DNA from: Candidatus Moraniibacteriota bacterium
GTDB taxonomy: Bacteria; Patescibacteriota; Minisyncoccia; Moranbacterales; UBA2206
Assembly (NCBI GenBank): GCA_026396175.1
Contig: JAPLXG010000006.1
Coordinates: forward strand, 2,895 to 66,894
Length of the DNA: 64,000 nucleotides
Direction: 5' to 3'
Below, one piece after another: positions 1 to 64,000 of this stretch. Position 1 is the stretch's first letter, and every line of letters begins with the position of its first letter. The translations under genes were made by a program, and so were the position numbers. The notes below the pieces were generated by a model, which was not told where the DNA came from, searched no databases, and worked only from the letters and a program-made list of their open reading frames with translations.

Positions 1-934
1 CTATCCTTTCACGACCCTTCAACTGCTTAAAAAATTCCAAATATTCTCCTTCCATATCAACGTCTTCGTCTCCCACGGACTGAATGCCGACTATTCTCAT
101 CTGTTCCGGAAAATCTGCGTTCGACATTTTTTTCAATTTAGCTCCGGATTTAATGGCACTTTCAACTACTTCCTCTGGATCCATATTTTTAAAATAGCCC
201 GCCTCGGCTTCATTTTTAAAATAATCCAGGAAAGGTTTTAAATTTTCTTCTCTTGTCTCCAGCCAAGCTCCGATCAAAATTAAATTATCAATTTTTCTAG
301 CAATCTCTTTAGCTACTTCGCTAGAGCCAGATTCCTGGTTGATGTCATTAATTGAAAGCAAAGATATCCGACCTCCCCATGAATGTCCAATTATATCAAT
401 TTTTTCTATCGCGGAATTGAGTGCTTTTAAGGCTGTCAAAACTTCCCTATTGGCACTATCGAAACTAAAATTTCCCTTACCCAAATATTTATCACTTTCT
501 TTTTTATTCAACTCAGATCTTTCCGGACAATGAACATAATTTTTTGCGCCTTCCCCTTCCACTTTTAAGGCGTTATGCCTCAAAACCAATACCGCCCTGC
601 CATTTTCTGCAAAATCATTTGCATATTTTGATTCTTGTAAAACAAAATCGCCCTTATAGCCCGGGCTAATTATCAGTACTTTTTTAACATCTCCTTCTTT
701 CGGACGATATAATTTCCCCTCCACAGTTTCTCCTGTTTCGGGATTTTTTAATTCCGTCCAAAATATTTCGCGATTTCCTATTTCGACTTCATTGTTGTCT
801 TGATCTATATCTTTTTCAAGTCGAAAAGATCTTTCCGGATTGAAATTCTCACAAAACAAATCCCTTAGGGGTTTGTCTTTTTTTGTTTCTACTTTTGTTT
901 CGGTAAAAGCTGGTTGTGTTGGTATATGTTCCAT
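1..934 (-). CDS. alpha/beta-fold serine hydrolase (esterase/lipase-like), C-terminus cut by window edge
   Basis: Minus-strand ORF from ATG at ~934 running off position 1 (not in the ORF track because it has no stop in the window); translation contains GHSWGG nucleophile elbow (GxSxG). Confidence 0.55.
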   Translation of the reverse strand, partial: MEHIPTQPAFTETKVETKKDKPLRDLFCENFNPERSFRLEKDIDQDNNEVEIGNREIFWTELKNPETGETVEGKLYRPKEGDVKKVLIISPGYKGDFVLQESKYANDFAENGRAVLVLRHNALKVEGEGAKNYVHCPERSELNKKESDKYLGKGNFSFDSANREVLTALKALNSAIEKIDIIGHSWGGRISLLSINDINQESGSSEVAKEIARKIDNLILIGAWLETREENLKPFLDYFKNEAEAGYFKNMDPEEVVESAIKSGAKLKKMSNADFPEQMRIVGIQSVGDEDVDMEGEYLEFFKQLKGRERI

Positions 935-1016
935 GGGTATGAGTTTAATAATAAATACGCAATATGCCGTTAACCACAATACTTATAAAAAACAGATAAT
1001 TTAAATTTATTTATTT

Positions 1017-2138
1017 CTATGGCGTCGTTGTTGTGTCAGTCGTACTTGTTGTGCCAAGCGAGGTGTTTAGCAGAGAATTTAACTCATCTGAGCTTTTCGG
1101 TGCGTCAATGCCGAAACTTTTTAGTTTATTTTGCATTGTTTCATCATATGTCAGGCCATATTCGGAAATTTTACTTCCGGCTTCGGTGGCAAAATCGGAA
1201 AAGGCAGTCATAAATCCTTCGATCTTCGAAAGATTGGCAATAGCACCCAGCGGGTCAGAGGGGTCGGACTGAAACAGGTTTCCTATACTTCCGGAATAAA
1301 GGGCAAAGCGCAAAGCTTTAAGGTGAATGTCAATTAAATCTTCCGGCACTTCCACGGCCTTCAATTGTTCGACTATTTTCTTTTGACTGGTCATTAGCTC
1401 TTGCAAGCCGGAAGAGCTTTGAGTGGAGATGGCGGTGGTGATTAGGTTGGTAAAGGTAGAAAGCATCTTGGTTGCATCGGGAATCTTTGTAATCGGTTCG
1501 GGGGAATTGCTGGTAAAAATATATGTTACGGCGGCCAAATAATCAATGCAGTCCTCCTTTCTCTTGGCAGTGGCTTTTTCTGCGCTGAGACTTCCGTAGT
1601 TTTGTTTTTTTATTTTGAAGTCACTTTTACTAACTTGAGGCATATCATCGACGGAAACTGTCTCGGGAGTTAGGGATTGGTCAACTAGCGCCCGAACATC
1701 ATCCATAGTAACCTGTTTGTTTTCAGCGGCGGCTTTGTCATTAAGATCGCTTACTTTTTGAGCAATATCTTCCGTGATATTTTTTTTTGATGAGTCGCCA
1801 AGCACGGCACTAGTCGGATCGACGGGATTGGTTGTGTCGGGAGTTGCAGCTCTTGTTCCATTGAATCCTGCAAGTTTATCTCCCGGTGCTTTTTTCAGCG
1901 GGTTATAACCGCTGCGCACTTCCGCGCCGTCAGAATAGCCGTCGCCGTCCGAGTCGGGATTGTGTGGATCGGTGCCGTAGATTTTTTCTTCGGAATCTGA
2001 AAGACCGTCCTGGTCGCTGTCAAGAAAAACACTTTTGGTGCCGTTGGAATTATTTTGGGCGCCAACATAGAAAGCAAAACTGGAAATAATCAGCAGTGCG
2101 AGAACGAAAAAAGAAAGGCTAATATTTTTTAGTTTCAT
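1017..2138 (-). CDS. secreted/anchored hypothetical protein with Asp-rich calcium-binding-like repeats
   Basis: 373 aa; N-terminal hydrophobic signal/anchor; DSDQDGLSDSEE and DPHNPDSDGDGYSDGAE motifs resemble thrombospondin type-3/Ca-binding repeats. Confidence 0.5.
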   Translation of the reverse strand: MKLKNISLSFFVLALLIISSFAFYVGAQNNSNGTKSVFLDSDQDGLSDSEEKIYGTDPHNPDSDGDGYSDGAEVRSGYNPLKKAPGDKLAGFNGTRAATPDTTNPVDPTSAVLGDSSKKNITEDIAQKVSDLNDKAAAENKQVTMDDVRALVDQSLTPETVSVDDMPQVSKSDFKIKKQNYGSLSAEKATAKRKEDCIDYLAAVTYIFTSNSPEPITKIPDATKMLSTFTNLITTAISTQSSSGLQELMTSQKKIVEQLKAVEVPEDLIDIHLKALRFALYSGSIGNLFQSDPSDPLGAIANLSKIEGFMTAFSDFATEAGSKISEYGLTYDETMQNKLKSFGIDAPKSSDELNSLLNTSLGTTSTTDTTTTP

Positions 2139-2222
2139 ATGTCGAAATTATACCATAATACTTGTTAATCTGTGAAGGGCTGGCAGCTTTATTTTTTTTG
2201 CTCGTTTTGGTATGATTAGGCT

Positions 2223-3839
2223 ATGAAAAAATTAGCGGAATTTATCGAGACTATTTTGGAAAAAAAGGTGGAGCCGATCTTTTGGTGCTTGACCTTTTTT
2301 GGGATTATTGAGGTACGGCTATACCTGGATAAATTCATCGCAAAATCCAGTTCCCCTTTGTTTGATTTGGTAGTGGACATCCACAATTTGCTCTTCTTTT
2401 TTCTCACAATCGCGCTAGTTTGGCTCATTTTGTGTGGCGTGCTCAAGAAAAATCCGTTTGAGCTGGCGAGTTTTATGCTTTGGGTGGCGCTGGCTATCAT
2501 CTTCCCGCCCATTTTTGATCTCCTGAAAACCGGCAGCGAAGTTTTTTGGAGCTTCTATCTGATCAGTGCGCCAAGTGATTTGATTTGGCAATACGGCACT
2601 ATTTTTGGTCATTTGCCTTCTGGGGTGGTTTATTTCGGCACTAAGATAGTTTTTGTCATCGGCGTGATATTACTCACCGGTCTGGTATACATAAAAACCA
2701 AAAAGTTTTCAAAAACTATTTTTACTGCTATCGGAACATATTCCGCGTTGTTTTTGATGGCGGCGTTTCCTTCGCTGTTTTATTATTTTGTCAGAGTCAT
2801 TTTGGGAAAGGCGGTTTTTTCCGTCTATGCCTTTGAGGTGATTCAATTTTTCGCCAAGTCAAGAATTTTTGGCATCGAGCTGGCGCCCGTTTTTGCTTTG
2901 CCCTATAACTTAAATTTAATTTATTTCCCGCTTTGCCTTGTCATCCTGGGCTATTTTTTCTGGAAGTCAGAGCCGAAAATGTTTCGAGCGGCCGTTCATA
3001 ATTTTCGTTATCCGCAAGTCATTTTTCACACAGGGCTCTTGTTTTTAGGCCTAGGCGTTGGTTTTTGGGAATATCAGGAAAATTTTGAGCTGAATTTGTT
3101 TTCCCTCTCGGCGGTTTTTTGTGTTCTTCTCAGCGTTCTTTTGGCTTGGGAAGCGTCAGTGGTAGTGAACGATATTCTTGATTATCAGGTGGACGCCGTT
3201 TCCAATCCGGAGCGGCCACTACAAAAAGGCATTTTTACGACTAGTCAATACGCGCAGTTTGGGGCGATTATGTTTTTTCTTTCAATCGTTGGCGCCGGAA
3301 TGGTAAATTACAAATTTGGTATTTTGCTTTTCATATATCAAGTTTTAGCTTGGTTCTACTCAGCCGAGCCTTTTCGCCTGAAGCGTTTTGTGCCAATCGC
3401 GTCAATCCTCAGCGCGGTGACGCTGCTCACGGTCTTTTTTTCCGGCTTCATTTTTTTCTCGCCCGAACAAAATCTGGAACGTCTTTCCTGGCGAATCATT
3501 TTTCTCCTGCTGATTACCTACACAGTTTCTTTGCCCATCAAAGATTTCAAAGACATTGAAGGCGACAAAAAAGACGGCGTGCGCACGATCCCGGTAATTT
3601 TTGGCGAAGAAAAAGGCCACCTCATAGTGGCTTCCGGCATTTTTCTGTCCTACGTGCTCAGCGTTTTTTTTATCAATGAATTTAGACTTTTTTGGTGGGC
3701 GATTCTTTTTGGCTCACTTTCTTTTTTGGTAGTGACCAACAAAAAAATCCACCCCAGACGTGTCTTTTGGTGGATTCTTCCACTAGTCACAATCTACGGC
3801 CTCATCGCGGTGAAGGTGGTTTTTGAGTTGACTTTTTAG
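2223..3839 (+). CDS. UbiA-family prenyltransferase fused to an N-terminal polytopic membrane domain
   Basis: 538 aa, very hydrophobic; C-terminal half carries NDILDYQVDAVSNPERP (NDxxDxxxD) and DIEGDKKDGVRT (DxxxD) UbiA Asp-rich motifs. Confidence 0.65.
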   Translation: MKKLAEFIETILEKKVEPIFWCLTFFGIIEVRLYLDKFIAKSSSPLFDLVVDIHNLLFFFLTIALVWLILCGVLKKNPFELASFMLWVALAIIFPPIFDLLKTGSEVFWSFYLISAPSDLIWQYGTIFGHLPSGVVYFGTKIVFVIGVILLTGLVYIKTKKFSKTIFTAIGTYSALFLMAAFPSLFYYFVRVILGKAVFSVYAFEVIQFFAKSRIFGIELAPVFALPYNLNLIYFPLCLVILGYFFWKSEPKMFRAAVHNFRYPQVIFHTGLLFLGLGVGFWEYQENFELNLFSLSAVFCVLLSVLLAWEASVVVNDILDYQVDAVSNPERPLQKGIFTTSQYAQFGAIMFFLSIVGAGMVNYKFGILLFIYQVLAWFYSAEPFRLKRFVPIASILSAVTLLTVFFSGFIFFSPEQNLERLSWRIIFLLLITYTVSLPIKDFKDIEGDKKDGVRTIPVIFGEEKGHLIVASGIFLSYVLSVFFINEFRLFWWAILFGSLSFLVVTNKKIHPRRVFWWILPLVTIYGLIAVKVVFELTF

Positions 3840-3920
3840 GGGATTTGTGCGAGGATGGAAAGTCGAAAGAGGCTAAGATAAATAATTAAACTTGTAACTT
3901 AAAAATTTGGGAGGTGAAAT

Positions 3921-4250
3921 ATGGCAGATGATGATGGAATTGGTGAACTTATTGCCTTGGGACTTATTGTTCTTATCGGAGCTGGCATATATGCGGTTCT
4001 TTGTGCCTTTGGATCACACGAATGTGGTGACGAGGTGACGAAAGAAGAGCTAACTAGGGCCAACTCAGAGGTGTCGGATGACGACAATAATGATGAAAAA
4101 TCTTTGTGTCAAGAAGCGGAAGAAAGAGGCGAGGATGTTTGCTGGAAGTGTCTTACAGTAGAGCCACAACGCTGTGGCGGTTGTGGCGGGTGTATTAAGT
4201 GCAATGGGGATGATGACGGAAGCGGTACTTGCTGTAGCTGGTGTGGATAG
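3921..4250 (+). CDS. small Cys-rich protein with N-terminal TM helix
   Basis: 109 aa; strong RBS GGGAGGTGAAAT before ATG; TM helix ~aa 8-30, acidic linker, 11 Cys in the last 45 aa (CGGCGGCIKC...CCSWCG). Confidence 0.5.
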   Translation: MADDDGIGELIALGLIVLIGAGIYAVLCAFGSHECGDEVTKEELTRANSEVSDDDNNDEKSLCQEAEERGEDVCWKCLTVEPQRCGGCGGCIKCNGDDDGSGTCCSWCG

Positions 4251-4429
4251 CTATTAGTTTAAGTCTCCATCTTGTGAACTATCTCACTGTTGGCTCATAT
4301 CTCCGATATGAAGCATTCACTTCTAACGCACCTTATAGCAAAAGGGCAACTTATAAATTAAGTTGCCCTTTTCCATTTGTCTCGAACTATGATTTTTATG
4401 ATTGAATGATTAGCGGGATTAAAAACAAA

Positions 4430-4470
4430 TGTCATCCTGAGCGCAGCGCAGCGGAGTCGAAGGATCTGCT
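4430..4470. repeat. Family A MITE-like palindromic element (TGTCATCCTGAGCG...CGCTCAGGATGACA), half copy
   Basis: Left arm only, fused to a family B element. Confidence 0.6.
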
Positions 4471-4495
4471 TTGTATTATTCAGAGCTTTATTTAT

Positions 4496-4660
4496 ATCTC
4501 CTTCGCCCTTCGGGAGAAGGTGGCCGAAGGCCGGATGAGGGCAAGGGTAATATAAAATAGAGATTAATATAAATAAGAATGATTAGTGGAGTATCAACAC
4601 CCTTGCCCTCACCTGTCACGTGCTCGTGACATCCTCTCCCGGAGGGCGAGGAAGGATGCT
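4496..4660. repeat. Family B composite palindromic repeat (CTTCGCCCTTCGGGAGAAGGTGGCC .. CCGGATGAGGGCAAGGG // CCCTTGCCCTCACCTGTCACG .. GACATCCTCTCCCGGAGGGCGAGG)
   Basis: Two half-elements in inverted orientation around an AT-rich spacer. Confidence 0.7.
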
Positions 4661-4665
4661 TTATT

Positions 4666-5511
4666 TTATATCAATTCCACCAACTTTTTCCAATCCTCCA
4701 AACTCAATTCTTGCGCTCGTTGATTTTGGGAAATCTCAATTTGTTTCAACTTTTCTTCAACAACAGCTTTTTCTAATTTCAAACTACTTGAAAGATTATT
4801 AACCAGTGTTTTTCTTTTAGCCGAAAACCCAGCTTTTACAATCCGAAAAAACTTTTTCATTCCTTCTTTGTTTCTTGTTTCTTGTTTCTTGTTTCTTGCT
4901 ATCCTGATAACTGCACTATCCACCTCCGGCACAGGAAAAAAAGCCTTTGCCGGAACAGTGAAAAGCAACTCTGGAGTAGCATAATATTGCACAGACAAAG
5001 CCAAAATACTCATCTTTCCGGCTTTGGCACAAATCCGCTCCGCCACTTCTTTTTGTACCATCAAAATCATTTCTGTCGGTGGATATTTTGTTTCCAAAAA
5101 TAAGCGAATAATTGGTGAAGTGATGTAATAGGGAATATTAGCAACCACTTTGTATTTAGTATCTGGTATCTGGTATTTGGTATTTTGTAAAATCAATTCG
5201 GGCAAATTTATTTCTAAGATATCGCCAAGCACTATTGTGGTGTTACTTTTGGAATTTAAAATTTTATCATTTGGATTTGATTTCAAATTTAAAATTTCAA
5301 ATTTCAAATTGCGAGCTGTCTTTTTCGCCAATTCCTCATCCGTTTCTATGGCAATCACTTTTCCCGCAAGCCTTGCTAGTTCTTTCGTCAGCACTCCTTC
5401 CCCCGGCCCCACCTCAATCACCAAATCATCCGCACTCAAATTAGCAGCTTGGATAATTTTGTCTAAAACGGTTTTATCTCGCAAAAAATTTTGACCTAAT
5501 TTTGTCGGCAT
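4666..5511 (-). CDS. rsmA: 16S rRNA (adenine1518/1519-N6)-dimethyltransferase
   Basis: GQNFL and VIEVGPGEG SAM-binding motifs; carries in-frame inserts from the AAATTTCAAAT repeat and the GGTATTTGGTAT repeat (QNTKYQIPDTKYK). Confidence 0.85.
   Translation of the reverse strand: MPTKLGQNFLRDKTVLDKIIQAANLSADDLVIEVGPGEGVLTKELARLAGKVIAIETDEELAKKTARNLKFEILNLKSNPNDKILNSKSNTTIVLGDILEINLPELILQNTKYQIPDTKYKVVANIPYYITSPIIRLFLETKYPPTEMILMVQKEVAERICAKAGKMSILALSVQYYATPELLFTVPAKAFFPVPEVDSAVIRIARNKKQETRNKEGMKKFFRIVKAGFSAKRKTLVNNLSSSLKLEKAVVEEKLKQIEISQNQRAQELSLEDWKKLVELI
5155..5190. repeat. Family F GGTATTTGGTAT / ATACCAAATACC repeat (also 5551-5585, 40188-40222, 62101-62137)
   Basis: AGTATCTGGTATCTGGTATTTGGTATT and inverted partner flank rsmA; copies lie inside rsmA and nfo and upstream of ORF 40225. 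Confidence 0.65.
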
Positions 5512-5580
5512 ATACTTTGGGTAAGAGGTAGTTAAGATTTTAGTACGCGATACTAAATACTAGATACCAAATACCAAATA

Positions 5581-6522
5581 CTAATTAAGTACTTCTTCCA
5601 CTTTCACGCCAATCACCCCTGCACCAATCGAAGCGATTTTTTGGAAAGCGACTTTGTCGAGATCGATGATGCGGCCTTTGCCTTGGGGGCCGTAGTCGTT
5701 GATTTGAACAATGACCGATTTGCCATTGGCAGTATTGGTTACTCTAGCATAATTTCCTCTGGCAATGGTAGTGCTGGCGGCAAATAGTCCGCCTTTGAAG
5801 GCGTACCAGGTGCCGATGCCCTTTTGGGCATTGCCGGTTTTAACATAGGTGCCCTGAGTGATCACTTCGGTCACTGGATCCTTGGTGATATTTTTTTCCA
5901 GCACAACGCGAGAAATTTCTTTGCCGTCACGATATGTAATTTTATATTTCACCTCGCGGATACCCGTTTCTCCTTCAGTTTGGGTGCTTTTTTCCCGCCA
6001 ACCCATTTTGTTATCCAGCTTGGTGATAGTTTTGTAGGCGATATCTTCCGGGATGACTTTTTCTTCCACATTGATGCGCGTGACAATGATTTGGGTATTA
6101 TTTTCCAAAAAACCGTTTACATCCGGCGTGGTTTTGTCCAAGCGTCCCAGCGTGACATTATTTTCGCCCAAAACTGTCACAATGTTTTTTGCGATAGTGT
6201 AATTTTCAATCTTTTTTCCATCCACTAGAATTTTTATGTTAACTGCTCGACGAATTCGGATATTCTCTCCTGGTAACAGGAGGCTAGCTTTATCCGGTAG
6301 GACTTCGTCGTGTTCAGAAAGGGTGATTTTTTGTTCAGCTAGAAAGTTATCCACAGTCTGCGCACTCGAATTTAGGCTTGAAGTAAGCCCATTATCGGAA
6401 AGGGTGACTAATCTTGGTTGCTCAGAAAAAAGTAATTCTCTTTTTTGCGAATGAAAAAAAGTCCTCCATAGGATGAAGATTATGAGTGTGAAAAATAGTA
6501 ATTTAATGAATTTTTTGGGCAT
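5581..6522 (-). CDS. cell-wall binding protein with DUF348-G5-3D architecture (YabE-like)
   Basis: G5 and C-terminal 3D domain recognisable; sits next to rsmA as yabE-ksgA does in Bacillus. Confidence 0.65.
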   Translation of the reverse strand: MPKKFIKLLFFTLIIFILWRTFFHSQKRELLFSEQPRLVTLSDNGLTSSLNSSAQTVDNFLAEQKITLSEHDEVLPDKASLLLPGENIRIRRAVNIKILVDGKKIENYTIAKNIVTVLGENNVTLGRLDKTTPDVNGFLENNTQIIVTRINVEEKVIPEDIAYKTITKLDNKMGWREKSTQTEGETGIREVKYKITYRDGKEISRVVLEKNITKDPVTEVITQGTYVKTGNAQKGIGTWYAFKGGLFAASTTIARGNYARVTNTANGKSVIVQINDYGPQGKGRIIDLDKVAFQKIASIGAGVIGVKVEEVLN

Positions 6523-6529
6523 CTATATT

Positions 6530-6700
6530 TATATCCCCTTCGCCCTTCGGGAGAAGGTGGCCCGCCGCGGCGGGCCGGATGAGGGCAAGGGCTTTATATT
6601 AAGAAAATACTAAATTAGCAAAGTTTATTCTTAGTTTATGACCCTTGCCCTCACCTGTCACGTGCTCGTGACATCCTCTCCCGGAGGGCGAGGAGGAATC
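6530..6700. repeat. Family B composite palindromic repeat
   Basis: Near-identical arms to the 4496-4660 copy. Confidence 0.7.
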
Positions 6701-6706
6701 CGACTT

Positions 6707-8233
6707 CTACTCACTCTTAAACCTGTACTGAATCGCCTCGGCGATGTGATTTGGTTTGATGCTTTCTGATTCTTCGAGGTCGGCAATCGTTCTTGCAACT
6801 TTGATAATCCGGAAATAGGCGCGCGCGCTGAGATAGAAGCTCGATAGCGCGTTTTTCATCAGCTCTGCTCCGGCGGTGTCCAGTTGGCAATATTTTTTGA
6901 TTTGCTCGCTTTCCATTTCACTGTTTGCGACTATTTTTGAGTCCAAAAAGCGCTTCTTTTGAATTTCGCGGGCTTTTTCTACGCGCAGTCGGATACTTTC
7001 GGAACCTTCTTGGGGGCTGGTTTCTGCTAATTTTTCGAATTTCAAACGCGGAACTTCAATGTGCAGATCAATGCGATCTAGAATCGGCCCGGAAATCTTG
7101 GCTTGGTAGCGAATAATATTTCCCGGACTGCAAGAGCAAGCCTTTTCCGGGTCAGTGGCGTTGCCGCAAGGACAAGGATTCATCGCGGCGACGAGGGTAA
7201 AACGAGCGGGAAATTCCAGCGTGCCTTGAGCGCGGGAAATGGTAATAAGGCCGTTTTCCAGTGGTTGACGTAGATTCTCCAAAACGGAACGAGAGAACTC
7301 AGAAAACTCGTCCAAAAACAGTATACCACGATGCGCGAGACTTATCTCGCCGGGTTTTGGGAATGTGCCACCACCGACGAGCGATGCGGCGCTCGCTGAG
7401 TGATGAGGAGAGCGGAATTGTCTTTTGGTGATGAGGCTATTTTCTTTGGGCAGGTAACCGGCGACGGAAAATATTTTTGTCACTTCCAATGCTTCGGGCA
7501 CGGTGAGGCGGGGCAAAATCGAAGTCATCGTTTTAGCAAGCAAGGTTTTTCCTGATCCGGGCGGGCCGTTGAGCAAAATATTATGCGCTCCGGCTGAAGC
7601 AATTTCCAAAGCTCGCTTGGCGTGTTCTTGCCCGCGGATATTTTTCATGTCATAGAGGTGCTCCTCTTGCTGAAAAAGTTTTTCCAGATCAGTTTTGGGA
7701 AAAAAATCGAGTGTCGCAATGTTTTCCAAGTGATTAAGCAACTCTTTGAGAGTAGAAACGGCAATGATATTGATTCCGTCAATAATTGAAGCTTCCTTGG
7801 CATTTTCCCGGGGAACAAAAAGCGTGTTGATGCCTTTTTCTTTAGCAAAAATAGTAACAAGTAGGACTCCCTTCACGGGCCTGATTCTGCCGTCTAGCGA
7901 TAGTTCCCCGATAAAAAGCTTATTAGTGTGGTTAAAGGTAATTTGCTTGGTGGCGAGGAGAAATCCCAGAGCAATTGGTAAGTCATAGAGCGGACCGACT
8001 TTTGGTAAATCAGCCGGAGCAAGATTCACTGTGATGCGACCACAGCGGTGTGGAGCGATAAGCCCACTATTTTTGATGGCCGAGCTGACGCGATCTTGCG
8101 ATTCTTTGATGGCAGTGTCAGGCAAACCGACAATATTGAAATGATGCATCCCAGCCGAAAGTGTGTCGACTTCCACTTCAACCAGCGCGCTTTTGAGACC
8201 AATAACAGCAGCAGAAAAAACTTTTGCGGACAT
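6707..8233 (-). CDS. comM: YifB/ComM-family Mg-chelatase-like AAA+ ATPase
   Basis: 508 aa; Walker A GPPGSGKT; SPHHSASAASLVGGG signature; C-terminal Mg-chelatase domain. Confidence 0.85.
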   Translation of the reverse strand: MSAKVFSAAVIGLKSALVEVEVDTLSAGMHHFNIVGLPDTAIKESQDRVSSAIKNSGLIAPHRCGRITVNLAPADLPKVGPLYDLPIALGFLLATKQITFNHTNKLFIGELSLDGRIRPVKGVLLVTIFAKEKGINTLFVPRENAKEASIIDGINIIAVSTLKELLNHLENIATLDFFPKTDLEKLFQQEEHLYDMKNIRGQEHAKRALEIASAGAHNILLNGPPGSGKTLLAKTMTSILPRLTVPEALEVTKIFSVAGYLPKENSLITKRQFRSPHHSASAASLVGGGTFPKPGEISLAHRGILFLDEFSEFSRSVLENLRQPLENGLITISRAQGTLEFPARFTLVAAMNPCPCGNATDPEKACSCSPGNIIRYQAKISGPILDRIDLHIEVPRLKFEKLAETSPQEGSESIRLRVEKAREIQKKRFLDSKIVANSEMESEQIKKYCQLDTAGAELMKNALSSFYLSARAYFRIIKVARTIADLEESESIKPNHIAEAIQYRFKSE

Positions 8234-8253
8234 AGTTTATTTTTTTAAATTTT

Positions 8254-8739
8254 TTATTTATACCCTCTTCTCCCGAGGGGAGAAGAGGATTTGATTATTA
8301 AAAGAAAAACTCCCAAGCAGATAAATATATCAGCCAAATTGAAAATTGGCCAGACCTTGAAATCAATAAAGTCTATTACGCAACCATAATGTAGTCTATC
8401 AAAAAGATTAGAAAGTGCGCCAGCAAGGATAAGAATCAAAGAATAATTTGAAATTTTAAATTTAAAATTTGAATTCAAATTAAAATTTTTAAATTTGAAA
8501 TTAAATAATTCATTTCTAATTTCAAACTTCAAATTCAAAATTAAAAAACTGACAAAAACAACAATGGCTATAATAAATCCTAGTATTGCCCAATTCGGCA
8601 GGCTTATCCCAAATGCTACGCCCTTGTTGCAAATATAAAATCCGCCAAAAGAGCGGATGATATATTTCGCTAACTGATCAATAAAAATCAGCAAGATTAT
8701 CAGTAGAAATGAGTTTTTATTCGTAGATTCGCATTTCAT
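8254..8739 (-). CDS. lspA: lipoprotein signal peptidase II
   Basis: LspA blocks ([27 protein letters not shown]); start placed at internal ATG ~8739 because the longer ORF overlaps the downstream dksA-like gene; in-frame low-complexity insert [17 protein letters not shown] from the AAATTTGAAAT repeat. Confidence 0.75.
8440..8545. repeat. Family C low-complexity AAATTTGAAAT / TTTCAAATTT repeat tract (inside lspA)
   Basis: Tandem and degenerate GAAATTTTAAATTTAAAATTTGAATTCAAATT units; further tracts at 5270-5310, 46850-46975, 57665-57790, 62370-62525, 63485-63640 and 63985-64000. Confidence 0.65.
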
Positions 8740-8758
8740 TCGTAGTTTCGAATCGGGT

Positions 8759-9106
8759 TTAACATTTAATACAAGTCTTGGCACTCGGATTGGCGCGCAG
8801 CCGTTCGATATCGATTTCTTTTTGGCAGTTTTCACAAAGCCCATAGGTGCCTTTTTCCATCCGTTCCAGCGCGCTGATTATATCTTGCAGCTTTTTTTCC
8901 AAAGTGACTTCCACAGGCAAATTGTCCGTGTACTCTTCGACCTCAGTTGTGTTGTCTTCGCGGTCAGTTCCGACTTCGCCAAAAGTGGTTTCATAGTCCC
9001 CTTTTTCCTTGTCCACGGGTCGTGCAATGCGGGCTAGATTTTCCTCTAGATCAGTCCTTTCTTTTAATAAAAGAGCCTTCAGCTCGTCGAGTACTTGTTT
9101 ATCCAT
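8759..9106 (-). CDS. DksA/TraR-family C4 zinc-finger protein
   Basis: 115 aa; C-terminal CxxC...CxxC (CENCQKE...CIKC). Confidence 0.7.
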
Positions 9107-9232
9107 AGTTGTTAGTTTAGTTGGTTAGTTTCCTTGCTGCTCTATTTTAGCAAAAATGCAGGAGGTTGTCTATTTTTAATTTTTTAGGCAGGCTCGTGTT
9201 TGTGATGGAAAAGTCCCTATTATGTCATTCTG

Positions 9233-9399
9233 AGCGAAGCGGAGCGAAGTCGAAGAATCTGCCATGGGTTATCATAAGCTTTACTATATTACATAAAACT
9301 TTCGGTAGTGGATAGTAGATCCTTGTGCCACCGCTAAAGCTACGGCGACACGCGATCGACTGCGTCCGTCCGCCAGCTGGCGGATCGCTCAGGATGATA
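9233..9399. repeat. Family A MITE-like palindromic element
   Basis: Terminal inverted repeats TGTCATTCTGAGCGAAGCGGAGCGAAGTCGAAGAATCTGC / GATCGCTCAGGATGATA; long imperfect hairpin. Confidence 0.7.
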
Positions 9400-9405
9400 A
9401 TCAAA

Positions 9406-9792
9406 TTAAATTGCCTTAATATGTTTTATCTTAGCTCTTCGAGCGCTCTCATTGATCCAAACAGCAATCACATCAAAGCGATAAGCGCAGTCCGTTAAAT
9501 TATTCTGCTTGAGATAAAAATAGGCGATTTTGTTCAGCCTTTGCAGTTTGTGATAGTTAACATTTTCTTCCGGGTTAGTGTTGCCAAATTTGTGCATTTC
9601 CCTGGCTTTGACTTCGACAAAAACTAACTCATCTTTTTCCAAATCTTTGGCAATAATGTCAATTTCTCCCAAGCGGCGGCCGCTCGGGTTAGCATAGTTC
9701 ATAGCAATGATTTCATAACCCTTGCTTTTGAGATAGTTAGCGGAAATGGTTTCGCCTAAGTTCCCGAAAGATTTTTTTAGTGTAATTGGCAT
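9406..9792 (-). CDS. YraN/UPF0102-family endonuclease
   Basis: IDIIAKD...ELVFVEVK nuclease-like core; start at internal ATG ~9792 (MPITLKK). Confidence 0.6.
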   Translation of the reverse strand: MPITLKKSFGNLGETISANYLKSKGYEIIAMNYANPSGRRLGEIDIIAKDLEKDELVFVEVKAREMHKFGNTNPEENVNYHKLQRLNKIAYFYLKQNNLTDCAYRFDVIAVWINESARRAKIKHIKAI

Positions 9793-10517
9793 GTGCTTAT
9801 TATAGCAAGCAATTTTTGAGAAAACAAAAAACACCCTTTCTTTGGTGCTTCTTTGCGCTTATTGACTATTATTATTTACCCTAGTTTCTCATAAAGGTAT
9901 GGAAACCAGGGCGTTCAAACGCCCGGATTAATAAATAATTTGAACGAGAACGCCCCAGTGTTTGTCATGTATCAACATGCAACATGGAAACATTTTTCGA
10001 GGGTGAGTTCGATTGTGTTAAATAATGTACATGTATTTTGACTACATAACAGAAAGATTATCCCCGTTCTAACGGTTCGGGAATGTTGTTTTACCATTCT
10101 CTGGCACGATGGCCTTTAAATGGGAAGGTACTATGCTAGATGATACTAGCTATTTTTATTTTTTGTTTTTATATTTTTAACAAAAAAGTTTTTGTTTTTA
10201 TTTTAGGGTCTCTGATGTTAGAGATCAGAGCGGCTCGGGCGCGTTGGCCCAAACACTTGAACAGTAAAACAGTTTTCAATCGCAGATAGGGGGAAATTGC
10301 GATTGAAAACTGCTTTACCGTTCGTAACTGTGAGTTTTTAATGTTCAATATATTTATTATAGCAGGAAAAGGATGTCAGGTCAATGAGGAAATGTATTTG
10401 GCTTAAACAGCCAGTGTCTTGCTGGGATAAAAATATTAATGAACCGAATTAACTGCTTTTGAAAATGCGGTTTTAAAAAGTAATTTACTTTTTAGCGCCG
10501 CAAGTAAGCCATTATTT

Positions 10518-11735
10518 TTAGTTGCTGGAGTTTTCTGTCGGCTTTTCTATCGTCGGTAGTGGTGGTGTGGGTGGAGTGGTTGTTGCTGGCGCTGGAGTGA
10601 TCGTTACTGGCGCGACTTCGGTTTTTGCACCGCTGAGTTTGTCAATAATTGAGCGCAATGTTAGTTTTGTCGTGCCAATGAGCAATTTATTTTTATAGAC
10701 CGAATAATCAACGGAAAGTTTGTCCGGCGAGATGATATTTTGATAGCGGATATTTGCGTCGAGATAGGCGCTGCTGGCGAAGAGTTTGTCAGTTTTATAT
10801 TCGGAAGTGAAAAAGAGCGGGCTGATTTCATTGGCGAGATTTTTTTCTTCTGACAGAAGTACTTTTGTCAGATTGATGTCATCTCTTGATTCGATGGCGA
10901 TACCTGTTCTTGGACCGGCTATATCGTTATAGACGAATAGGCTAAAATTATTTCCCATAAGGGCAAAAACTGCAGGAGAGAGTTTCAGCCCCAGGAGACC
11001 GGAAAAATCTTTGAAACTAAGCGGTGTATTTTGCGCATCGGTTATGACGAATTCGACGGGTGAGGCGTAGCCTTCTTGCGAAACTTGTCCCAGGGTTGTT
11101 TTTATTTTTTCTGTGATTACGCTGCCTTCTTCCAGGTGAAGATAGTTAGGATTTTCTTGCGAGTAGGAAAGCGTCGGCTTTGCAGGAGGAACTTCCACGG
11201 GAGTTTCCGCGGGCGCTGTGAAGAGCGGTTGTTTTTGTAGCTCAGAGTTGGTTTTTAAATATGAATATCCGGCCCAGCCCAAGGAGATTATCAGGAGAAA
11301 AGAAACGATAGAGAGGGTAATTAGGCGCAATTTGGGGTTGGGAGTGGCGGAGTTTTTTAGTAGCGGCTGTGTATTTTTTTGATCAAAGGGGCTTGCAGTT
11401 GGCGTTTTCTTTTCTGCTTGCGAAAAGGTCAAAGTATTTTCATCGTTCATTTTCGGATCATTTTTCGTCATGCCATTGATTTTCAAGGAATCATCACCGC
11501 CTAGGTTCAAAAAGGGACTGCTCTTTTGCTTTTGGGATAAATTGAGTGGAGCGGGATTATTTTGTGGCACGATTACGCCATGTTGCATGCTCGGGTTTTC
11601 CAGGTTTTCTAAATCTTCGCGCATCGTGTGAATCGGCGTGTCTTCAATATTGAAATTTTTTTGCTGACTTAAATTCAAAGGACTGTTTTTATTTTCTTCT
11701 TGAGTTTGAGAAGTTTTTTTTGTGAAGCCAAACAT
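10518..11735 (-). CDS. hypothetical membrane-anchored protein with Pro/Thr-rich C-terminus
   Basis: 405 aa; one TM helix (LITLSIVSFLLIISLGWAGY); no catalytic motif recognised. Confidence 0.45.
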   Translation of the reverse strand: MFGFTKKTSQTQEENKNSPLNLSQQKNFNIEDTPIHTMREDLENLENPSMQHGVIVPQNNPAPLNLSQKQKSSPFLNLGGDDSLKINGMTKNDPKMNDENTLTFSQAEKKTPTASPFDQKNTQPLLKNSATPNPKLRLITLSIVSFLLIISLGWAGYSYLKTNSELQKQPLFTAPAETPVEVPPAKPTLSYSQENPNYLHLEEGSVITEKIKTTLGQVSQEGYASPVEFVITDAQNTPLSFKDFSGLLGLKLSPAVFALMGNNFSLFVYNDIAGPRTGIAIESRDDINLTKVLLSEEKNLANEISPLFFTSEYKTDKLFASSAYLDANIRYQNIISPDKLSVDYSVYKNKLLIGTTKLTLRSIIDKLSGAKTEVAPVTITPAPATTTPPTPPLPTIEKPTENSSN

Positions 11736-11932
11736 TTTTTTATTTATCCCCCACCACTTTTTCGCTCGCGTTTGCGATGTGGCTGAGGAATGTTTTTTAT
11801 TAAGCTATTTATAGAACATCAAAGCAGGTTTATCAAATAAAATTCAAAAGCGAAAAAGTGGTGGGGGATAAAAAAATAGAAGCGGATTTTCTCCGCTTCT
11901 ATTATAAAACACAATTCGATTTTTGACCAATT

Positions 11933-14080
11933 TTAAATTTCCGCCTGTTGCGCGAGTCTTGCCGAAAGGTTGATTCGGCCTTGAGAATCGATTTCTTTAA
12001 CCTTGACTTTGACGATATCGCCAACGCTCAGGACATCTTCCACTTTTTCAATCCGGCGTTCTGCGATTTCGGAAATGTGAATGAGACCTTCTTGTCCTGG
12101 GAGGATTTCGGCAAAGGCGCCGAAAGCCATAATGCGAGTTACTTTCGCATTAAAAATTTCTCCCGCTTTCACTTCGTGGGTAAGATTGTCAATCCATTCT
12201 TTGGCCTTGGCAGCAGAAACTTGATCGGGAGATGTGATAAAAATCATACCGCTATCCTCAATGTCAATTTGCACGCCAGTTTGGTCGATAATTTCATTGA
12301 TGATCTTGCCACCAGAGCCGATGACATTTCTGATTTTTTCCGGATTAATTTGCATCGTGATGATTCTTGGTGCGTATTGGGACATTTCAACTCGAGGAGC
12401 TGGCAAAACATCGGTGATTTTTTTCAAAATTTCCAAACGATTTTGATGGGATTGAGCAAGCACGGCAGAAAGCATTTCCAGCGTTACTCCGTCGACTTTC
12501 ACATCCATTTGCATCGCTGTGATGCCTTTTTCTGTTCCCGCCACTTTAAAGTCCATATCACCATAATGATCTTCCAAGCCTTGGATGTCAGTGAGAATTT
12601 TGAACTGATTGTCTTTTCCGACAATAATTCCCATTGCAATGCCAGAAACTGGTCGCTTGATCGGTACGCCGGCATCCATTAGTGATAGGGTTGAGCCACA
12701 AGTAGCAGCCATTGAAGACGAGCCGTTGGAAGAAAGAATTTCGGAAACCAAAAGAATGGTGTAGGGAAAATCTTCTTTGGAAGGCAAAACTGGAACGAGC
12801 GCTTTTTCAGCGAGAGCACCGTGACCGATTTCGCGTCTTCCGGGGCCTCTCATCGGCTTAACTTCTCCAACTGAAAAAGGTGGGAAATTATAGTGGTGGA
12901 TATAGCGTTTCTTCATATCCACTTCCATTGTATCGATAATTTGTTGATCGCCAGGTGAGCCAAGCGTGGTTACTGTAAGTGCTTGGGTTTCTCCACGAGT
13001 GAAAAGACTAGTGCCGTGTGTGCGGGGCAAAATTCCGGTGCGACATTCAATGTGACGGATTTCATCTAGCTTTCTTGAATCCGGGCGTAATTCTTTCTCC
13101 AAGATATTTTTGTGCACGATTTCATCGGACACTTCTTCAAATACGATTTCGGCCACTTCTTTCAATTTATCTGCTTCTTCGGGAAAAGTGGTTTTGATGT
13201 ATTCCTTGACTTTGTCTTGGATAGCGCTCATTTTCTCTTCAATCACCTTTTTATCCTTGTCATAAAGCGCTTCAGCCAAATTTTCTGAGAGCAAAATTTC
13301 TTTTACCTTAGACTCAAACTCCGATGTTCCGGCCACAAGTGTCGGCACATTTTTCTCTTTTCCGACTTCTTTTTGTATTTCCAGAATAAAAGTCACGATT
13401 TTCTTGATTGCTTCTTGTCCAAAGGTAAAAGCGCGGAGCATTTCTTCTTCGGAAACTTCCATCGCACCGCTTTCAATCATATTAACTTTGTCGAGACTGC
13501 CGGAAATCAAAAGGTCTAATTCGCCCTCAGTCATTTCGCCATTAGTGACGGGATTCAAGACAAATTCTCCCCCGCCTGCATCGCTATGCGAAGCATTGCG
13601 GGCAGGTTGAGCTTTGCCAACACGAACTGCGGCAACTGGTCCATTCCAAGGAATATTGGAAATAGCCAGCGCGGTTGAAGCGGCAATAATGGCTAGGGTA
13701 TCCGGGTCATTTTCTCCATCATAGGAAAGTACGGTCACAATCACTTGCACGTCATTTCTCATTCTATGGTTAAAAAGTGGGCGGATTGTGCGATCAACCG
13801 CTCGTCCAGAGAGGACAGCGTCGTCAGATGGACGACCTTCGCGCTTGATGAAACGTGAGCCCTTGATTTTTCCCGCGGCATAATAGCGCTCTTCGAAATC
13901 CACCATCAGGGGAAAATAGCCACTAACGCGCGATGCGCCTTTGCTCATAACGGCCGTGGCAAGCACAACTGTGTCGCCATAGCGCACGGTAACGGCGCCA
14001 TTAGCCTGTCCGGCGAGAAGGCCGGTCTCAATCTCCAAAATTCGTCCTCCGATTTGGAGAGACCATTTCTTTTGCTCCAT
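11933..14080 (-). CDS. pnp: polyribonucleotide nucleotidyltransferase
   Basis: 715 aa; two RNase PH domains plus KH and S1; carries the 36-bp palindrome-derived insert PARNASHSDAGGGE at 13570-13606. Confidence 0.9.
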   Translation of the reverse strand: MEQKKWSLQIGGRILEIETGLLAGQANGAVTVRYGDTVVLATAVMSKGASRVSGYFPLMVDFEERYYAAGKIKGSRFIKREGRPSDDAVLSGRAVDRTIRPLFNHRMRNDVQVIVTVLSYDGENDPDTLAIIAASTALAISNIPWNGPVAAVRVGKAQPARNASHSDAGGGEFVLNPVTNGEMTEGELDLLISGSLDKVNMIESGAMEVSEEEMLRAFTFGQEAIKKIVTFILEIQKEVGKEKNVPTLVAGTSEFESKVKEILLSENLAEALYDKDKKVIEEKMSAIQDKVKEYIKTTFPEEADKLKEVAEIVFEEVSDEIVHKNILEKELRPDSRKLDEIRHIECRTGILPRTHGTSLFTRGETQALTVTTLGSPGDQQIIDTMEVDMKKRYIHHYNFPPFSVGEVKPMRGPGRREIGHGALAEKALVPVLPSKEDFPYTILLVSEILSSNGSSSMAATCGSTLSLMDAGVPIKRPVSGIAMGIIVGKDNQFKILTDIQGLEDHYGDMDFKVAGTEKGITAMQMDVKVDGVTLEMLSAVLAQSHQNRLEILKKITDVLPAPRVEMSQYAPRIITMQINPEKIRNVIGSGGKIINEIIDQTGVQIDIEDSGMIFITSPDQVSAAKAKEWIDNLTHEVKAGEIFNAKVTRIMAFGAFAEILPGQEGLIHISEIAERRIEKVEDVLSVGDIVKVKVKEIDSQGRINLSARLAQQAEI
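13570..13606. repeat. Family E 36-bp palindrome CCCGCCTGCAACGCTATGCGTAGCATTGCGGGCAGG inside pnp (also ftsH 25546-25572 and rpsA 29220-29254)
   Basis: Three copies with 1-3 substitutions, all inside essential genes and all read as ARNA(T/S)HS(V/D)AGGGE. Confidence 0.75.
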
Positions 14081-14323
14081 TCAATTGTTGCGAAGCCTCA
14101 GTTGGCCCTAAATTGAGCCAGAAAGCAAGATGTATGACGATGATTTACGAATTGAGATTTACAAGCCTTATAAACCTTAATTCATAAATCCTCACACTTT
14201 TTGCTTTAAAAAGGGACTTCTTAATAAATATTTAACAAACTAACTCTAGCTTAGTTTTGCGGTTTTGGCAAGTTTTTAGCAGTTTATGAGGACCGTCCTC
14301 AGCAGAGGACGGTCATTGATCAA

Positions 14324-14749
14324 TCAAAGCGAAACGTTGACAATTTGCATTCGTGGCTTGTCAGAGATGACTGCGGTTTTAGAAAAAGCCAAATAACCCG
14401 GAATGAGCAGATTAAGCGGAGAGATGATCATTAGAATTCCCAACCATTCCGCTTTTTGCAAAATTTTGCAGATTCCCATCCAAACGAGGATATAAACAAT
14501 AAGATTAGCCAGGGGAATGAAAAACCACACAATCCACCAAGTTGGTTTTTTGGCAATTTGGAGTGCGAGAAGCATATCCAGAATGGGAATCCAAGCAAAC
14601 CAAGCATTCTGGGTGTTGGTTTTTTTGGCAATCTTCATTAAGCACACGGACATATAGATGTAATAGGCCAAAAGAAAGAGAACTATGAAAGTAATAATCC
14701 CTACAGCAATTGGCAACACGGCTTCGGTTGGGATGTTTGTTTGGTTCAT
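14324..14749 (-). CDS. small polytopic membrane protein, unknown function
   Basis: 141 aa, about 4 TM helices. Confidence 0.45.
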   Translation of the reverse strand: MNQTNIPTEAVLPIAVGIITFIVLFLLAYYIYMSVCLMKIAKKTNTQNAWFAWIPILDMLLALQIAKKPTWWIVWFFIPLANLIVYILVWMGICKILQKAEWLGILMIISPLNLLIPGYLAFSKTAVISDKPRMQIVNVSL

Positions 14750-14902
14750 GATATTTTAGGCAGGAGCGGGTTTGTAACCCGGTCCTTTTGTTTTACGGAT
14801 TTTAATATTTTTGCTGACTTAGGCTTGCAATGCTATTTTTGAGTTTATGCAAGTTAGTAAACCATGCGAAGCCCCGCCTAGGCGGGACTCCTGCGAAGGA
14901 AA

Positions 14903-15442
14903 CTAAATTAAAAACTTTTTTTTATTCTCGCTCAAATTAATAAAATCATCTAATTCTTCAACTAATTTATTACTAGTCGATTCCATAAAAGCGATACCTT
15001 CCATGCGGCAACCGGTGGTTGACTGGATATATTTGACTAAAGGAATGTAATCGCCGTCACCGGAAACGAGGACAATAGCGTCAAGTGTTTTTGACATCTT
15101 GATGGCGTCCACTGCGATTCCCACATCCCAATCCCCTTTTTTCGCTCCACCGGGAAAGATTTGCAGGTCTTTAGTTTTGACTTCATAGCCGACTTTTTCC
15201 AGCGCGTCAAAAAATTTTTCTTCCTGACCCTCTAGTGTTTTAATCCCATAGGCAATGGCGCGGATCAGTTTGCGATCGCCCACAGCTGCTTTCAGAACTT
15301 GGTCAAAGTTGACTTTTTTTTGGTACAGCACCTTGGCGCTGTAGTAGAGGTTTTGAATATCCACCAAAACACCGATGCGTTGTTCTTTGTATATGCTCAC
15401 ATATTTTATACAAATTTGGACATATTTTACACAAAAACACAA
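14903..15442 (-). CDS. NYN-domain (LabA/DUF88-like) protein
   Basis: VLVDIQNLYY ... LVSGDGDYIPLV; listed ORF opens at TTG 15442, true start probably GTG ~15400. Confidence 0.6.
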   Translation of the reverse strand: MCFCVKYVQICIKYVSIYKEQRIGVLVDIQNLYYSAKVLYQKKVNFDQVLKAAVGDRKLIRAIAYGIKTLEGQEEKFFDALEKVGYEVKTKDLQIFPGGAKKGDWDVGIAVDAIKMSKTLDAIVLVSGDGDYIPLVKYIQSTTGCRMEGIAFMESTSNKLVEELDDFINLSENKKKFLI

Positions 15443-15498
15443 ATTAAATTTGTGTCTCTGTGTCTAATTTGTTCCAAATTTGCGTTTAATTTGTTTTA

Positions 15499-15768
15499 CT
15501 AGCCCTTGAGTTCTAATTTCTTAATCAAGGCCTTATAATTTTTCTCGTTAGTTTTTTTCAAGTAGTCAAGCAGTCTCTTGCGTTTTGAGACCATCTTGAG
15601 AAGTCCGCGGCGGGAATGGAAATCTTTAGCGTTTTTCTTGAGGTGAGCGGTCAGTTTCTTGATTTGTTCTGTGAAAAGAGCGACTTGGTATTCTGGCGAA
15701 CCAGTGTCCTTTTCGTGTCTTTTGACATCGCCGGTTACTTTCGCTTTTTGCTTGCCTGTGAGAGCCAT
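15499..15768 (-). CDS. rpsO: 30S ribosomal protein S15
   Basis: 89 aa, canonical S15. Confidence 0.9.
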   Translation of the reverse strand: MALTGKQKAKVTGDVKRHEKDTGSPEYQVALFTEQIKKLTAHLKKNAKDFHSRRGLLKMVSKRKRLLDYLKKTNEKNYKALIKKLELKG

Positions 15769-15887
15769 AGCGTTTTTGAGGCAAAACAGAGGTTGCGACT
15801 ATGCGTCAACTGCTGTTTGCTAATAAATGATTATAGTTAAACGATATACTAGAATCGGAGTTTTGGCAAGCTTTTCACAAAAAAAGA

Positions 15888-16060
15888 TGTTATCCTGAGC
15901 GAAGTCTGTTTCGTTAAGCCGGCGAACGGACGCAGTCGAAGCCTGTCTGCCGGTAGGCAGGGATCTGCCAACCACTATCACAAACTTTCTGTGATATAGC
16001 AAGACTTACGATAACCCATAGCAGATTCTTCGACTCCACTGCGTTACGCTCAGAATGACA
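15888..16060. repeat. Family A MITE-like palindromic element with nested CTGCCGGTAGGCAGG palindrome
   Basis: TGTTATCCTGAGCGAAG ... CGCTCAGAATGACA; internal TATCACA/TGTGATA and CTGCCGGTAGGCAG palindromes. Confidence 0.7.
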
Positions 16061-16104
16061 ATATTTTTTTATCTCAAATTCTCCTCTTATGCTACAATAC
16101 TTTT

Positions 16105-18315
16105 ATGGCAAATATCTTAGAAAATTTAAATCAATCGCAACGCGAGGCGGTGGAAACGACGGAAGGCGCGGTTTTAGTGATTGCTGGCGCCGGATCGGGA
16201 AAAACGCGAGCGTTGACTTTTCGCACTGCCTATTTGATTTGCGAAAAAGGCGTGCGGCCCGGGCAAATTTTGGCGGTAACTTTCACCAATAAGGCGGCCA
16301 AGGAAATGCAAGAGCGGATTGCGCAGCTATTGGCGGACAGTGGTTTCAAAGGAAAGCTACCATTGGTTGGTACATTTCATTCTATTTGTGCTAGAATTCT
16401 CCGCTCAGAGATTGGCAAGTTGGGTTTTGAAAGCAATTTTAACATCTTCGATGCGCAGGATCAGCAGAGTTTGGTGAAAAAAACGATGAAAGAATTGGGC
16501 GTTGATCCGACGCAATTTCGTCCACAAAGTATTCTCGGTGCCATTTCTAAGGCCAAAAATGAACTAATTGATGCAAAAATGTTTCAAGAAAGAGTCGGTG
16601 GCTATTGGGAAGAAATTGTCTCGAAAGTCTACGTCGCCTATCAGGAACGGCTCAAAAAGAATAACGCGCTGGATTTTGATGACATCTTAATGTTACTCGT
16701 TCAAATTTTCCGCACTTTTCCAGAAGTGCTCGAGAAATATCAAAACATCTTTCGCTATATTATGGTGGACGAATATCAAGATACCAATCATGCGCAGTAT
16801 ATGCTCATTAAGATGCTAGCTGATAAGCACAAAAACATTTGCGTCGTCGGGGACGACTGGCAAGGGATTTATTCTTGGCGCGGAGCCAATATCCAAAACA
16901 TTTTGGATTTTGAAAAAGACTATCCAGCCGCGAAGGTTGTGAAATTGGAACAAAATTATCGCTCCACTCAGCAAATCTTGGACGCGGCTTATGGTGTGAT
17001 TTCCAAAAATATCAATCGCAAAGATAAGAAAATATGGACGGAGAATAAAACGGGACATCTCTTGGCTTCCTATGAAGCCGATGATGAGAGCGATGAAGCG
17101 CAGTTTATTGTTTCGGAGGTAATTAGTTTAAGAAATAAGGGTGTAAAACTCAATAACATCGTTGTGCTTTATAGGACCAATGCCCAGTCGCGGATCATTG
17201 AAGAAGCGCTACTTGGCGATTCCATCCCATATCGGATTATTGGTGGATTGAAATTCTACCAAAGAAAAGAAATCAAAGATATTATTGCCTATTTGCGTTT
17301 GATTGAGAATTTTAATGACGAAATTTCTTTGGAGCGGATCATAAACGAACCGAAGAGGGGGATTGGTGATAAGACGGTGGAAAAGTGGGTTATGGCTGCC
17401 AAAGAGGCTAGCTTGAGCCTGATTGATGCCGGCTCTAAAATTTCCAATTTCCAATTTCCAACCTTGCCTACCGGCAGGCAGGTTTCCAATCAAATTCAAA
17501 TTTCAAATGACAAGATTAGTAAATTAAGAGCGGAGAGCATTATAAAGTTTTGCGATTTTATTAAGCGGATGAGTGAGGTGAGAAATAAGCTGACATTGGC
17601 GGATTTTGTTCAGAAAGTTTTTTCCGAAAGTGGCTACGAGCGGCAGTTGCTTGATGGAACAGATGAGGGGCAGATGCGGCAAGAAAATGTGCGGGAACTC
17701 GTCACTGTTGCCAAAAAATACGACGCTTTTAAGGATGGTGAGGGTTTGCGACTGTTCCTGGAAGAAGTGGCGCTTGTGGCGGACACGGACAACATCGATC
17801 AGTCCAGCGAAGCCGTGCATCTAATGACACTGCACAGTGCTAAGGGTTTAGAATTTCAATATGTGTTTATTATCGGTCTAGAAGAAGGCATCTTGCCGCA
17901 TTCGCGCAGTATGCTTAGTGAAACTGAAATGGAAGAAGAGCGGCGGCTGATGTATGTGGGAATCACGCGTGCCAAGCAAAAAGTTTATCTGCTTTTCACC
18001 AAGATGCGCACAATTTTTGGTTCGACCCAAATTAATGCGCCTTCAAGATTTCTTGATGATATTCCCGCGGAGTTGATTGAAAATGCTGAAAACTCAATCA
18101 TAAATGCTTGCGTGGAAAAGTATGCTACCGCCAGAAAAAAAACTATTCTGACGGAAATGAAAACAAGCTACAAAGGCGGAGAAAGAATTAGTCACGAAAA
18201 ATTTGGCGAAGGACTGGTAATTTCTTCGCAAGGCGATATTATTACTGTGGCTTTTAAGAAAGTGGGTCTGAAAAAACTTTCCAGCTCTTTGGCGCCGATT
18301 CGGAAAATAGAATAA
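16105..18315 (+). CDS. pcrA: ATP-dependent DNA helicase PcrA/UvrD
   Basis: Walker A AGAGSGKTR and UvrD helicase motifs; in-frame insertion (..FQFPTLPTGRQVSNQIQISNDKI..) built from the CTACCGGCAGGCAGG palindrome flanked by AAATTTCAAAT-type repeats at ~17440-17525. Confidence 0.9.
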   Translation: MANILENLNQSQREAVETTEGAVLVIAGAGSGKTRALTFRTAYLICEKGVRPGQILAVTFTNKAAKEMQERIAQLLADSGFKGKLPLVGTFHSICARILRSEIGKLGFESNFNIFDAQDQQSLVKKTMKELGVDPTQFRPQSILGAISKAKNELIDAKMFQERVGGYWEEIVSKVYVAYQERLKKNNALDFDDILMLLVQIFRTFPEVLEKYQNIFRYIMVDEYQDTNHAQYMLIKMLADKHKNICVVGDDWQGIYSWRGANIQNILDFEKDYPAAKVVKLEQNYRSTQQILDAAYGVISKNINRKDKKIWTENKTGHLLASYEADDESDEAQFIVSEVISLRNKGVKLNNIVVLYRTNAQSRIIEEALLGDSIPYRIIGGLKFYQRKEIKDIIAYLRLIENFNDEISLERIINEPKRGIGDKTVEKWVMAAKEASLSLIDAGSKISNFQFPTLPTGRQVSNQIQISNDKISKLRAESIIKFCDFIKRMSEVRNKLTLADFVQKVFSESGYERQLLDGTDEGQMRQENVRELVTVAKKYDAFKDGEGLRLFLEEVALVADTDNIDQSSEAVHLMTLHSAKGLEFQYVFIIGLEEGILPHSRSMLSETEMEEERRLMYVGITRAKQKVYLLFTKMRTIFGSTQINAPSRFLDDIPAELIENAENSIINACVEKYATARKKTILTEMKTSYKGGERISHEKFGEGLVISSQGDIITVAFKKVGLKKLSSSLAPIRKIE
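17464..17482. repeat. Family D 20-bp palindrome CCTGCCTGCCGGTAGGCAGG inside pcrA (also at 15944-15963, 29049-29068, 30894-30913, 38871-38892, 62257-62276)
   Basis: Exact or near-exact copies; the in-CDS copies (pcrA, cca, nfo) are all read in the LP(A/T)GRQ frame. Confidence 0.75.
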
Positions 18316-18478
18316 TTTTTTTCTTCGCAGGTTCAGGCGTCCTCGCCTGAACCATCTATTTCTGGTAAAACTAACTAACCAGCCTGTGTTATGAATTTTT
18401 TCATTTATTCTTATTATCTGGCCCAACCAGAAATATGAGATTCAATCGAGACGATTGAACCTGCATCTCTATACAAAA

Positions 18479-18517
18479 CAAAAAACGTCCTATAGTTCAC
18501 GCCGGACGTTTTTTGTA
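18479..18517. terminator. bidirectional rho-independent terminator between pcrA and the LysM-CHAP gene
   Basis: AAAAAACGTCC-loop-GGACGTTTTTTGT. Confidence 0.75.
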
Positions 18518-18533
18518 TTTATATCAAAAGAGA

Positions 18534-19676
18534 TTATCGAATAAACCCTTTAATCACCCGGCTACTCTTAGCAACCACGCGAGTGGATTTTTTAGCCCAA
18601 CCCTTGTAATTCATTTCGGAAACAGTGAATGAGTCCGCGCTGACGCTTTCTACGAGCGCCACATGCCCCCACCATGATTCCGAGGTAACCATAACTGCTC
18701 CGACAGTGGGAGTTCTGCTTGTGGCATAGCCGGCCGCCTTAGCATGATAGAGCCAGGTTCCGGCGTTTCCACCCCAAGGAATATTTCTTTTTTGGGCGAC
18801 ATACCAGGTGCAATAGCCATAAGGAAAGCCGTGACTTGATTTTCCGCCGCTGAGTGTTTTTCCAGCTGAATCGAATGATTCATAGGGGCGAGGAACAATC
18901 CCCAGTCCAGTCACTCCGGGCGTCGTCGTTGGCTTGGGTGCCGGAATATCTTTTTGCCCATCTGGAATGGTAATGATATCTCCTGCCTTAACTTCACCAT
19001 CAAGGTGGAGAGAATTAAAGGCAATAATCTTATCCTTATCCGCTTTAAATTGTTTGGCAATACTATTAATATCATCGCCACTTTTAACCGTATAGGTCAC
19101 GCCGGAAACAGGCAGAATAAATATTTTATCGCCAGGCATAATGGAATTGACATCATCAATTGCATTAGCCCAAAGGAGTGTATTGATACTAACATGGTTG
19201 GCGGAGGCAATGGAACCCATCGTATCTCCATTTTTAACTTCATAAATCACCACACCACCATCTTCTTCTGGATCTTTGAGCACAGGACTGTTTTCGCAAA
19301 CCAATGAATTTCCTTGCATAAGCACAGGATCTGGTTTGCCGTCATCCGCCTTTAATGTGGGATCAGGAACGGCGGTTGCTTCAAGCAGTGGCGCAAGTGC
19401 CAGAGACGTTTTTTTATTGGAAGTTAAAAACATCTTGTCCTCCAGAGGACTGGCATAATTATCACTATTGCCAGATCCGAGATAGCCAAAAAGGAATCCA
19501 CTGGAATTTTGTCCGGCAGAAAGATTAGTAGCAGAAACAAGTAGCGCGCTGGAAGCTACCACAACAAAAGAGGAATAATTCCTAAAGATGTGTAAAAGCT
19601 TCACCGTCCGGCGCTTTTTGATAAAAACCACGACCTTTTTTTGGAACAAAAAAAGGCTAGTGATAAAGTCCTTCAA
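18534..19676 (-). CDS. peptidoglycan hydrolase: 2x LysM plus C-terminal CHAP domain
   Basis: LysM repeats (YEVKNGDTMGSIA, YTVKSGDDINSIA); CHAP Cys/His (CTWYVA ... GHVALVE). Confidence 0.7.
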   Translation of the reverse strand: MKDFITSLFLFQKKVVVFIKKRRTVKLLHIFRNYSSFVVVASSALLVSATNLSAGQNSSGFLFGYLGSGNSDNYASPLEDKMFLTSNKKTSLALAPLLEATAVPDPTLKADDGKPDPVLMQGNSLVCENSPVLKDPEEDGGVVIYEVKNGDTMGSIASANHVSINTLLWANAIDDVNSIMPGDKIFILPVSGVTYTVKSGDDINSIAKQFKADKDKIIAFNSLHLDGEVKAGDIITIPDGQKDIPAPKPTTTPGVTGLGIVPRPYESFDSAGKTLSGGKSSHGFPYGYCTWYVAQKRNIPWGGNAGTWLYHAKAAGYATSRTPTVGAVMVTSESWWGHVALVESVSADSFTVSEMNYKGWAKKSTRVVAKSSRVIKGFIR

Positions 19677-19883
19677 TTTTTTCTTAGAGGGGATAATTTG
19701 AGAAGTTTTTTGGATTAGATTACTAATACAATTAACCTTTCCTTTAGTTTTAGCAAGAATCTCGCCTGTTCATGGTCTGATTTTCTAGCGAACCTTGGCA
19801 CTAAAACCCTAATTTTTACCTGCTAGACAGTATAGTCTAAGCAGGGATTTTTGTCAATTGAGTTTTTGGTGTAGAATTAGTCT

Positions 19884-20819
19884 ATGGAAATCAAAGAACT
19901 CAAGACCCAATTTCTGGAATATTTGGAAATTGAGAAGGGTCGCTCACAAAAAACAATCGAAAACTACGACCACTACCTCAAGCGCTTTTTAGAGTGGGCA
20001 AAACTCTCAAAACCTGAGCAAATCACAGCGGAAGTGGTGCGTAATTTTCGCATTTATCTTAATCGCTATGAAGATGCGAATGGTCAGAAACTGAAAAAAG
20101 TTACCCAAGGGTTCTATGTGATTGCTATCCGCGGTTTTCTCAAGTTTTTGGCCAAAAGGGACATTCAGACGCTTCAAGCGGAAAAGATTGAGATGGGAAA
20201 GGCGGTAACGCGCGAAGTTGATTTCTTGGAAATGGACGAAGTGGAGCGGATTTTAGCCGCAGCGGATGGAACAGATCTGAAAAGTCTTCGTGATCGAGCG
20301 ATTTTAGAGCTTCTTTTCTCAGCCGGACTGCGGGTTTCCGAGTTGACAGACATCAATCGCGAGAAAATTGACCTCAAAGGGCGAGAACTAAGTGTACGAG
20401 GCAAGGGTGACAAAGTGCGGGTGGTGTTTATCTCCGATTCCGCCTCGCAGGCAATAAGACGTTATTTGGACAAAAGGACAGACGTTGACCCAGCGCTATT
20501 CGTGCGAGATGTTGCCGGACTCAAGAAATTTGAAGGTAAAAATACAAAGAAAGAGGCTAATAACTTAAGGCTAACTCCCAGATCGGTCCAAAGAATCGTC
20601 AAATACTACGCCGTGAAGGCGGGAATAGTCAAAGATGTCCATCCACACACACTCAGGCATTCTTTTGCCACTGATCTTCTCATCAATGGCGCCGATATTC
20701 GCTCAGTGCAAGCCATGCTTGGCCATTCTTCAATCACAACCACGCAGGTTTATACCCATGTTACCAACAAACAGCTCAAAGAAGTCCATCAGGCGTTTCA
20801 TTCGAGGAGGAAGAAATAA
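19884..20819 (+). CDS. xerC: tyrosine site-specific recombinase, XerC/XerD family
   Basis: 311 aa; catalytic box HTLRHSFATDLL ... TQVYTHV. Confidence 0.8.
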   Translation: MEIKELKTQFLEYLEIEKGRSQKTIENYDHYLKRFLEWAKLSKPEQITAEVVRNFRIYLNRYEDANGQKLKKVTQGFYVIAIRGFLKFLAKRDIQTLQAEKIEMGKAVTREVDFLEMDEVERILAAADGTDLKSLRDRAILELLFSAGLRVSELTDINREKIDLKGRELSVRGKGDKVRVVFISDSASQAIRRYLDKRTDVDPALFVRDVAGLKKFEGKNTKKEANNLRLTPRSVQRIVKYYAVKAGIVKDVHPHTLRHSFATDLLINGADIRSVQAMLGHSSITTTQVYTHVTNKQLKEVHQAFHSRRKK

Positions 20820-20903
20820 GACGTCAGGGGCTTGATTTTTTTAATACGACCAATTACAATAGAAAGATAATATTATTGTGAAAAGGGTTGTTGCTCTTTG
20901 ACA

Positions 20904-20933
20904 AAAATCTGTTAGAAAACGACAGATTTTTTT
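20904..20933. terminator. hairpin AAAAATCTGT TAGAAAACG ACAGATTTTTTT after xerC
   Basis: 10-bp stem with flanking A and T runs. Confidence 0.55.
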
Positions 20934-20960
20934 GCTTTTAAATCCAATTAAGGAGGGGTC

Positions 20961-21206
20961 ATGAAAAAATTTACGAATAATCGGCTCAGGACAAAAGGGG
21001 CAATTGACGAGATCATTGTCTTTTTGTCAGATAGCCAAGTGGGATTTTCTGAATTACCACCGGAAGTAAAGCTTGACCTGTCAATGAAGTTTTTTCAATG
21101 TGAGAAGGGAAGGCTTCAAAAGGGCAAAATTTATGTGGATTTTTTTGCACATCTAGTACCTCTCACAGTTTCTCTCGCTGCGATGTTCTTCTCTCTCAAA
21201 AAATAG
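20961..21206 (+). CDS. hypothetical small protein
   Basis: 81 aa; RBS AAGGAGGGGTC before ATG. Confidence 0.4.
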   Translation: MKKFTNNRLRTKGAIDEIIVFLSDSQVGFSELPPEVKLDLSMKFFQCEKGRLQKGKIYVDFFAHLVPLTVSLAAMFFSLKK

Positions 21207-21291
21207 GTTGCAAAAGAGATAATCGGGATGGGCTAAACGTTGCCCATCCCGTTTTATTATAAATAAAAAAAGATGCTTTAGAAAAATTTGA

Positions 21292-22047
21292 TTAATCCGT
21301 TATAATCGCTTTCCACATAAATTCAAAAAGTTCTTTGTGCAGGCGGATGATGTTTTTGTTTTCAATTACCATGGCGATAACCGGTGGGGTGGTTTGGTGG
21401 ATCAGGATTTTATTTGGCGCAATAGTGATGGAAGCTGAGAGCTGCATATCTTTTGGAAAAATCTTGATTTGCATATTATAGATCGCTTCGTTTTGTTTAT
21501 ATTTTCTGGCAATTTCTGAATCCTGGAGCAATAGGCGATTGTTGAGTTTTTTCTGCGCGCGCTTTTCCACGAAATTTTCAAAAAATCTTTGGTCTTCCGA
21601 CATCCATTTGGCGGAATCGCTGATCACCCAATAATCCTCTCCGAATTTCACTTCAGAAAGCAGATCTAAATGGATATTTTTCACCGCTTCCACGCCTTCA
21701 TAGTATTTAATGAGACTACTTCCACCTTCGGCGCTGTAGAGCGCCTTGAAATCAACCAGTGATTCTTGCAGCTCCTTTTTCTTATTATCCATTATTCTTT
21801 CCAATTTTTCCGGATTTTCCGCGGAAAAAAAGGTTTTCCAGCCGATCTGTTCGACTTTCATGAGGCCCAATTGCTTTAATGCTTCAACCGCTGAATAGAC
21901 AGTGGTTCTTTTGACTTCCGAGGATTTGGAAATGGCCAAAATAGTGGTTTTACCCAGAGATAGCGCGTTCAAATAGACTAGCGCTTCATTGTCGCTAAGT
22001 CCCAAATTAAGCAGTACTTTATATAGTTTATTGTCCATATTGGGCAT
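21292..22047 (-). CDS. TrmB-family HTH transcriptional regulator
   Basis: N-terminal wHTH (LSDNEALVYLNALSLG ... KRTTVYSAVEAL) plus TrmB C-terminal domain; paralog at 58294-59040. Confidence 0.7.
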   Translation of the reverse strand: MPNMDNKLYKVLLNLGLSDNEALVYLNALSLGKTTILAISKSSEVKRTTVYSAVEALKQLGLMKVEQIGWKTFFSAENPEKLERIMDNKKKELQESLVDFKALYSAEGGSSLIKYYEGVEAVKNIHLDLLSEVKFGEDYWVISDSAKWMSEDQRFFENFVEKRAQKKLNNRLLLQDSEIARKYKQNEAIYNMQIKIFPKDMQLSASITIAPNKILIHQTTPPVIAMVIENKNIIRLHKELFEFMWKAIITD

Positions 22048-22049
22048 TA

Positions 22050-22066
22050 TGTCCGATAATCGGACA
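22050..22066. promoter_or_regulatory. candidate operator palindrome TGTCCGATAATCGGACA at the start of the TrmB regulator gene
   Basis: Perfect 17-bp palindrome 3 nt downstream of the minus-strand ATG at 22047. Confidence 0.35.
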
Positions 22067-22112
22067 ACTATTATTATCTTATATTAAAGCAATAAATTAG
22101 TCAATATATTTC

Positions 22113-22122
22113 TTTGTCGACA
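22113..22122. promoter_or_regulatory. TTTGTCGACA motif upstream of TrmB paralog 1 (also TTTGTCGACAAA at 59058-59069 upstream of paralog 2)
   Basis: Shared palindromic GTCGAC-centred motif in both TrmB upstream regions. Confidence 0.35.
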
Positions 22123-22282
22123 TATATGACATAAGAGCGGTTTTGATATATACTAAGCAGTTACGATGAAATAACGAGTGAACCTTAAAAACTTAATAAA
22201 AAATCGCAAAGGCCCGGGCTACCAACGCTGGTAGTTGGTCGGGAGCTACACTGGCGATAAAAATTAAAAAAGGAGCAGGAAA

Positions 22283-22798
22283 ATGAAAAAACTCAAAATT
22301 CTAGTAGTCGATGACAATCAGAAACACCTGGATTCAGCCCTGGCTACTCTCAAAGATCACAATGTTACAATTTGTAATAATTATGATGAAGCTGTAAATC
22401 TCTTAGAGGGTCAGTATGTTGATCCCAAAGGAAAGTCTTGCTATTCATTTGAGGAGGGAGCAAAAGCACTTCCTTATTGGGATGCTGTGCTATGCGATCT
22501 TCTTATGCCAGCCGGAGAAAATGAACAAGGCCCACGAGGCATGAGATATGTCGGTCAAGAGATGCCAGTTGGATGGGCGTTAGCGTTATCTGCTGCTTTC
22601 AAGGGGGCAAAATATGTCGCCGTGGTCACTGATATGAACCATCACAATCATCCTGCAAGTGCTCTATTGGATGGATTAAAGGGAAAAGTTATCAAGGTAG
22701 AAGGTGCTAAGGTTTTAATGACCAACAATCCCCGCTTTATTGGTGTCGGTGGAGCAAAAGACTGGGGCATGGTCCTGCAGAAAATTATTGATAAATAA
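22283..22798 (+). CDS. standalone, atypical response-regulator receiver (REC) domain protein
   Basis: KILVVDDN ... LCDLLMP acidic pocket; no output domain. Confidence 0.55.
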   Translation: MKKLKILVVDDNQKHLDSALATLKDHNVTICNNYDEAVNLLEGQYVDPKGKSCYSFEEGAKALPYWDAVLCDLLMPAGENEQGPRGMRYVGQEMPVGWALALSAAFKGAKYVAVVTDMNHHNHPASALLDGLKGKVIKVEGAKVLMTNNPRFIGVGGAKDWGMVLQKIIDK

Positions 22799-23046
22799 TC
22801 CTTGGGGGGTTTCCGTAAATAGTAGGGCAAAAAAATCCAAAATGTATTACGCAGTGGAGATGTCGGAGATCTCCGCTAAACCTGAGCCGAATTTGTTAAC
22901 ACACAAATTCGGCTCCATTTCTGAAATCATTTCAATGGCGAAGTGGTTTCAGAGAATGGAAGAAGTTCATTAAAAACTTAATAAAAAAATCACTGAAAAA
23001 CTGTTCCCCGCTACCGAGGGATATGTCGGAGAAGAAGGAGAGAAAA

Positions 23047-23430
23047 ATGAAAGAAATGACAAAGTTAATTTGTACTCTTAGTTTAACCGGTAAAGTTTGT
23101 GAAGTACGGGAAGTCTCAGTTGACGCAAATCCTTGGAAAATTTTTTCCGAGGTTTGTGATGTCGAGGACAGGGAAAAGAGTTATTTCACGTCGAAGGAGA
23201 TTAATCAATTCATTCGGAAGTATCCCCAATGGATTGGAGAAGAAAAAACTTTTTTTCTCTACAAGGACTGTAGTCCTGATGGAAAAAAGTGTAATTTTCT
23301 CGTAAAGATTGTCTGGATGGAAAAGGAGGAGGTTAGATTGGATACAATCAGATTCCTTGACTATGACGTTTGGAGTATCTTTTCCTATATCGGAGAGGAA
23401 AGAGCGAGGGTCGTAGCAGTAGTTAAATGA
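23047..23430 (+). CDS. hypothetical protein
   Basis: RBS GAAGGAGAG before ATG 23047 (listed ORF starts at 23023); rho-independent terminator follows. Confidence 0.45.
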   Translation: MKEMTKLICTLSLTGKVCEVREVSVDANPWKIFSEVCDVEDREKSYFTSKEINQFIRKYPQWIGEEKTFFLYKDCSPDGKKCNFLVKIVWMEKEEVRLDTIRFLDYDVWSIFSYIGEERARVVAVVK

Positions 23431-23488
23431 CTCTATAAAAAGCGGAATGATATCAGCGCATATCATTCCGCTAACCACAAAAAAACAA

Positions 23489-23531
23489 AGCGGAAAGCTT
23501 ATCATAGCTCTCCGCTTTTTTATTTTTTGAT
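23489..23531 (+). terminator. rho-independent terminator
   Basis: GCGGAAAGCT TATCAT AGCTCTCCGC TTTTTTATTTTTT; preceded by a second 13-bp hairpin at 23441-23470. Confidence 0.7.
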
Positions 23532-23588
23532 TTGAATTGTGGGATCAGTCCCGCCTCGGCGGGACGACCAAGTGAATGGTGAATATAG

Positions 23589-23661
23589 TGGGACCAGCTG
23601 GATTCGAACCAGCGACCAAGAAATTATGAGTTTCCTGCTCTAACCGCTGAGCTATGGTCCC
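23589..23661 (-). tRNA. tRNA with anticodon CAU (Met or lysidine-Ile)
   Basis: Cloverleaf: GGGACCA acceptor, GCTCAGCGGTTAGAGC D-arm, CUCAUAA anticodon loop, GGTTCGAATCC T-arm. Confidence 0.8.
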
Positions 23662-23670
23662 GATTTTTTT

Positions 23671-23738
23671 GTGGGCGTGAGAGGACTCGAACCTCTGAAA
23701 CCTCTACAATGTCAATGTAGCGCTCTAACTTCACCCCA
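23671..23738 (-). pseudogene. tRNA-Val(GAC)-like partial tandem copy, probable pseudogene
   Basis: Shares the 27-nt anticodon arm (AGAGCGCTACATTGACATTGTAGAGG) and T-loop with the neighbouring tRNA-Val, but the D-arm is deleted and the acceptor strands cannot pair canonically. Confidence 0.4.
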
Positions 23739-23757
23739 CACCATTTTTTTAAAACTG

Positions 23758-23831
23758 TGGGTCTGTCCAGACTCGAACTGGAGACCTCTACAATGTCAAT
23801 GTAGCGCTCTAACCAACTGAGCTACAGACCC
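23758..23831 (-). tRNA. tRNA-Val (anticodon GAC)
   Basis: Clean cloverleaf GGGTCTG..CAGACCC, anticodon loop TTGACAT. Confidence 0.85.
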
Positions 23832-23875
23832 AAAAAATGGTGTGGGGCAAGACTGAGCTACACGCCCGATATTAT

Positions 23876-24115
23876 TTATTTCCCCTTCTCCCTCCGGGAG
23901 AAGGTGGCTGAAAGCCGGATGAGGGTTCTTTCAATAGTTGACCATCTACTCATTTATAACAACATTTTCCTTTTTATCAACGTCCCTTCCCTCACCTGTC
24001 ACGAGTACGTGACATCCTCTCCCTAAGGGAGAAGAGGCATTGAAAAAACTGTTCCGTAGCCTCACCTGTCCTTCGGACATCCTCTCCCGAGGGGAGAGGA
24101 GGATATCTCGCGAGA
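23876..24115. repeat. Family B composite palindromic repeat (diverged, with an extra arm)
   Basis: GGGAGAAGGTGGCTGAAAGCCGGATGAGGG ... CCCTCACCTGTCACGAGTACGTGACATCCTCTCCC ... CCTCACCTGTCCTTCGGACATCCTCTCCCGAGGGGAGAGGAGG. Confidence 0.6.
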
Positions 24116-24161
24116 TTATCGAACTTGTTTAGCCTACCGTAAAAAACCATCCCCGTCAAAA

Positions 24162-25163
24162 CTATTTCTCCGTTTCAAGCTCAGTTGTCTTTATCGTTTC
24201 CGTTGCAGGTAAAATTGCCGCTTTTTCTTCTTCAGAAATCTTTTCTTCAACCTTCTCTTTTTCTTTCGGTGTCGCAATGACGTGAAAAAACAAAACCCAG
24301 GCGACTTCGGAAAAAGCACTGAAGATGGAATAGAAAAGAATGGCTGCCGGAATGAAAACTAAAAGTCCCAAAATGATGGCAATAATTGCTCCGGTATTTT
24401 TGAGGGCGAAAAATAAAACTAAACCGATGAGTCCAAAAACAATCAGCACTGCCAGGGCGATTGCGATAAGGACGAGAAAAGAAAGGATGCCAAGCGGAAT
24501 GAAGAGTAGCGACATAATTATGCTGGCCAAAATATTTTTTTTGAAAAGCGCGTAGGCGTTTTCTACGGCAAGCCAAGGCCGTAGATCAGCCAGAACTGCA
24601 TAGAAAGAAGCATAGACTTGCAAGTATTTGCACAAAATGAGCAGTGGAATGAGAATCAAAACTGCCAGAAAGGCTAGGATTCCTCCGATGATGTAGGCTT
24701 TTGCGACAAATAGAATTATGATGGGGATAGCTAGGATGATGATGCAGGCAAATACTGCTAATCCGGAAAAAAAGAGAATAGAAAATAGTTTCCAAAAATA
24801 TTTTTTGCCATCGCGAAAACCGGACATAAAACCAGCCGGTTCATTTTTTAGGATTTTTTGGGTGGATTTAATTAGTGCTCCCCTGCTGATAAAGCCCAGA
24901 ACAAGAAAAACTAAAAAGAGGATTGCTAAGATTCCAATGATGGTAGCGATCAGTGCTGCGTGTTTTGAGATGAAATCTTGCAGATGGACTTTCTCGGCGG
25001 CGGCTTGCCAGCTTTCTTTCGACTGCTTATCGCTAGTGGAAAAATAGTTGGGATTGGAAATTCCTGGCATAAGGAGGAATAATCCAAACCACCACAAAAA
25101 GCGGTTTTTCCAAGTGATTTTCCACGCGTCGCGGAAAATTTTTAGGTAATCGATGTTTGGCAT
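24162..25163 (-). CDS. polytopic membrane protein, unknown function
   Basis: Start at ATG ~25163; the upstream 72 nt of the listed ORF are repeat-derived. Confidence 0.5.
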   Translation of the reverse strand: MPNIDYLKIFRDAWKITWKNRFLWWFGLFLLMPGISNPNYFSTSDKQSKESWQAAAEKVHLQDFISKHAALIATIIGILAILFLVFLVLGFISRGALIKSTQKILKNEPAGFMSGFRDGKKYFWKLFSILFFSGLAVFACIIILAIPIIILFVAKAYIIGGILAFLAVLILIPLLILCKYLQVYASFYAVLADLRPWLAVENAYALFKKNILASIIMSLLFIPLGILSFLVLIAIALAVLIVFGLIGLVLFFALKNTGAIIAIILGLLVFIPAAILFYSIFSAFSEVAWVLFFHVIATPKEKEKVEEKISEEEKAAILPATETIKTTELETEK

Positions 25164-25303
25164 AACGTTATTCGCTTCACTGTTATTCGCTTCGCGAACC
25201 GGCGCTACGAATGCCGGACATACGAATTGAATCAATACTTTTAAATTCTATACAATAGGGATTACTCTTTTGTAAATTTTCTAGCTTGCTTTAAAAAATA
25301 GAT

Positions 25304-25442
25304 GTCATCCTGAGCGTAGCGTAGCGGAGTCGAAGGATCTGCCTTAGGTTATCGTTGGCGTTATTATAAATCGCAAAAATTATGGATTATCGAGAGCAGA
25401 TCCTTCGACTGCGTCCGAGTACGGACTTCGCTCAGGATGACA
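25304..25442. repeat. Family A MITE-like palindromic element
   Basis: TGTCATCCTGAGCGTAGCGTAGCGGAGTCGAAGGATCTGCC ... GCAGATCCTTCGACTGCGTCC...CTTCGCTCAGGATGACA. Confidence 0.75.
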
Positions 25443-25449
25443 ATCTATA

Positions 25450-27405
25450 TTAGCTTGTTTTTACTTCAATTGTCTCGGTTTTTTCTTCTGCAGTTTCTGT
25501 GACTGCTTCAACCGGTTCTACTATAACAGCTTCACCCCCGCCTGCAACGCTATGCGTAGCATTGCGGGCAGGCTCGTTCTTCTTTGCTGGCGCAATCCCC
25601 ATAATTTCATTAAACTCAGCTTGTTCAATTGTTTCTTTTTCTAAAAGGACATTGGAGATTTTATCCAGCAGATCCTTTTTGTCAATAAGAATTTTTTCCG
25701 CCACCTTATAGGCATCAGCGATGAACTTAGTGACTTGATTGTCGATTTCTCTGGCGGTTTCTTCGGAATAATTTTTTTCTTCGTGCATTTCTTTGCCCAA
25801 AAAGACCATTTCTTCTTTATGTCCGAAAGTGCGTGGTCCCAAATCGCTCATACCATAGCGCGTGACCAGGTTTCTGGCAATCGCTGTTGCTCGCTCCAGG
25901 TCATTGGAAGCGCCAGTAGTGATGTCGCCAAAAGTCAACCTTTCACTGAGATATCCGCCCAAAAAGACGGAAAGCTCGTCGATGAAATAATTGCGTGAGT
26001 GGAGCGTCTTATCTTTAGTTGGCGCATTTAAGGTATATCCTCCAGCATTACCACGAGAAATGATCGAGATTTTTTGCACTGGATCGGCGTGTTTCAGGGT
26101 GGATGCGATAAGGGCGTGACCAGCTTCGTGGTAAGCGATGATTTTCTTTTCATCTTCGTCAATACGACGGCTTTTTCTTTCCGGCCCAAGAATAACCTTT
26201 TCGATTGATTCAGCGAGTTCGTTCATTCCGATAGTTTTTTTGCCACGTCTTGCGGAAAGAATCGCGGCTTCATTGAGCAAGTTGGCAAGATCAGCTCCCG
26301 AAAAGCCTGGTGTTCTTTGAGCAATCACGCGCAAATCAACATCTTTGACCAATGGTTTATTTTTGGAATGAATTTTGAGGATTGCTGAGCGTTCTTCGAT
26401 ATCAGGCAAATCCATTACCACTCGGCGATCAAATCGGCCCGGGCGAAGCAGGGCCGGGTCAAGTACATCGGGACGATTGGTTGCGGCAATCACGATTACA
26501 TTAGTATTAGTATCGAAACCATCCATCTCCACTAGAATTTGATTGAGAGTTTGTTCTCGTTCGTCGTGTCCTCCGCCCAGTCCCGCTCCGCGGTGTCGTC
26601 CAACTGCGTCAATCTCATCAATAAAAACAATGGCGGGCGAATTTTTCTTGGCTTGCTTGAAAAGATCACGCACACGCGATGCGCCAACTCCCACGAACAT
26701 TTCCACGAATTCTGAGCCAGAAATATTGAAAAATGGCACATTCGCCTCCCCTGCTACCGCTTTGGCGATTAGAGTCTTACCTGTTCCTGGAGAACCCAAA
26801 AGTAAAACGCCTTTGGGAATTTTTGCGCCAAGACTCAAGAATTTCTTAGGAGTTTTGAGAAATTCCACAATTTCATAGAGTTCTTCCTTGGCTTCCTTGG
26901 CTCCCGCAACATCATTGAAAACGACACGATTTTTTTTATCCTTCGGGTCAGAAACGCGCGCCTTGGACATTCCAAAGGACAACGCTTGATTATTCCCTCT
27001 TTGCGCTTGGCGCAACATAAACCAAATAAATCCGGCAATCAGCAGGAACGGCAAAAGGAAAGGCAAAATTGCTCCCAGCCAAAGACTGCTTGAGCTTTCT
27101 CCTTTAACTACAATGTTAACGCTATCAAGTTTTGCCGGGTCTACGCCGTAATTTTTGAAAGTTTCAGTTAGTCCCGCCTCTTTTTCTTTCAGTGACTTTT
27201 CGATAGTTCCGTCAGTCATAATAACATTCAAATCGCTATCAGTAACATCAATTTCCTTAACCTTTTGGTCATTAATTTGCGCGACCAGTGTGGAAAGGGA
27301 AATATCGGCCGGTTTCTTTTCTGGATTGTTGAGAAGAATCAGAATGCCCGAGAGGAAAACAAAGAAAAATAAGACATAGCTAATATTGCGCAAGAGATTT
27401 TTCAT
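25450..27405 (-). CDS. ftsH: ATP-dependent zinc metalloprotease FtsH
   Basis: Walker A GSPGTGKT; HEAGHA zinc site; C-terminal tail carries the palindrome-derived [13 protein letters not shown]. Confidence 0.9.
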
Positions 27406-27444
27406 AGATTTGTGTTATATATAAATTAATATTATCTACGGTTT

Positions 27445-27490
27445 TTAATTCGTATGTCCCCCGTTCGTAGCGGGGGTCCGAGAAGCGGAT
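27445..27490. repeat. Family H repeat ATGTCCCCCGTTCGTAGCGGGGGTCCGAGAAGCGGATAAC (also 25163-25215 and 29030-29100)
   Basis: The 29030-29100 copy carries a family D palindrome nested in its centre. Confidence 0.6.
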
Positions 27491-28428
27491 AACGTAAGTT
27501 TATCACCTCTTCGCGTCATTTTCAATCCAGCGCCGGAGACGACTTGATTTTTGTTTTTTGTGCTTTTGAGGGCTTTTAGAATTTCTTCAATTTGATTAAA
27601 ATTTTCCTGAATACTCTCTGACTTCTTTTCGGCAAGTGCACGTTGCAAAACTCTTTTTTGAATCGCCACTGGTAGCGCGAGAATTTTTTTAGCACTCAAT
27701 TTTTTATTTTCCAGCCAAGCTTTTTCGGTTGCATCTTCAATCACCGCATAATCTTCCGAAAAAGTTTTCGCACTCTTGGCCAGCACAAGTTTTACGTTTG
27801 GATTGAAATTTTTTTCGAGATATGGAATCAGTTTATTTCGAATCTTATTTCGCAGATAAATCGATTCTCTATTTGTCTTGTCAATTCGATAATTTAATTT
27901 ATTTGATTTTAAATAATCAATAATTTCTTTGCGAGTTGTGTCGAGTAGTGGGCGGATAATTTTTCCATTTTTTGCGTTCATTGCCGAAAGACCCGCAAGG
28001 CCTGTTCCACGAATCAGTCGCATCAAAACCGTTTCCGCTTGATCGTCGCAGTTGTGCGCTACAGCGATGAAATCAAATTTATTTTCTTTGCGGACTTCTT
28101 CAAGAAAAGCATAACGAACATCTCGTAATTTTTCTTCTGATTTATTTCCGCTTTCGATTTTAGCGTCAAGAATATCCAGTGATAGTTTATATTTTTCTGC
28201 TAACTTCTCCACGAAGTGCTCATCTTGATCGCTATCATATCCTCGCAAATGATAATTGACATGAGCGATGGATAATTCTAAGCCGTATTTTTTTTGTAGT
28301 TTGAAAAATACAGAGAGCAAACAAGTTGAATCCGGTCCCCCGGAAACCCCCAAAACAATTTTTGCACCGTGCCCAAAAAGTGAATTGGCAAAAATATAAT
28401 TTTGGATTTTTTTGATTAAGTTAGGCAT
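27445..28428 (-). CDS. tilS: tRNA(Ile)-lysidine synthetase
   Basis: PP-loop SGGPDS; the last ~11 codons are supplied by the ATGTCCCCCGTTCG repeat. Confidence 0.85.
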   Translation of the reverse strand: MPNLIKKIQNYIFANSLFGHGAKIVLGVSGGPDSTCLLSVFFKLQKKYGLELSIAHVNYHLRGYDSDQDEHFVEKLAEKYKLSLDILDAKIESGNKSEEKLRDVRYAFLEEVRKENKFDFIAVAHNCDDQAETVLMRLIRGTGLAGLSAMNAKNGKIIRPLLDTTRKEIIDYLKSNKLNYRIDKTNRESIYLRNKIRNKLIPYLEKNFNPNVKLVLAKSAKTFSEDYAVIEDATEKAWLENKKLSAKKILALPVAIQKRVLQRALAEKKSESIQENFNQIEEILKALKSTKNKNQVVSGAGLKMTRRGDKLTLSASRTPATNGGHTN

Positions 28429-28984
28429 TTACGTTCTTAATAATTTCAGCAACTTTCTGAATTGTTTCTTCCAATTTTCCTTCTTCATTAACCACCTTGT
28501 AATCGTAGATGTTTTCATGTTGCATCCATTCTTTTGTATATTCCATCCTTTCGTCAAGATACTGGTCAGAAACAGATGGATCGCGACGCATGATTCTTCG
28601 ACGCAGAACCTCTAGCGATGGCGGAGCAATGTAAATTGATTTGATTTCAGGAAATTTAGTTTTGGCTGTCATCACGCCTTTGTATTCAATTTTCCATAGT
28701 CCGATTTTCCTAGAGTTTTCTACCCGGGCTAATTCTTCTTTGGTCACGCCATAGAAGTTGTTATTATATTCTTGTGCCCACTCAGCCAATGCATCATTTT
28801 TTATTTTCTCTTCAAACTCTCCTTTGGAAATAAAATAGTAATTAACTCCGTGAACTTCTCCCGGGCGTATTTTTCTTGTTGTGGATGTTACTATTTTTTC
28901 AATGGGCAGAATTTTTTTAAGTCCTTCGATAACACTATCTTCTCCGGCACCAGAAGGGCCGGAAATAATAAAGATATTAGACAT
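28421..28984 (-). CDS. gmk: guanylate kinase
   Basis: P-loop GPSGAGE; 187 aa. Confidence 0.85.
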   Translation of the reverse strand: MSNIFIISGPSGAGEDSVIEGLKKILPIEKIVTSTTRKIRPGEVHGVNYYFISKGEFEEKIKNDALAEWAQEYNNNFYGVTKEELARVENSRKIGLWKIEYKGVMTAKTKFPEIKSIYIAPPSLEVLRRRIMRRDPSVSDQYLDERMEYTKEWMQHENIYDYKVVNEEGKLEETIQKVAEIIKNVNA

Positions 28985-29093
28985 AAGTTTTGAAAAATAA
29001 ATTTATTGTGTAGTTTTCCAAAATATTGATTCGCATGTCCCCCATTCGCCTGCCTGCCGGTAGGCAGGTAGTGGGGGTTCGCGAAGCGAATAA

Positions 29094-30512
29094 CTATTCT
29101 TTCACTTCTGTTTCTTTTTTCTCCTTCTTAGCTTTCTTCACTTTTTTCTCAGCTGGTTTTTCTGATTTTTCTGTGTATTTCTGTTTTTCTTCCGTGTCAT
29201 TCTGTGGTTCAACTTTTTCCCCGCCTGCAACGCTTTGCGTAGCAATGCGGGCAGGTTTCTTGGCTTTCTTTTCCTTCACTTCCTTTGCTGGCTTTTCTTT
29301 GTCAGAAATTAAAGTTAGTCCCATGCGGTGTTCTCTTGGTTCGATAGAAAGAATTTTCCAGCTATAGTCTTCTCCGGTCTTGATCAGATCATTGATATTT
29401 TTCCCCGGATGCGTATCAAGCATTTCGCTGATGTGCGCGAGGCCGTGGATGTCATTATCAAGATAAACAAAAGCACCGAAGTGATTAATTTTGTGCACTT
29501 TTCCAGTCACGACGTCCCCCACTTTATATTTCTTCGTCGCTTCGCTCCAGGGATCAGCTTGCAAGGCGCGAATGGAAAGAGAAATCTTATCATTATCAAT
29601 ACCAATAATTTTTGCTTCCACTTTATCCCCTACTTTCACGATTGTGCGTGGGTTTTCAATCAGTTGCCATGCCAGTTCTGAGATGTGGACAAGTCCTTCC
29701 ACTTTTTCTCTGTCATTTATTTGACCATCTTCATTCAATGGAGAGAATTTCACGAAAGCACCAAAGTCAACCACGCCACTGATTTCTCCGGAGATCACGT
29801 CGCCTACTCTAAAATTAGAAATAGTTTCCTTGTCGCGATCACTCTGTGCGGCTTTTTCGCTGGCAATCAACTTCTCTGCTTCACGGTCAATGTCCAAAAC
29901 ACAAACTTCCAATTCTTTGCCAACCAATTTTTTGAGCAGATTAAGAATCTTATTTTTGTCACCATCTTCCACGCGAGGATAATTCTTGCTAGAAAGTTGT
30001 GACACCGGCAAAAATCCAGCGATACCATTGATTTCAATCAGCAGTCCGCCCTTGTTGGCGCTGATAACTTTTGTCTTGACTTTGTCGCCAGCATCTCGTT
30101 TCTTTTCAATATCCTCCCAAGCTTTTTCATAGGACGCTTCACGAATGGAAAGTTCGATGTAGCCCTCTTCATTTTCCAAATCAGTCACAGTGGCTGAAAC
30201 CTTATCGCCCAATTTTAATTTTCCAGAACCCATACCATCTTTGATTTCTTTGCCCAAAACCAGCCCTGTTCCGAATGGTCCAAGGTCAAGATAGATTTCG
30301 CTAGAAGAAACTTCGAGAACCGTTCCGATAACGGTGTCCCCAACTGAGGGAAATTCAATCGGATTATCCAAAAGCAATTGTTCCATAAAAGAAGGAGCTT
30401 TTTCCTCTGGCACAACTTTGTCGTCAGTTTTTTTGACTGGAGCTGGCGCAGCAGCTTTTTCATCGCTCAACTTGTCCACTTCAGTCGCCAACTTAGAGAG
30501 TATATCGTTCAT
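29094..30512 (-). CDS. rpsA: 30S ribosomal protein S1
   Basis: Four S1 domains; Lys-rich C-terminal tail carries the palindrome-derived ARIATQSVAGGEK. Confidence 0.85.
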   Translation of the reverse strand: MNDILSKLATEVDKLSDEKAAAPAPVKKTDDKVVPEEKAPSFMEQLLLDNPIEFPSVGDTVIGTVLEVSSSEIYLDLGPFGTGLVLGKEIKDGMGSGKLKLGDKVSATVTDLENEEGYIELSIREASYEKAWEDIEKKRDAGDKVKTKVISANKGGLLIEINGIAGFLPVSQLSSKNYPRVEDGDKNKILNLLKKLVGKELEVCVLDIDREAEKLIASEKAAQSDRDKETISNFRVGDVISGEISGVVDFGAFVKFSPLNEDGQINDREKVEGLVHISELAWQLIENPRTIVKVGDKVEAKIIGIDNDKISLSIRALQADPWSEATKKYKVGDVVTGKVHKINHFGAFVYLDNDIHGLAHISEMLDTHPGKNINDLIKTGEDYSWKILSIEPREHRMGLTLISDKEKPAKEVKEKKAKKPARIATQSVAGGEKVEPQNDTEEKQKYTEKSEKPAEKKVKKAKKEKKETEVKE

Positions 30513-30574
30513 GTAATTAAATTTTTGCAGCTGACATCATGGCCGCAAGATAATGATTATGAATGTCTAAATAG

Positions 30575-30735
30575 AAATATCCTCCTCTCCCTTAGGGAGA
30601 GGATGTCCGAAGGACAGGTGAGGGAAAGGGCTTTGTGCTACTGGAGAGCTATATTCTTCGTAGTATGTCCACTCCCTCATCCGGCCTTTGGCCACCTTCT
30701 CCCTAATGGAGAAGGGGAAATAAATTATAAAAAAA
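30575..30735. repeat. Family B composite palindromic repeat
   Basis: CTCTCCCTTAGGGAGAGGATGTCCGAAGGACAGGTGAGGGAAAGGG ... CCCTCATCCGGCCTTTGGCCACCTTCTCCCTAATGGAGAAGGGG. Confidence 0.7.
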
Positions 30736-30930
30736 TTTCCAAACAGTTGTGGAAATTATTAAGAGTGTGCCAATGAAGGCTCGAAAGTCAGGAATTAAAG
30801 CATCCCCTATTCAATTTTTCTTAATAATTAACGTAAATTGAGTATACTCCACCTTTTTTGTTTTGGCAAGTGATTGTGCCCTCAGTAGGAATCCCTGCCT
30901 GCCGGCAGGCAGGGAACCTTCTGGATTGTG

Positions 30931-31002
30931 TGCTCTCGTCAAGAATCGAACTTGAATCTAAGGCTTAGGAGTCCCTTGTTCTATCCGTTGAACTACGAGA
31001 GC
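30931..31002 (-). tRNA. tRNA-Arg (anticodon CCU)
   Basis: Acceptor GCTCTCG/CGAGAGC; T-arm TCAAGTTCGATTCTTGA; loop CTCCTAA (one 31-39 mismatch). Confidence 0.7.
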
Positions 31003-31015
31003 TAATTTATTATTG

Positions 31016-31088
31016 TGGACCTGAGGAGGATCGAACTCCTTGCCTCTTCCATGCCATGGAAGCGCTCTACCAATTGAGCTACAGGCCC
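31016..31088 (-). tRNA. tRNA-Ala (anticodon GGC)
   Basis: GGGCCTG acceptor; D-arm GCTCAATTGGTAGAGC; loop ATGGCAT. Confidence 0.8.
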
Positions 31089-31220
31089 GATTTATTGAAA
31101 GGGAAATAAAAAATATCGCATATCAATCATAACAGTTAATAGGAGTTAGTCAATTTTAACCCCGATTTGCGGTTATAGGTAAAAAATACTACACTATTAG
31201 TAATCATCTGAAATGCTAAT

Positions 31221-33278
31221 ATGGCAAATTTAACTGAAAAATCGCAAGAAATCTGGGAAAAAATCAAAAAACAGCCAAAAGACATTTGGTTTTTCTATTT
31301 GTTTTTATTGACTTTTACGCTTGGGGTAAGAAAAGTAATATTATACTTTCCCTTGAAAGGTGCCTTTAACGAATACACCGGCGCATACGTTTATGCTTCT
31401 GATATATTCTTGTGTCTTACGATCATAGCCTGGGTCGTATCTATATTATACAACAAAATAGCATTATCGTCAAGTAACAGCGAAGCTGTTTCTGAAGTTA
31501 TCCACAGGATGGATGGTGGCGAAAAAGAGGAATTTAAAGTTAGCCATAAGTTATCCACAGGAAAATTTGCTTATTTTAAAGCATTTTTTTCCAGGATGTG
31601 GAAAATGTTCCACGTGGAACAATTTTACAATCAGAATTCAAGAAAATGTTCCACCCTCCTGCGCCAAGGCTTCGGCGGGCAAGCGTGGAACATTTTGAGT
31701 GGATTGGGTACTATTCCCCTGCTTTTGGTCATTTGGTCATTCATATCGGTCTTTTGGTCAGAAAATCAAGTAATTAGTGTTTGTAGATCTATTAAGTTTT
31801 TTGAACTGTATCTTCTGTTTATTTATATATCCATCAGATTCGTGCCATACTGCTTACTCAATTGTTCCACGTGGAACAATCTGCAATCTGGAAATGTTCC
31901 ACCCTCCTGCGCCGAGGCTTCGGCGGGCAGGCGTGGAACATTTTCAAATACAGAGGATGGTGGTGATGCTAAAATGTTCCACGTGGAACAATTTAGCTAC
32001 GTTTTGTCGAAAATGGCTAAATATTTCCGCGCAATCTTGTTGGGGCTGGTAGTAATTGCGCTGTTTGACCACTATTTGTGGGATATTTGGCAAGGTCAGG
32101 TCTTGTTTTGGCTGGTTTGTGGCGTTTTGGCAGGAGTTAGTTTTGGCGAGCAGTTTAATCTGAAAAAATGTTCCACGTGGAACATTTTCGAGAGTACTAT
32201 CAGTGAAATTGTTCCACGTGGAACAATTTATGCGGGGCGTCTGTTTTTCGGCATAATTATGCTTCTTGGTGTGACACAGTCTCTGATCGGAATTGCTCAA
32301 TTTATTGTTCAGCACTCAATCGGGCTATTTTGGCTCAAAGAAAGCCTAATTGGGCAAAGTATTCCCGGAGTGGCAAAGATTATCGCTAATCATCATGTTC
32401 TTATCCGTTCCTATGGCCTCTTTCCTCATCCAAATATCCTGGGGGGATTTTTGTTTTTTTCTATCATGATTACGCTTCTGTATAGAAAAATGTTCCACCC
32501 CGAAGAATCTGAAAATGTTCCACGTGGAACATTTTCAAATCACGGGACAGGCGCGGAACATACCGAGGAGAAAAATAATGTGAATTGTTCCACGTGGAAC
32601 AATTTTAGGCAAGTATGGAAAAATGTTCCACGTGGAACATTTTGGATATTACTAAAAGAAAAAGTGCTTATTATGGGCAATGTTATTAATTTAATATTGC
32701 TGATTCAGATATTTGGAATTCTTCTTTCCTTTTCTAAGTCAGCCGTTCTTACCTTACTCATTGCGCTTACTTATATAAATGTTCCACGTGGAACATTTTG
32801 GGGTAAGCGTGGAAAATCGTTTCACCCCGAAAAATCTGAAATTGTTCCACGTGGAACAATTTCAGATCACGGGGCAGGCGTGGAGCGATTTAGGATATTA
32901 CTTGGTTTGGGATTGGCCGTATTGGCAGGACTGTTTTTTCTTAGAGTCGAATTTTATGCCTTATTTATGAAGTCGCTTGCAGAAAGAGGGTTGTATTTGT
33001 CTATCTCCGAGCGGATAATTACAGATAATCCGATTATTGGGGTTGGCACTGGCCAGTTCATCGTGGCCGCAGAGAGGTTATTCCCAAATCTTGAGATCTG
33101 GCAATATCAGCCAGTGCATAATGTTTTTCTTTTAATTTGGTCAGAATGGGGGATTGTCGGGTTGGTTTTGTTTATTGTGTTTTTGTGGAAATTGTTCCAC
33201 GTGGAACAATTCTGTGAAAAGCCTCTTCTCCCTCAGGGAGAGGACCTGCCCGAAATGCAAATCGTTGCAGGCGGGTGA
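31221..33278 (+). CDS. O-antigen ligase/Wzy_C-like polytopic membrane protein interrupted by at least 14 in-frame 20-24 bp palindromes
   Basis: Wzy_C-like block PVHNVFLLIWSEWGIVGL and GVGTGQF; the ORF stays open through every ATGTTCCACGTGGAACAT copy, read as MFHVEQF / CSTWNNF / NVPRGTF depending on phase. Confidence 0.6.
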   Translation: MANLTEKSQEIWEKIKKQPKDIWFFYLFLLTFTLGVRKVILYFPLKGAFNEYTGAYVYASDIFLCLTIIAWVVSILYNKIALSSSNSEAVSEVIHRMDGGEKEEFKVSHKLSTGKFAYFKAFFSRMWKMFHVEQFYNQNSRKCSTLLRQGFGGQAWNILSGLGTIPLLLVIWSFISVFWSENQVISVCRSIKFFELYLLFIYISIRFVPYCLLNCSTWNNLQSGNVPPSCAEASAGRRGTFSNTEDGGDAKMFHVEQFSYVLSKMAKYFRAILLGLVVIALFDHYLWDIWQGQVLFWLVCGVLAGVSFGEQFNLKKCSTWNIFESTISEIVPRGTIYAGRLFFGIIMLLGVTQSLIGIAQFIVQHSIGLFWLKESLIGQSIPGVAKIIANHHVLIRSYGLFPHPNILGGFLFFSIMITLLYRKMFHPEESENVPRGTFSNHGTGAEHTEEKNNVNCSTWNNFRQVWKNVPRGTFWILLKEKVLIMGNVINLILLIQIFGILLSFSKSAVLTLLIALTYINVPRGTFWGKRGKSFHPEKSEIVPRGTISDHGAGVERFRILLGLGLAVLAGLFFLRVEFYALFMKSLAERGLYLSISERIITDNPIIGVGTGQFIVAAERLFPNLEIWQYQPVHNVFLLIWSEWGIVGLVLFIVFLWKLFHVEQFCEKPLLPQGEDLPEMQIVAGG
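31600..33210. repeat. Family G: at least 14 copies of the perfect palindrome (A)ATGTTCCACGTGGAACAT(T) / ATTGTTCCACGTGGAACAAT, some nested in a larger palindrome TGTTCCACCCCGAA..AATCTGAAA[core]TTTCA..ATCACGGGGCAGGCGTGGA
   Basis: Copies at ~31603, 31640-31695 (split), 31860, 31890-31945 (split), 31973, 32165, 32205, 32490-32570 (nested), 32583, 32615, 32777, 32808-32890 (nested), 33185. Confidence 0.8.
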
Positions 33279-33300
33279 CCGAAGGACAGGTGAGGGATGG
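33215..33300. repeat. Family B half-element at the 3' end of the O-antigen-ligase-like gene
   Basis: CTCTTCTCCCTCAGGGAGAGGACCTGCCCGAAATG...GACCGAAGGACAGGTGAGGGATGGGC. Confidence 0.55.
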
Positions 33301-33456
33301 GCAATAAAATAGGTGCAATTCAGATTAGAATTTAAAATCGCTTGATTTGACAAATGGATTGAATTATTGCTTAATATATTTTGATATGGATACCTTTTTG
33401 TGGTATAGTTTAGGGGGAATAAGAAAGAAAGCCTAATTAATCATTTTTTAACTTAT

Positions 33457-34362
33457 ATGGAAAAATATTCATTTGAAAATGCTCAAGATGAAGCGATGAA
33501 AATGCAGGATAAAATTAAGTCTGGGACAAAGGGCTATAATGAAGCAGAACGACTAGTTGTGAATGAGCAACATCGAAATACCGTAGAAAAAAAATTGAAA
33601 GAGGAAATAACACCCCTAAAAGAAATAATACCTGGAATTAATTTAGAAAAAGAAGATGTTATCATGGAAGATATACACTGCTTTATCACAAGCGATCAAC
33701 CATATATTGATGAGATGAGAGAACGTGACGAAATGCCACACAAAACTTTTATAGAAGAATACAAAAAGTTAAAAGATAATCCTGAAAAGCAACGAGAATT
33801 TGCCGAGGAACACATAAATAACTATGCCCTATCAAAACTCAAAGACCAAGTTCTCATTGATCTTGGTGCATCAAATATTGGTGGATTATATCTTGCGTCC
33901 TTAGCTGAAGCGAAAGGTTATGTTGGCGTTGAAAGAGATAAATTTCTTCTGCCCACTACGGATAAGCGTAACCAAGAAAATTTAACAAAGTTAACCGAAT
34001 GCATGAAATCTAATGATATTGAAGGAATTGAAAATCATCTTCCTTGTGGTATGGAAGTAATTAGAGAAGACAATATCACACCGATTAAATTTAACTATGT
34101 TGAAAGTGATATGCTAAATTTTTTATCTAGATTACCTAATAATTCCGTAAGTGTTCTTTGCTCTGGCCTTGAAACATATGAAAGTTATAATCGAGAATAC
34201 ATGTGGAATCTCGCAAAAGAAGTTGCGAGAGTGCTTCATCCAGATGGTGCCTTAATTCAAAGTGGCGGTGGGACAGATGGCATCAGTAAAGATTATTTAA
34301 AACATAATGGAGTTGTTCGTGATATTGGAAAAGTATTTAAAAAAGATGAAGTAGAAAAATAA
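33457..34362 (+). CDS. hypothetical protein with class-I SAM-methyltransferase-like C-terminal half
   Basis: VLIDLGASNIGG (motif I-like) and LHPDGALI; AT-rich surroundings. Confidence 0.45.
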   Translation: MEKYSFENAQDEAMKMQDKIKSGTKGYNEAERLVVNEQHRNTVEKKLKEEITPLKEIIPGINLEKEDVIMEDIHCFITSDQPYIDEMRERDEMPHKTFIEEYKKLKDNPEKQREFAEEHINNYALSKLKDQVLIDLGASNIGGLYLASLAEAKGYVGVERDKFLLPTTDKRNQENLTKLTECMKSNDIEGIENHLPCGMEVIREDNITPIKFNYVESDMLNFLSRLPNNSVSVLCSGLETYESYNREYMWNLAKEVARVLHPDGALIQSGGGTDGISKDYLKHNGVVRDIGKVFKKDEVEK

Positions 34363-34524
34363 ATTGCAGAAATTAAATACATCAAGGCAGGGGTTTTCCA
34401 AAACAGTGTATAACACGGTATATTCGGTTCTGCATCGCTCCATCCAAATTTATCGCAACTTCGAATATGCCAAATACGTTATGGCAAAATGTCGCCTGCT
34501 TCTCATGATGTGGAATAGATAGAT

Positions 34525-34552
34525 AAAAAAGACACCACACGGTGTCTTTTTT
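34525..34552. terminator. bidirectional terminator between the MTase-like gene and gyrA
   Basis: AAAAAAGACACCACACGGTGTCTTTTTT. Confidence 0.75.
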
Positions 34553-34574
34553 GGTGTCTAAATTGTGGATAAGT

Positions 34575-37019
34575 CTATAAAACTGTGATGGCCGACACTT
34601 TATCCCCAGCTTGTGGCCTCATAACTCTTACTCCTTGCGTGGCGCGGCCGAGGGTGGAGACGCTGGCTAGGGGGATGCGGATGATTTGGCCTTTGTCGGA
34701 AGTGAGGATGAGGTCGGCATCGAGGTTGTCGACGTTGATGACGCTGGCGCCGACTAGTTTTCCGGTTTTAGCTGTGACGGCGGCGGTTTTGATTCCGGAG
34801 CCACCACGTTTTTGGATTTTGTAGTATTTAATATCTGATCTTTTTCCATAACCATTTTCGGTGATGACCAAAAGTTGATTGCCTTTTTGATTTTTGAAAA
34901 AGACATCCATTCCCACTACGAGGTCATCTTTTTTCAGTTTGATGCCGCGGACACCTGTGGCAGAGCGACCCATTGAACGGACGTCGGATTCTTTGTAGTG
35001 AATAGCTTGACCCTGCGCGGTGGTGATGACGATTTCGTCTGTGCCAGTTGTGGCGCTGACCCAACGGAGAGCGTCGCCCTTATCGAGTTTAATGGCGATG
35101 AGTCCGGAGCGACGAACATTTTCAAATTCCTCGAGCGTGGTTTTTTTGACGGTGCCCATTTCTGTTGCCATAAAGAGGAATTTGTAGTTATCGTCTTTAT
35201 TGAAAGCAATGACGGCCGTTACTTTTTCTTCGCCGGACAGTTGGAGGAAGTTTACAATCGATTGACCTTTGGAAATTCTGGATGATTCGGGGATTTCATA
35301 GGCTTTGGTTTGGAAAACTTTTCCGCTGTTGGTAAAGAAAAGGAGATTGTCGTGCGTCATTACGCCCAAAAGTTTTTCAATTTCGTCGCCTTCTTTAGTG
35401 GTGGCGCCGATGACGCCTTTGCCGCCGCGTTTTTGGACTTTGTAGACAGTTGGATTCATCCGTTTGATGTAGCCTTCCTTGGAGATGGTGATGATGGCTT
35501 CTTCGTTGGGAACTAAATCCTCTTGCTTAAATTCGGAAACGCCGGATTTGATGATTTTGGTCATACGTTCATCGCCATATTTTTCTTTCACGCGCTCCAA
35601 TTCACTTTTGACAATGCCCAAAATTTTCTTTTCGCTCTTGAGAATTGCTTCCAGTTCAGCAATCAAGCGCAGTTTTTCGGCTAGTTCGTCTTCGATTTTT
35701 TTGCGTTCGAGACCAGCGAGGGTTTGCAAGCGCATTTCAAGGATAGCGGTAGTTTGGCGGTCAGAGAATTTAAACTTTTTCATCAAATTCGCATGCGCCT
35801 CTTCTTTAGTTTTGGATTTTCGGATAGTTTCGATAACGGCGTCAATGTGATCAAGGGCTTTTTTCAAACCTTCCAAGATGTGAGCGCGATCTTTGGCTTT
35901 TTCCAAATCGAATTTAGTGCGGCGAGTGATGACTTCTTTGCGGTGAAGAATATAATATTCAAAAATAGATTTCAAATTAAGCACGGTTGGTTCGATGCCG
36001 TTGACCAAGGCGAGCATATTGACATTGAAATTCTTTTGGAGATCAGTGAGATCATAGAGTTTATTGAGCACTTTTTGGGGATAGGCGTCTTTTTTAAGCT
36101 CAATAACCAAGCGCACTCCGTCCTTGTCGGATTCATCGCGAATGTCGCGGATGCCCACAATCTTGCCTTCTTTCACGAGATCAGCCATCCGTTCAATCAT
36201 GGTTGATTTATTGGTGGCATAGGTCATTTCCGTCACAATGATTTGAAATGCGCCAGCTTTTGTCTCGTTGATTTCGGCCTTCGCTCTAGTGAGGATTTTT
36301 CCACGGCCGGTTTTATAGGCTTCAACGATGTCTTTTTTGTTATAAATAATTCCACCGGTTGGAAAATCAGGACCTTTCACGAATTCACAAAGATCTTCGA
36401 CGGTTGCGTCGGGGTTGTCAATCAGATGGTCGATTCCTTCAATTAACTCTGTGATATTATGCGGTGGGATGTTGGTCGCCATACCAACGGCGATTCCCAT
36501 TGAGCCATTGAGGAGTAACTGGGGTAAATTAGCTGGTAAAACGGAAGGTTCTTTGTGCTGTCCGTCAAAGTTTGGCACGAAATCGACCGTATTTTTTTCA
36601 ATATCAGTGAGCATTTCTTCCGCGATGGAAGAAAGCTTAGCTTCAGTGTAACGATAAGCCGCCGCACTGTCGCCGTCCATCGAACCAAAGTTTCCCTGGC
36701 CTTTGACGAGGGGATAACGCAGAGAAAAGTCTTGCGCCATACGCACCATGGAATCATAGACCGCCACGTCGCCGTGCGGGTGATATTTACCAAGCACTTC
36801 TCCAACCACAGTGGCGGATTTGCGGAATTTAGCATTAGCGCGCAGTCCCGTGTTCCACATTGAGTAGAGAATTCTCCTGTGGACAGGCTTCATTCCATCG
36901 CGGACATCAGGCAGGGCGCGTGAAACGATGACGCTCATAGCATAATCCAGGTAGGATTGTTGGATTTCTTCGGTTATTTCTCTGGCTTGGATATTTTCCA
37001 GCTCAATTTTCATTTCCAT
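34575..37019 (-). CDS. gyrA: DNA gyrase subunit A
   Basis: 814 aa; [11 protein letters not shown] active-site region. Confidence 0.9.
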
Positions 37020-37100
37020 AGTGGTTTTTTCCGCCGGCTGGCGGATTGATTATTGGGGTAATGGTTTAGTTCTTATATAATGTTGGCTATTATCTGGTGC

Positions 37101-37448
37101 TTAGGGGGTATTGTCGAGTGCTGGTAGGTTACTATTGGAGGTAGGTGGCGTGTTACTGGGTGAGGGCTGGGTGGTGTCCGGGGCGGGTTTTTGCATATTA
37201 GCGTTCAGGTCGTCAAGGGATTTTTTTACGTCAGTTGTGGCGTCCTTGAGGGATTTTTTTTGAGTTTGCAAATCATCAAAAACGTTTTGTTGTTTGGCTA
37301 CGTCAGCTTTTTTGATTGAATCGGAAATGGAAAAAAACCAAAGCAGGAGAATGAAAAGCATCGAAACAACCACAGCTCCGTAGGTGTAGCGCAGGCGGAT
37401 ATGTTCCGGTTTTCGGCGGATTTCTTCAAGTTTTCTTTGGATATTCAT
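37101..37448 (-). CDS. small single-pass membrane protein
   Basis: 115 aa, one TM helix. Confidence 0.4.
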   Translation of the reverse strand: MNIQRKLEEIRRKPEHIRLRYTYGAVVVSMLFILLLWFFSISDSIKKADVAKQQNVFDDLQTQKKSLKDATTDVKKSLDDLNANMQKPAPDTTQPSPSNTPPTSNSNLPALDNTP

Positions 37449-37461
37449 TGGGGTTTTTGCA

Positions 37462-37625
37462 ATATCTCCTCCTCTCCCTTAGGGAGAGGATGTCCGAAGG
37501 ACAGGTGAGGGAAAGGGCTATGAGTTAGCACTAAACTAATTTAAAAATAAGTTTTTTGTAACAGAAAGGCTTCTCCCTCATCCGGCCTTCGGCCACCTTC
37601 TCCCTAATGGAGAAGGGGATTTAAC
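37462..37625. repeat. Family B composite palindromic repeat
   Basis: Near-identical to the 30575-30735 copy. Confidence 0.7.
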
Positions 37626-37658
37626 CTAAATTTGTCAAAATTCTTAGTAGTTTCTTGT

Positions 37659-38318
37659 CTATTCAATACCCATAATCACAATTTCCATATTCTTGCCTTC
37701 CATTTCTTTGCCTTTCAGGTTCAATTTGGATGGTCGTTCTTTCACGCAGTAGCCCATTTCGGCGCAGAATTTGCTTTCATCGGCAATGTCAACAGTAGAA
37801 TTTTTCAGCTTAAAGTGCATTGGGATGACAATATTCGGTTCGATTTTTTTGATCGTTTCAATGGCTTTTTTATAGTCAATGGTATATTTTCCGCCAATCG
37901 GGACAAAAAGGACGTTCACTGTGCCGATTTTTTCCAGCTGTTTTTCGGTTAGATCGGTTCCAAGGTCGCCCAGATGGCATAGTTTAATTTCCTCCCCGTC
38001 AATCAGAAAGATTGTATTTGAGCCTCTTTCTTTTCCTTCAACACTGTCATGGTATGATGGAATGCCGATAACATTGACGCCTTTTACTGAATATTCGCCT
38101 GGCAGGTCAATGACGCGTGGCTCGCCTTTCAGGGCATCAACGTTATTGTGATCATGGTGATTATGCGAAACTAAGACGAAATCAGCTTGTCCTTGCGGTG
38201 GACGCAAGCCGACGGATTTATCAAATGGGTCGATGAATAAAACAACTTCATTTTGGCCTCGGCCGGCCGGTTTTAGGGAAATTTTAAAACAAGAGTGACC
38301 GTAGTATTGGATATTCAT
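37659..38318 (-). CDS. MBL-fold metal-dependent hydrolase
   Basis: HNHHDH metal-binding motif. Confidence 0.7.
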   Translation of the reverse strand: MNIQYYGHSCFKISLKPAGRGQNEVVLFIDPFDKSVGLRPPQGQADFVLVSHNHHDHNNVDALKGEPRVIDLPGEYSVKGVNVIGIPSYHDSVEGKERGSNTIFLIDGEEIKLCHLGDLGTDLTEKQLEKIGTVNVLFVPIGGKYTIDYKKAIETIKKIEPNIVIPMHFKLKNSTVDIADESKFCAEMGYCVKERPSKLNLKGKEMEGKNMEIVIMGIE

Positions 38319-38372
38319 AGGTTTTTGGCTAAAAGTTTATTAACATACATATATTAGCACAGGAGAAAGGGG

Positions 38373-40004
38373 ATGTCGAGGGAAAATTCGCTATTTCAGA
38401 AATTTTTTGCTAGAATGGTGAATATGAAAAAGGAAAAACTGGCTAAATTTGATATTCCTGCCCATATTCTTTTGGTGATGGAAAAGCTGGAAGAGGCGGG
38501 ATTTGAGGCATATGTCGTGGGCGGTTGCGTGCGGGATTTGCTAATGGGGCTCATACCTAAGGATTGGGATATCGCGACGAATGCTAAGCCGGAAGATGTG
38601 CAAAAAATATTTCCTGATTCTGTTTATGAAAATGAATTTGGGACGGTGGGGATCAAGATCAGAAATCAGAAGTCAGTGAACAGCGAACAGGAAACCGAAG
38701 AAAAAGAAATAACAGAAGTGGTTGAGGTGACAACCTATCGCATTGAATCAACATATTCCGATAAAAGGCATCCGGATGCGGTGAAGTTCGCGAAAACTTT
38801 GGAGGAAGATTTGTCTAGGCGTGATTTTACGATCAATGCGTTGGCGCTTGGGGTCAGTGATCAGAAATCCTTGCCTACCGGCAGGCAGGCAGTGAACAGT
38901 AAACAGAAAAAGATTGAAAAAATAGATGGTACTAAGTTTGAGCTAATAGATTTGTTTTCTGGACAGGAGGATTTGGAAAATAAATTAATTCGAGCGGTGG
39001 GGGATGCTAACGAAAGATTCAACGAAGACGCGCTGCGGATGATGCGGGCGATTCGGTTTTCGGTGACGCTGGATTTTGTGATTGAGGAAAAAACATTTGT
39101 GGCGATTCAAAAAAATGCGTCCAATTTAAAATTTATTTCGCCAGAAAGAATTCGAGATGAATTTTCGAAAATTATTTCGTCGCCAAGTCCGGCGAAAGGC
39201 ATTGAACGACTGCAAGAAACAGGAATTTTGAAAATAATTTTGCCAGAAATTGAAAGTGGAATTGGTGTGATGCAAAGTCATCATCATTACCATGGACCAT
39301 ATAATACAGTGTACAAACATTTAGTGGCATCTTTGGAAAAATGTCCGTCGCCAAAATTAGAAGTGCGTTTGGCGTCATTGCTTCACGACGTGGGAAAGCC
39401 AAAATCAAAAAGAGGGGAAGGCGAAAATGCGACATTCTATAACCACGAATATATCGGAGAGCGGATGACGAAAAATATATTGGAACGTCTGCGTTTTTCG
39501 CGGAGCGTGATTGATAAGGTGACGCTTTTGGTGCGAAATCATATGTTCTATTATAACGTTGACGAAGTGGGTGAAGCGGGTGTGCGGCGTGTGGTGCAAA
39601 AAATCGGGCTGGAAAATATCGGTGACCTAATTGACGTGCGGATTGCTGATCGTCTTGGTAGTGGCGTGCCGAAAGCGGTGCCCTATAAACTGCGTCATTT
39701 TCAGTTTATGGTGGAAAAAGTTTCCCACGACGCGATTTCTGTAAAACAGCTAAAACTGAACGGTAATGATTTGATGGAAGAACTCAATGTTGCTCCCGGA
39801 CCAAAAATCGGTGCGATTTTGGCCGTTTTGCTTTCGCAAGTGATTGATGATCCAGCACTTAATGACAAGAAAAAACTATTGGCATTGGCAAAAGAGTTGG
39901 CCAAAAGTAAGGTAGAGGATTTACGCAAGATGGCGGAGGAGAAAATTAAAAAGGAGCAAAAAAAAGAAGAAGAATTGATAAAGAAAAAACATAAGGTCAG
40001 TTAA
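38373..40004 (+). CDS. cca: CCA-adding tRNA nucleotidyltransferase with HD domain
   Basis: GGCVRDLLMG..DWD pol-beta motif, HD domain; in-frame palindrome-derived insert SLPTGRQAVNSKQ; start may be a downstream Met. Confidence 0.8.
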   Translation: MSRENSLFQKFFARMVNMKKEKLAKFDIPAHILLVMEKLEEAGFEAYVVGGCVRDLLMGLIPKDWDIATNAKPEDVQKIFPDSVYENEFGTVGIKIRNQKSVNSEQETEEKEITEVVEVTTYRIESTYSDKRHPDAVKFAKTLEEDLSRRDFTINALALGVSDQKSLPTGRQAVNSKQKKIEKIDGTKFELIDLFSGQEDLENKLIRAVGDANERFNEDALRMMRAIRFSVTLDFVIEEKTFVAIQKNASNLKFISPERIRDEFSKIISSPSPAKGIERLQETGILKIILPEIESGIGVMQSHHHYHGPYNTVYKHLVASLEKCPSPKLEVRLASLLHDVGKPKSKRGEGENATFYNHEYIGERMTKNILERLRFSRSVIDKVTLLVRNHMFYYNVDEVGEAGVRRVVQKIGLENIGDLIDVRIADRLGSGVPKAVPYKLRHFQFMVEKVSHDAISVKQLKLNGNDLMEELNVAPGPKIGAILAVLLSQVIDDPALNDKKKLLALAKELAKSKVEDLRKMAEEKIKKEQKKEEELIKKKHKVS

Positions 40005-40224
40005 TATAAACTGAGCTGTTGCTTTTTTGGAGTTTCGCATTCGTCCGAAAAATTATTCCTAAAAGCGCGGTTTCCGTTTATTGGATAGTAGGCTGCTGGT
40101 TTACCGGACGACTAGGATGCTAAGAAAAAATAACGTGCGGAACAATTTTTCGGGCGAATGCGAAAGTCTTGGTTTATTCAAAAATAAATACTATATACCA
40201 AATACAAAATACCAGATACTAATT

Positions 40225-40887
40225 ATGGCTTCACAAATCGCGCATATTGTTTATGCCAAAAAATATTTTGATCAAATCGAAAACGGAAAAACCAATGATG
40301 ATTTTTTGGATGAAGAAAAAATAAAACATAATCGCAAGATTAATAAAGACGAGTTTATGTTGGGTACGACATTTCCTGATATCAGAAGAATTGAGCCAAG
40401 CATAAAAAGAAAAGACACGCATTTGCAATTTGAACCATTAAATTTGGATTTTTCTGGATTAACTTCTTTCGAGGCTGGTTGGAAATTTCATCTCTATTGT
40501 GATATGCGGCGCGATGAGATTCTTAATGCGCATGGCTTTTTCAAATTAGCGAAAACTGCCGAATTATTTGGGCATCCTGCCAAGTTTATAGAAGACGAAT
40601 TATTATATGACCACTATAATAATTGGGAGAAAGTGGCTAATTATTTCCGCAACCCACCACTGGTAAATTTGGATATTAAAGCAGATCGGCCGACTTTTGT
40701 TTTGTGGTATGCAATTCTGGCTAATTATATGGAAAAAAAACCAGATGAAAAGACGATACGAATTTTTCTTTCTAAAAAATCAAGTCTTTCGCAAAAAACA
40801 GATGAGATAATTGAAATCATTTCGGAGCTTAAGAAAAATAAAAAAGTTGTGGATATTTTAGAGCATGTTTTGGATGAGATTGTGTGA
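40225..40887 (+). CDS. hypothetical protein
   Basis: Start at ATG 40225 (MASQIAH); the upstream part of the listed ORF is the GGTATTTGGTAT repeat. Confidence 0.45.
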   Translation: MASQIAHIVYAKKYFDQIENGKTNDDFLDEEKIKHNRKINKDEFMLGTTFPDIRRIEPSIKRKDTHLQFEPLNLDFSGLTSFEAGWKFHLYCDMRRDEILNAHGFFKLAKTAELFGHPAKFIEDELLYDHYNNWEKVANYFRNPPLVNLDIKADRPTFVLWYAILANYMEKKPDEKTIRIFLSKKSSLSQKTDEIIEIISELKKNKKVVDILEHVLDEIV

Positions 40888-42830
40888 GTATAATTGTTAA
40901 GCTAAAGCTATGGCGCACTGCAACCGCCTTCGCTAAAGCTATGGCGGTCAAAGTGAAAAAGAAGAAGACTAAAAAATTATTAGATGCGGTTAATTTTCCT
41001 TCAGATCTAAGAAAGCTACCAAAGGAAAAATTACCAAAATTTTGCGAGGAGATGCGCAGTTTTTTGATTGAAAGTGTGGCGCAAAGTGGTGGACATTTTG
41101 GATCAAACCTGGGCGTGGTTGAACTTACCGTGGTGCTGCATTATGTTTTTGATACGCCAAGAGATATTTTAGTTTGGGATGTCGGGCATCAGGCTTATGC
41201 GCACAAGATGCTGACCGGACGAAAAGATCAATTACATACGATTCGAAAAAAAGGCGGACTCGCTCCGTTTCCCAGAAGAGATGAAAGCGAATATGACACG
41301 ACGAATACCGGGCACACTAGCACTTCAATCAGCGTGGCGACAGGAATGGCGGTGGCAAATCGGAATAAAAAAAACGCACCCAATGTTGTCGCGGTAATCG
41401 GGGACGGTGCGCTTGGTGGCGGAATGGCGTTTGAGGCACTCAACCACGCGGGAGATATTAAGGCGGATATTTTAGTGGTGCTTAATGATAACAAGATGTC
41501 GATTTCGCCTAATGTTGGCGGAATGGAAAAATATTTGACGCGGCTCATTTCATCACCGGCCTATGTGAATTTGCGTGACAAAGGATTGAAGGCGTTAAAA
41601 GGCATGCCGACTGTGCAAAAGTTAGTGCACAAAGCTGGAATCCAGGTGCGTGGAGTAATTACTCCCGGAACAATGTTTGAAGAGTTGGGTTTCAAATATT
41701 ATGGACCGATTGATGGGCATGATACCGAGATGCTTTTGGAAGTTTTGGAAAATTTGAAAAAATTAAAAGGCCCGCGTTTTTTGCATGTGATTACCAAAAA
41801 AGGCAAAGGATATGCTCCGGCGGAAAAGGACAGTTTTTCATTGCACGCCGTTACGCCCTTTGATCCGGCAACCGGACAAAAAAACGGTTGCGTGAAAAAT
41901 ATTGCCTACACCGATGTTTTTGCCAATTGGATTTGCGAAAAAGCGAAAAGTGATTCAAAATTGCACGCGATTACACCAGCGATGACCGGAGGATCGGGAC
42001 TCATCAAATTTAGTGAGCAATTTCCTAAGCGTTTTTTTGATGTTGGCATTGCAGAACAGCACGCGCTGACTTTTGCGAGTGGCCTCGCTCTTCAGGGAAA
42101 AAAACCGGTCGTGGCGATTTATTCTTCTTTTTTGCAACGCGCTTACGATCAGTTGATTCATGATATTGCTTTGCCAAATTTGGATGTGCTTTTGGCGATT
42201 GATCGAGCAGGGATTGTCGGACCGGATGGGGCGACACACGCCGGCAGTTTTGATTTGTCATTTTTACGCGTTGTGCCGAATATGATTGTGATGGCGCCAT
42301 CGGATGAGCATGAATGTTATTCGATGTTGGAAGTGGGCTATAATTATCCCGGCCCGGCGGCAGTGCGCTATCCAAAAGGTGCTAATCTTTGCAGTTGCGG
42401 CGGAAAAAAAAGTCAGCCGATTGAAATTGGAAAAGCGAAAGTTGTGAGAGAGGGAAAGAATGTAGCGATCTTAGCTTTTGGGACAATGGTAGGTCGAAGT
42501 AACTATGCGGCAGAAAAGATTGATGCAACCTTGGTGGATATGCGCTTCGTGAAACCACTCGACGAAGAACTGCTGAAAAATTTAGCTAAGTCGCATAAGT
42601 ATTTCGTGACAGTTGAGGATAATGTGATTATGGGTGGAGCGGGTAGTGCGGTGAATGAATTTTTTGCGCGCGCCGGCTTGAATGTTAAAATTAAAAACCT
42701 CGGTTTGCCGGATCAGTTTCTTTCTCACGGTTTGCGTGGTGAAATTTTGGCGGAGGTTGGGCTGGGGGAAGGAGGGATTTTTGAGGCGGTGGAGAAGTTT
42801 GTGGTGGGTTCTCTACGAATTACGAATTAG
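40884..42830 (+). CDS. dxs: 1-deoxy-D-xylulose-5-phosphate synthase
   Basis: TPP-binding GDGALGGGMAFEALN; transketolase-like domains; start uncertain (40884 or ~40941); last codons overlap the TACGAAT repeat. Confidence 0.85.
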   Translation: MSIIVKLKLWRTATAFAKAMAVKVKKKKTKKLLDAVNFPSDLRKLPKEKLPKFCEEMRSFLIESVAQSGGHFGSNLGVVELTVVLHYVFDTPRDILVWDVGHQAYAHKMLTGRKDQLHTIRKKGGLAPFPRRDESEYDTTNTGHTSTSISVATGMAVANRNKKNAPNVVAVIGDGALGGGMAFEALNHAGDIKADILVVLNDNKMSISPNVGGMEKYLTRLISSPAYVNLRDKGLKALKGMPTVQKLVHKAGIQVRGVITPGTMFEELGFKYYGPIDGHDTEMLLEVLENLKKLKGPRFLHVITKKGKGYAPAEKDSFSLHAVTPFDPATGQKNGCVKNIAYTDVFANWICEKAKSDSKLHAITPAMTGGSGLIKFSEQFPKRFFDVGIAEQHALTFASGLALQGKKPVVAIYSSFLQRAYDQLIHDIALPNLDVLLAIDRAGIVGPDGATHAGSFDLSFLRVVPNMIVMAPSDEHECYSMLEVGYNYPGPAAVRYPKGANLCSCGGKKSQPIEIGKAKVVREGKNVAILAFGTMVGRSNYAAEKIDATLVDMRFVKPLDEELLKNLAKSHKYFVTVEDNVIMGGAGSAVNEFFARAGLNVKIKNLGLPDQFLSHGLRGEILAEVGLGEGGIFEAVEKFVVGSLRITN

Positions 42831-42874
42831 GTACGAATATACGAATTTAGGGAAAGCGATATAAAAAATATTTA

Positions 42875-43013
42875 TGTCATTCTGAGCGGAGTGTAGCGAA
42901 GTCGAAGAATCTGCCTCAGGTTATTGCAAGTTTTGTAATAAATCGTAAAAACTAGGATTATCACAAGCAGATCCTTCGACTGCGTCCGGGTACGGACTTC
43001 GCTCAGGATGACA
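42875..43013. repeat. Family A MITE-like palindromic element, itself bracketed by TACGAATATACGAAT / ATTCGTATATTCG inverted repeats
   Basis: Same arms as the 25304 copy; outer inverted repeat at 42818-42850 / 43083-43128. Confidence 0.75.
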
Positions 43014-43137
43014 ATTTTTTTATCCAAATGCATTTTACTAAATAATAATTTTTTAATAAGTATGAATGACGTTTTCTCTGTGAATTACGATTTATTATTC
43101 GTATATTCGTAAAGATTCGTAATTCGTAGAGAAACAC

Positions 43138-44808
43138 ATGAAAACAGACATCCAAATTGCCAAAGCTTCGAAAATGGAACCGATTGAAAGTGTGGCGGAG
43201 AAAATTGGGCTCACAAAAAGTGATTTAGAATTATATGGAAACTATAAAGCCAAATTAAAACCAGCGCTTTGGGAGAAAATTAAAAAGCAAAAAGATGGAA
43301 AATTGATTTTAGTAACAGCAATTAGTCCGACGCCGGCGGGGGAAGGCAAAACAACGACATCAATTGGATTGGCGATGGCGATGAATCGCCTTGGCAAAAA
43401 AACTATGCTAGCTCTGCGCGAGCCTTCACTTGGACCGTGTATGGGCGTGAAAGGTGGCGCGGCGGGCGGAGGATATTCCCAGGTGATGCCGATGGAAGAA
43501 ATTAATTTGCATTTCACGGGCGATCTGCACGCCATCACCACTGCCAATAATTTACTCTCGGCGATTATTGATAATCATATTTTTCAGGGGAATGTTTTGC
43601 AAATTGACGCGCGGCAAATTCTTTGGAAACGCGCGATGGATCTCAATGACCGGAATTTGCGAAACACAGTTGTGGGCTTGGGCGGAAAATCACAAGGCGT
43701 GCCACGAGAAGAAAGTTTCAACATTACCGTCGCATCAGAAATTATGGCGATTCTGTGCCTTAGTGAAAATTTAGCTGATCTCAAAAAACGGCTAGGAAAT
43801 ATTTTAGTTGCTTACACTTTTTCCGGCGAGCCGGTTTATGCGCGCTCCCTAAGCATTGTCGGAGCACTCACAGCGATTTTGAAAGATGCATTGAAACCAA
43901 ACCTTGTGCAAACCTTGGAGCACACGCCTGCCATCATTCATGGTGGACCATTTGCCAATATTGCGCACGGTTGCAATAGTATTTTAGCAACGCGCTATGG
44001 ATTGAAATTGGGAGATTATCTGATCACGGAAGCCGGCTTTGGAGCCGATCTTGGTGCGGAGAAATTTTTCAATATCAAGTGTCGCGTCGCAGGACTTCGT
44101 CCTGATGCAGTCGTGATCGTGGCGACAGTGCGCGCGCTCAAATATTCCGGTGGCATGGAAAAAGAAGCGCTAGTGATGCCGAGCCTAATTCATTTGAAAA
44201 AAGGTTTTGCCAATTTGGAAAAACATGTGGAAAATTTGAAAAAATTTGGTGTGCCAGTGGTTGTGGCGGTGAATGTTTTCCCAACGGACACGCAAAAAGA
44301 ATTAAAACTGCTCGAGCAAATGGTGAAAAAAATCGGTGCATCATATGCGCTGTCGCACGTTTGGGAAAAAGGCGGAGCGGGCGGTGAAGATTTGGCGAAA
44401 GTTGTTTTGGAAACTCTGGCCAAGAAAAAAGTGAACTTCAGAGTGCTCTATTCGGAACAATCGCATATCAAAGTGAAAATTGAAACCATCGCCCAAAAAA
44501 TTTATGGTGCGAAAAACGTGGAGTTCAGCTCGAAAGCGCAAAAGCAGATGGAAAAGTTGGAAAAAGAAAAATTAGACAAGTTGCCAATTTGTATTGCCAA
44601 AACGCAATATTCTTTTTCCGATGATCCAAAACTTTTGGGACGACCGAAGGGTTTCACGCTAAATATTCGCGAACTGCGAATTTCCAACGGCGCCGGATTC
44701 ATCGTGGCAATTGCTGGAGAAATTATGACAATGCCGGGATTGCCAAAAGTTCCCGCGGCCCAGATGATTGATGTGACCGAAGATGGGGAGATTGAAGGGT
44801 TGTTTTAG
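43138..44808 (+). CDS. fhs: formate--tetrahydrofolate ligase
   Basis: 556 aa, canonical FTHFS. Confidence 0.9.
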
Positions 44809-44907
44809 TTTTTTAAAAACTTGACATTTAGCGCAATTTAGTTATACTACTTTGATGCTAATTTGGCATTAATTGTATCTAAACCTTTTTGGCATAAGGA
44901 GGTAAAC

Positions 44908-45159
44908 ATGAATTTTTCTGATAGTGAAATTGTTGGCCGTCTCGTTTTTATTGAGCAGTGTAAGGCGGAAGAACATGGCGAGTCTGTTCCGACCTGTGTC
45001 TGCCATCTGGTTGGAAAAAAAGTAACGATCGATAGAAGGCATGATACGCATTCTTTCGAAAATCCCTTATTTGTTACAAAAGGTTGGGGCGGCAGAATCA
45101 TCCAGCTGGACGAAATCGGGGTAATCGCTAAAGAGGAGGAATTTTATCTCAACATGTGA
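44908..45159 (+). CDS. hypothetical small protein
   Basis: RBS AAGGAGGTAAAC before ATG 44908. Confidence 0.45.
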   Translation: MNFSDSEIVGRLVFIEQCKAEEHGESVPTCVCHLVGKKVTIDRRHDTHSFENPLFVTKGWGGRIIQLDEIGVIAKEEEFYLNM

Positions 45160-45190
45160 CTTGTTCGAAACTAAGACGAGGAGGAATTCG

Positions 45191-45394
45191 ATGGCGAAAA
45201 GTTTTATTGGATACAAACTGGCAAGTCTTTATGTCGATGGATTGGATGTCCGCATCGACAAAAGAGACGGAACATCGTTTATTGTTACCGCCGATTCTCT
45301 CAATGTTTTAGAGGATCCGGTAACTGGCAAAACAATTAATGGCGAGGACGTTAGCATCTATGAATCCGAAATGCGAGATGTTGTCTCTGCCTAA
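45191..45394 (+). CDS. hypothetical small protein
   Basis: RBS GAGGAGGAATTCG before ATG 45191; terminator follows. Confidence 0.45.
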   Translation: MAKSFIGYKLASLYVDGLDVRIDKRDGTSFIVTADSLNVLEDPVTGKTINGEDVSIYESEMRDVVSA

Positions 45395-45410
45395 GCGGAA
45401 AGTGCGTGCA

Positions 45411-45448
45411 CCCTCTTGGCTGATTAAATTCGGCCAAGAGGTTTTTTT
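45411..45448 (+). terminator. rho-independent terminator after the small-protein pair
   Basis: CCCTCTTGGC..GCCAAGAGG TTTTTTT. Confidence 0.7.
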
Positions 45449-45455
45449 GTAGATT

Positions 45456-46667
45456 TTACAAATATTTAGAATCCCCCAGTTCTTCCGGCAAATAATTTTG
45501 TTCAGTGCTATCTTCAAGTGGGGTATATTTGTAGCCATTGCCATAACCTAATTCTTTCATCAGTTTTGTTGGCGCGTTGCGCAAATGAAGCGGGACAGGG
45601 AGATTGCCGAATTTTTCCACGTCTTTTTTAGCTTTGCCATAGGCGGCGTAGGCAGTGATGTCTTTTTTGGATTTGGCGAGATAAATAACACATTGGGCGA
45701 GGTGGACATTGCATTCGGGGTAGCCTAGTTTGTGGCAAGCGTCAAAAACTGCGTTGGCCAAAAGGAGGGCAGTGTTGTTGGCGAGGCCGATATCTTCGCT
45801 GGCGAATCGAACCAGACGTCGCGCGATGTAGAGTGGATCTTCTCCGCCTTCAATCATTCGCGCGAGCCAATAGACGGATGCGTCGGTGTTTCCTCCGCGC
45901 ATTGATTTATGCAGGGCTGAGATAATATTATAGTGTTCTTCGCCGGATTTATCATAGAGCAGATGGGATTTTTGCAGAACTTCTTTTATGAGCTCAGGGG
46001 TAATATTATCAGTTTGGTTGACGCAAGCCTCGAGAGTGTTGAGCGCCATGCGCGCATCGCCATTGGAAAGATTGGCGAGCAATTTTATGGTGTCGGAACT
46101 TATCCGTGGAGGCTCAACCTCCATTATGGAGGTTGAGCCTCCACGATGCGCAGTCTTGATTTTTTCCAGTGCTCTTTCGATAATTTTTTCCAAATCAGTC
46201 GGTGTCAATTTTTGCAAAACAAAAACACGGGTGCGAGAAACGAGGGCGGAGTTGACTTCGAAGCTGGGATTTTCCGTTGTCGCGCCGATGAGCGTGATTG
46301 TTCCATTTTCAACATAAGGCAAGAGCGCATCTTGCTGAGCTTTGTTCCAGCGATGGATTTCGTCGATAAAAAGAATCGTTTTTATGCTTCGGAGTTTGTT
46401 CTCTTGTGCTTTGGCAATAATTTCCAAAAGTATTTTTTTGCCAGATGAAACGGCACTGATTTTGAGAAATTCTGATTTAGTGGCGCTCGCAATGATGTGC
46501 GCAAGGGTGGTTTTTCCTGATCCGGGCGGACCCCAAAGAATCATCGAGGGAACATTATCGTTTTCAATGGCGCGAAAAAGATAGGAATTTTTTCCAATCA
46601 GTTTTTCTTGGCCGAAAAAGTCAATGAGATTTTGGGGGCGGATGAGGTCGGGGAGTGGGGTGGGCAT
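45456..46667 (-). CDS. rarA: replication-associated recombination protein A (AAA+ ATPase)
   Basis: Walker A GPPGSGKTT; MgsA C-terminal domain; a 36-bp perfect palindrome at ~46108-46145 is read in frame (GGSTSIMEVEPPR). Confidence 0.85.
   Translation of the reverse strand: MPTPLPDLIRPQNLIDFFGQEKLIGKNSYLFRAIENDNVPSMILWGPPGSGKTTLAHIIASATKSEFLKISAVSSGKKILLEIIAKAQENKLRSIKTILFIDEIHRWNKAQQDALLPYVENGTITLIGATTENPSFEVNSALVSRTRVFVLQKLTPTDLEKIIERALEKIKTAHRGGSTSIMEVEPPRISSDTIKLLANLSNGDARMALNTLEACVNQTDNITPELIKEVLQKSHLLYDKSGEEHYNIISALHKSMRGGNTDASVYWLARMIEGGEDPLYIARRLVRFASEDIGLANNTALLLANAVFDACHKLGYPECNVHLAQCVIYLAKSKKDITAYAAYGKAKKDVEKFGNLPVPLHLRNAPTKLMKELGYGNGYKYTPLEDSTEQNYLPEELGDSKYL
46108..46145. repeat. 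36-bp perfect palindrome TGGAGGCTCAACCTCCAT TATGGAGGTTGAGCCTCCA inside rarA
   Basis: Read directly; translated in frame. Confidence 0.7.
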
Positions 46668-46977
46668 AAGTTTGAGAATTATTCTAAGCTCTAATTAACC
46701 TAATTGTTCTAAATAAATTCAACAGGCATATTCTGAGGATATTATATCACTGATTTTGAGTGGTTGGCAAGTCCTATTTTCAGTGTGTGCTATAATAGTG
46801 AATAAGAAGAATTTTCAATTTATCCTCAAAGGATAAGCTTGAAGCAAAAAATTTTCAAACAATTTCCAATTTTTTAATTTTGAAATTAAAAAGTACCGAG
46901 GGATAAATAATTAGAAATTGGAACATTGAGATTTGTTTAGAAATTGAAAATTAGAAATTAAAAAATTATTATAAGCT

Positions 46978-47826
46978 ATGACAAAAATAATCGACGGGAA
47001 AAAAATTGCGGAAGAAATCAGAGAGGAGTTGAAAAGCGAAGTTTTAGCTTTGGGAGAAAAAGGGATTGTGCCGGGGCTGGTTGTAATTTTGGTTGGGGAG
47101 GATAGTGCTTCACAAGTTTATGTTAGAAATAAAGAGCGTGTGGCAAAGGAGATTGGGATAAATTCTGAAGTTGTGAGATTGCCGGCGGAAACTTCGCAGG
47201 AAGAATTGGAAAAAATAATTTCAAAATATAACGCAGACGAAAAAATTCATGGAATTTTAGTGCAGTTGCCATTGCCGAATAATATCGATGCGAAAAGAAT
47301 TATCAATTTAATCGATCCGAAAAAAGATGTTGATTGTTTTCATCCGGAAAATGTTGGGCGGATGATGATTGGAGACGCGCGCTTTTTGCCTTGCACGCCG
47401 GCGGGAATTTTGGAACTTTTGGAGCGGAGCGAAGTTGCAGTGGAAGGAAAAAATGTAGTGATTGTGGGAAGGAGTAATATTGTGGGAAAACCTTTGGCGG
47501 TGATGCTTATCAATCTTGGAGCGACTGTGACAGTTTGTAATTCTAAAACTAAAAATCTAAAAGAGATTTGCGCGAGTGCAGATATTTTGGTTTCGGCGAC
47601 GGGACGTGCGGGACTAATCTGCGAGGAGATGGTAAAACAAGATTCTGTAGTAGTTGATGTAGGAATTAATCGCGATGCAGAGGGAAAGCTAGTCGGGGAT
47701 GTTGACTATATTCATGTTTGCGACAAAACACATTGCATCACGCCAGTGCCTGGCGGAGTGGGGCCAATGACGATTATGATGCTGATGCGGAATACTATTT
47801 TGGCGGCGAAGAATAGTTTGAGTTAG
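46978..47826 (+). CDS. folD: bifunctional methylene-THF dehydrogenase/cyclohydrolase
   Basis: 282 aa, canonical FolD. Confidence 0.9.
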   Translation: MTKIIDGKKIAEEIREELKSEVLALGEKGIVPGLVVILVGEDSASQVYVRNKERVAKEIGINSEVVRLPAETSQEELEKIISKYNADEKIHGILVQLPLPNNIDAKRIINLIDPKKDVDCFHPENVGRMMIGDARFLPCTPAGILELLERSEVAVEGKNVVIVGRSNIVGKPLAVMLINLGATVTVCNSKTKNLKEICASADILVSATGRAGLICEEMVKQDSVVVDVGINRDAEGKLVGDVDYIHVCDKTHCITPVPGGVGPMTIMMLMRNTILAAKNSLS

Positions 47827-47840
47827 GTTTCTTATTTTTT

Positions 47841-47981
47841 TGTCATTCTGAGCGAAGCGGAGCGAAGTCGAAGAATCTGCTATAGGTTATTGTGAGCTTT
47901 GCAATAAATTGTAAAGATTAGGGTTATTGTAAGCAGATCCTTCGGCTGCGTCCTGAGTACAGGACTTCGCTCAGGATGACA
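47841..47981. repeat. Family A MITE-like palindromic element
   Basis: TGTCATTCTGAGCGAAGCGGAGCGAAGTCGAAGAATCTGC ... CTTCGCTCAGGATGACA. Confidence 0.75.
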
Positions 47982-48008
47982 CAATTTTTTATTATTAATT
48001 TTAAAAAT

Positions 48009-48302
48009 ATGCAAATCGAAGTCAAAAATGTGGAAGGTAATCCGGTGAATAATTTGCGCCGACTCGGGTATACATTTCAAAGGCACGAAGGGGACGAGAT
48101 GAGTTTTGTGCGTCCGATGGCCGCGGCGGGTTATCCGCGGTTTCATATGTATGTCAAAATGAATGGCACGGATATGCTGATTAATATTCATCTGGATGTC
48201 AAAAAAGAGACCTACGGTAATGATACGCGCCATCATGGGGAATATGAAAATAATGGGGCGTTGAAAGAAGAAGTGCGAAGACTTAGGGCGCTTTTGGAGT
48301 AA
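48009..48302 (+). CDS. hypothetical protein
   Basis: ATG 48009 (MQIEVKNVEG); no recognisable domain. Confidence 0.4.
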   Translation: MQIEVKNVEGNPVNNLRRLGYTFQRHEGDEMSFVRPMAAAGYPRFHMYVKMNGTDMLINIHLDVKKETYGNDTRHHGEYENNGALKEEVRRLRALLE

Positions 48303-48350
48303 TGTTTGCCAAAATGGCTATTACGCCGTATGATAAATTGGTGTATATTA

Positions 48351-48434
48351 GGGGGTGTGGTGAAATTGGTATACACGTAGCGTTCAGAACGCTATGATCG
48401 CAAGGTCGTGAGAGTTCAAATCTCTCCATCCCCA
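48351..48434 (+). tRNA. tRNA-Leu (anticodon CAG), type II
   Basis: Long variable arm; loop TTCAGAA. Confidence 0.8.
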
Positions 48435-48482
48435 CGAATCATGTAGCATATAACATGTAACATGAAGCAAAAAAATAAATCT

Positions 48483-48569
48483 GCCGCGGTGGTGAAATTG
48501 GTATACACGCCAGTCTTAGGAACTGGTGGATTTATCTCCGTGCGAGTTCGAGTCTCGCCCGCGGCACCA
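48483..48569 (+). tRNA. tRNA-Leu (anticodon UAG), type II, CCA encoded
   Basis: GCCGCGG acceptor, loop CTTAGGA, ends CACCA. Confidence 0.85.
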
Positions 48570-48764
48570 GTAATAATTGGCTAAGCGTCCCGCCGAGGCG
48601 GGATTCTCGCAATGGATTGGAGGCCTGTCCCGCACCATTTTCAATGGAGACTTATGATTTTAGTTAGAACGTGAGCGAAGCGGCTTCGCCTTTCGTCTAT
48701 TCTGTATATAAAATCTTTCCTAAAAATGGTGCGGGATGAAAGTCCTCTTCTGGGCACAAGTGTT

Positions 48765-49724
48765 ATGCAAAAAATAATCATCACAAAAGACAGTTCGGGA
48801 GAGCGATTGGATAAATTCCTCAGTAGCGGGGATTTTTTTGATGGCAAGATTACTCGGAGTGAAATTTCTCGGCAGATTAAAGCTGGGACAATTTTGGTGA
48901 ACGGGGAGAAAGTGAAATCGGGCTATGTACTTAAAAATAACGATGTGATTACTTTTGATTTCATCTTCACTGAAGAAAAAATAATTTTGCCGAAAGAGAA
49001 AAAAGAACTGCCGATTATTTTTTCCGATGAAAATATTATTGTGATTGATAAACCGGCGGGAATGCAGGTGCATCCGGATGATACGCGAAAGGAAGAAACA
49101 CTAGTGAATTATTTGGTGGCGCAATTTCCAGAAATTGAAACTGTTTGTGATAATACCAAGGAAGGAAAGTTGCGACCGGGAATTGTGCATCGGTTGGATA
49201 AGGATACGAGTGGCGTGATTGTGGTCGCAAGAAATATGGAAACATTCCTAGAACTGAAAAGGCAATTTCAAGACAAAGAAGTGGAAAAAAAATATCAAGC
49301 AATTGTGTACGGCGTGCCAGATCCGGCGGAAGGCGTGATTGAAAAAGCATTGGCGCGCTCGGGGGATTATCGTCGGCAAGTAGTGGCAGGACATAAAACT
49401 CGAACAAAAATTCGCGAAGCAGTCACTGGTTATCGAACGCTAAAAACACTGGGAGATAATTTTGCTCTTTTAGAACTTTCCCCTAAAACCGGACGGATGC
49501 ATCAGATTCGGGTGCATCTGACTTCAATCGGGCATCCGATTGTGGGGGATAAAAAGTATTTCTTGAGAGGCATCGAGCGACTCGATTCGGCCAGAAGGCA
49601 GTTGCTCCACGCACAGTCAATCAAATTTACGCTTTTTGGCAATGGTTATGAATTTAGCTCGCCACCTCCGCAGGATTTTTTGGATTTCGCCCATTTCCTT
49701 GACGAAACGGCTGGAAAGAGATAG
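48765..49724 (+). CDS. rluD: RluA-family pseudouridine synthase (RluD-like, S4 domain)
   Basis: HRLDKDTSGV catalytic motif; start at internal ATG 48765. Confidence 0.8.
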   Translation: MQKIIITKDSSGERLDKFLSSGDFFDGKITRSEISRQIKAGTILVNGEKVKSGYVLKNNDVITFDFIFTEEKIILPKEKKELPIIFSDENIIVIDKPAGMQVHPDDTRKEETLVNYLVAQFPEIETVCDNTKEGKLRPGIVHRLDKDTSGVIVVARNMETFLELKRQFQDKEVEKKYQAIVYGVPDPAEGVIEKALARSGDYRRQVVAGHKTRTKIREAVTGYRTLKTLGDNFALLELSPKTGRMHQIRVHLTSIGHPIVGDKKYFLRGIERLDSARRQLLHAQSIKFTLFGNGYEFSSPPPQDFLDFAHFLDETAGKR

Positions 49725-49884
49725 TATAAAAAAGCGAAAAATTGCACCACATGGTGAGATTTTCAGTGAAGTTTGAAAGGCTTTTGAGGCCTATTTTAGT
49801 TTAAAGTAATAATTTGCTATAATAGTATACGAATGGCGCGCTATTCCGAGAGCTCGGGACGCACATGCGAATATGTGAAAAAGT

Positions 49885-50334
49885 ATGGAAAAGAAAATTA
49901 TCGAATTTAATGCATCGCAGAGAGCTGTCAAAAACGAGCAGGAGTTTCACAGTGGAGATGTAGTGAAGGTATTCCTCCGAATCAAAGAAGGCGCCAAAGA
50001 AAGGACGCAACTTTTTGAAGGTCTCATTATCGCGGTCAAGGGTGGACAAAGTTCTTCTCCGACAATTACTGTGCGAAAAGTGACACATGACGTGGGAGTG
50101 GAAATGATTATTCCCGTTGGCTCTAAAAATGTGGAAAAGATTGAACTCGTGAAACGGGCTAAGGTGCGTCGCGCAAAATTATATTATGTCCGAACGCTGA
50201 CAACTAAACAAAGCCGGATGAAATATAAGGACGTCAAAGATGTGAATAAAAAAAATAAGCCAAAAGTTGAAGCTGTTAAGGCAGAAGTGGCTCCCGAGAA
50301 AATAGAAGAAAAAGTCGACGAAACTAAAGCTTAA
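49885..50334 (+). CDS. rplS: 50S ribosomal protein L19 with Lys-rich C-terminal extension
   Basis: canonical L19 core. Confidence 0.85.
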   Translation: MEKKIIEFNASQRAVKNEQEFHSGDVVKVFLRIKEGAKERTQLFEGLIIAVKGGQSSSPTITVRKVTHDVGVEMIIPVGSKNVEKIELVKRAKVRRAKLYYVRTLTTKQSRMKYKDVKDVNKKNKPKVEAVKAEVAPEKIEEKVDETKA

Positions 50335-50424
50335 ATAGTTTCTTATGGCCTTCGTGGTGCCATGCCTCGTCGGCAGGCCCCACACCATTTCACGTTTGAT
50401 TCCAAGTTATTTTTAAAATATATT

Positions 50425-50507
50425 GGGGGTATGGTGGAATTGGTATACACACATGCTTGAGGTGCATGGCCTTTATCGGCATGAGGGTTCGAGTCCCTCT
50501 ATCCCCA
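50425..50507 (+). tRNA. tRNA-Leu (anticodon GAG), type II
   Basis: Loop TTGAGGT, long variable arm; followed by CCCCACAC/GTGTGGGG hairpin. Confidence 0.8.
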
Positions 50508-50603
50508 CACAGAAATGGTGTGGGGCAAATATTCAACATATAATAAATAGAAGTTTACTTAGTTTTTTGTTACATGTTTTATGCTATATGTTGTATGACC
50601 CAG

Positions 50604-50676
50604 GGATCCTTAGCTCAATGGCTAGAGCACCTCGTTTACACCGAGGGGGTTATAGGTTCGAGTCCTATAGGGTCCA
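50604..50676 (+). tRNA. tRNA-Val (anticodon UAC)
   Basis: D-arm GCTCAATGGCTAGAGC, loop TTTACAC. Confidence 0.85.
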
Positions 50677-50680
50677 CAGT

Positions 50681-51003
50681 GCCGAGTTAGCTCAGTGGTA
50701 GAGCAGAGGACTGGTTTTCGGTCCGTTCCAGAGTAATTTGGAAATGAAAATTGGATGAATTCGAGGAAGCCTAAAACTAATTTTATTAGAAATGGTAATC
50801 TCGAGCTAAGCTTCAAAGGGCTTAAGGTTTTGAAGAAAGTGTAGAGACTAGCAAGTGAGTCCCAACAATAATCTTGCGCTAGCGTCCAATATCCTATTTT
50901 GCTAGTTAGTAAAAGGATAATGAAATAGTCCGATCCTTGGGGAAACTCAAGAAAAATAACAAGGAAAATCCTTGTGTCCCCGGTTCAATCCCGGGACTCG
51001 GCA
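50681..51003 (+). tRNA. tRNA-Phe (anticodon GAA) interrupted by a ~251-nt group I intron between U33 and G34
   Basis: 5' exon 50681-50712 (GCCGAGT acceptor .. GAGGA-CU), 3' exon 50964-51003 (GAAAA-UCCUU .. ACUCGGC-A); the joined sequence matches the canonical tRNA-Phe pattern. Confidence 0.75.
50713..50963 (+). ncRNA. group I intron (tRNA anticodon-loop type)
   Basis: P1: exon GGACU pairs intron GGUCC (50720-50724) with U.G at the splice site; R-like GUAGAGACUAGCAAG (~50841-50855) and S-like AAAUAGUCCGAUC (~50923-50935) give P7 GACUA/UAGUC; terminal G at 50963. Confidence 0.7.
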
Positions 51004-51071
51004 CAAATTGCATAAAATTGAAAGTCCGTTCGCGGGCTTGCCCGCCGTAGTCACGCTTCGGCGGGACGCAG

Positions 51072-51143
51072 GCGGGTGTCGTATAGTGGCTATTATATCA
51101 GCCTTCCAAGCTGAGGAGGGGGGTTCGATTCCCCCTACCCGCT
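51072..51143 (+). tRNA. tRNA-Gly (anticodon UCC)
   Basis: Near-identical architecture to E. coli tRNA-Gly(UCC): GCGGGTG..GTATAGTGGCTATTA..CTTCCAA..GGTTCGATTCC. Confidence 0.85.
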
Positions 51144-51154
51144 CAGATAAAATA

Positions 51155-51187
51155 GAAGTCTCCCTAAAAAGGAGATTTTTATTTTTT
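51155..51187 (+). terminator. rho-independent terminator after the tRNA cluster
   Basis: GTCTCC CTAAAAA GGAGAT TTTTATTTTTT; second terminator at 51344-51381 (CTCAAAAGCCCCGG..GGGGCTTTTGAG). Confidence 0.7.
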
Positions 51188-51318
51188 GTGTAGATTATTG
51201 ATTCAGGGGAATCGAAGGGTATTTCAGAAAAGTGAACTTCTTCACTTTTCTGAAAACCCAGGCTCTGAGGGAGGAGCGAAGCCTGTGCCGTAGGCACGCG
51301 CGTAGCGACGGATGAAGA

Positions 51319-51340
51319 GGATTCCCCCTACCCGCTCCAA
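51319..51340 (+). repeat. duplicated 3' end of tRNA-Gly (T-loop + acceptor + CCA), part of a ~160-bp tandem duplication
   Basis: GGATTCCCCCTACCCGCTCCA repeats tRNA-Gly 51123-51143; each copy is followed by a terminator and the direct repeat GGGGAA(A)TCGAAGGGTATTT (51225 and 51385). Confidence 0.6.
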
Positions 51341-51501
51341 AAAACTCAAAAGCCCCGGGATATTTCTGGGGCTTTTGAGTTTAAGGGGAAATCGAAGGGT
51401 ATTTTTAAAAAGCAAGTTTGAACTGATAACTATGCTTGTTTGGGCAATAGCGGGTATTGTGATAAAATATAGAGCGTTGAGATAAAAGCTAGGATAAAAA
51501 G

Positions 51502-52191
51502 ATGCAGGAAAAAAATAAAATTAGAATTGAAATTATAATTGGGCTAATTGTGGCTATCGCAGTGAGCATAGGCTGGTCCGCTTGGTTTGGTACTAAAAAT
51601 CCCCAGACCGGTTTTCAACGCATCGCATCAATTGTGGGAGGCGGTAAATTAAAACCTGGGGTCACGCCGGAGATTATGTTTTTGGGAGATAGTATCACAG
51701 CGCGTGAAGACTGGAATGTTTTGTTTAAATCTTCGAATATCATGAATGCGGGCATTTCCGGAAATACGACGGACGATGTCATTGCCAGATTGGATTCGGT
51801 GCTCCAGGCTAAACCAAAAAAAATATTTTTAATGATAGGAATCAATGATTTATTGCGCGGAAAGAACATCCTTTATATTTTGGCAAATTACGGGACAATA
51901 TTAAATAAAATCAAATTAGACTCGCCCGGTGCGTTAGTATATATTCAAAGTGTATTGCCGATAAATAATGATATTTCAACCCAGGGGACAGTAGACGGTC
52001 AAAAAATTATCGCATTAAATAATCAGCTCAAAGCATTGGCTGATAAAAATGGAGAAATTTTTATTGAGTTATATCCCTATTTTTGCGGAGCTGATGCTAA
52101 ATTATATTTGAAATATACCAACGACGGGTTGCATCCCAATGCTTATGGATATATGCTTTGGAAAGATTTGATCGGACAGTATTTGAAATAA
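51502..52191 (+). CDS. SGNH/GDSL hydrolase-family protein
   Basis: GDSIT block I and DGLHPN block V; N-terminal TM helix. Confidence 0.7.
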   Translation: MQEKNKIRIEIIIGLIVAIAVSIGWSAWFGTKNPQTGFQRIASIVGGGKLKPGVTPEIMFLGDSITAREDWNVLFKSSNIMNAGISGNTTDDVIARLDSVLQAKPKKIFLMIGINDLLRGKNILYILANYGTILNKIKLDSPGALVYIQSVLPINNDISTQGTVDGQKIIALNNQLKALADKNGEIFIELYPYFCGADAKLYLKYTNDGLHPNAYGYMLWKDLIGQYLK

Positions 52192-52270
52192 TTTTAACTT
52201 AGCATTTTCTGGCGTAGTGAAATAACTAACGTGAATTAAGTGTGGTCGATAGCAGCCACGGAAAAGTTTT

Positions 52271-53359
52271 ATGGACATATCAAAAGCAATAAATCTCATG
52301 AGAATACCGATGGCATTTTGGGTGGTTTGGTTTCACTCATATATTTCCAATGTTCCAGAGCCGATGATGTATACTTTTAGTTTTTTAGTTTTTAATATTC
52401 GATCACTGCCAGCGATTTTTTTTAATGATGCAGCCTTTTTAGGAGTAATTGCCGTGAATATCTTCATTATCATTTCCGGCTTTGGACTAACCTATTCGCA
52501 TTACAGAAAAAAACCAATCTCAAATTATCGATACTTTAAAAAAAGATTTCAAAGAATCATGCCAATCTATTGGATCGCTTTGACTTTCGCAATCCTTTGG
52601 AACATTTATGTGTTTAATTATATTCCATCGTGGTTTTCTATTTTCACGCACATTCTGGGAATTCATGTATTTTTCCCCGCGACGCTTTACGACATCAATG
52701 GTTCTTTGTGGTTCGTGGGGTTGCTTATTCCGTTCTACATAACATTTCCAATTCTGATAAAGATATATGAATCAAAATATGGTTTTTGGAAGTTAATTAT
52801 CCTCGGCGTTCTGGCCAAGATTTTAATCGGACTATTTATTTATCCCAATTTCAGCAATCCTCCTAAGCTTTGGCTTGAATTTTTGGTGGATTTTGCTCTT
52901 GGTATGCATCTGGCGAAAAGATATGTTTTGGATGAAATAAAAACGATTCCCAATGCAATCGCGCTACCGGCAATTTTTCTGTCCATCTGCGCCGTTCTGG
53001 TTAGTCGCAATTCCTACATCGATCTTCATTCACTGCAAGATCCTTACTTGCACAGTGTATATGCCGTGATTATTCTTTTTGGAATGATCGGCCTATTTAA
53101 TCTTTTCCCAAGATTTTCGCAAAAAATTTCCGCTTCGAAAATTCATAAGCTTCTTCTCGCTACTGTTTTGGAAATATATCTTTTTCATTCTCCCCTGGTT
53201 GATTATGTGAAGTATGGTCAAGATATATTGCATGGTGATCCTGTCAGAACATTTTTTTTCGCACTGGGAATTTTCCTGGTCTTGGGATTTGGTATAGCGC
53301 TAATCCAGACGTGCTTCGCGTATGTTTATGGACAGATTACCAAAAGAAAAATAGCTTAG
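52271..53359 (+). CDS. acyltransferase family 3 (AT3) membrane protein
   Basis: 362 aa polytopic; AT3-like. Confidence 0.65.
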   Translation: MDISKAINLMRIPMAFWVVWFHSYISNVPEPMMYTFSFLVFNIRSLPAIFFNDAAFLGVIAVNIFIIISGFGLTYSHYRKKPISNYRYFKKRFQRIMPIYWIALTFAILWNIYVFNYIPSWFSIFTHILGIHVFFPATLYDINGSLWFVGLLIPFYITFPILIKIYESKYGFWKLIILGVLAKILIGLFIYPNFSNPPKLWLEFLVDFALGMHLAKRYVLDEIKTIPNAIALPAIFLSICAVLVSRNSYIDLHSLQDPYLHSVYAVIILFGMIGLFNLFPRFSQKISASKIHKLLLATVLEIYLFHSPLVDYVKYGQDILHGDPVRTFFFALGIFLVLGFGIALIQTCFAYVYGQITKRKIA

Positions 53360-53442
53360 TTTTGACCTTCCTCAAATTTGTGCTATGGTGGAAAAGCAAT
53401 GGGGGTGAATATCTCCAGACTAAGAAATTATCGCCAGGAGAT

Positions 53443-55437
53443 ATGAAAAAACGAACAGGTTGGTACTATTTGAAAGAGGTTATTTTGGGTGTCATTGGCG
53501 CTCTTTTTATGGTCTTGTTGGGAGCAGCTATTGCCACTTTTTTTGTCTATAAGAATCACACGCCGAGTGTGGCGGAGATTTCCAGTTACCGTCCGCCACA
53601 AACTTCTATTATTTATGATCGCACGGGAAAAATTGTGCTCTATAAGATCCACGGCGAAGAAAATCGCAAAGTGCTCGCGCATGATGAAATTCCGAATGTT
53701 GTGCGGATTGCGACCGTGGCGACGGAGGATAAAATTTTTTACAGCCATTTTGGAGTCGATTTCTTTTCCATTCTGCGCGCAATGAAAGTTAATGTCGAAA
53801 ATGGCGATATGTCTCAAGGCGGGTCCACGATAACCCAACAGCTGGCGCGTAACGTATATCTCAATCGCGAAAAAACTTTGCGGAGAAAAATTATGGAGAC
53901 ACTGATTGCTTTCAAGATTGAGAAAAATTTTACCAAAGATCAGATTCTAGATCGCTACCTCAATCAAGTGCCCTATGGGTCCAATGCTTATGGCATCGAA
54001 GCGGCGGCGGAAATATTTTTTGGGAAAAGCGCAAAAGAACTCACGCTCGATGAGGCAGTATTTTTAGCGGCACTGCCGAAAGCCCCGACTTATTATTCGC
54101 CATATGGGGATAACGCAGACAAACTGGTGGATCGTTATCAGGGCATTTTAGATCAAATGGCGCAGTTGAAATTGGCCTCGCCAGATGAAATTCAGTCGGC
54201 TAAAAAAATAAATATTTTAGCCAAAGTCCAGCCGTTTCGCGAACCGATCGTAGCGCCGCATTTTGTTTTCTACGTAACAGAACAACTGGAAGCAAAATAT
54301 GGACGAGACTTTTTGGAGCGCGGGGGACTGAAAATAATTACGACACTTGACTGCGGTTTACAAAAAATTGGAGAAAAAGTTGTGGCAGATGGAGGGGCAA
54401 GAAATGTCGGTTATGGCGCGAATAATGCGGCGCTTGTCGCAACGGATCCTAAAACGGGAGATGTTCTCGCGATGGTGGGCAGTCGGGATTTTTTCAACCC
54501 GGCAATTGATGGACAGGTCAATGTGGCAATTCGACTGCGTCAACCAGGGTCATCGTTCAAACCGATTGTCTATGCGACGGCATTTGAAAAAGGTTATCAG
54601 CCGGAAACCCTAATTGCCGATGAGCCGACTAATTTCGGTCCGGATGGTGGCGGAATCAGTTATATCCCCCAAAACTATGACGGAAAATTTCACGGCGTAC
54701 TTCCAATGCGAAAAACACTCGCGATGTCACTTAATATTCCAGCCATTAAAACGCTAGCACTGGTGGGAATAGATAGCGCGATTGACATGGCGCATCGTCT
54801 GGGAATCACAACACTAAATAATCGGAAGCGCTATGGTTTGTCGATGGCAATCGGTGGCGCGGAAGTAAAACTAATTGATATGGCGAGTGCTTTTGGGGTT
54901 TTTGCTACTGAAGGGAAAAGATTTCAAGCCCATTCTATCTTAGAAATCGTCGACAATAGCGGTCAGTCCTATTTTGACAAAACTCAAGGCGAACAGGTTA
55001 TTGATGTCCAAGTAGCACGGAAAATCAACTCTATTCTTTCTGATAATAATGCTCGTTCGGCAATTTTTGGACCAAATAGTCCACTCTATATTCCTGGCAG
55101 AACAGTCGCGGCGAAAACCGGAACATCCCAAGAATTCCGTGATGCTTGGACGGTTGGCTACACGCCATCAATCGCGGTGGGAGTTTGGGCGGGGAATAAT
55201 GATTCGCGTCCGATGCACGCAGGGTCAGATGGCGTATTTGTCGCCGCTCCAATATGGCGCAGCTTTATGGACGCTGTACTTTCGCGTTATCCCAACGAAG
55301 GTTTTGTGGGGTATCAAGCTGTGGCTGGTGATGAAAAAGTGGCCTTAAGTCAAGATCAGATTGATAAACTCACTCAAGATCAAAAAGACGCGGAGAAAGC
55401 GCAAAAGAAGGCGGATAAAAAGAAGAAGAAGCATTAG
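53443..55437 (+). CDS. mrcA: class A penicillin-binding protein (GT51 glycosyltransferase plus transpeptidase)
   Basis: EDKIFYSHFGVD, GGSTITQQLARN, SSFKP and KTGTS motifs; start at ATG 53443 with AGGAG RBS. Confidence 0.85.
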   Translation: MKKRTGWYYLKEVILGVIGALFMVLLGAAIATFFVYKNHTPSVAEISSYRPPQTSIIYDRTGKIVLYKIHGEENRKVLAHDEIPNVVRIATVATEDKIFYSHFGVDFFSILRAMKVNVENGDMSQGGSTITQQLARNVYLNREKTLRRKIMETLIAFKIEKNFTKDQILDRYLNQVPYGSNAYGIEAAAEIFFGKSAKELTLDEAVFLAALPKAPTYYSPYGDNADKLVDRYQGILDQMAQLKLASPDEIQSAKKINILAKVQPFREPIVAPHFVFYVTEQLEAKYGRDFLERGGLKIITTLDCGLQKIGEKVVADGGARNVGYGANNAALVATDPKTGDVLAMVGSRDFFNPAIDGQVNVAIRLRQPGSSFKPIVYATAFEKGYQPETLIADEPTNFGPDGGGISYIPQNYDGKFHGVLPMRKTLAMSLNIPAIKTLALVGIDSAIDMAHRLGITTLNNRKRYGLSMAIGGAEVKLIDMASAFGVFATEGKRFQAHSILEIVDNSGQSYFDKTQGEQVIDVQVARKINSILSDNNARSAIFGPNSPLYIPGRTVAAKTGTSQEFRDAWTVGYTPSIAVGVWAGNNDSRPMHAGSDGVFVAAPIWRSFMDAVLSRYPNEGFVGYQAVAGDEKVALSQDQIDKLTQDQKDAEKAQKKADKKKKKH

Positions 55438-55446
55438 AAAATTTAC

Positions 55447-55474
55447 GCAGGAGTGGGTTTGTAACCCGCTCCTC
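55447..55474 (+). terminator. terminator hairpin after the PBP gene (GGGTTTGTAACCC family; related copies at 14761-14795 and 55566-55585)
   Basis: GCAGGAGTGGGTTTGTAACCCGCTCCTC; additional AAAGCCCTTAGCGGGCTTTTTT at 55606-55630. Confidence 0.6.
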
Positions 55475-55700
55475 TTATTCTACTAGTCATAAAACAATAC
55501 GATGTTGCCATTTAAACGCTAACGACCAAGCAAATAGTGAGTAAAATGTGCGAAACGGGTTGCAAACCCGTTCCTGCTTTAATTTTTCTTAGCCCAAAGC
55601 CCTTAGCGGGCTTTTTTGATTTTCAGGGCTTATTTAAGCCGAAAGTGGCGAAATGACTAAAATCGAATGGCTTATTTGAGCCAAAATAGAGCTAGAACGC

Positions 55701-55729
55701 TTGACTTCTGGCTGGTTATTTGCTACACT
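55701..55729 (+). promoter_or_regulatory. sigma70-like promoter TTGACT-17-TACACT for the 3D-domain gene, leaving a ~150-nt structured leader
   Basis: TTGACT 55701-55706, TACACT 55724-55729. Confidence 0.5.
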
Positions 55730-55744
55730 ATTTGGTCAATCTGA

Positions 55745-55889
55745 AAAGGGGTCCGAGCCCCCCACTAACCCAATTTTAGGGGTTAGCGTGGAAAATAAAT
55801 GGCCTAAAGAATGGCATATAACCTGGACAAGTCGAGTTTGGGTTAGAAGGGGCAAGCCTTGGTTGACGCTTAACAATTAAAGTTTATGT
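55745..55889 (+). promoter_or_regulatory. structured 5' leader, candidate riboswitch (possibly c-di-AMP/ydaO-like)
   Basis: GGGGUCCGAGCCCCCC, ACUAACCC..GGGGUUAG stem, upstream of a cell-wall hydrolase-type gene. Confidence 0.3.
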
Positions 55890-56441
55890 ATGCGTATTAG
55901 TACGAAATTGGCTGTACTTGCCGGTTTCTCTCTTGCTCTAAGTTTTGGGGTAATGACAGGAACAGCGAGCGCCGACGAGTCTAATCAAACAAAAATAAAC
56001 TTCAATATTGCCGAAAATTTACTCTCTCTGAGCCAAGCAGAAGTTTGCATGGCAGCAGAAATCACTCCTGACGCTCCGGCCGAAGAGGTGAAAAAAGAGG
56101 AAACTCCAACAATCGAAACTAAAAAAGTACTTAAAAATAGCAATCTTCCCGAAGGTAAATTTATCATCAATGCTTCAGCGTACACAGCTTCTGCTGATGA
56201 ATGTGGCAAGAGCGATGGAATTACCGCGTCAGGTGCGAAAGTTCGTGAAAACGAAACAATCGCTTGTCCCAAGAGCTTTGCTTTTGGAACAAAAGTGAAT
56301 ATCGAAGGTTACGGAACCTATATTTGTCAGGATCGCGGAGGTGCGATCAAGGGAAATAAGATCGATATCTATGTGAAAACAAAAACCGAAGCATTTGCTT
56401 TCGGTAGACGAAATTTAGTCGCTCAGATTGTGACTGAATAG
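55890..56441 (+). CDS. secreted 3D-domain (MltA-like) cell-wall protein
   Basis: signal peptide; C-terminal 3D domain. Confidence 0.6.
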   Translation: MRISTKLAVLAGFSLALSFGVMTGTASADESNQTKINFNIAENLLSLSQAEVCMAAEITPDAPAEEVKKEETPTIETKKVLKNSNLPEGKFIINASAYTASADECGKSDGITASGAKVRENETIACPKSFAFGTKVNIEGYGTYICQDRGGAIKGNKIDIYVKTKTEAFAFGRRNLVAQIVTE

Positions 56442-56538
56442 TCAAAAAGAGCACTCCGAGCAATCGGGGTGCTTTTTTGACTTTGATTGACTTTGCGACT
56501 CTAGCTTGGTAGTATTTATCTTGTAGTCGTTTATTGCA

Positions 56539-56571
56539 AATTGGTCCGGTGGCCGAGCAGTTAGGCAAGGG
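56539..56571 (+). pseudogene. 5' fragment of tRNA-Cys (acceptor to anticodon loop), displaced copy
   Basis: 33 nt GGTCCGGTGGCCGAGCAGTTAGGCAAGGGTCTG match positions 1-34 of the complete tRNA-Cys at 56871 with 3 substitutions, then diverge into the GIY-YIG gene. Confidence 0.65.
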
Positions 56572-56615
56572 TCTGTCTGGCTACGCCAGATCTCGCGTAG
56601 CGAGACAAAACTTCT

Positions 56616-56861
56616 ATGGAATATTTCACATATGTGCTAGTAAGCGCAAAAAATGGCGATTTATACGTTGGAAGCACAGCGAACATTGAAAAGCGGCTTG
56701 GCTTGCATAACAAAGGAAAAGTTAGATCTACGAAGCCGAATCGCCCGTGGAAGCTATTGGAAGCTCATTCTTTTAATATAAGGAGTGAAGCATTTAGGTA
56801 CGAGAAATTTTTAAAGACACACCAACAAAAAGAGTTGATAAAAGGGAGACATAATTTATAA
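56616..56861 (+). CDS. GIY-YIG nuclease-family protein
   Basis: YVLVSAKNGDLYVGSTANIEKRLGLHN GIY-YIG core; lies between a 5' tRNA-Cys fragment and the complete tRNA-Cys. Confidence 0.7.
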   Translation: MEYFTYVLVSAKNGDLYVGSTANIEKRLGLHNKGKVRSTKPNRPWKLLEAHSFNIRSEAFRYEKFLKTHQQKELIKGRHNL

Positions 56862-56870
56862 TGGTAAAAT

Positions 56871-56941
56871 GGTCCGATGGCCGAGTGGTTAGGCAAGGGT
56901 CTGCAAAACCCTGTACGGCGGTTCAATTCCGCCTCGGACCT
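56871..56941 (+). tRNA. tRNA-Cys (anticodon GCA)
   Basis: GGTCCGA acceptor, loop CTGCAAA, T-arm GGCGGTTCAATTCCGCC. Confidence 0.85.
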
Positions 56942-56953
56942 CAAATGTATTTT

Positions 56954-57036
56954 GGGCGAGTGGTGGAATGGTATACACTCAACACTTAAAATGTTGCGGA
57001 GCTTGCTCCATGAGGGTTCGAGTCCCTCCTCGCCCA
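56954..57036 (+). tRNA. tRNA-Leu (anticodon UAA), type II
   Basis: Loop CTTAAAA, long variable arm. Confidence 0.8.
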
Positions 57037-57075
57037 CAGTGAATTTAGTATCAAAAAAATCGCCGATGAGGCGAT

Positions 57076-57666
57076 TTAATTTTTCTCTTCTTGCCCAATT
57101 TTTTTTATTATTTTCGGAATCCGTTTGAAATCTTTGATGAGTGTTTCGCGCATTGAGCCATTGTAAAGCGCGGCGGCGGGATGGTAGAGTGTATAAAAAA
57201 CCTGGCGGCCTACGCCTTCGATTTCTCGGCGCATGGCCTTACCGTGAATTTCGGAAATTTTGAAACCAGGCAAAAACCTTTCCATCGAATGTCGGCCGAG
57301 TGTGACGATTAGCTTAGGCTTAATAATTTTAATTTGCTCCAAAAGCCATGGCCAACAAGTGGCGATTTCTTCCGGGAGTGGGTCGCGATTACTGGGTGGG
57401 CGACATTTGCAGACGTTGGCGATGTAAACTTCTTCGCGCTTGAGACTGATTATCCCAAGCATTTCATCTAGAAATTTTCCGGCCGCGCCGACAAAAGGCA
57501 CGCCGGTTGCGTCTTCTTTTTGTCCCGGCGCTTCACCAATAAAAAGAATTTTAGCGTCCTCTGAGCCTGCGCCGGGGACGACTTGGGTGCAACCTTTGCG
57601 CAGAGCGCATTTGGTGCAGGCGAGCATTTCGGCGTTTAGTTTTTCGAGGTGGGATTGGTTAGACAT
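57076..57666 (-). CDS. uracil-DNA glycosylase, family 4
   Basis: GEAPGQKED motif and Fe-S cysteines. Confidence 0.8.
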   Translation of the reverse strand: MSNQSHLEKLNAEMLACTKCALRKGCTQVVPGAGSEDAKILFIGEAPGQKEDATGVPFVGAAGKFLDEMLGIISLKREEVYIANVCKCRPPSNRDPLPEEIATCWPWLLEQIKIIKPKLIVTLGRHSMERFLPGFKISEIHGKAMRREIEGVGRQVFYTLYHPAAALYNGSMRETLIKDFKRIPKIIKKIGQEEKN

Positions 57667-57790
57667 CGGTTTAATTTCTAATTTTCAATTTCTAATTTCT
57701 AAACAATTTTCAATGAAATAATTTCTAAATTTTGAAAATTGTAACATTGGAAATTGTTTGAAAATTGAAAATTGTGAATTGAAAATTATT
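57665..57790. repeat. Family C low-complexity AATTTCTAATTTTCAATTT tract (intergenic)
   Basis: ATTTCTAATTTTCAATTTCTAATTTCTAAA ... TTGAAAATTGTGAATTGAAAATT. Confidence 0.65.
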
Positions 57791-58289
57791 TCAGATCGTG
57801 TACTCTGATTAATTTAAAACCATCATTCTTCGTATTCCATACCGCAAAAGTCGGAGGATAGATTTCCCCGGCGACGTTGCCAGGATTGAGCATTTTGCAA
57901 TTGCCAATTATTTCCTCCCAAGGCTTGTGCGTGTGGCCATAAAAAACAAAAGCATATTTTCCCGTTTCCGCTAATTTTCTCGCTTCTCGAGGAAAATGGA
58001 CGAAGGCAATAAGCTTTCCATCAATCTTAGTCTCGCCAAAATTTTTGAATAAAAAAGTATTGCGATATTTTTCAACCGAATCAAGCTCGCGCAGTTCCGT
58101 GTAATCAGCATTGCCGAAAGTGTAATAAATAACGCCTGCAAAATTATCGTTCATGAGATCCAGAACCTCTCTTGATGCGAGATCGCCACAGCAAATAAGC
58201 GTGGTGATTTTTTGTTCGGCGCAATAACGCAAAACTTTATCCAAATTGACTTCGTTGTTGTGAATGTCTGAGGTGATGGCGATTTGCAT
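57786..58289 (-). CDS. metallophosphoesterase (YfcE/MJ0936 family)
   Basis: ITSDIHNN ... GHTH; start at ATG ~58289. Confidence 0.7.
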   Translation of the reverse strand: MQIAITSDIHNNEVNLDKVLRYCAEQKITTLICCGDLASREVLDLMNDNFAGVIYYTFGNADYTELRELDSVEKYRNTFLFKNFGETKIDGKLIAFVHFPREARKLAETGKYAFVFYGHTHKPWEEIIGNCKMLNPGNVAGEIYPPTFAVWNTKNDGFKLIRVHDLK

Positions 58290-58293
58290 ATGT

Positions 58294-59040
58294 TTATTTT
58301 CTATTATCCAACATTTTCCAGTTAAGTTCAAAGATGGTTTTTAGGGTGGTGTAAATCTTTTCGCTTTCAATGATAAGACCTAGACCTTCTTTGAAGGACA
58401 TAATGCCGATTTTTCTTTTGCCGTAGAGGTTTATCTCGACCTCTAGAAATAATCCAGTTGAATCATATAGGCGAGTTTCACGCAAATATTTCTTGTCCTC
58501 AGCTTGAATTTTCTGGACAACGCCGAGATTTTGTCCGATAGCACGCATCCAAATTTTTTTCTCAATTCTTTTTTTGAGATAATAATCCCACATATAGCCT
58601 TCGTCGAAATATTTGAAAACATCAGTTGTGCCCCACATCAGGATTTCTTGGTTGGGGTAATTCAAGGTGTCTTGGTAGACATTTTTAATTCCCTCGCTAC
58701 CTTCAAAATACTTCACATCCGGTTTTTTGTCGATTCCGCTGGCCATTGAGAGCAGTTGTGGAAGAATTCCTTCAAGCACGGTTTTCTTTTCTTCCAGCTG
58801 ACTTTCGAGTATTCTGGGATCTTCAGCATAATAGAGCGTGCGTTTTTTTCTTTTAGTTGTTCCAATGAGACCTTTAGCTTTCAACGATTCAATTACATCA
58901 TAAACAGTGGTGCGTTTGATCTTGGATTTGCGGGAAATCTGTTCCACTGTTGTTTCGCCCAACTCCAAAAGCTCGACATAAACATCAGCTTCACGCTCTG
59001 AGAGGTTAAGTTTTTCCAATTGTTTTTTTAGAATAGCCAT
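58294..59040 (-). CDS. TrmB-family HTH transcriptional regulator (second paralog)
   Basis: wHTH (EREADVYVELLELG ... KRTTVYDVIESL) plus TrmB C-terminal domain; start at ATG ~59040. Confidence 0.7.
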   Translation of the reverse strand: MAILKKQLEKLNLSEREADVYVELLELGETTVEQISRKSKIKRTTVYDVIESLKAKGLIGTTKRKKRTLYYAEDPRILESQLEEKKTVLEGILPQLLSMASGIDKKPDVKYFEGSEGIKNVYQDTLNYPNQEILMWGTTDVFKYFDEGYMWDYYLKKRIEKKIWMRAIGQNLGVVQKIQAEDKKYLRETRLYDSTGLFLEVEINLYGKRKIGIMSFKEGLGLIIESEKIYTTLKTIFELNWKMLDNRK

Positions 59041-59276
59041 AATAAATAAAAGATAGTTTGTCGACAAAAGGGTCGTTTTGATTAGACTAGCATAGCGTTT
59101 AAATTTTGTCTATACATAGGCCTAAAATAGTTTCATGGATGGTTAATCGGTGTATTTTAGAAAAATATGACATAAAAATATTTAAATAGTATAGTCTGTA
59201 GTTTCACAGATATGGAAGGTTGTTTAACAATTTGATGAACTAAAATGCGCTTAGTGGCGCGAAAGAGAGGTGACGT

Positions 59277-59519
59277 ATGGGCATAAGGGTAAGAGGTAAA
59301 AAAAGACTGGTTGTTTTTAGAAAAATGCTCCGTCGGATTTGTACGCTTGAAAAGCAAATTCTTGCCTCAGCCCCATCTGACAGTTGGGATATTGGCGAGA
59401 GCAGCTTGTCTGATAAAATTCGACAAATGGAAAAGGCAGTTCTGGCGGAAAATCGCTGGGACACTTGGCATGTCGGTGGGGTGCGGGAACATCTTGTTCT
59501 GCCAGCAAGAGGGAAATAA
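59277..59519 (+). CDS. hypothetical small protein (weak call)
   Basis: 80-aa ORF with GAGAGG RBS; no similarity recognised. Confidence 0.25.
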   Translation: MGIRVRGKKRLVVFRKMLRRICTLEKQILASAPSDSWDIGESSLSDKIRQMEKAVLAENRWDTWHVGGVREHLVLPARGK

Positions 59520-59578
59520 TTTCTCTAAAATGAGGCTGTCGGCAAATGTCGGTGGCCTCAAATATTTAAGGAGGGAAG

Positions 59579-60814
59579 ATGAAGCTAATTATTGACGAAC
59601 CATCAATAGTCCAAAATCCAACAATTCCGGTCAGATGGTGTCTTTCTGAAGAAGAAATTGAATTACTGCCAAGACGGAAAGGTGCAGACAACAACTTTGT
59701 TTTGCTAATAACCAAGTATGAAAATGGTAAGGAAGATAGGCGGTTAATCCCTTGCCGCGAAGTGATGACTTTCGTTACCTTTAATTGGCCAGGGAAAAAT
59801 TCACTCCATGCTCAGATCGTAGGAGCGGGAAATGTTCAAGAGATGAAAGAATATTTTTTAAGAAAAAACAATCGTTATCAATATGCAAACTACATATTTT
59901 TCAAGGAAGATGGTGGTCTGGGTGATATTCCATATTCAATTTATTCCATTCGGAGCGTGAGGTATGAAATTATTGTGTCGGCGGAATTCTTTGCCAAAAA
60001 GCCTCCTGCGTGGCTTGAGAGGTGGGTCAATTTCGGTTATGAATATCCTGCAGTTGACCAATGCCAATTGCGCAGAAGAATGATTCTTGCTTTCTCTCTT
60101 AAGCCAATCTTCATCGTCCTATGTTTGTTTGTGCGCTTTTTATGCGCTCTTGGTTGGATCGCGTTACTTATCCTTTTGGGAGTGAGAGAAATAGATTTTT
60201 CTGTTTCGATCCACCCATGGAGAACAGCGCTAAGAGATATTCATAAAAATTGTTCAGCTTATATCCAAGATCGTACTCGAATAAATCTGTGGTGGATCTG
60301 GGATTGTAATCAAAAAAGACGTTCGCGAGCATGGATCTTACTTGCACCGTTTATATTTATGAGTATCACGGTGGCGCTGGAAACCGTCAGGCGATATTTT
60401 GGAGTTACGGTTGATCAATATCCAACTTTTTTGGTCAAAACGAGCTGGGAGATTTTAAGCTTAAAAATGGTAATCGATGCTTTTATACTACTAGGTGTTA
60501 TTTTCGTATCGAGCCTTGCTGTTTTTATGGGCAGAGAGATTTATGAAAAAAATAAACCCAAGCTAAAAACATTAAAAACAATCAAACAAAAAGAAAAACA
60601 AAGAAAAGCAAAACAAAAGATGCTTTCAATGGAAGCGAGAGAACAGCGCCAGAAACAATTAATGGAAAAAGAATTTTTGGCAGCGTATAATCCAATTTCT
60701 TGTTCGGTGGCGCCAGAGAAGGCATCACTTGAAACATTGCCCCCACAATTAAAAACAATTCATTTGCGTTTTTTGGATATCAAAGCAAGGCTATGCAAGC
60801 CATTTGCCGGGTAA
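59579..60814 (+). CDS. hypothetical membrane protein with Lys-rich C-terminal tail
   Basis: RBS TAAGGAGGGAAG before ATG; soluble N-terminal ~150 aa, several TM helices, then coiled/Lys-rich tail. Confidence 0.5.
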   Translation: MKLIIDEPSIVQNPTIPVRWCLSEEEIELLPRRKGADNNFVLLITKYENGKEDRRLIPCREVMTFVTFNWPGKNSLHAQIVGAGNVQEMKEYFLRKNNRYQYANYIFFKEDGGLGDIPYSIYSIRSVRYEIIVSAEFFAKKPPAWLERWVNFGYEYPAVDQCQLRRRMILAFSLKPIFIVLCLFVRFLCALGWIALLILLGVREIDFSVSIHPWRTALRDIHKNCSAYIQDRTRINLWWIWDCNQKRRSRAWILLAPFIFMSITVALETVRRYFGVTVDQYPTFLVKTSWEILSLKMVIDAFILLGVIFVSSLAVFMGREIYEKNKPKLKTLKTIKQKEKQRKAKQKMLSMEAREQRQKQLMEKEFLAAYNPISCSVAPEKASLETLPPQLKTIHLRFLDIKARLCKPFAG

Positions 60815-60851
60815 TTTTTAGTGGATACATTGGTATTGCGTACAGCCTAAT

Positions 60852-60887
60852 AGCAGGAAGCTTTTAATAAGACCTTCCTGCTTTTTT
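60852..60887 (+). terminator. rho-independent terminator of 59579-60814; convergent partner terminator at 60895-60930 on the minus strand
   Basis: AGCAGGAAG..CTTCCTGCTTTTTT and CCAGTC AAAACGG GACTGG. Confidence 0.65.
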
Positions 60888-60929
60888 ATTTACAATAAAA
60901 AAACCAGTCAAAACGGGACTGGCACCGGG

Positions 60930-61430
60930 TTATTTCTCCTTTTTTGAATCACTTGCATAAGGACAGACGACACAAGAAAAAGAAAACTTGTTCTTGCTCG
61001 CAAAGATAATGCAATCTTCTAGAAATACGCAGGATGTATTTCTATGTGCACTTATCTCGCTAGCATATGGTGCGCGAGATAATTTCATCAAGATGTATTC
61101 GTTTCCTGATGCATCAATGCGGGTGTATCTTTTCAATAATTTAAGCACGTCCGCTCGTTGCTCATTTTCCAAATTTCCTACGCTTTTTTTCTGATTTGGA
61201 AATGAGGATGTTTTTTGGGGATTGGATTTTTGCAATTCCCAGTTGGTTATGCTCCAATGTAGCCAGACATTGAGGGTTACTTTGTAGGTTAATTTTATCC
61301 ATAACCTTAGGGCCAGGTCACTCTTTTCAAGTGCTATTCTTTCTGAATCGGTTAGCCAAATGCGTGGATTTCTTGTGTTAACTACCGCAATCTTCTGATT
61401 TTTCAAAAGATGGTTCTTGCTATAATCCAT
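60930..61430 (-). CDS. hypothetical protein
   Basis: 166-aa ORF, convergent with 59579-60814, own terminator. Confidence 0.4.
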   Translation of the reverse strand: MDYSKNHLLKNQKIAVVNTRNPRIWLTDSERIALEKSDLALRLWIKLTYKVTLNVWLHWSITNWELQKSNPQKTSSFPNQKKSVGNLENEQRADVLKLLKRYTRIDASGNEYILMKLSRAPYASEISAHRNTSCVFLEDCIIFASKNKFSFSCVVCPYASDSKKEK

Positions 61431-61461
61431 TTTTCATCACCCCCTTATTTTTTAGGAACTA

Positions 61462-62310
61462 TTATTTATTATCGCGAAAACTTTTTAATAGCTCAATATC
61501 TTTTTCTACCGCGTCATGCTCAGTTTCCAAAATCATATCAATATTATTCTTTTCGGCAAATGCGACAATATTTTGAAATGCAACTTTGCCAATTTTTCCA
61601 TCACCAATATGTTCATGGCGATCTCGCTTGGAATCAAAATCAGTCAAACTGTCGTTGGCGTGGATTAGTTTAATATTTTTTAGTCCCAATTCTTGATCAA
61701 TTCTTGTGATAGTTTTTTTGAAATCTCGCCAGTCATAGCCGGAAGCAAAAGAGTGCTGAGTGTCGAGGCAAATTCCGGCGATAGCGCTGTTGCCTACTCC
61801 ATCGATAATTGTTTTCAAGTCAAGAAGTGAGCTTCCGATGATTTCTCCGGCGCCGGCGCTGTTTTCCAAAAGTAGTTTAGTTTTTCCAGTATAATTTTCC
61901 AAAGTTTTTTGGAGCATCTCGATTACTTTTTGGATTGACTCGTCATGGGTCATGCCTTTGGCGGATCCAAGGTGGGTCATCACATATTTCGCGCCAATGA
62001 GACTTCCTCGTTCCAATTCGTCGCGGACGACACTGACTGAACCGTAGCGGATGCGATTTTCCAGGGAAGCGAAATTAATGTAGTAAGGCGTATGGATGTA
62101 GGTATCTAGTATTTGGTATCTAGTATTTAGTATTTTAAATTCACTGACAATTTCCTTTGTCAGTTCCGGTGCCTTTCCACCACGCGGTGAGCGAGTGAAA
62201 ATCTGCATTATTTCGCAACCTAAAACGCTTGCACGCTCAGGTGCATTTTGGATTCCGTGCCTACCGGCAGGCAAGCCGCCAGCGATTGAGATGTGAGCAC
62301 CGATGTTCAT
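61462..62310 (-). CDS. nfo: endonuclease IV (AP endonuclease family 2)
   Basis: Canonical Nfo; two in-frame repeat inserts (GGLPAGRHGIQ from the CCGGCAGGCA palindrome; NTRYQILDTY from the GGTATTTGGTAT repeat). Confidence 0.85.
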   Translation of the reverse strand: MNIGAHISIAGGLPAGRHGIQNAPERASVLGCEIMQIFTRSPRGGKAPELTKEIVSEFKILNTRYQILDTYIHTPYYINFASLENRIRYGSVSVVRDELERGSLIGAKYVMTHLGSAKGMTHDESIQKVIEMLQKTLENYTGKTKLLLENSAGAGEIIGSSLLDLKTIIDGVGNSAIAGICLDTQHSFASGYDWRDFKKTITRIDQELGLKNIKLIHANDSLTDFDSKRDRHEHIGDGKIGKVAFQNIVAFAEKNNIDMILETEHDAVEKDIELLKSFRDNK

Positions 62311-62369
62311 AATAGTAGGGGGTTACTTTTTGTTGCAGCTTTATTGTAACACAATAAATTAAATGGCGT

Positions 62370-62525
62370 AGCTTATCTGCTCAAATTTTTAATTTTTAAT
62401 TTTGTAATTTTTAAATAATGTTTAATTTTTTAATGACTAAGCGAAGATAACTGTTAATTCGGGTAATTTAAAAATTGAAACATTGAAAATTATTTGAAAA
62501 ATTAAAAATTATAAAATTAAAAATT
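62370..62525. repeat. Family C low-complexity tract (intergenic)
   Basis: TTTTAATTTTTAATTTTGTAATTTTTAAAT ... AAATTAAAAATTATAAAATTAAAAATTC. Confidence 0.6.
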
Positions 62526-63485
62526 CTACTCTATTTTCCACCCACTCTCCGTCTCAACAATCTTGCCTTTGATTTCAAAGCCGCTGGCGAGTTCGTGGCC
62601 GCCTCCGCCAAATTGAGCGGCGAGGGTGGAGACGTTGACGCCTTTGTATTTTTCACTGCGCAGGCTTCCCTTGATGATTCCGTCGCCACGTTCAGAAAGC
62701 ACGAGGGAAAATTTTGTGCCGGGGACGGTGTTGAGAATGGTGGCGACTTGGGCGATGTCTTCGGTGGTGGCGCCGAATTCTGTCATATCGGCCTTGGTGA
62801 TGACTGAAGTAATCATGCCATTTTCTTGATTGATGCGGGCGCGTTCAAAAGCGCGACCCCACAGTTTCAAGGTGGAAATCTTTTTGCTATTAAAGGTAGC
62901 GTTAATGATCTTTGCCATTGGCGCGCCTTTTTTCATCAGCTCGGAAATAATTTCCAAAACATGCGAAGTGGTGTTGGAATGCTGCAGGACGCCCGTGTCG
63001 GCGATGATGCCGAGCATGAGATAGGTGGATATTTCTCTAGTGATTTTAATCTCATTGGCCACAAAAAAATTATAGACCATTTCGCAGACAGAAGAATAGC
63101 TTGAGTCGACAATCATAATATCACACTGGATCGTGATGTCGGGGTGGTGATCAATTATAGCGGTGACCTGGTCTGGGCTTATGCGGGGGAGAATTTTTTC
63201 AAAACCGCGCTCAACACTATCAGTTGCAATAATTAATTTATATTTAGCCAGATCGAGGTTATCAGGATGAATAAAAGTAGCCGAGGAGAGCGTGGCAAGA
63301 TAATCCGGCAGTGAGTCAAAGCAGGCGATGTCAACATTTTTCCCCAGAGAGTCAAGATATTCTTTCAACGCCAAAGCAGAACCGACAGTGTCTCCGTCGG
63401 GTCTTCCGTGCGCGAAAAGCAAAATATCCCGCGAGCCACGGATTGCGTAATTTAGTGTATGAAATTCTTTGGCGAATTTGAGCAT
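62526..63485 (-). CDS. nrnA: DHH-family phosphoesterase, NrnA-like
   Basis: HGRPDGD, DHH and GGGH motifs. Confidence 0.7.
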   Translation of the reverse strand: MLKFAKEFHTLNYAIRGSRDILLFAHGRPDGDTVGSALALKEYLDSLGKNVDIACFDSLPDYLATLSSATFIHPDNLDLAKYKLIIATDSVERGFEKILPRISPDQVTAIIDHHPDITIQCDIMIVDSSYSSVCEMVYNFFVANEIKITREISTYLMLGIIADTGVLQHSNTTSHVLEIISELMKKGAPMAKIINATFNSKKISTLKLWGRAFERARINQENGMITSVITKADMTEFGATTEDIAQVATILNTVPGTKFSLVLSERGDGIIKGSLRSEKYKGVNVSTLAAQFGGGGHELASGFEIKGKIVETESGWKIE

Positions 63486-63640
63486 AAGAAAGCTAATTTT
63501 TAATTTCCAATTTTGTAATTTTATAAATAATTTTCTAATGCTCTAATTTCAAAAAGGTTTCCGTTTCGATTCAGAAAATTAAAAATTTTTGATTTATTTA
63601 AAAATTCAAAAATTACAAAATTATAAAATTTTTGATTAAA
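63485..63640. repeat. Family C low-complexity tract (intergenic)
   Basis: AATTTTTAATTTCCAATTTTGTAATTTTATAAA ... AAAATTCAAAAATTACAAAATTATAAAATT. Confidence 0.6.
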
Positions 63641-63977
63641 GTTCTTTCAGCAGTTTTTCAATTTTGTCGGCTTCTTTTTCCGTGAAGTCGCTGCGGAATT
63701 CAATGCGCGGCAAGGGTTTGATGCGAAGTTTCTTATTAAGACTTAGTTGGATATTATGGCGTTCTTTATCCAAAGTTTTCAATGCATAGGGAAACTCGCT
63801 TTCGGGAAAAACACTGACGAACACTCGAGTATAGCGGACATCAGGAGAAGTGTCAACCTTTGCGATTGTCACAAAAACCCCGCTCTTGAGTGAGAGGTCT
63901 TTGAGGATAATATCGTTGACATATTTTCTGATTAGCTCGTTGATTTTTGGAATACGATTAGCAGGCATATTGGGCAA
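63636..63977 (-). CDS. rbfA: ribosome-binding factor A
   Basis: 113 aa, RbfA-like. Confidence 0.7.
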   Translation of the reverse strand: MPNMPANRIPKINELIRKYVNDIILKDLSLKSGVFVTIAKVDTSPDVRYTRVFVSVFPESEFPYALKTLDKERHNIQLSLNKKLRIKPLPRIEFRSDFTEKEADKIEKLLKEL

Positions 63978-64000
63978 ATTTGAAATTTAAAATTTGAAAT

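Follow-up and report, generated by a model that had tools for sequence, protein, structure and literature searches.

The tRNA-Phe(GAA) gene in the 64-kb stretch of DNA analysed here (the window) is split in its anticodon loop by an insert of 251 nt which, on the evidence of sequence, is a genuine group I intron. In all likelihood it is a functional intron of the Phe-33/34 class published by Nakagawa et al. 2026 (mSystems, PMC13011429). By homology it is a further case of the kind described there in 2026 and not a new host class; a claim to a new class fails because that survey lists a homologous Phe(GAA) 33/34 intron. Added here are the breadth of the class, the covariation of P1 and P10 with the anticodon arm, and the pattern of presence and absence among close relatives, while the general understanding of group I introns is unchanged by the finding.

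The split tRNA-Phe gene and its surroundings

ARAGORN in intron mode (-i) called a tRNA-Phe(gaa) in the window at 50681-51004, its position 33 being followed by an intron of 251 nt, i(33,251). Joining 50681-50712 to 50964-51003 in this mode gave a canonical 72-nt tRNA-Phe(GAA) cloverleaf, and the two exons proposed in an initial annotation of this DNA proved correct to the base. The same annotation had placed the insert between U33 and G34 of the anticodon loop. Since the intron begins with G, the window sequence alone would also allow a boundary one base further on; the introns of four homologues (L028, L049, L075, L081) start with A, which places it at U33/G34. The predicted ligated junction reads ...GGACU/GAAAAUCC... 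(here and below a slash between exon sequences marks the splice junction), with CUGAAAA as the anticodon loop after ligation. The features of the region are the following:

50425-51144, + strand, tRNA cluster with the split gene: Leu(GAG), Val(UAC), Phe, Gly(UCC)
50425-50508, + strand, tRNA-Leu(GAG), from ARAGORN
50604-50677, + strand, tRNA-Val(UAC), ending 3 nt before the tRNA-Phe gene
50681-50712, + strand, 5' exon of tRNA-Phe(GAA), standard tRNA numbering 1-33, ending C32 U33, from ARAGORN -i
50713-50963, + strand, group I intron, 251 nt, without ORF, from RF00028 (77.7 bits), ARAGORN and homology to 55 other Phe-33/34 introns
50964-51003, + strand, 3' exon of tRNA-Phe, G34 to discriminator A73, CCA not encoded
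51072-51144, + strand, tRNA-Gly(UCC), from ARAGORN

Default ARAGORN without intron mode reported eleven tRNAs in the 64-kb window, tRNA-Phe not among them, and the Rfam tRNA model likewise gave no match to the split gene in the window. A split tRNA-Phe that is missed by default tRNA finders in this way makes a genome wrongly seem to lack tRNA-Phe and biases completeness estimates for Patescibacteria. The initial annotation had named a second, intact tRNA-Phe gene as the sign of a disrupted pseudogene; ARAGORN detected no tRNA-Phe in the 64-kb window other than the split one.

The search with the Rfam group I model that had been proposed as a check was positive. RF00028 (Intron_gpI) matched 50703-50952 (+) with 77.7 bits, the gathering score being 50 (E = 5e-18 in the search of the whole window, E = 5e-20 in that of the region), and the match covers the full model, positions 1-253. 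A permissive scan of 50550-51200 found no competing Rfam family on either strand. Together with the covariation among 56 homologues described below, this score upholds the assignment to group I. No ORF lies inside the 251-nt intron, which agrees with the earlier reading; the listed - strand ORFs 50622-50816 and 50947-51297 are spurious, both running into tRNA genes. In particular, the intron contains no endonuclease ORF and so does not belong to the mobile introns that bear a homing endonuclease, which among tRNA introns exceeded 500 bp in 12 of 12 published cases (PMC13011429). A maturase-like gene was found neither within the intron nor adjacent to it.

In archaea and eukaryotes, protein-spliced tRNA introns are short and typically located at 37/38; they have a bulge-helix-bulge motif at their borders, and a splicing endonuclease cuts them. 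The site 33/34, the length of 251 nt and the match to the group I model speak against an intron of this type.

The GC content is 41.6% for the window and 37% for the intron. This sequence is also found in SRR20698638, SRR20698639 and SRR20698641. The flanking genes are syntenic with metagenome-assembled genomes (MAGs) labelled Moraniibacteriota or Parcubacteria, and in a rough neighbour-joining (NJ) tree the window intron falls in the Moranbacteria intron cluster. By these sequence comparisons the host looks like a Moranbacteria-like member of the Patescibacteria (CPR), in line with the small-genome CPR-like organism named in the initial annotation. The order Leu-Val-Phe-Gly is conserved in relatives, and the four tRNA genes probably form one transcript; this idea rests on spacing and conserved gene order, because promoter and terminator matches were no more frequent than in shuffled sequence. 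Among these consensus matches are a promoter-like site at 50396-50424 and a hairpin with a T-run at 51159-51190. A GC-rich spacer between the Phe and Gly genes (51022-51068) is neither conserved in relatives nor repeated in the window and was set aside as unrelated to the intron.

Intron architecture and covariation

The P1-P10 structure was drawn on the window sequence and checked pair by pair; all 14 drawn helices are made only of standard pairs. The core helices P3-P8 are present, including the P3/P7 pseudoknot, and an unconstrained minimum free energy (MFE) fold recovered P1, P2, P4, P5/P5a, P6a, P7.1, P8 and P9, although in MFE the intron by itself exceeds shuffled sequence by a modest margin only (z = -1.95). 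The elements, all on the + strand, are:

50708-50724, + strand, P1 hairpin, exon GGACU 50708-50712 with intron GGUCC 50720-50724, U50712.G50720 wobble at the 5' splice site
50715-50719, + strand, P10, intron UUUUC pairing with exon-2 GAAAA 50964-50968
50726-50743, + strand, P2, 7 bp, 50726-50732 with 50737-50743, GUAA tetraloop
50750-50757, + strand, P3 5' strand, AUUGGAUG, partner 50883-50890
50761-50804, + strand, region of P4, 50761-50766 with 50799-50804
within 50761-50804, + strand, P5, 50770-50771 with 50794-50795
within 50761-50804, + strand, P5a hairpin, 50777-50781 with 50785-50789
50805-50840, + strand, P6, 50805-50806 with 50839-50840
within 50805-50840, + strand, P6a, 50811-50817 with 50829-50835
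50846-50850, + strand, P7 5' strand, GACUA within the invariant GUAGAGACUA ('R'-like element), partner 50926-50930
50851-50877, + strand, P7.1 hairpin, GCAAG 50851-50855 with CUUGC 50873-50877, 17-nt conserved loop UGAGUCCCAACAAUAAU
50883-50890, + strand, P3 3' strand, CGUCCAAU, partner 50750-50757
50891-50918, + strand, P8, 50891-50895 with 50914-50918 and 50897-50899 with 50911-50913
50926-50930, + strand, P7 3' strand, UAGUC within the conserved AUAGUCC ('S'-like element)
50936-50951, + strand, P9, 6 bp, 50936-50941 with 50946-50951, GAAA tetraloop

The P1 helix, the R- and S-like elements that form P7 (GACUA/UAGUC) and the 3'-terminal G had all been recognized in the initial annotation and are present as described; P7 is presumed to be the guanosine-binding helix, and the last intron base, G50963, is the terminal guanosine (omega-G). 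The P10 pairing was absent from that annotation. A ten-base guide, 5'-UUUUCGGUCC-3' (50715-50724), pairs with both exons. P7.1 is an extra element between P7 and P3' of the type found in subgroup IA.

For the analysis of covariation, the window intron, the published Doudnabacteria intron and 54 loci from the genome scan described below (n = 56) were aligned with MAFFT without fitting to any structure. Standard pairs filled 89.3% of the cells, compared with 31-50% when the 3' partners were slid by 1-3 columns, a difference that is inflated by the derivation of the structure from the window sequence. Counting double-sided changes is less sensitive to this and gives the stronger evidence: 50 of 71 pairs changed on both sides (26-36 in the slid controls), with 669 such cells (at most 175 in the slid controls), and none of 500 shuffles reached the observed covariation values. 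Among individual helices, all pairs covaried in P2 (7/7, 94.6% of cells paired), P6a (7/7, 95.7%), P7.1 (5/5, about 93%) and P9 (6/6, 95.2%). P4 was paired in 100% of cells with four pairs changed on both sides, and P3 had changes on both sides in four of its eight pairs, the window's change from G-C to A-U being common to L005 and L110. In P8 the proximal pairs covary, with 67% of cells paired and the distal part poorly aligned by MAFFT. P7 is nearly invariant across the 56 sequences and therefore gives no covariation signal either way; much of the core is also without variation. The GNRA tetraloops L2 (GUAA) and L9 (GAAA) are conserved across the family, and the terminal G occurs in 56/56 members by construction, since the search pattern required it.

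At the splice sites the pairing follows the host tRNA. The U.G wobble is invariant (56/56), and the P1 pairs next to it switch together with the anticodon stem, from A-U to C-G in 11 sequences and from C-G to U-A in one. P10 covaries with the anticodon loop, with GAAAA/UUUUC in 39 of the 56 introns and GAAGA combined with UCUUC or UCUUU in 10.

Distribution, published relatives and subgroup

In one genome per GTDB species we looked for the tRNA-Phe 3' exon directly preceded by G. Intact genes cannot match this pattern, since U33 precedes G34 in them. The scan of these species representatives gave at least 119 loci, in which exon 1 was located with a loose anchor. At least 54 of them hold a complete tRNA-Phe(GAA) split at 33/34 by an insert of 213-283 nt, and at least three more are truncated where the contig or locus stops. 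Six loci with apparent long introns (L016, L036, L063, L091, L104, L111) turned out to be an intact tRNA-Phe with a duplicated 3' half and were excluded. The hosts of the split genes are mostly Patescibacteria-labelled MAGs and carry the labels Moran-, Falkow-, Magasanik-, Berkel-, Peregrini-, Gracili-, Lipton- and Saccharibacteria as well as Paceibacterota, Parcubacteria or Patescibacteria group. At least ten split loci are labelled Gammaproteobacteria or Bdellovibrionales; these labels are doubtful because at least two of the ten, L029 and L035, have flanking genes in common with the window and Moranbacteria contigs. RF00028 scored above its gathering threshold for 16 of 18 diverse homologues (52.7-109.8 bits); the other two, L005 and L045, stayed below it, although L005 is 91% identical to the window intron. 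The closest introns among the matches listed are L005 (91%), L110 (90%), L074 (85%) and L012 (82%). In a rough NJ tree of 217 core columns the Phe introns form one group beside the Asn introns, apart from Asn, Asp, Met and Tyr. By this tree and the scan, the window intron belongs to a single Phe-33/34 family that is widespread in Patescibacteria and related to the tRNA-Asn 35/36 introns.

A tRNA-Phe host had been thought unusual, and this view did not survive: Phe(GAA) 33/34 is listed in PMC13011429, and the one published Phe case in complete genomes compares with at least 54 further species representatives across many Patescibacteria lineages. The set of host tRNAs on which the view was based (Leu, fMet, Arg, Ile) reflects the state before 2020; according to Williams 2020 (bioRxiv 10.1101/2020.01.27.920355), the intron-interrupted tRNA classes of bacteria rose from 4 to 21. 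A literature search for the tFind-style name 'Phe.2Ug' gave no match. The survey by Nakagawa and co-workers took in 95 complete genomes of Patescibacteria as well as 4,934 complete bacterial genomes, and its Table 1 gives the Phe(GAA) 33/34 group I intron of the Doudnabacteria genome GCA_016699995.1 as the one Phe case among complete genomes (PMC13011429). Every tool found a single tRNA-Phe in GCA_016699995.1, and that gene is the split one; the Patescibacteria genomes in the tables of that paper have one tRNA-Phe each, and copies of the same anticodon with and without an intron are seldom together in one genome (PMC13011429).

The Doudnabacteria intron (PMC13011429, Table 1, Table S3) shares tRNA, insertion site and phylum with the window intron, likewise lacks an ORF, and aligns with it along the whole length at 66% identity. 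The P7.1 loop motif GUGAGCCCAACAAUAAUC is common to both, and the same P1/P10 logic holds. It differs in coming from another Patescibacteria class, in its length (211 vs 251 nt) and in the lack of a P9 hairpin; its anticodon stem/loop is CGCCU/GAAGA, and its guide UCUUCGGGCC matches this different sequence. It too is a predicted intron. The tRNA-Asn(GUU) 35/36 intron of GCA_016700035.1 (PMC13011429, Fig. 4), 67% identical to the window intron, self-splices in vitro. It has the P7.1 hairpin with the conserved loop and the same layout of P2, P4-P6, P8 and P9; in the rough NJ tree, Asn and Phe introns are sister groups. In contrast to the window intron it sits in another tRNA at 35/36 and hence has another guide sequence, and its splicing has been shown experimentally, whereas that of the window intron is predicted from comparison.

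The IC3 introns of the cyanobacterial tRNA-Leu(UAA) (34/35) and tRNA-fMet (33/34) genes and of Azoarcus tRNA-Ile (36/37) resemble the window intron in their size of about 200-250 nt, the lack of an ORF, the position in the anticodon loop after a U, the use of anticodon-loop bases in P1 and P10, and the GNRA tetraloops L2 and L9, which in the Azoarcus intron make the L2-P8 and L9-P5 contacts. The tRNA-fMet intron even uses the same 33/34 site. Subgroup IC3 is defined by a core without an insertion between P7 and P3' and by grouping with the Leu, fMet, Arg and Ile introns. Unlike these, the window intron carries the P7.1 hairpin between P7 and P3', and the IC3 references, about 61% identical to it, fall outside the Patescibacteria cluster in the tree (NJ, 217 core columns).

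Extra helices after P7 are shared with the IA2 introns of the phage Pf-WMP3 DNA polymerase gene (PMC3428280) and of Bacillus nrdF (PMC2248736). These lie in protein-coding genes, whereas the window intron lies in a tRNA, has a single P7.1 whose long loop is conserved, and lacks both P9.1/P9.2 and an endonuclease ORF. The IA2 signature consists of P7.1 and P7.2 joined by G-U-A (PMC3428280). The window intron has one covarying extra hairpin (50851-50877), not two GUA-joined helices. Six members of the Phe family (L025, L028, L081, L095, L105, L107) do have two hairpins joined by A-GUA, as in ...CCCGUAAGGG-A-GUA-CUGCC...; the window intron and most others have one hairpin with the conserved 17-nt loop (GUGAGYCCCAACAAUAAUC), common to some published Asn introns. 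According to Nakagawa et al., nearly all Patescibacteria tRNA introns belong to IA and none to IC (PMC13011429). Because of the P7.1 hairpin and this general statement, the window intron, with its compact P1-P10 core plus P7.1, is classed as IA-like.

Predicted splicing, and gain or loss of the intron

By analogy with related introns the window intron is probably self-splicing; the chemistry proposed here is modelled on the known route of group I introns and on assays published for related ones. The gene would be transcribed together with those of the adjacent tRNA-Leu, tRNA-Val and tRNA-Gly. Within this precursor RNA the guide would pair with the end of exon 1 (GGACU, P1, with the U33.G wobble) and the start of exon 2 (GAAAA, P10), and would thereby occupy all of the anticodon loop as well as the 5' strand of the anticodon stem. 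A free guanosine in the P7 site would then attack after U33, G50963 would replace it in P7, and the 3'-OH of U33 would attack after G50963, so that the ligated exons form a normal tRNA-Phe with the anticodon loop CUGAAAA.

It is barely credible that the window holds a disabled copy whose intron has lost the ability to splice, or never had it in this host, while another, intact tRNA-Phe gene in the genome serves the cell. The visible sequence covers 64 kb of a genome, which would leave space for such a gene, but published Patescibacteria genomes have one tRNA-Phe each, in GCA_016699995.1 the split one, and copies with and without an intron for the same anticodon seldom coexist (PMC13011429). 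The closest relatives do manage with an uninterrupted gene; the exons of the window are nevertheless identical at 72 of 72 positions to working intron-less alleles. Although the published splicing assays cover Asn and Asp introns (PMC13011429), every catalytic-core helix is intact in the window copy, and compensatory changes accompany the conservation of the family in at least 55 other genomes, a pattern that requires selection for folding.

Many group I introns need proteins in vivo, CYT-18 and Cbp2 being examples, and the window intron could be a true group I intron that relies on an RNA chaperone or a protein cofactor for splicing in vivo. Its AT-rich composition (37% GC) and a stability modestly above that of shuffled sequence (z = -1.95) are in line with such a dependence, which we nevertheless judge very unlikely. 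Related Asn and Asp introns that resemble the window intron in size and composition need nothing but GTP to self-splice in vitro, as shown among Patescibacteria for these two only (PMC13011429). In addition, the family-conserved L2 GUAA and L9 GAAA provide the usual self-contained bracing of a small group I core, and a maturase-like gene is neither encoded by the intron nor adjacent to it. Self-splicing by the intron itself remains our preferred reading.

Metagenomes were scanned for the spliced junction of the window's own tRNA-Phe. Fourteen syntenic metagenome contigs carry an uninterrupted tRNA-Phe that is identical to exon 1 plus exon 2 at 68-72 of 72 positions, with the exons meeting at CU/GAAAA in the same Leu-Val-Phe-Gly setting; the 5' exon (50681-50712) is identical to the 5' part of intron-less alleles in relatives. 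At the sequence level these alleles confirm the predicted ligation product and serve as a natural control for the junction. The closest relatives of the window by protein identity (L128, L133, L136, L129, L135, L123) all have the intact gene, at identities of 90-94% for the RluA-like synthase, 88-91% for L19 and 81-85% for the penicillin-binding protein. Relatives that do carry the intron stand much further off, the nearest (L005, L110, L012) at about 50% for RluA and about 71% for L19. An NJ tree of two proteins, without support values, nests the window among intron-less genomes (window vs L133 93.5% amino acid identity, L133 vs L128 89.7%), and split and intact genes alternate in it between the sister tips L110/L124, L005/L134 and L029/L130. 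Because the closest relatives are intact and split and intact genes alternate in this way, the intron is dispensable in the lineage of the window and has been gained or precisely lost repeatedly among close relatives, despite encoding no homing endonuclease. The breadth of the family and this pattern in near relatives bear on whether introns in reduced genomes are frozen passengers, regulators or mobile elements.

How the window came by its intron is less clear-cut. A recent gain by lateral transfer, through recombination with the intron-bearing tRNA-Phe allele of a related Patescibacterium, is a serious candidate to which we give somewhat less than an even chance; alternatively, the intron stems from an ancestor of the clade and was precisely lost in sister lineages. 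Intron similarity broadly falls with host distance and the intron clusters follow the host labels, which fits descent with loss, while the nesting of the window among intron-less relatives and the alternation of split and intact genes in three other sister pairs are what a recent gain would produce. With the introns of L005 and L110 the window intron shares 90-91% identity, as against about 50% for the RluA-like protein, and with the introns of the equally distant L012 and L031 only 82%. The contrast between introns at equal host distance hints at some lateral movement, yet structured RNA evolves more slowly than protein-coding DNA, so that 90% vs 50% is not decisive, and the host tree consists of two proteins joined by NJ without support values. 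Transfer would also have proceeded without a homing endonuclease, and a phage vector is unsupported: the split gene had no blastn match in 50,697 phage records, and none of nine pattern matches in IMG/VR was a group I-split tRNA-Phe. Co-conversion of the T-stem (CCCCGG/CCCGGG vs CCCCAG/CCTGGG) was considered as a sign of lateral transfer and is uninformative, because both variants occur among intron-less close relatives.

Possibly, though we consider it doubtful, the intron is turning over at present among Moranbacteria-like populations, by recombination of alleles after DNA uptake or by reverse splicing. Such turnover would explain the alternation of split and intact genes between sister genomes. 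In that case the locus would be a natural system in which to measure how ultra-small genomes gain and precisely lose a ribozyme, and it would count against the published ideas that such introns persist because they are hard to lose or have a regulatory role.

Variation within the tRNA-Phe intron family

In the MAFFT alignment of 56 tRNA-Phe introns, which includes the 251-nt group I intron of the window, seven were short, measuring 211–221 nt. These are the published tRNA-Phe(GAA) intron of the Doudnabacteria genome GCA_016699995.1 and the introns of the public contigs L010, L037, L044, L046, L049 and L114. All seven lack the P9 hairpin, and only approximately 10–25 nt separate P7 from the terminal G. 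If they are active, such P9-less introns would represent an unusually minimal form of group I intron. Two further loci, L005 and L045, contain clear homologues of the family that score under the gathering score of the Rfam group I intron model (RF00028, gathering score 50); the L005 intron is 91% identical to the intron of the window. Because these two introns fall under the gathering score, surveys relying only on Rfam undercount this intron class.

The Patescibacteria-type split tRNA-Phe was also found in at least 10 MAG contigs labelled 'uncultured Gammaproteobacteria' or 'Bdellovibrionales' (L020, L029, L035, L064, L084, L101, L102, L108, L119 and L120). Two of them, L029 and L035, carry flanking genes that are common to the window and Moranbacteria contigs. 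The taxonomic labels of these 10 contigs look wrong.

Other inserts and duplications at tRNA genes

In the Moranbacteria MAG contig L090, ARAGORN places a tRNA-Leu(CAA) gene (7145–7837) directly downstream of the split tRNA-Phe and predicts that it contains an insert of 620 nt. This insert could be a second intron, and its size is sufficient for an endonuclease gene. At 6225–6471 of the IMG/VR viral contig L145 (IMGVR_UViG_3300029305_002717), ARAGORN predicts two interrupted tRNA genes: in tRNA-Phe, 49 nt are inserted after position 33, and in tRNA-Thr, 29 nt after position 37. The group I model matched neither of them.

A different arrangement was seen at six loci on Acidobacteriota, Omnitrophota and other non-Patescibacteria contigs (L016, L036, L063, L091, L104 and L111), where an intact tRNA-Phe is followed within approximately 190–470 nt by a duplicated 3′ half. 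Elements that integrate at tRNA-Phe usually leave such a footprint.

Surroundings of tRNA-Gly in the window

The spacer between tRNA-Phe and tRNA-Gly (51004–51071) has a GC content of 57%, compared with 42% for the window, and two hairpins fold within its segment 51022–51068. For this segment, no repeat was found within the window and no conservation in related loci. The adjacent tRNA-Gly (51072–51144) has the anticodon UCC, whereas its counterpart in the syntenic intron-less relatives (L123–L136) has GCC.

The 3′ end of tRNA-Gly, GATTCCCCCTACCCGCTC (51127–51144), recurs as an exact 18-nt copy at 51320–51337; at both positions, a hairpin and a T-run come next. A further direct repeat, GGGGAATCGAAGGGTATTT, is located at approximately 51206–51224 and 51385–51404. 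The region 51127–51404 looks like a local duplication spanning approximately 190 nt or, alternatively, like an att-like remnant left by an element formerly integrated in tRNA-Gly. Part of this region is conserved in L133, among the closest of the intron-less relatives.

Follow-up and report, generated by a model that had tools for sequence, protein, structure and literature searches.

The question raised by this locus is why a tRNA-Cys gene should be preceded by a nuclease gene and by a broken copy of itself. The locus lies in a 64-kb stretch of DNA from a Patescibacteria genome, which was analysed at its full length and is referred to here as the window. An insert of 328 bp, with a gene for an 81-residue GIY-YIG protein, is located within a tRNA-Cys gene of this genome. 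The first-pass annotation had read the arrangement as an insertion at the anticodon loop by an element that carries its own copy of the tRNA 5′ half. The insertion and the lack of an integrase have stood up to analysis; the 5′-half-only cargo has not.

A direct repeat of tRNA sequence flanks the insert. A repeat search of the window returned 43 nt (56533-56575 and 56861-56903; 86% identity, spacing 328 nt), and blastn-short within the window returned a core of 34 nt (56542-56575 and 56870-56903; 91% identity, E=1.5e-6). Repeats of approximately 49 nt that include the hairpins described below flank the insert in three other loci (L021, L004 and L009). The features of the window, all on the forward strand, are arranged as follows. 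(i) Positions 1-34 of a displaced tRNA-Cys lie at 56543-56575, as 33 nt with three mismatches to the intact gene (G7 for A7, and CA for TG in the D-loop) and with G18 lost. (ii) A double hairpin, or doublet, occupies 56576-56605 and reads TCTGGC-TAC-GCCAGA, then TCTCGC-GTA-GCGAGA, exactly between G34 and C35. (iii) The displaced copy resumes at 56606-56611 with CAAAAC (positions 35-40), followed by a 4-nt spacer and the start codon of the open reading frame (ORF). (iv) The GIY-YIG gene spans 56616-56861. (v) The intact tRNA-Cys(GCA), called by both ARAGORN and Rfam (63.7 bits), lies at 56871-56942 and is the sole functional copy at the locus. (vi) A conserved 3′ neighbour, tRNA-Leu(TAA), called by the same two programs, follows at 56954-57037 and is probably co-transcribed with tRNA-Cys. 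Between the two tRNAs the window has no right-hand tRNA-Cys fragment or doublet. Fusion of 56543-56575 to 56904-56945 yields a valid tRNA-Cys call by ARAGORN.

The first-pass annotation had recognized the 33-nt copy of positions 1-34 with its three substitutions, but placed it about 4 nt too far to the left (56539-56571). It had the copy end in the anticodon loop; the copy does not simply stop there, as CAAAAC resumes after a 30-nt insertion. What had been termed a hairpin-rich spacer does contain hairpins, which form a conserved, dyad-symmetric doublet exactly at G34^C35 with tRNA homology beyond it. The 81-residue GIY-YIG ORF and the intact tRNA-Cys at 56871 were both confirmed. A fragment with an insertion as in the window is also present in about 45 independent loci, which excludes chance, and CAAAAC follows the doublet in nearly all Patescibacteria loci. 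A group I intron or other known RNA family was rejected: over 54000-59000, Rfam in E-value mode detected at E<=1 just the two tRNAs and no intron family. A group I intron would be followed by the 3′ exon only, whereas a full tRNA lies 3′ of this insert. The GIY-YIG gene is the sole ORF between the repeats and no recombinase gene is present there, in agreement with the earlier statement that the insert is not integrase-driven. A tRNA-like fold of the displaced half (pseudo-half) plus hairpins was likewise rejected; the RNA fold is not significant (z=-1.7), and the palindrome alone, a near-palindrome of 34 nt at the doublet, stands out as DNA (z=-3.55).

The protein matches Pfam family PF01541 over residues 3-72 (E=6.8e-15; 55.6 bits against a cutoff of 22.6). 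The catalytic set is present, consisting of both tyrosine motifs (GIY and YIG), an arginine, a histidine and the metal-binding glutamate; the catalytic roles are assigned by alignment to 1zg2 and SLX1 and from what is known of the superfamily. Y17, G19, H31 and E58 do not vary among 27 homologues, and Y6 and R27 rarely do. The best sequence matches in the PDB are the standalone UPF0213 and bacterial Slx1-like proteins 1zg2 (E=3.7e-6) and 1ywl (E=1.1e-4), followed weakly by SLX1 chains (E=0.045-0.66). The 81-residue protein is predicted to be an active nuclease of the minimal Slx1/UPF0213 type. It is a catalytic core only, with no DNA-binding module or auxiliary domains. It shares its minimal domain with the solved proteins, for which no function is known, lacks the C-terminal Asn-containing extension and differs from them as a distinct subfamily with the motif HNxGKVxSTK. 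The survey of Dunin-Horkawicz et al. 2006 noted no link to tRNA genes (PMC1564403). The TIGR01453 model of Seg-type and group I intron GIY-YIG enzymes aligned with the N-terminal 30 residues only (26.1 bits against a cutoff of 56.05). An origin in a phage, defence system or plasmid was rejected: the protein matches no PHROG family, a single match was found among 2.9 million viral contigs, and PADLOC matches were marginal only. Comparison of the window with a related locus, L081, gave dN/dS of 0.105 for the ORF. This ratio, together with the conserved catalytic residues and the Slx1/UPF0213 likeness, argues that the ORF is functional, and it is evidently under purifying selection. Cassette dS in the same comparison is 1.14, close to the 1.05 of neighbouring genes, and the purifying selection is host-like. 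By this measure the cassette is old in the window's lineage and has diverged in step with the genes around it.

The tRNA-Cys transcription unit is bounded on its left by an intrinsic-terminator-like hairpin (56445-56478, forward strand), a 15-bp stem followed by a T run, at the end of the upstream 3D-domain gene (55890-56441). A promoter-like site with an extended TG (56487-56515, forward strand; TTGACT-17-TAGTAT) lies 5′ of the pseudo-half. It is conserved in L081 and homologous to a similar motif before the uninterrupted tRNA-Cys of L124, a locus without the insert, and is probably the native tRNA-Cys promoter, now driving pseudo-half, ORF and tRNA-Cys. A second, strong promoter-like site (56835-56862, forward strand; TTGATA-16-TATAAT, 11/12 match) is situated in the 3′ end of the ORF, 8 nt before tRNA-Cys, and may serve as a cassette-borne tRNA promoter in the window's lineage. 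As a general trait, a cassette-borne promoter was rejected. Matches of at least 9/12 just ahead of the tRNA occur in the window and L081 only, and anywhere in the 60 nt upstream at seven of 53 loci. A bidirectional terminator-like hairpin (57057-57077) closes both the tRNA unit and the convergent UDG gene. The ORF begins with an ATG a few nucleotides after position 40-46 of the upstream tRNA copy. The reading frame ends inside the intact tRNA at 35 of 53 loci, and C-termini such as GLVAKW* are translations of the 5′ end of that tRNA.

The order 3D-domain gene, tRNA-Cys, tRNA-Leu, UDG gene is shared by related genomes, and the insert is polymorphic at this one conserved site. It is present in the window, L081, L082 and L083, and L105 and L124 (also L084, L128 and L107) have neither the ORF nor the upstream fragment. 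The first-pass annotation had proposed a search for such empty sites in relatives; together with the homologous promoters and the outer alleles rebuilt elsewhere (see below), they bear out its claim that insertion at the tRNA-Cys anticodon displaced a resident half. The same order as in the window is found in about 50 Patescibacteria species. At 73 of 80 homologous loci a tRNA on the same strand lies no more than 200 nt away, and four of the seven exceptions are contig ends; the neighbour is tRNA-Cys at 53 of the 80, in every case immediately 3′ of the ORF. More distant homologues come from Ignavibacteria, Bacteroidota, Calditrichota and Margulisiibacteriota and are flanked on one side by an intact tRNA and on the other by a further copy of that tRNA, broken by analogous double hairpins. 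The isotypes are Ser, Arg, Val, Gln, Glu, Gly, Ala or Asn, and the family is thus neither specific for tRNA-Cys nor confined to Patescibacteria. It comprises 5,672 clusters at 50% identity (E<=1e-10) and is present in at least 597 of 185,579 species-representative genomes.

The form of the complete element is indicated by loci in which two tRNA-Cys alleles are nested. In L004, L006, L015, L021 and L029 the acceptor heptamer of the upstream fragment differs from that of the intact tRNA, and its exact reverse complement, with the discriminator, ends a downstream fragment 3′ of the intact gene. The control rate for foreign heptamers is 4/404. Removal of the insert rebuilt an outer gene called by ARAGORN as tRNA-Cys(GCA) in L006, L015, L021 and L029, with a perfect cloverleaf in L021; for L004 the rebuild with the matching 3′ fragment was not called, and a call was obtained only when a different fragment was used. 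A 'tRNA-caged mRNA', which would arise by pairing between the upstream 5′ strand and the intact tRNA's 3′ end, was rejected because the two are not complementary in many loci. As reconstructed from sequence comparison, the full element measures approximately 400-450 bp and is inserted between G34 and C35 of a resident gene. Its order is doublet, remnant of positions 35-46, 80-residue GIY-YIG gene, whole tRNA-Cys, remnant of approximately positions 22-34 and second doublet. The resident gene is thereby split, its 5′ piece lying upstream and its 3′ piece downstream of the element. Fuller loci carry doublets at G34^C35 at both junctions, and in L004, L009 and L021 the two are near-identical direct repeats. 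The cargo is therefore not the tRNA 5′ half alone, as had been proposed, but in the fuller form a whole tRNA-Cys; the window represents a reduced derivative that lacks the right junction and the resident 3′ piece. Reduction would have occurred most simply via recombination between the two 35-76 segments. Resident positions 1-34, doublet, positions 35-40, ORF and the functional tRNA-Cys are left.

The reading that we favour, with a probability of about 0.6, is that of a tiny selfish cassette that inserts into the anticodon loop of the tRNA-Cys gene and makes good the damage with tRNA-Cys sequence of its own. What is observed is its anatomy and site of insertion, relatives with empty sites, nested alleles, an ORF under purifying selection, and hairpins of conserved structure. 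The proposed mechanism has four steps. (i) The cassette would use the tRNA's own promoter, in which case the nuclease mRNA would be the 5′ leader of pre-tRNA-Cys. (ii) The Slx1-like nuclease would cut tRNA-gene DNA in loops at [G/C]^[C/A]AA; the predicted cut in the empty allele is at G34^C35 of tRNA-Cys. (iii) Repair of the break, templated by a cassette-bearing copy, would introduce either the doublet alone or the whole cassette. (iv) The doublet would then block re-cutting of the broken copy. Broken copies carry the doublet at the presumed site, and in the neighbouring intact tRNA the anticodon loop is unchanged. Since the latter sequence equals the presumed target, the cassette model leaves self-immunity unexplained. 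A precedent is provided by SegB, a free-standing GIY-YIG homing endonuclease of phages T4 and T6 (PMC2330249, PMC13096335), which cuts within tRNA genes and causes recombination-dependent duplication of the tRNA plus segB (PMC13096335). Several points count against the model. An 81-residue domain without a DNA-binding module cannot read a long site alone. The dS values given above indicate long vertical co-divergence, and near absence from viral contigs leaves the cassette without a known vector. In addition, pseudo-half and doublet are far more conserved between the window and L081 than the adjoining leader, which hints at a cis function beyond what the cassette model specifies.

The co-divergence with flanking genes and the dN/dS ratio can equally be cited for a nuclease gene that is resident beside the tRNA and passed on vertically, as a domesticated or housekeeping gene, and whose activity on the adjacent tRNA gene now and then gives rise, as with SegB, to local duplications that depend on recombination. 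The tRNA pieces would be decaying by-products, and the cassette would be immobile between genomes. The 64-kb window contains no second GIY-YIG copy or further cassette copy, viral contigs are nearly devoid of the family, L074, L080, L061 and L050 contain tandem units and duplications that extend over the 5′ flank, and SegB serves as a precedent here also. Bacterial standalone Slx1-like proteins are mainly vertically inherited, according to Dunin-Horkawicz et al. 2006 (PMC1564403). Near-identical cassettes in different contexts were not seen; identical proteins from several samples (P0013, P0026) always had the same context, and so give no evidence of recent jumps. What makes this account unlikely is that at five loci the outer tRNA-Cys is a different allele from the inner one, its acceptor stem being compensated, which implies either that a foreign tRNA plus ORF was imported or that very old duplications are still recognizable. 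The gene is also patchy among close syntenic relatives. The same G34^C35 junction and doublet types recur across distant classes, and the window's 30-mer is identical in L022 despite protein identity of only 57%. GIY protein identity does not correlate with tRNA-Leu identity (Spearman -0.06) and a neighbour-joining protein tree annotated with doublet type is star-like and uninformative; horizontal transfer is thus inferred from nested alleles and patchiness only.

A second alternative places mobility in the doublets. The doublet of the window is 30 nt long, with two 6-bp hairpins and dyad symmetry about the point between GA and TC. In 19 loci, 98.7% of cells are paired and eight of 12 pairs have changed on both sides, and the constrained stem motif TCYSSC...GSSRGA displays compensatory changes. 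Single doublets occur elsewhere in broken tRNA copies (12^13, 21^22 and the T-loop) and, in L006 (1544 and 3919), as in-frame 30-nt inserts in coding DNA. They are found in both orientations, their presence varies between close relatives (L081 and the window), and they share the flanks [G/C] before and [C/A]AA after. Related hairpin or palindrome families are dispersed in the window. The stem motif and the observations listed after it speak for tiny palindromic REPIN-like elements that favour tRNA loops and are mobilized by the GIY-YIG protein as a RAYT-like enzyme, the ORF-plus-tRNA unit being passive between two doublets. RAYTs are HUH Y1 enzymes, and REPINs are dispersed in hundreds of copies. 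Both systems place inverted pairs of short palindromic hairpins beside a single-copy, vertically inherited nuclease-type gene, but the protein here is GIY-YIG rather than HUH Y1, and the doublets cluster in tRNA copies at the cassette. The window's own type, TCTGGC/TCTCGC, has no further copy within 64 kb. Doublets are rare away from cassettes: the 18 matches in 267 kb are mostly cassette doublets where the cassette sits off its assumed position, and cassette-free contigs have 0 in 131 kb, a comparison of few events that is not decisive. Distant homologues with an intact tRNA directly 5′ of the ORF have no doublet adjoining the gene, and we know of no GIY-YIG transposase. Mobility of the doublets as such is, on balance, distinctly unlikely. 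A role at the RNA level, with pseudo-half and hairpins as a regulatory or stabilizing leader of nuclease mRNA and pre-tRNA, or hairpins spliced like mini-introns and a protein acting on RNA, would suit the conservation of pseudo-half and doublet, the compensatory changes, and an ORF that is the 5′ leader of pre-tRNA-Cys with its stop codon often inside the tRNA, but is highly improbable. At many loci the upstream copy is truncated or has suffered deletions, and its acceptor strand is often unable to pair with the 3′ strand nearby. Doublets function in both orientations, an undamaged tRNA copy nearly always lies alongside (the 73 of 80 loci above), Rfam has no match in the region, group I introns included, and no RNA-cleaving GIY-YIG enzyme is known to us.

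The cassette reading is best appreciated beside known systems. Integrase-driven islands and prophages also target tRNA genes (at the anticodon loop, T-loop or 3′ end), create flanking direct repeats and restore the tRNA. The cassette, by contrast, has no integrase or other recombinase gene, measures 0.3-0.45 kb rather than kilobases, and supplies the 5′ part or the whole of the tRNA instead of its 3′ end. In fungal mitochondria, mobile endonuclease ORFs such as the Allomyces atp6 insert bring along a new version of the gene end that they disrupt, and such inserts are adjoined by mitochondrial double-hairpin elements, which are short, G+C-rich and mobile. The likeness lies in a nuclease ORF within an essential gene, a supplied substitute and an old piece left as a pseudo-fragment. 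Those inserts are organellar, with protein-coding targets and larger ORFs, whereas the cassette has a bacterial tRNA target, replaces the whole tRNA and has its hairpins exactly at the insertion point. In SegB, the DNA-binding module is in the C-terminal part. A C-terminally truncated SegB variant is non-toxic (PMC13096335). The cassette resembles SegB as a GIY-YIG gene among tRNA genes, with cutting in tRNA genes and recombination-dependent duplication of tRNA and nuclease on the SegB side (PMC13096335), and in a statistical association with tRNAs of many isotypes. It differs in that SegB is a larger phage protein and the cassette protein a bare 80-residue Slx1/UPF0213 core, chromosomal in bacteria, and in being nested in a copy of the tRNA that it accompanies, with double hairpins at the junctions. 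In Patescibacteria, group I introns frequently occupy the anticodon loops of tRNA genes (PMC13011429); they share the insertion point and the phylum and sometimes have a homing endonuclease ORF, but the cassette has no ribozyme core and is followed by a complete tRNA. That survey of tRNA introns mentions neither tRNA-Cys nor GIY-YIG (PMC13011429). Full-text literature searches found no description of a nuclease plus tRNA within a broken tRNA, and the evidence suggests that these tiny mobile elements, which target tRNA genes, form a family apparently not described before.

A bolder formulation, possible but doubtful, is that the family constitutes a new class of DNA transposon. It would have double-hairpin termini, an 80-residue Slx1-like GIY-YIG transposase and a length of approximately 0.4 kb, and would recognize structure, namely [G/C]^[C/A]AA loops of extruded tRNA-gene cloverleaves, with no long sequence. 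Residing in an essential single-copy tRNA gene, it would be indispensable as carrier of the sole functional copy, and would shed solo 30-nt doublets, including the in-frame inserts in protein genes. At this size it would be among the smallest autonomous mobile elements known. Tiny size and structure-directed targeting could also interest genome engineers.

If the cassette reading is correct, a large family whose sole annotation to date is 'GIY-YIG nuclease family protein' marks widespread, overlooked miniature selfish elements in bacterial tRNA genes. Loops of tRNA genes and double hairpins would be the first concrete substrate candidate for bacterial Slx1/UPF0213 nucleases. The elements would explain tRNA pseudo-fragments, assembly breaks and mis-called N-terminal extensions near tRNA-Cys in Patescibacteria genomes, and suggest a possible origin of short in-frame palindromic inserts in proteins. 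They would practise 'addiction by replacement', in which an essential tRNA gene is broken and the only working copy is supplied by the element itself.

The tRNA-Cys cluster of the window consists of a displaced tRNA-Cys 5' half, a GIY-YIG gene and an intact tRNA-Cys, an arrangement recognized in the first-pass annotation and now confirmed by a repeat search, ARAGORN, Rfam and Pfam. ARAGORN and Rfam place the intact tRNA-Cys(GCA) at 56871–56942 and a tRNA-Leu(TAA) at 56954–57037. A 43-nt direct repeat (56533–56575 versus 56861–56903) shows 86% identity at a spacing of 328 nt; its core is 34 nt long and 91% identical (E=1.5e-6 within the window). The tRNA-derived part is 56543–56575, so the upstream copy, correctly described as tRNA-Cys positions 1–34 with three mismatches to the intact gene, had been placed about 4 nt away from its true position. 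The copy was also thought to end in the anticodon loop, but tRNA sequence resumes after an insertion. A 30-nt double hairpin (doublet), TCTGGCTACGCCAGA then TCTCGCGTAGCGAGA, lies at 56576–56605, exactly between G34 and C35, and is followed by CAAAAC (positions 35–40). The doublet comprises two 6-bp hairpins with 3-nt loops and has dyad symmetry centred between the GA and TC of GATC. Four nucleotides past CAAAAC starts the 81-aa GIY-YIG ORF (56616–56861; Pfam E=6.8e-15). A valid tRNA-Cys results when 56543–56575 is joined to the intact gene's 3' part. A promoter-like TTGACT-17-TAGTAT lies upstream, past the terminator of the 3D-domain gene; it is homologous to the promoter of the related locus L081 and similar to that before the uninterrupted tRNA of relative L124. 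A near-consensus second promoter-like site within the final ORF codons is not general among loci.

Scanning metagenomes for intact window-type tRNA-Cys genes returned relatives with matching synteny that lack both ORF and upstream fragment. L105 has the 3D-domain gene (44% identity), tRNA-Cys, tRNA-Leu and UDG (52% identity) in order, and L124 the 3D-domain gene (70% identity), then tRNA-Cys; L084, L128 and L107 are further cases. The corresponding sites of L081, L082 and L083 are filled. Upstream of its pseudo-half, L083 has another and more degenerate tRNA-Cys-like 5' fragment (about 3860–3905), which suggests repeated events at one locus. Several relatives, not including the window, have an ORF between tRNA-Cys and tRNA-Leu(TAA). 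In L081 (3285–3755) it encodes 156 aa with weak HNH matches; L084, L009 and L038 have a similar start downstream of tRNA-Cys, judged by eye. Such an ORF would represent another free-standing insertion of endonuclease type in this tRNA cluster.

At many Patescibacteria loci there are, in addition, tRNA-Cys 3' fragments past the intact gene. These comprise positions from about 22 to 34, a doublet at G34^C35 and positions 35–76; in some the T-loop holds a further doublet. Five loci (L004, L006, L015, L021 and L029) have an upstream fragment whose acceptor heptamer is not that of the intact gene. The downstream fragment ends in the exact reverse complement of this heptamer, followed by the discriminator; foreign heptamers, used as a control, gave 4 matches in 404 pairs. 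Outer genes were rebuilt by deleting the between-fragment sequence and the doublets. ARAGORN called those of L006, L015, L021 and L029 as tRNA-Cys(GCA), that of L021 as a perfect cloverleaf; the L004 gene rebuilt with its matching 3' fragment gave no call, being called only with a different fragment. An outer tRNA-Cys is therefore interrupted at its anticodon. The interrupting segment is 403–452 bp long (L009, L021, L004) and holds two doublets, the ORF and an entire tRNA-Cys representing a different allele. In the same three loci each doublet, together with the tRNA sequence beside it, belongs to a direct repeat of about 49 nt whose two copies are nearly identical. The element thus carries tRNA sequence, as first proposed, though a whole tRNA-Cys rather than a 5' half. 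The window has the left junction only, and recombination between the two 35–76 segments, which would yield exactly this form, is its inferred origin.

This design recurs. A same-strand tRNA lies within 200 nt in 73 of the 80 best genomic loci, and four of the seven others sit at contig ends. All 53 tRNA-Cys neighbours are immediately downstream of the ORF; these loci span many Patescibacteria classes, usually with tRNA-Leu(TAA) next. About 45 of the 53 share the upstream order tRNA-Cys 1–34, a double hairpin of 30–31 nt, CAAAAC, a spacer of one or a few nucleotides and ATG. Outside the window and L081, upstream copies vary between identity with the local tRNA and clearly different alleles. The match of the upstream copy to the local tRNA-Cys is 28.0 of 32 positions versus 19.2 of 32 for the tRNA-Cys of other loci. 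In 35 of 53 loci the ORF continues into the tRNA, where the D-loop TAA ends it, so that its C-terminus (e.g. GLVAKW*) is the translated tRNA 5' end. Beyond Patescibacteria, homologous loci of Ignavibacteria, Bacteroidota, Calditrichota, Margulisiibacteriota and other groups have the ORF flanked by two copies of one tRNA, the intact one being Ser, Arg, Val, Gln, Glu, Gly, Ala or Asn. Matched segments of the broken copy mostly show 100% identity with the intact gene, and one to three analogous double hairpins (18–62 nt; TCC...GGA then TCC...GGA) interrupt this copy in the anticodon loop, the T-loop and the T-stem/acceptor-stem junction. L080 has two tandem units; in L052, L064 and L067, 5' pieces lie upstream and 3' pieces downstream of the intact tRNA and ORF.

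The doublets are conserved as structures. Across the two helices in 19 loci, 98.7% of helix cells are paired and 8 of the 12 pairs vary on both sides; slid-partner controls reduce pairing to 13–52%. Stems fit TCYSSC...GSSRGA, with TNY loops in the first hairpin and RNA (R, N, A) loops in the second, so the doublet reads alike on both strands. Both orientations occur, the window type being the reverse complement of that in locus L003. The flanks are always G or C on the left and CAA or AAA on the right. At many loci extra doublets or single palindromes break the upstream copy at 12^13 or 21^22. In close relative L081 the D-loop of the upstream copy contains a 20-nt palindrome, CCTGCCTGCCGGCAGGCAGG, lacking from the window locus; its family has six dispersed occurrences in the window. 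Solo 30-nt doublets lie within apparent protein-coding regions of L006 (1544–1573 and 3919–3948), a length that would keep the frame and add 10 codons.

The 81-aa protein is a bare catalytic core, and it is 100% identical to an NCBI entry labelled Candidatus Moranbacteria (Patescibacteria), the group to which this MAG belongs. Its closest solved structures are the UPF0213 proteins BH0048 (1zg2) and EF2693 (1ywl), then, weakly, SLX1. Among 27 homologues Y17, G19, H31 and E58 do not vary and Y6 and R27 are almost invariant; the subfamily motif is HNxGKVxSTK. The protein scores below threshold with the intron/Seg endonuclease model, has no PHROG match and gives only marginal PADLOC matches. A profile search of 1.84 billion representatives returned 5,672 clusters at E<=1e-10. 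At least 597 loci in one-genome-per-species contigs have a family member, against a single match in 2.9 million viral contigs. Public gene calls are often stretched upstream across hairpins and pseudo-tRNA: the N-terminal '...GKGLPGCARSRVARQNF' of homologue P0003 (109 aa) is translated tRNA and doublet sequence. P0003, P0005, P0007, P0011 and many representatives often have such spurious extensions of 20–55 residues, and over-extension probably accounts for many 100–135-aa representatives. Several contigs (L206–L209) stop at the cassette, which suggests that its repeats break assemblies.

Between the window and L081, amino acid identity is 84% for PBP1A (dN 0.11, dS 2.64, saturated), 77% for the 3D-domain protein (dN 0.13, dS 1.05), 87% for UDG and 78% for GIY-YIG (dN 0.12, dS 1.14). 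On these sequence comparisons the GIY-YIG gene appears functional and has been vertically inherited over a long period in this clade. Over the same time the pseudo-half acquired 3 changes in 33 positions and the doublet 2 in 30, whereas the leader from promoter to pseudo-half is largely scrambled. The anticodon-stem base after GGCAA is alike in both copies within each genome (G in the window, A in L081). The pseudo-half and doublet are therefore either homogenized against the tRNA or constrained. The protein tree does not resolve the branching order.

Further repeats and unusual tRNA arrangements occur elsewhere in the window. On the reverse strand (23670–23870; fold z=-7.7), a complete tRNA-Val(GAC) (23757–23831) lies within the D-loop of a second tRNA-Val(GAC), GGGCGTG...CACGCCC. 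The insert of about 124 nt is bounded by a perfect 16-nt inverted repeat, CCCCACACCATTTTTT, and its removal leaves a valid tRNA-Val (ARAGORN). This ORF-less tRNA-in-tRNA insertion and the tRNA-Cys cassette may be related. tRNA-Leu(GAG) is flanked by the same inverted repeat, CCCCACACCATTT (50378–50393, 50510–50525), and a related pair, TCCCCCACCACTTTTT, flanks about 90 nt of non-coding sequence (11747–11762, 11853–11868); such pairs could act as processing stems or mark where small mobile units end. The final 18 nt of tRNA-Gly(TCC) (51127–51144) are exactly repeated 176 nt downstream (51320–51337) around hairpin-rich DNA, an arrangement resembling the att-type scar of an integrated element that is very small or has decayed. 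Within 1.6 kb (31597–33211), eleven copies of the palindrome (A)TGTTCCACGTGGAACA(T) form a dense array. Several families of G+C-rich hairpin or palindrome repeats are dispersed intergenically in this 42% G+C genome (4421–4657, 6525–6699, 9214–9335, 23872–24105, 25294–25450, 30571–30723, 37458–37624, 42866–43021 and 47832–47989; palindromes at 15935, 17456, 29042, 30887, 38863 and 62249). They include two-hairpin units, TCTCCC...GGGAGA plus TGTCC...GGACA, like the cassette doublets of other genomes, and a 20-nt palindrome, CCTGCCTRCCGGYAGGCAGG, also inserted in the pseudo-tRNA of L081 and L063. A 58-nt A+T-rich imperfect inverted repeat with AATTTCTAATTT-type units lies between UDG and the next gene (57672–57788); similar repeats occur at 5259, 8451, 46915, 62472 and 63576.

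A compact cassette thus sits within tRNA genes, and close relatives lack it. The intact tRNA that it encloses can differ in allele from the broken outer gene; the cassette has structured double hairpins exactly at its junctions and encodes a conserved nuclease. In the proposed mechanism, the nuclease would make breaks in tRNA-gene loops, and repair from a cassette-bearing template would copy in either a doublet or the entire unit; the sparing of the intact tRNA is the main difficulty for this model. Cutting directed by DNA structure would be consistent with an Slx1-like core without a DNA-binding domain. A precedent is SegB, with tRNA-gene cleavage and recombination-driven duplication of tRNA and nuclease (PMC13096335). 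That the nuclease is instead a resident gene accompanied by local duplications is unlikely, though it is the strongest alternative; mobilization of the doublets by a RAYT-like enzyme is somewhat less probable still. A role at the RNA level is very improbable. A full-text literature search found no description of a nuclease plus tRNA within a broken tRNA. A survey of Patescibacteria tRNA introns mentions neither tRNA-Cys nor GIY-YIG (PMC13011429), and the 2006 GIY-YIG survey reported no tRNA-gene linkage for standalone bacterial Slx1-like proteins (PMC1564403). Elements that target tRNA genes, and selfish nuclease cassettes bringing a replacement for the sequence they disrupt, are kinds already known; there is a real chance that the cassette represents a new class of transposon.
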